Position numbers and translations under genes: made by a program
The notes under the pieces: model-generated
Told to the model about the DNA's origin: nothing
The model's input: only the letters and a program-made list of their open reading frames with translations
The model's database searches: none
From: Promethearchaeota archaeon
Lineage (GTDB): Archaea > Asgardarchaeota > Lokiarchaeia > Sigyniarchaeales > SOKP01
Reading direction: 5' to 3'
Assembly (NCBI GenBank): GCA_004524535.1
Contig: SDNY01000130.1
Coordinates: 1-10,011, forward strand
Length of the DNA stretch: 10,011 bases
Part shown: piece after piece, positions 1 through 10,011 of the stretch
Layout: each line of letters begins with the position of its first letter
Position numbering within the stretch: position 1 is the first letter of the stretch

Positions 1-297
1 ATCAAAAGGTTTGTAAACAACAGTTTTTCCGTAAAAATCTCGATATAATACATTTTTATGAACACTATAGCAAAATTTTGGAACGTCATCTATAGTTAAA
101 TTGTTTTTTATTCGCAATCTAAGTAAAAATCTCCGGGTACACATAGGAGTTAGTGTACAAGCTATACGATCTATCTCACATTCTTCAAAACATAACCTAT
201 CAATCCTCTTTATTAACATGTAAAGCAGTTCTGTATTCAATTTGTCATTTGAGGAGTTTTCTAAGAATTTTTCAATATGTTCAGGATCTAAAGGCAT
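1..297 (-). CDS. Cys-rich hypothetical protein, 3' end runs off the window (99 aa visible)
   Basis: Manual translation from ATG at 297 is open to the window edge: MPLDPEHIEKFLENSSNDKLNTELLYMLIKRIDRLCFEECEIDRIACTLTPMCTRRFLLRLRIKNNLTIDDVPKFCYSVHKNVLYRDFYGKTVVYKPFD. It has a Cx3Cx6Cx5C cluster and is divergent from the 490 ORF. Confidence 0.75.
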   Translation of the reverse strand, partial: MPLDPEHIEKFLENSSNDKLNTELLYMLIKRIDRLCFEECEIDRIACTLTPMCTRRFLLRLRIKNNLTIDDVPKFCYSVHKNVLYRDFYGKTVVYKPFD

Positions 298-489
298 CTT
301 CTAAAAATTTTAGAAAGGAAATATTATTCTTAAAGTTACCATAACTACAAACTTAAATATTATTTATTATTTTTGGTGAAAATACCAATCATATCGATGT
401 GTGGGAAATTATTAATATGAATTATTTCTTCTTATCTAATATATTTAATTTCAATTAAGATTTCCATTAAATTTTTTAAATATTGTAAA

Positions 490-1014
490 ATGGATGAAAA
501 GAATAATTCTGAAAAAAAGAAAAGATTTACAGCTCCAGAGCAAATAAAATTTAAAAAAGAAATCTCAGTGAAATCACTTCCTAAAACATCCATATCAGAA
601 AAAACGGTTGAATCAGAAAAATCCTCACTTAAATCATCAAAGTTATCATTGACCCCAGAAGATATTCAATTAAGTTGGAAAAGTAAGATTGAGAGATTTC
701 AAAAAGTTAACAACAATATAACCATTAAATCCACCACAGAAAAACAAATCATGAAAGTAGAACGTCTTGTTAAACCTTCTTTAAAAATACCATTTAAAAT
801 TCATCAACCAAACTTAACGGATGAAATTGCTGTAGATAAAGAATTTAATTGGGTAAATAAATTACAACAGTTAATTGAGAAAAGAGATAGTACATTGAAA
901 ACTAGTTTATGTGAGAGATTTATTTCCGAATTATTAAATTCTTTAAAAGAACCATTAAAATTGGAAGATCTTAAGTATGCTGCAGATTGTTTTGTACAAT
1001 TAGAAAATTTATAA
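490..1014 (+). CDS. Hypothetical protein; Lys/Ser/Glu-rich, probably disordered N-terminus and helical C-terminus
   Basis: 174-aa ATG ORF in very AT-rich DNA; no family motif recognised. Confidence 0.65.
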   Translation: MDEKNNSEKKKRFTAPEQIKFKKEISVKSLPKTSISEKTVESEKSSLKSSKLSLTPEDIQLSWKSKIERFQKVNNNITIKSTTEKQIMKVERLVKPSLKIPFKIHQPNLTDEIAVDKEFNWVNKLQQLIEKRDSTLKTSLCERFISELLNSLKEPLKLEDLKYAADCFVQLENL

Positions 1015-1074
1015 GATATAAAAATTTATTAAATTAAGAAAAAACTCTAAATTTACATCCATATTATCTTCTTT

Positions 1075-1080
1075 AGGTGA
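1075..1080 (+). promoter_or_regulatory. Shine-Dalgarno-like site (AGGTGA) for the GTPase TTG start
   Basis: AGGTGA lies 7 nt upstream of TTG 1088 and matches the archaeal GGTGA-type ribosome-binding site. Confidence 0.6.
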
Positions 1081-1087
1081 ACAGGGA

Positions 1088-1738
1088 TTGGGAGAAGACA
1101 TTGATATAAAACTGGTGATTCTTGGAGAGGGAAATATAGGGAAAACTTCAATAATAAATAAATTCTTAGATAATGAGATTCCAGATAAATATATCCCAAC
1201 AATCGGATATAAGATAAACCATAAAGAATATATTTTAGGAAATAAGAAAATTCGAATAAATATTTGGGATTGTTGTGGTAAAAAAGCCTTCAATGAGGTC
1301 AATCCTGCTGTCTATAATAATATTGATGGGGCATTCTTAGTTTTTGATTTATCTAGAACAGAAGAAACTTTAAAAAATCTAAAAAAAGATCATGTCAACC
1401 ACTTAGATTATTATTGGAAAGAAGAGGAAGGGATTCTTTTTTTTATAGGAAATAAATTAGATTTAGTTTTAGTTAATAAGGATTTAGAACATGTAAAAAA
1501 TTATTTATCAGAAGATGATTTAATAATAGCCGTGTCCGCTTTGACCGGAGAGAATGTAAATGAATGTTTTGAATTATTAGTCTACACAGTATTAAAGCAA
1601 ACTAATAGAAATGAAGTTGCTGAAGAATTCATACAATTCATTGGAAAAACAGAGGGTGAGTTAATAAGTCAAGTAATAGATATAGCGAATATCGATATAC
1701 TTTTACTAAAAGAAAAAGTAAAACATTTGGAAAAATGA
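1088..1738 (+). CDS. Ras-superfamily (Rab-like) small GTPase
   Basis: G1 GEGNIGKT, G2 YIPTIG, G3 WDCCG, G4 NKLD, G5 SAL, plus the Rab-like strand GAFLVFDL. It has an extra C-terminal tail and no terminal prenylation cysteines. Confidence 0.93.
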   Translation: MGEDIDIKLVILGEGNIGKTSIINKFLDNEIPDKYIPTIGYKINHKEYILGNKKIRINIWDCCGKKAFNEVNPAVYNNIDGAFLVFDLSRTEETLKNLKKDHVNHLDYYWKEEEGILFFIGNKLDLVLVNKDLEHVKNYLSEDDLIIAVSALTGENVNECFELLVYTVLKQTNRNEVAEEFIQFIGKTEGELISQVIDIANIDILLLKEKVKHLEK

Positions 1739-1954
1739 TTCATGTAATAACGGAATTTGCTTATGAAAATTATTGTAAGATGAGGAAACAATAATAAAAA
1801 TGACTAAAAATTCTACCAATCTAAGTGTTTGAAGTAAGTTTTAATAATCGTAAATTAAATAGTTTTAAATAAATCCTTGAAAACTATTATTTATAAGAAA
1901 ATTATTCTTTTCATAATTACAAGACTAAATGAGGCAGTAGTTTAAATTAAAAAT

Positions 1955-2599
1955 ATGGATAAAGAAGATGAAGAAGAGGATTTCTATGCTCCTGTAGTGC
2001 CCCCTCCTCGCATAACACGCACAATCCCCTTAGATTCAGAAGAGTTATCTCAAGATATATTAAAAAAGATAGAAAAAATTGATACTGAAAACGTTAAACC
2101 TATTATTATCAAATGTGAGAGATGTGATAAGTACGTCTTACTTCCAATTCCAATTAAACCGGTTTTAGAATCGGAAAAAAGAGAGGTTCTTATTAATTAT
2201 GTTCATGAAAATAAAAAAAATGATGATAAACATTGCCTATTATTTGAAGTGGATCACGATTTTAATATAATATTACCAAAGACAATCGAAGTCATTATTT
2301 CTACAAAAAAAGAAGAAAATGATGAGGCAAAAAAATCTTCGGATATTAGATATGTTCTAATAAATTGTGAAAAATGTAATGAAAATATTCATGTACCGGT
2401 TCCAAAAAAAATAATTGAAGATTCTAAATTAACAAAAACTCCCATTACTTATGTTCATAAAAGTCTAAGCAATGATGATATTCACTGTGTTATATTATAC
2501 TTAGATTGCAATTTTGGCGATCGAGATACAAGATTTCCAGATGTTCTTATCCTATATCTATTTCCTTATTGGTTAAAAAAGAAATTTTATTTCACATAA
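1955..2599 (+). CDS. Protein with two tandem putative Zn-binding domains (CxxC...YVH...HC)
   Basis: C54xxC57/H84/H93C94 recur exactly 84 aa later as C138xxC141/H168/H177C178. The N-terminus is acidic and Pro-rich. Confidence 0.8.
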   Translation: MDKEDEEEDFYAPVVPPPRITRTIPLDSEELSQDILKKIEKIDTENVKPIIIKCERCDKYVLLPIPIKPVLESEKREVLINYVHENKKNDDKHCLLFEVDHDFNIILPKTIEVIISTKKEENDEAKKSSDIRYVLINCEKCNENIHVPVPKKIIEDSKLTKTPITYVHKSLSNDDIHCVILYLDCNFGDRDTRFPDVLILYLFPYWLKKKFYFT

Positions 2600-2661
2600 A
2601 AAGATGTAAGATTTTAAAATTAGAATATTTAAGATAGAATATTTTTCAAAGTTGATAATTT

Positions 2662-3984
2662 ATGGTAAATTGTTTAATTGTTGGTCATGGAGCAAGAGAA
2701 CACGTAATAGGTGAATCTCTAGTTCAAAGTGGCGCTAATTTATTTGCCTTTATGAGTTTTAAAAATGCAGGTTTAGAAGATTTAAGCAAAGGGAAAATAA
2801 AAATTCATTCTGAAACGGATTTCAAAGAAATAATTGAATTTGCAAAAGATAAAAAAATTGACTTTGCAGTTATCGGACCAGAAGCACCATTATGCGTGGG
2901 AATTGTAGATGCTCTAGAAAAAAGTAATATCCCTTGTATTGGTCCAAAAATAGAGGCTGCCCAATTGGAAGGGTCAAAAATATTTACCCGAAATTTGCTT
3001 AGAAAATATAAAATTCCCTCTAATATTGAAAGTGAGAGTTTTAACTCAATGGACGGCCTAAAAAGTTATATTAAAGATTTGGGTAAGGAAAATATTGTTG
3101 TAAAACCTGATGGTTTAACTGGTGGAAAAGGTGTCAAAGTATATGGAGATCACCTTTTTTCTATACAAGACATTTTAGATTACTGTCAAGAAATAATAGA
3201 TCAGAAAAGCCCATTTATTCTGGAAGAAAAATGCAATGGAGAGGAATTTACATTACAAACCTTTGTCGATGGGACAAATGTCATTAGAACACCTTTAGTT
3301 CAAGATCATAAAAGAGCATATGAAAATGACGAAGGGCCGAATACTGGAGGGATGGGATCATATTCCATGGAAGATCACCTTATGCCTTTCATTGATAAAA
3401 ATGATGTCGAAATGGCCTTAGAAGACATGACAAAAGTGGTTGCTGCAGTCAAAGCAGAAACGGGTGTAGAGTATAAAGGTTTCTTATACGGTCAATATAT
3501 GAAAACGTCTAAAGGTATAAAATTAATTGAATTTAACGCTAGATTTGGAGATCCTGAAGCAATGAATGTTTTACCTCTCTTAAAGAGTAATTTTGTAGAT
3601 ATTTGCCAAGGAATAATAGACGGGAAATTAACTAATAATGTAGAATTTGAGAAAAAAGCAACGGTCTGTAAATATTTAGCTCCCGAGGGATATCCGGTTT
3701 CACCGAAAAAAGATGAATTAGTAAAAATCGATGTAAATAAAATGGAAAAGATTGGAGCTAAATATTATTACGCTTCAGTTTATAGAGATAATGATAAGAT
3801 CTACACTACTACATCGAGAGCAATTGGAGTCTTAGGTATAGCTGAAAACCTTGAAAAAGCAGAAAAAATCGCAGAACAAGGTGTCAGTTGTGTTGAGGGA
3901 AAATTATTCCACCGAAAAGATGTGGGTACTCAACAATTACTTCAGAAAAGAATTGAGCACATGAATTCAATCTTAAAGAAGTGA
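2662..3984 (+). CDS. purD: Phosphoribosylamine--glycine ligase (GAR synthetase)
   Basis: Motifs GHGAREH, IGPEAPL, LEGSK, VVKPDGLTGGKGV, QDHKRAYENDEGPNTGGMGSYS and EFNARFGDPE. The VVKPxGLTGGKGV and GDPEAMNVL forms resemble archaeal PurD. Confidence 0.98.
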   Translation: MVNCLIVGHGAREHVIGESLVQSGANLFAFMSFKNAGLEDLSKGKIKIHSETDFKEIIEFAKDKKIDFAVIGPEAPLCVGIVDALEKSNIPCIGPKIEAAQLEGSKIFTRNLLRKYKIPSNIESESFNSMDGLKSYIKDLGKENIVVKPDGLTGGKGVKVYGDHLFSIQDILDYCQEIIDQKSPFILEEKCNGEEFTLQTFVDGTNVIRTPLVQDHKRAYENDEGPNTGGMGSYSMEDHLMPFIDKNDVEMALEDMTKVVAAVKAETGVEYKGFLYGQYMKTSKGIKLIEFNARFGDPEAMNVLPLLKSNFVDICQGIIDGKLTNNVEFEKKATVCKYLAPEGYPVSPKKDELVKIDVNKMEKIGAKYYYASVYRDNDKIYTTTSRAIGVLGIAENLEKAEKIAEQGVSCVEGKLFHRKDVGTQQLLQKRIEHMNSILKK

Positions 3985-4070
3985 TTTAGCAAGAATCTTT
4001 ACTGCTATATTATTTTATATTTTATAATAATCATTTTATAATAGTATTATACTTTCTTTTAAATTGAATA

Positions 4071-4556
4071 ATGTCAGAATCTTGGCACTCTAAAAATAAA
4101 AAATTCAACTCATTAATTAAACAGTTATTCCATGCTGATAATTGGCAAAAAAGAGCAGAGGCTGCCCGTGAGCTAGGGTTAATGAGAGATGGAAGAGCTG
4201 TAAACTTGCTCTGTCGTGCACTAAAATCAGAAATAGACAATTTGGTTCAAAATCGAATTATTGAAGCAATGGGCAGGATTGGAGATTGTCGAGCAACTAT
4301 GCGCATTATTGAAAAACTTGAAGAGGATCTTAATCAAGAAACTATTGACAAATATAGAATAATTTACATTATAGAGAGCCTTATGAATATTAAAGATAAA
4401 AGAGCTTTAGCTTCAATTGGTCAATTTTTAAACAATCCTGACAAGGATTTAAAAAAATTAGCAGAAAACGCATTTGATATAATAGAACCAAATTGGCGCC
4501 AAATAGTAAAGGAGAAAAGAAAAGAGAAATCAATAGAGGAAATTTTTAAAATTTAA
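4071..4556 (+). CDS. HEAT/PBS-lyase-like repeat protein
   Basis: Repeated helical pairs: RAEAARELGLMRDGRAVNLLCRAL, RIIEAMGRIGDCRATMRIIEKL, IIESLMNIKDKRALASIGQFL. Confidence 0.85.
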   Translation: MSESWHSKNKKFNSLIKQLFHADNWQKRAEAARELGLMRDGRAVNLLCRALKSEIDNLVQNRIIEAMGRIGDCRATMRIIEKLEEDLNQETIDKYRIIYIIESLMNIKDKRALASIGQFLNNPDKDLKKLAENAFDIIEPNWRQIVKEKRKEKSIEEIFKI

Positions 4557-4665
4557 ATATATATTTTTACAGACTCTTAAAAACTCGCTTTTTATCTACG
4601 GAAACCGAAATTAATAAATAATGCTTCTTTTGTAATAATAAATCCTATAAAATCATTTTTCCAAA

Positions 4666-5985
4666 ATGAGAAGTGAAAGGAATTTTTTCAATAAGAATCA
4701 AACTGATATTAATTCTTCTGTTGAAAATGACCGATTTAGTAGATTTTCAACTATTATATATTCAATTAGGGCCATCTGCATACTTTTGATAATAATATTT
4801 CACATAGGATATTGGTTTCTTACAATTAGACTTTATTCCAATATTTATCTTCTAATGATTTACGATTTCGCGCTTATCGGACTTGATCTCTTTTTTTTTT
4901 TAAGTGGGATGTTGTTAGTTTTTAACTTACTAAATTTTAATTATGAAAATCTTTCTTGGGTAAATTGGTATAAAAAGCGTGTAATTAGAATTTTTCCGGC
5001 TTATTGGCTAATGCTTTCGTTAATAATTTTTCTTCAATTTATAATATTTGGTAATATTTACGAATTATGTGCAATTTTAATTAATTTTAGTGGATTTCAA
5101 GCTTTATATATAGACAATCCAAATTTCATTATTATTCATTTTATTTATTGGTATATTACTATTATATTAAGTTGCTACATAATATTTCCATTATTGTTTA
5201 TTGCTTTAAGAAAAAATTTTAAAGGATCAATTTTAATAGGAGTTATTTTATTTGCGCTTTTTTTCTATTTTAACGATAACTTTGCAATAATTATAAAAAT
5301 TTTATCAAAGATTACAACCATCCAAAGTGGAACAATCGAGTTTTTTTTTTATAAATATTTTGTTTTTTTCTTTGGGATGGTTTTTGGATATTGGATTGGA
5401 GAAAATAATATGGAAAATCTTGAAAAAATGTATGAATTAAAAATAGGAATAACTCTTTCTATTCTCTTAACAATAACATTCTTAATGATTATAATAGGTT
5501 ATTTAAGATGGGTTTTCCCATTTATAACTTTTATTTTTATTCCATTTCTTCTATTTTTATTCAATAAATTTTTTAAAGCCAACAAATTTCTAACGTTCTT
5601 TGGAAAAAAATCTTATGAAATTTATTTAGTCCACAGTTTCATACATATTATACTTTTCCATGTCTTTTTTGATTTAATATCTTTGCCTGTGGACCTTGTT
5701 TTTGAACTATTAATCTTATCAATTTGGTTAATAATTGTTTTCCTTTTTGCTTATTTGATTCAAAATTTAGGGGATCAAATTATAAGAAAAGAAGAAATTC
5801 ATAAATATATCTATGTATTTGCTTTAAGCCTATTTATTTTTACATCTATATGTATTTTCTTAGTTTTTATTTTATCATTTATATTCGCTCTATGCATTTA
5901 TGTGTCCATTATCTTAATTCTAATATTATTTAATATATTTTATAAAAAAAGATTAAAAAGATTTGAAAATTTGAATCAAAATTAA
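4666..5985 (+). CDS. Acyltransferase family 3 (OafA/YrhL-like) integral membrane O-acyltransferase
   Basis: Family motifs SIRAICILLIIIFH, GLDLFFFLSG, KRVIRIFPAYW and GKKSYEIYLVH, with many hydrophobic helices. No fused SGNH domain is visible. Confidence 0.88.
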   Translation: MRSERNFFNKNQTDINSSVENDRFSRFSTIIYSIRAICILLIIIFHIGYWFLTIRLYSNIYLLMIYDFALIGLDLFFFLSGMLLVFNLLNFNYENLSWVNWYKKRVIRIFPAYWLMLSLIIFLQFIIFGNIYELCAILINFSGFQALYIDNPNFIIIHFIYWYITIILSCYIIFPLLFIALRKNFKGSILIGVILFALFFYFNDNFAIIIKILSKITTIQSGTIEFFFYKYFVFFFGMVFGYWIGENNMENLEKMYELKIGITLSILLTITFLMIIIGYLRWVFPFITFIFIPFLLFLFNKFFKANKFLTFFGKKSYEIYLVHSFIHIILFHVFFDLISLPVDLVFELLILSIWLIIVFLFAYLIQNLGDQIIRKEEIHKYIYVFALSLFIFTSICIFLVFILSFIFALCIYVSIILILILFNIFYKKRLKRFENLNQN

Positions 5986-6077
5986 ATCAAATACTTAGAT
6001 AATAAGAATTTAATAATAAGGTTATTTAAAATATTCTTATTCTTTATATCTTGTAATTATTAATCTATCTTTAAACG

Positions 6078-7187
6078 TTGAAGAAAAAAAATATTTGTTG
6101 TTGGGATTTAGAAGGCCCCATATCTGTGTTAGACTTTGCAGCTGAAATAGGAAGGATTTTAAGTAAGAAACCTGAATTAAAATTACAAAATTACAATATG
6201 GGCGATTTTTTTTTCATGATTTCAAATTACGATGATTATCTCATTGATACTCCTGGAATTAAAGAAAAATTAGGGATTCCCGAATATCAACCAGGGGATA
6301 CTCTTAGAATTATGGCCCCCTTATATGTAGCATGTTTTACAGATGAAGAGTTAATAAATTATGCTAGGAAAAATCTTGGATTACTCCCTGGTAGTAAAGA
6401 ATTAATGGCAAAATTACATGAGAACTGGAATATATTTGTGATATCAACAAGTTATTCTCACTTTGCTCATAATGTAACTAAGGCTTTAAATATCCCAAAA
6501 GATCATGTATATTGCACTGATTTACATATAAAGGAATTAAAAAAAGACTTAAAAAATATCGAAAAAAGTGTAGATCTTCTGGTAAGAGAAATATTTCGAA
6601 AATATGAAAAAAATAATAAAAAACTTGTAACTATTATTGAAGACTTAAACAACTTTTTTTGGAAAGGGATAGAATCTGATTACATTAAAGTCATGAATAG
6701 AGTAAAAGTTAGGGGGGGAAAAAGAAAAGAACTAGCAGTAGAAGAAATCTCTGAGATAGCCAATGTACCTATCTCGGATATGATTGCATTAGGTGATTCT
6801 ATCACCGATATCAACATGCTCCAAAGATTAAATGATGAAGGAGGGATCGCTGTTTCGTTTAATGGAAATCGATTCAGTGCTGAACGCGCTAATGTTGCAG
6901 CCACTACACCAAATAACCTTGGAGTCTTACCTATTTTTGAATCAAAAATCAATATTGAGCACTTCCTCGAAGATTGGGAAGCGGAATATGACAGTTTTAA
7001 AAATAATCCTAAAAGGATACCTAATGGATTAATTTCAAAACAGTGTAAGGATTATTTGATTCAATATAATTTTGTACCTGAACTTAGAAATTTAAAAAAC
7101 AAATCAAAAGCGCAGAAAAAACAAATTATCTCTCGACAAGAAAAAATGCGTAAGCTTGTAAGAGGTTGGGCCGGAAATCTAGGTTAA
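6078..7187 (+). CDS. HAD-superfamily hydrolase, EhaR/COG4030-like
   Basis: Motif I variant WDLEGPIS, YQPGDTL, motif II ISTSY, GGKRK, motif IV GDSITD, and VSFNGN. TTG start. Confidence 0.8.
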   Translation: MKKKNICCWDLEGPISVLDFAAEIGRILSKKPELKLQNYNMGDFFFMISNYDDYLIDTPGIKEKLGIPEYQPGDTLRIMAPLYVACFTDEELINYARKNLGLLPGSKELMAKLHENWNIFVISTSYSHFAHNVTKALNIPKDHVYCTDLHIKELKKDLKNIEKSVDLLVREIFRKYEKNNKKLVTIIEDLNNFFWKGIESDYIKVMNRVKVRGGKRKELAVEEISEIANVPISDMIALGDSITDINMLQRLNDEGGIAVSFNGNRFSAERANVAATTPNNLGVLPIFESKINIEHFLEDWEAEYDSFKNNPKRIPNGLISKQCKDYLIQYNFVPELRNLKNKSKAQKKQIISRQEKMRKLVRGWAGNLG

Positions 7188-7197
7188 ATTTTTATTT

Positions 7198-7818
7198 TTA
7201 TACCTTACTTTCTTGATTAGGAAAATGCTTCTTATAATATTTTATTCCAAAATAAAAATATCGCAATTTCTTAATACTCTTTCTAATTACAACGCTAATA
7301 ATAAAACATACAAAAGAAAATAATGGGATAATTAATATGTAATAAAAAATGGGTTGAACATTCAAAATCGATAAGAAAAATGCAAAATAACAAAGAAAGA
7401 ATATTGAAATAACGATATTAAGAATGTAAAAATCAGTCATTTTCTTACTATATGATAAAAACTCGTTACTTTTTATTTTTTCATAACAATCACAGCAAAT
7501 TAAAGGCATTTCAACATCGTAAGTTTCTTTATAATAAAGTTTGTGGATAATAGAGAGCATTCTATCAATCTTTTTTCCACATAATCTACATAAATATGCT
7601 TTTTTTAACCCTCTCTTAATAATTTCATCAATTCTCGTTTTTGAAAAATAACAATCATTATTCTCGTAATGGGAACATGTTTTACAAGTTAATTCAGCGT
7701 CTAAATATAAATCTTGAAAATAATCGCAAGGTCTAATTAAATGATCGTAATTAGAGTGATTTTTACAAATTACTCGACCTTTATCATCAATTTCAAACTT
7801 AAGTTCTTCAATTCCCAT
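7198..7818 (-). CDS. Cys-rich (putative Zn-finger) protein with two C-terminal transmembrane helices
   Basis: CKNH, CKTC...C, CRLC and CCDC clusters are followed by two hydrophobic segments (FYILNIVISIFFLCYFAFFLSIL and IFYYILIIPLFSFVCFIISVVI) and a basic tail. Confidence 0.75.
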   Translation of the reverse strand: MGIEELKFEIDDKGRVICKNHSNYDHLIRPCDYFQDLYLDAELTCKTCSHYENNDCYFSKTRIDEIIKRGLKKAYLCRLCGKKIDRMLSIIHKLYYKETYDVEMPLICCDCYEKIKSNEFLSYSKKMTDFYILNIVISIFFLCYFAFFLSILNVQPIFYYILIIPLFSFVCFIISVVIRKSIKKLRYFYFGIKYYKKHFPNQESKV

Positions 7819-7845
7819 TTTAGAATATAAAAGTAAGAGATTAGG

Positions 7846-9066
7846 TTATTTTAGATAATTCAACGCAGTAAGGGCAAATATTTTAGTTGTATTTATTAAA
7901 TCTTCAATATATACAAATTCATCTTCAGCATGCACATTATTATCATCTTGAGAAGCTCCTATTAATATAGTCTCAATTCCTCTTTCCTGAAACCAATGGG
8001 CATCTGTTGAGGGCATAAATAATTTAAATTCTCTCTCTTGATTGAATACTACTTCTGTTGATTTTTTCACAGCTATGGCAAAATCGGAATTTTCATCAAT
8101 AATTTGTGGTTCTAATGAAATGGGAATTTGAACTATGATATCTAAATCTGGGTCTTGTTTTTTCAATTCTTCCACATAATTCAAGATTCTTGTTTTTATA
8201 CTTTCAATATCTTGTTCAGGAATAGTATTAATACTACAATGTAATAAACACTTATTAGGGACTGTAGTTATTTTATTTCCTCCATCTATTTGTGCTAAAT
8301 TTACACTACTAACTTTAGCAGTCGAGCCTTTTGGTACCGCATATTTAGTCTCTTTTCTCAGAAATTCCTCCTTTAATTTCAATAAGAAGTTTATAATTTT
8401 AACCATTTTTTCGATAGCATTTATTCCTGAAGATTTACTACGATAAGGAGCTGGTAAGTCTGGGTATCCCAATCCATGAGCTTGTTTTCCATAAGTTATA
8501 AATGTTATATACATTGTCCCACCACAATATCCAAAAGGATAATTACATGGAGCATCCCCTAATAAGCATGCATCCCCTCTTAGAAGTCCCTTATTTAATA
8601 ATAAATCAGCCCCTCTTAATCCACCAGTTTCCTCATCAATAACCGCAGTAAGGATTAATTTTCCATTAAGTTTAATGCCTGCTTCAAGTAATGCTTTAGT
8701 AGCAAAAATCTCTGCTGTTACACTAGATTTATCATCAGAAGAACCACGACCATAGATTTTTCCATTAATTATTTTTCCTCCAAATGGATCTTCTGACCAT
8801 CCTTTAAATGCCTCAACCGTATCTAAATGACCATATAAAATTAGAGATTTATCATCTCCTTCTCCTATTTCCCCTACCACATTGTTTCTTTTAACTTGAG
8901 TTTTTAATCCTAATTCTTTAAAAGCTTTCTCTGTAAATTTACATACCTCCTTGTATTTTCCTGGAGGATTCTCAGAAGGAATCTGTACAATTTGTTGATG
9001 AAATTTTACAATCTCATCCTTCATATTGTCAATTTTATCTAAAATCTTTTTTTCTATCTCTTCCAA
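7846..9066 (-). CDS. M20 family metallohydrolase (ArgE/DapE-like)
   Basis: Motifs YGHLDTV, GRGSSDDKS, DEETGG, GKQAH, NAIEKM, TDAHWF and VHAEDE. TTG start. The substrate cannot be determined from sequence. Confidence 0.92.
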   Translation of the reverse strand: MEEIEKKILDKIDNMKDEIVKFHQQIVQIPSENPPGKYKEVCKFTEKAFKELGLKTQVKRNNVVGEIGEGDDKSLILYGHLDTVEAFKGWSEDPFGGKIINGKIYGRGSSDDKSSVTAEIFATKALLEAGIKLNGKLILTAVIDEETGGLRGADLLLNKGLLRGDACLLGDAPCNYPFGYCGGTMYITFITYGKQAHGLGYPDLPAPYRSKSSGINAIEKMVKIINFLLKLKEEFLRKETKYAVPKGSTAKVSSVNLAQIDGGNKITTVPNKCLLHCSINTIPEQDIESIKTRILNYVEELKKQDPDLDIIVQIPISLEPQIIDENSDFAIAVKKSTEVVFNQEREFKLFMPSTDAHWFQERGIETILIGASQDDNNVHAEDEFVYIEDLINTTKIFALTALNYLK

Positions 9067-9236
9067 AAAAATTACCTTTTTTACTATATGATTAATTTAA
9101 TCTCTGAATATATTAAAATCATTATCGAATTAATTTTTTCTATATCAGATAAAAGCTTTTAATAAACTAGAATCTTATCATTTATTATCATTTAAAATAA
9201 ATGATAAAAAAAATTAAAAAGATAGGTTGATAAGTA

Positions 9237-9697
9237 ATGGTTGACATGAAACTAGCGTCAGAAGTTAAAGGACTTAGAGATAAGGGTTTTGGTGATGACC
9301 CAAAATTAGTTCTCAAAATTTTTGAACTTATGAAGCAAGCATCAGCAGAGATTGATGACTTGCAGGAAGAATTAGAAGATATTGATGAATTTGTTGGACA
9401 AATGGTGGTTGAAGACAAAGATTTTAAGTGGTGGGTGAAAATAGGAGACGGTACTTTTGACTATGGCGAGGGTGAATCATCAGATCCATCTTTCACTATG
9501 TCAGGAAATTGGGAGACAATGGGTGGCCTTATGTCAGGCGAAATGATCAACTAAGTTGTTCACGCCAAATAGATGGCACGAGCGCCTATATGTCCGGAGA
9601 CCTAAAGATCGAAGGTAACCTTCAAGATACTATGGCTTACGGGGAATACCTTGCGTTTGCAGCGGAGACAATGGCAGAGATGGATCCTGACAAATAA
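9237..9697 (+). CDS. SCP2 sterol/lipid-binding domain protein, interrupted; predicted join(9237..9542,9569..9697), 144 aa
   Basis: The first part (KWWVKIGDGTFDYGEGESSDPSFTMSGNWETMGGLMSGE) and the second part in another frame (IDGTSAYMSGDLKIEGNL) together give the SCP2 signature ...GE-xD-xx-AYMSGxLKIEG. They are separated by a 26-nt insert containing a stop codon. Confidence 0.88.
9543..9568 (+). other. Candidate 26-nt bulge-helix-bulge (tRNA-type) intron in an mRNA
   Basis: GGCG (9537-40) pairs with CGCC (9563-66), and each strand is followed by a 3-nt AAA bulge (9541-43 and 9567-69). The inner hairpin is TGATCAAC-TAA-GTTGTTCA. Cutting AA^A in both bulges yields GGC GAA ATA GAT (G-E-I-D) in frame. 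Confidence 0.78.
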
Positions 9698-9706
9698 TCA
9701 AATAAT

Positions 9707-9757
9707 AAAAATAATTATTTTTTTTTTCTTGGTTTTTTATTTCTCTTCTTTTTTTTT
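9707..9757 (+). terminator. Probable archaeal oligo-T terminator region of the SCP2 gene
   Basis: A T10 run (9718-9727) and further T tracts up to 9757 begin about 20 nt after the stop at 9697. That stop belongs to the spliced frame, not the premature stop at 9554. Confidence 0.55.
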
Positions 9758-10011
9758 AGAAGAAAGGAAATTATTGGAATATTTCATTAATCGTTTCTAA
9801 AGATTAAAAAATTAAATTTCTTAGATAAGATGTAGCAAAATATAAAGATGATTTATTAAAATAAACAGTATCAAAGGAAGTTAATCTCTAAATCCTATTG
9901 AACTGAGACTTTTTATATTAAAAATTGATTCGAGTTTTAGAATATTTAAAATTATTTTCCCTTTTTCATTTAATTTAGACTAATTTCGTAAGTTTTATAA
10001 GAGAAAAGTGA

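Follow-up and report, generated by a model that had tools for sequence, protein, structure and literature searches.

A probable 26-nt splicing-endonuclease-type intron in an SCP2 gene of a Promethearchaeota archaeon, and a class of similar short inserts in its protein genes

The window, by which is meant the whole stretch of 10,011 nucleotides analysed here, is contig C86 of a Promethearchaeota genome of 3.66 Mb (198 contigs, scored as 99.11% complete, 4.41% estimated contamination). Two open reading frames that overlap on its forward strand (9237..9554, 105 aa, and 9509..9697) carry the two parts of one SCP2 domain: the first piece matches positions 3–72 of the 101 of the Pfam SCP2 profile (E 3.4e-5) and the second matches positions 74–98, scoring by itself 19 bits, which is below the Pfam cut-off of 21.3 bits. 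Homologues found at E ≤ 0.001 (n = 102) are nearly all uninterrupted and 141–145 aa long; in their source databases they are named as SCP2 or sterol-carrier proteins of Promethearchaeota/Lokiarchaeota. An earlier note on this DNA had proposed that removal of 9543–9568 gives a protein of 144 aa, and translation agrees: 102 codons are joined to 42 codons and a stop, the length falls within that of the relatives, and in the alignment with homologues the restored junction reproduces the family sequence with no residue gained or lost. Read without removal, the frame meets an in-frame stop (TAA, 9552–9554) four codons into the insert. Exon 1 is 82–90% identical to uninterrupted orthologues, and exon 2, compared with the orthologue of the closest relative (genome G008), has 18 synonymous differences over 25 synonymous sites and 5 non-synonymous differences over 101 sites. 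The features of the locus are collected in Table 1; the coordinates given for them in the earlier note all proved correct to the base when the sequence was read again.

Table 1. Features of the interrupted SCP2 gene in the window (exon, intron and cut assignments are predictions).
Feature	Coordinates	Strand	Basis or remark
Exon 1 of SCP2 gene	9237..9542	+	102 codons, ATG at 9237; translation, Pfam SCP2
Whole motif, including alternative outer helix 9532–9536/9574–9578	9532..9578	+	minimum-energy fold
Central helix H, 5′ strand (GGCG), exon sequence	9537..9540	+	pairs with 9563–9566
5′ bulge (AAA)	9541..9543	+	unpaired in both folds; predicted cut after 9542
26-nt intron (predicted)	9543..9568	+	gap of exactly 26 columns in orthologues
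Inner helix h′ with TAA loop	9544..9562	+	7/8 pairs, loop 9552–9554
Central helix H, 3′ strand (CGCC), intron sequence	9563..9566	+	pairs with 9537–9540
3′ bulge (AAA)	9567..9569	+	sequence; predicted cut after 9568
Exon 2 of SCP2 gene	9569..9697	+	42 codons and TAA stop; translation, Pfam SCP2

Together with the exon sequence immediately upstream, the insert can be folded into a BHB motif. All four pairs of the central helix are Watson–Crick G-C pairs, and this helix forms in both minimum-energy folds that were calculated. The inner stem consists of a 5′ strand, TGATCAAC (9544–9551), and a 3′ strand, GTTGTTCA (9555–9562), whose pairing is interrupted by a single U·U at 9547/9559, and its TAA loop doubles as the stop codon of the unspliced reading. 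The earlier note had described the four-pair GC helix, the inner stem with its one mismatch and the TAA loop in just these terms, and it had also called the outer helix imperfect, as it is: there is either one pair or the alternative helix 9532–9536/9574–9578. The fold of 9530–9580 adopts the latter, which leaves a 3′ bulge of 7 nt, and the fold of 9520–9590 leaves 2 nt unpaired on the 3′ side; the 3′ unpaired stretch differs in this way because the outer helix is poor, and a 3′ bulge of just 3 nt requires that A9536–U9570, the sole outer pair compatible with a bulge of that size, be accepted. Since the outer helix is nearly absent, the motif belongs to the class HBh′ and not to the strict hBHBh′ class, and the helix flanking the central one is supplied by h′ (7/8 pairs), with h reduced to one pair. 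Fold energy taken alone is unremarkable (z about −2): 9530–9580 folds at −12.1 kcal/mol (z −2.0), a stability equalled by 10 of 200 shuffles, and 12 of 200 shuffles are as good as 9520–9590 (z −1.95).

The ends of the insert are flanked by a direct repeat, AAAT (9541–9544 and 9567–9570), and because of it five cut registers yield the same product. This qualifies the main argument of the earlier note, namely that the cut sites predicted from the structure coincide with the boundaries that restore the protein: the BHB motif is present only in the register predicted from the bulges, and that register does restore the frame, but all five registers do so, which makes the coincidence somewhat weaker than the note reads. 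The chance of meeting such a motif was estimated by shuffling the 26 nt 200,000 times and scoring each shuffle over all five registers. Nine shuffles reached a four-pair central helix with at least 7 of 8 inner pairs (4.5e-5), and three did so with all central pairs of the Watson–Crick type. A self-splicing (group I or II) intron was considered and rejected, the insert being of 26 nt only and the window having no Rfam match at the gathering threshold.

The insert is reproduced in DNA, as the earlier note had anticipated in proposing that the 26 nt be confirmed as genomic. A Logan contig from the source DNA run, which holds the whole stretch, covers 9363–9892 with no differences at a word depth of 46.7; it was built by an assembler different from that of the genome, and it is not fully independent because the run may be the source sample. 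In DNA alignments with the six same-genus orthologues that could be aligned, exactly 26 columns are missing from all six, which answers the earlier note's question about the presence or absence of the insert in orthologues, and the protein matches are continuous in five of the six genomes. The orthologue of G008, for example, is 90% identical to that of the window and is without the insert. A second lineage, represented by a 104-aa protein from another data set (P0004, available as protein only), follows the family sequence as far as GLMSGE and then continues with INQLS and a stop, so that it is broken at the same residue as the window's gene with different letters. P0004 is 93% identical to the uninterrupted protein P0003 and 89% identical to that of the window, and the distribution of the insert is for this reason patchy. 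Two other proteins, P0067 and P0068, are broken 9 residues upstream. Among the matches listed for 134 genomes of the family, no split SCP2 gene other than that of the window was found; a scan of JGI metagenomes with P0003 gave 37 loci and a scan of genome contigs gave 27 SCP2 loci, none of them split at the window's site. In a different genus, a paralogous SCP2 gene (locus L034 of genome G021) carries a 30-nt in-frame insert eight codons downstream of that site, in which the central helix has four pairs and the inner helix 9 bp (z −5.5).

These comparisons bear directly on whether the insert might have been produced by faulty sequencing or assembly, or be a rare variant that became the consensus of a metagenome-assembled genome. 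Suspicion could attach to an assembly in 198 contigs with the estimated contamination given above, and to the fact that the best DNA run may be the very sample that was assembled. The exact agreement of a different assembler over 9363–9892, the break at the same residue in P0004, which comes from another source, and the occurrence of inserts of the same class in other assemblies (G008, G021, and the rpl11 regions described below) all speak against it, and no artefact is known by which inserted and flanking bases would come to form a helix. To the extent that contigs can decide it, an artefact is excluded, and we regard it as barely credible.

An RNA sequence from elsewhere lacks the insert. 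A 237-nt metatranscriptome contig from another study (X4 record 24) was placed on 9375–9636 at about 98–99% identity; it omits 26 letters inside 9545–9578 and differs in 5 other letters. The gap was scattered by the aligner, and the mismatches at 9549 and 9569 are those expected from an exact exon–exon junction, so that at least 2 of the 5 differing letters are explicable by a misplaced gap laid over the spliced form. A further difference, C to A at 9586, is at a third codon position outside the gap. Two origins are conceivable for the contig, namely spliced mRNA from a strain nearly identical to that of the window, or a transcript from a strain that has no insert; the second is possible because the contig comes from another sample and because of the difference at 9586. 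Two further runs, X2 (DNA) and X22 (RNA), gave no contig that bridges 9543–9568 and so speak neither for nor against splicing.

Omission from the RNA also bears on translational bypassing, in which the ribosome would hop over the hairpin gap and the RNA would never be cut. Bypass elements, such as that of T4 gene 60 and the short insertions of some yeast mitochondrial genes, are retained in the mRNA and depend on a match between take-off and landing codons. They resemble the window's insert in being short, hairpin-bearing coding gaps that are missing from the protein, and the window indeed presents a coding sequence that contains a short hairpin and meets a stop a few codons past the break. 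They differ from it in the codon match, which is required there and was not found here: the last codon of exon 1 is GAA (9540–9542), and the landing side (CAA ATA GAT) offers no GAA or GAG. A hop would moreover have no need of a conserved 4-bp exon–intron helix and two 3-nt bulges, and the contig from the other sample is without the 26 nt; bypassing is accordingly rated as highly improbable.

Whether the insert belongs to a larger class was approached by a scan of the genome for BHB motifs at frameshifts, a check that had been proposed in the earlier note and that came out differently by length: there was no clear excess overall and an excess at 24–34 nt. The scan combined central helix, 3-nt bulges and inner helix with a filter for restored open reading frames, and parallel pairing served as control. 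In its loose form it gave no usable excess (3350 candidates vs 3259 in the control), and with lengths of 14–120 nt and thresholds of 50/30 codons no clear excess (1527 vs 1419); by length class, solely candidates of 24–34 nt stood above the control (160 vs 118). Exact gaps in G008 were found for 6 of the 72 candidates of 24–34 nt that have a counterpart there, vs 0 of 57 controls, and the scan also yielded a 30-nt candidate in rpl11 (contig C188) that is present in G008 as well. The first version missed the window's own intron because it required four contiguous inner pairs, and the U·U is the fourth. In DNA of 30% G+C the motif by itself turns up too readily, and the scan was at first uninformative; interrupted genes were therefore sought without the motif.

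A census of paralogues within the genome recovered the insert of the window together with one of 30 nt in C104. Most of its other candidates were rejected as gene fusions or fissions (HdrA/MvhD-like, in C113, C162, C15 and C96) or as single in-frame stops. For a comparison independent of paralogues, 1.94 Mb of G008 (100 stretches) were used, and the frames of at least 60 codons in them (n = 5,109) were compared with all open frames of the present genome. This gave 446 de-duplicated split pairs, among which 391 have no extra bases, being single in-frame stops that for the most part lie in spurious frames, and 27 have −8 to +13 extra bases. Extra lengths of 48, 77, 122, 133 and 246 nt occur once each and are scattered, and there is a sharp peak of 22 inserts, of 29 nt (6), 30 nt (8), 31 nt (4), 32 nt (2) and 34 nt (2). 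Each of the 22, together with the inserts of the window, C144 and C104, was given a BHB score, the best at any frame-restoring register, which was compared with 1000 shuffles: p ≤ 0.01 was reached by 16 of the 25 and p ≤ 0.05 by 19 of the 25, and three of the 22 peak inserts (C103-, C188+ and C138+) scored no better than shuffles. Split pairs rejected as BHB introns include a single in-frame TAA (C115), an AT-rich extra stretch of 77 nt (C135), the pair with 122 nt (C39), and low-complexity differences of 8–20 nt (C137, C28, C54 and C7). The reverse comparison revealed about 3–4 inserts in G008 that are absent from the present genome (L130, L169, L101 and perhaps L106), so that the class is not confined to a single assembly; for the ~1.9 Mb compared, the load is 22 here vs about 3–4 in G008. 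The earlier note had supposed that, if the window's case were general, apparent frameshifts in these genomes might be spliced genes, and the dozens of similarly split genes found here bear that supposition out.

Apart from the Pfam matches, the motifs named here for the genes so interrupted are our own reading. These genes include a class I aminoacyl-tRNA synthetase (with a LeuRS-like motif, GGIE/HA, at the joint, here marked by a stroke), ribosomal protein S8, adenylosuccinate synthetase (PurA), an AMP-binding acetyl-CoA synthetase (YWQ/TETGG), an ABC ATPase (DEPT/TG), a gene with a B12-binding domain (GL/DGHDRG), a class I aldolase, and a MoxR-type ATPase, whose Pfam AAA_3 match covers 1–88 before the insert and 89–131 after it. 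The inserts of the length peak in the G008 comparison include those of LeuRS, S8, PurA, acetyl-CoA synthetase and E2. In a homologue of the ubiquitin-conjugating enzyme E2, splicing would restore HP/N; the length of 47 nt first assigned to its insert by comparison with a paralogue was rejected, as the orthologue shows 29 nt. Three genes have two inserts each (C26, C32 and C174), one of those in C174 being the insert of 133 nt.

A miniature mobile element of the MITE type, or a fragment of one, could be seen in a short palindromic insert that has the 4-nt direct repeat AAAT at its flanks. Searches of all 198 contigs with stretches of 33 and 47 nt (blastn-short) detected no second copy, the best other match being of 17 nt with one mismatch (E 0.9), so that the insert is single-copy in 3.66 Mb. 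No Rfam family is matched in the window, and the approximately 25 inserts of the class have shape and length in common and not sequence, which leaves a mobile element unsupported; we hold it to be extremely improbable.

Inserts of the class also occur in rpl11, the gene for ribosomal protein L11. One rpl11 intron is common to the present genome (G000) and G008 and is a canonical hBHBh′ motif with an outer helix of 6–8 bp; between the two species, two G-C pairs of its central helix are replaced by G·U, and the loop and one bulge vary freely. A family search in 134 species genomes gave a match in 125, with many frames stopping just upstream. The 5′ regions of 62 loci were examined, comprising the 29 best-scoring loci and 33 chosen for their short open frames, so that the sample is enriched for inserts. 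Judged by length, the number of inserts is zero in 16 regions, one in 32, two in 11 and three in 3; this amounts to inserts in 46 of the 62 overall, and at least one insert is found in 13 of the 29 unselected regions. The inserts occupy four or more positions. In five genomes from two other families of the order, rpl11 frames are 167–219 aa long and have no 5′ insert.

One of these positions, site D, lies inside the codons for G-I-N-I-K-D and is occupied in 24 of 63 sequences. In the alignment of the 24 sequences (22 of them distinct), the central helix is paired in 88 of 88 cells, and it changes solely from G-C to G·U and from U-A to U·G. Of seven inner pairs, four show changes on both sides; one of them is A-U in 10 rows, G-C in 7 and G·U in 3. 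Overall, 90.6% of the cells are paired, vs 25–44% when the partners are slid by 1–3 columns, and among 500 shuffles one attains the observed pairing and three attain the covariation score, although counts of this kind are inflated by the relatedness of the sequences. The same two helices are found unaided by RNAalifold. Even with this inflation, the two-sided changes and the sliding control indicate that the BHB shape is under selection within a gene for a ribosomal protein.

Taken with the locus itself, these results allow the insert to be weighed as an inactivating mutation, which would make the SCP2 gene a young pseudogene created by a mutational accident and its BHB-like shape a coincidence. 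Such an accident would account for the end of the unspliced frame at 9552–9554 and for same-genus relatives without the insert. Further SCP2 paralogues are present in the same genome; they could cover the loss of the window's copy, which need not be lethal for that reason. Splicing, in addition, is deduced here, and a recent insertion could leave exon 2 looking conserved. The pseudogene would nevertheless require a shape whose chance is 4.5e-5, and it would leave aside the similar inserts in at least 22 other genes (LeuRS, S8, L11 and PurA among them) of a genome that is 99.11% complete, the covariation of the motif in rpl11, and the interruption of a second lineage (P0004) at the same residue. 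Nor is dN/dS vs G008 raised downstream of the inserts (0.096 over 3084 codons, compared with 0.115 over 1970 codons upstream), so that nothing suggests decay behind the breaks. We therefore judge a pseudogene to be very unlikely.

Archaeal BHB motifs are cut by the splicing endonuclease EndA after the second base of each bulge. The host encodes both a splicing endonuclease and an RNA ligase, with two EndA-domain genes (PF01974, in C100 at 31106–31336 and in C84 at 30615–30863, both on the + strand; 107.9 and 70.7 bits, both over the cut-off) and one RtcB gene (PF01139, in C101; 561 bits). Asgard EndA has been described as being of the (αβ)2 type with an L1 loop that is linked to broad specificity (PMC5829648). 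On the evidence of the motif anatomy, the enzymes, the gaps in the orthologues and the RNA contig without the insert, 9543–9568 is very probably a BHB intron of the archaeal type, spliced by EndA and RtcB, in an SCP2 mRNA, and the reading of the earlier note, that this is a real spliced mRNA intron, is thereby supported; the cuts, the ligation and the translation of the spliced mRNA are what we infer. In the pre-mRNA, exon bases 9537–9540 would pair with intron bases 9563–9566, and the intron hairpin would stack on this central helix, exposing the two AAA bulges on opposite strands. A heteromeric splicing endonuclease composed of the two EndA paralogues would then cut after the second base of each bulge, and RtcB would join the exons to give the mRNA for the 144-aa SCP2 protein. 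On this model, four bases of an arriving intron have to be complementary to the exon sequence immediately upstream.

The class of inserts is more important than the window's single intron. It is likely that this archaeon belongs to a family with mosaic protein genes, in which dozens of introns of 26–34 nt per genome, situated in core genes and numbering up to three per gene, would be removed by tRNA splicing and would be gained and lost so fast that few positions are common to sister species. If this is true, protein genes can bear a considerable number of introns whose removal depends on a protein enzyme, with no spliceosome, and a lineage beside the eukaryotic stem carries dozens of them, also in genes for ribosomal proteins and aminoacyl-tRNA synthetases; recent gains of introns could be followed there in a living system, one position at a time. 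Gene prediction in these genomes would also go systematically wrong, with spliced genes taken for truncated or frameshifted ones. In the present genome, the SCP2 gene of the window and more than 20 others are currently read as truncated or split open reading frames, and such misreadings distort pseudogene counts, measures of completeness and protein catalogues of Asgard genomes. If transcription and translation are coupled, an mRNA must be spliced ahead of the ribosome, or else its splicing must be used for control.

The nearest parallel in eukaryotes is the splicing of HAC1/XBP1 mRNA, from which a very short intron is cut by IRE1, a protein endonuclease that reads RNA shape, with the exons then being joined by RtcB and the frame changing. 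The proposed SCP2 splicing shares with it the very short mRNA intron, the protein nuclease that would recognize RNA shape, the ligation by RtcB and the change of frame, and differs in its nuclease, in the stem-loop signals, which are of another kind in HAC1/XBP1, and in that the latter splicing is a regulated stress response. The link of RtcB to HAC1/XBP1 splicing is cited in PMC5829648.

Among archaea, essentially one case of enzyme-spliced introns in a protein gene is present in the searchable literature, that of cbf5 of Crenarchaeota, whose pre-mRNA contains a BHB intron (Watanabe 2002; Yoshinari 2006; Yokobori 2009, PMC2738675). According to the accessible portions of these papers, the cbf5 intron resembles that of the window in being a short intron of a protein gene with a BHB motif at the exon–intron boundaries, in being tied to a hetero-oligomeric splicing endonuclease, and in having been gained and lost between related lineages. 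It differs in that cbf5 is one gene in another phylum, whereas the intron described here belongs to an SCP2 gene of an Asgard host and is one of about two dozen found in half of a genome comparison, a single ribosomal protein gene having as many as three; and splicing of cbf5 was, according to those papers, shown experimentally, whereas here it is predicted. The earlier note knew of no description of a BHB intron in an SCP2 gene or an Asgard mRNA, and no report of one in an Asgard protein gene was found in the searchable literature; a description may exist in subscription journals or in the supplements of preprints, which lie outside it.

Non-canonical tRNA introns of Asgard archaea, whose median length is 22–23 nt in the accessible text of two sources (bioRxiv 10.64898/2026.10.13.758758; PMC11291895), are a further close counterpart of the inserts described here. 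So far as that text goes, the two groups have in common the predicted enzyme, the motif classes (hBHBh′, HBh′ and hBH), similar sizes, recent lineage-specific gains and the lack of common sequence families; they differ in that those introns are in tRNA genes and that the intron-rich families are Freyrarchaeaceae, Jordiarchaeaceae and Atabeyarchaeaceae, not the present lineage. The accessible part of the preprint reports no route by which the introns arrive (bioRxiv 10.64898/2026.10.13.758758), and introns in protein genes are not mentioned in the accessible parts of either source (bioRxiv 10.64898/2026.10.13.758758; PMC11291895). In the present genome, nearly complete as it is, ARAGORN recognizes just 12 tRNA genes, 8 of which have introns, a result that fits the heavily interrupted Asgard tRNA genes reported for other families.

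The interruption of the window's SCP2 gene by a 26-nt insert belongs in a wider setting: comparison of the genome holding the window (G000) with its closest relative, of the same genus (G008), revealed protein genes across G000 that are split by inserts of 29–34 nt and that lack them in G008. In most of these inserts a motif of the bulge-helix-bulge (BHB) type, the structure cut by the splicing endonuclease EndA, lies at the boundary whose removal restores the reading frame. The comparison covered approximately 60% of G008, thus the full count in G000 is probably around 40. The reverse comparison identified inserts of the same kind that are G008's own, at sites that are empty in G000; over the same DNA there are approximately 3–4 of these versus 22 in G000, and the insert load is therefore strongly asymmetric between the two sister species.

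A much longer insert of 133 nt, on contig C174 of G000, has a central (exon-intron) helix of four pairs (CGTG/CACG) and eight inner pairs, and may belong to the same class as the 29–34-nt inserts, as a longer representative; the gene also carries a 30-nt insert. An in-frame 30-nt insert in a small GTPase gene on C134 contains two stops and a 6-bp hairpin. A search for its central helix in every register gave at most three of four pairs; this insert may represent a relaxed motif or may be no intron at all. Apart from inserts, eight well-supported G000 genes are each split, relative to G008, by one in-frame stop (TAA in five, TGA in two and TAG in one); these could be gene fissions, pseudogenes or cases of recoding.

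Positions of inserts, single stops and other genes discussed (e1, final exon-1 base on the named strand; C, contig; L, locus; G000 insert, single-stop and GTPase-gene positions are 0-based)
Feature	Location	Position	Length (nt)	Strand
G000 insert	C100	e1 20429	30	-
G000 insert	C185	e1 15913	29	+
G000 insert	C52	e1 22035	30	-
G000 insert	C74	e1 884	30	-
G000 insert	C8	e1 12500	30	-
G000 insert	C126	e1 25578	31	+
G000 insert	C65	e1 33270	29	+
G000 insert	C138	e1 59507	34	-
G000 insert	C26	e1 42336	29	-
G000 insert	C26	e1 42861	31	-
G000 insert	C16	e1 3515	32	+
G000 insert	C32	e1 3638	30	+
G000 insert	C32	e1 3749	29	+
G000 insert	C180	e1 17523	30	-
G000 insert	C123	e1 63255	29	-
G000 insert	C113	e1 22766	32	-
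G000 insert	C188	e1 19803	29	-
G000 insert	C103	e1 18349	31	-
G000 insert	C174	e1 55722	30	+
G000 insert	C161	e1 about 11854	30	+
G000 insert	C144	e1 21928	30	+
G000 insert	C104	e1 6344	30	+
G000 large insert	C174	e1 56313	133	+
G000 split small GTPase gene	C134	3511-3700 / 3706-4075		+
G000 single stop	C147	12955		+
G000 single stop	C63	7093		+
G000 single stop	C138	8067		+
G000 single stop	C112	22163		-
G000 single stop	C112	24222		-
G000 single stop	C59	5725		-
G000 single stop	C95	8155		-
G000 single stop	C3	7941		-
G008 insert	L130	e1 1742	31	-
G008 insert	L169	e1 6547	31	-
G008 insert	L101	e1 2335	29	+
Paralogous SCP2 insert, G021 (C29)	L034	828-857	30	
rpl11 copy, G000	L200	160-222		
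Ras/Roc-family small GTPase	window	1088-1738		+
PurD (GARS)	window	2662-3984		+
M20 peptidase	window	7846-9066		-

The neighbors of the window's SCP2 gene are ordinary, and no interruption was found in the GTPase, PurD or M20 peptidase genes. A paralogous SCP2 gene in a genome of another genus (G021) carries an in-frame, TAA-containing insert at a different site; 822-825 pairs with 852-855 to form a four-pair central helix, and the inner helix spans 9 bp. Two SCP2 homologs of 93 aa from other metagenomes (P0067 and P0068) stop after ...NWE, at a point that lies nine residues upstream from where the window's gene is broken; judged from these protein sequences, their ends may mark an additional intron site in the family.

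The ribosomal protein L11 gene (rpl11) is an intron hotspot: among its 5′ regions from genomes of the family (L199–L261), inserts occupy at least four positions, with a maximum of three per gene, and at least one insert is present in 46 of 62 regions, 33 of which had been picked for their short frames. Covariation was tested formally at site D (within the G-I-N-I-K-D codons; 24 sequences), and sites A, B and C were judged by eye. In tRNA genes, ARAGORN recognized only 12 across the whole of G000, which is scored as 99% complete; eight of these bear introns, and most tRNA genes of this genome are probably too interrupted for recognition.
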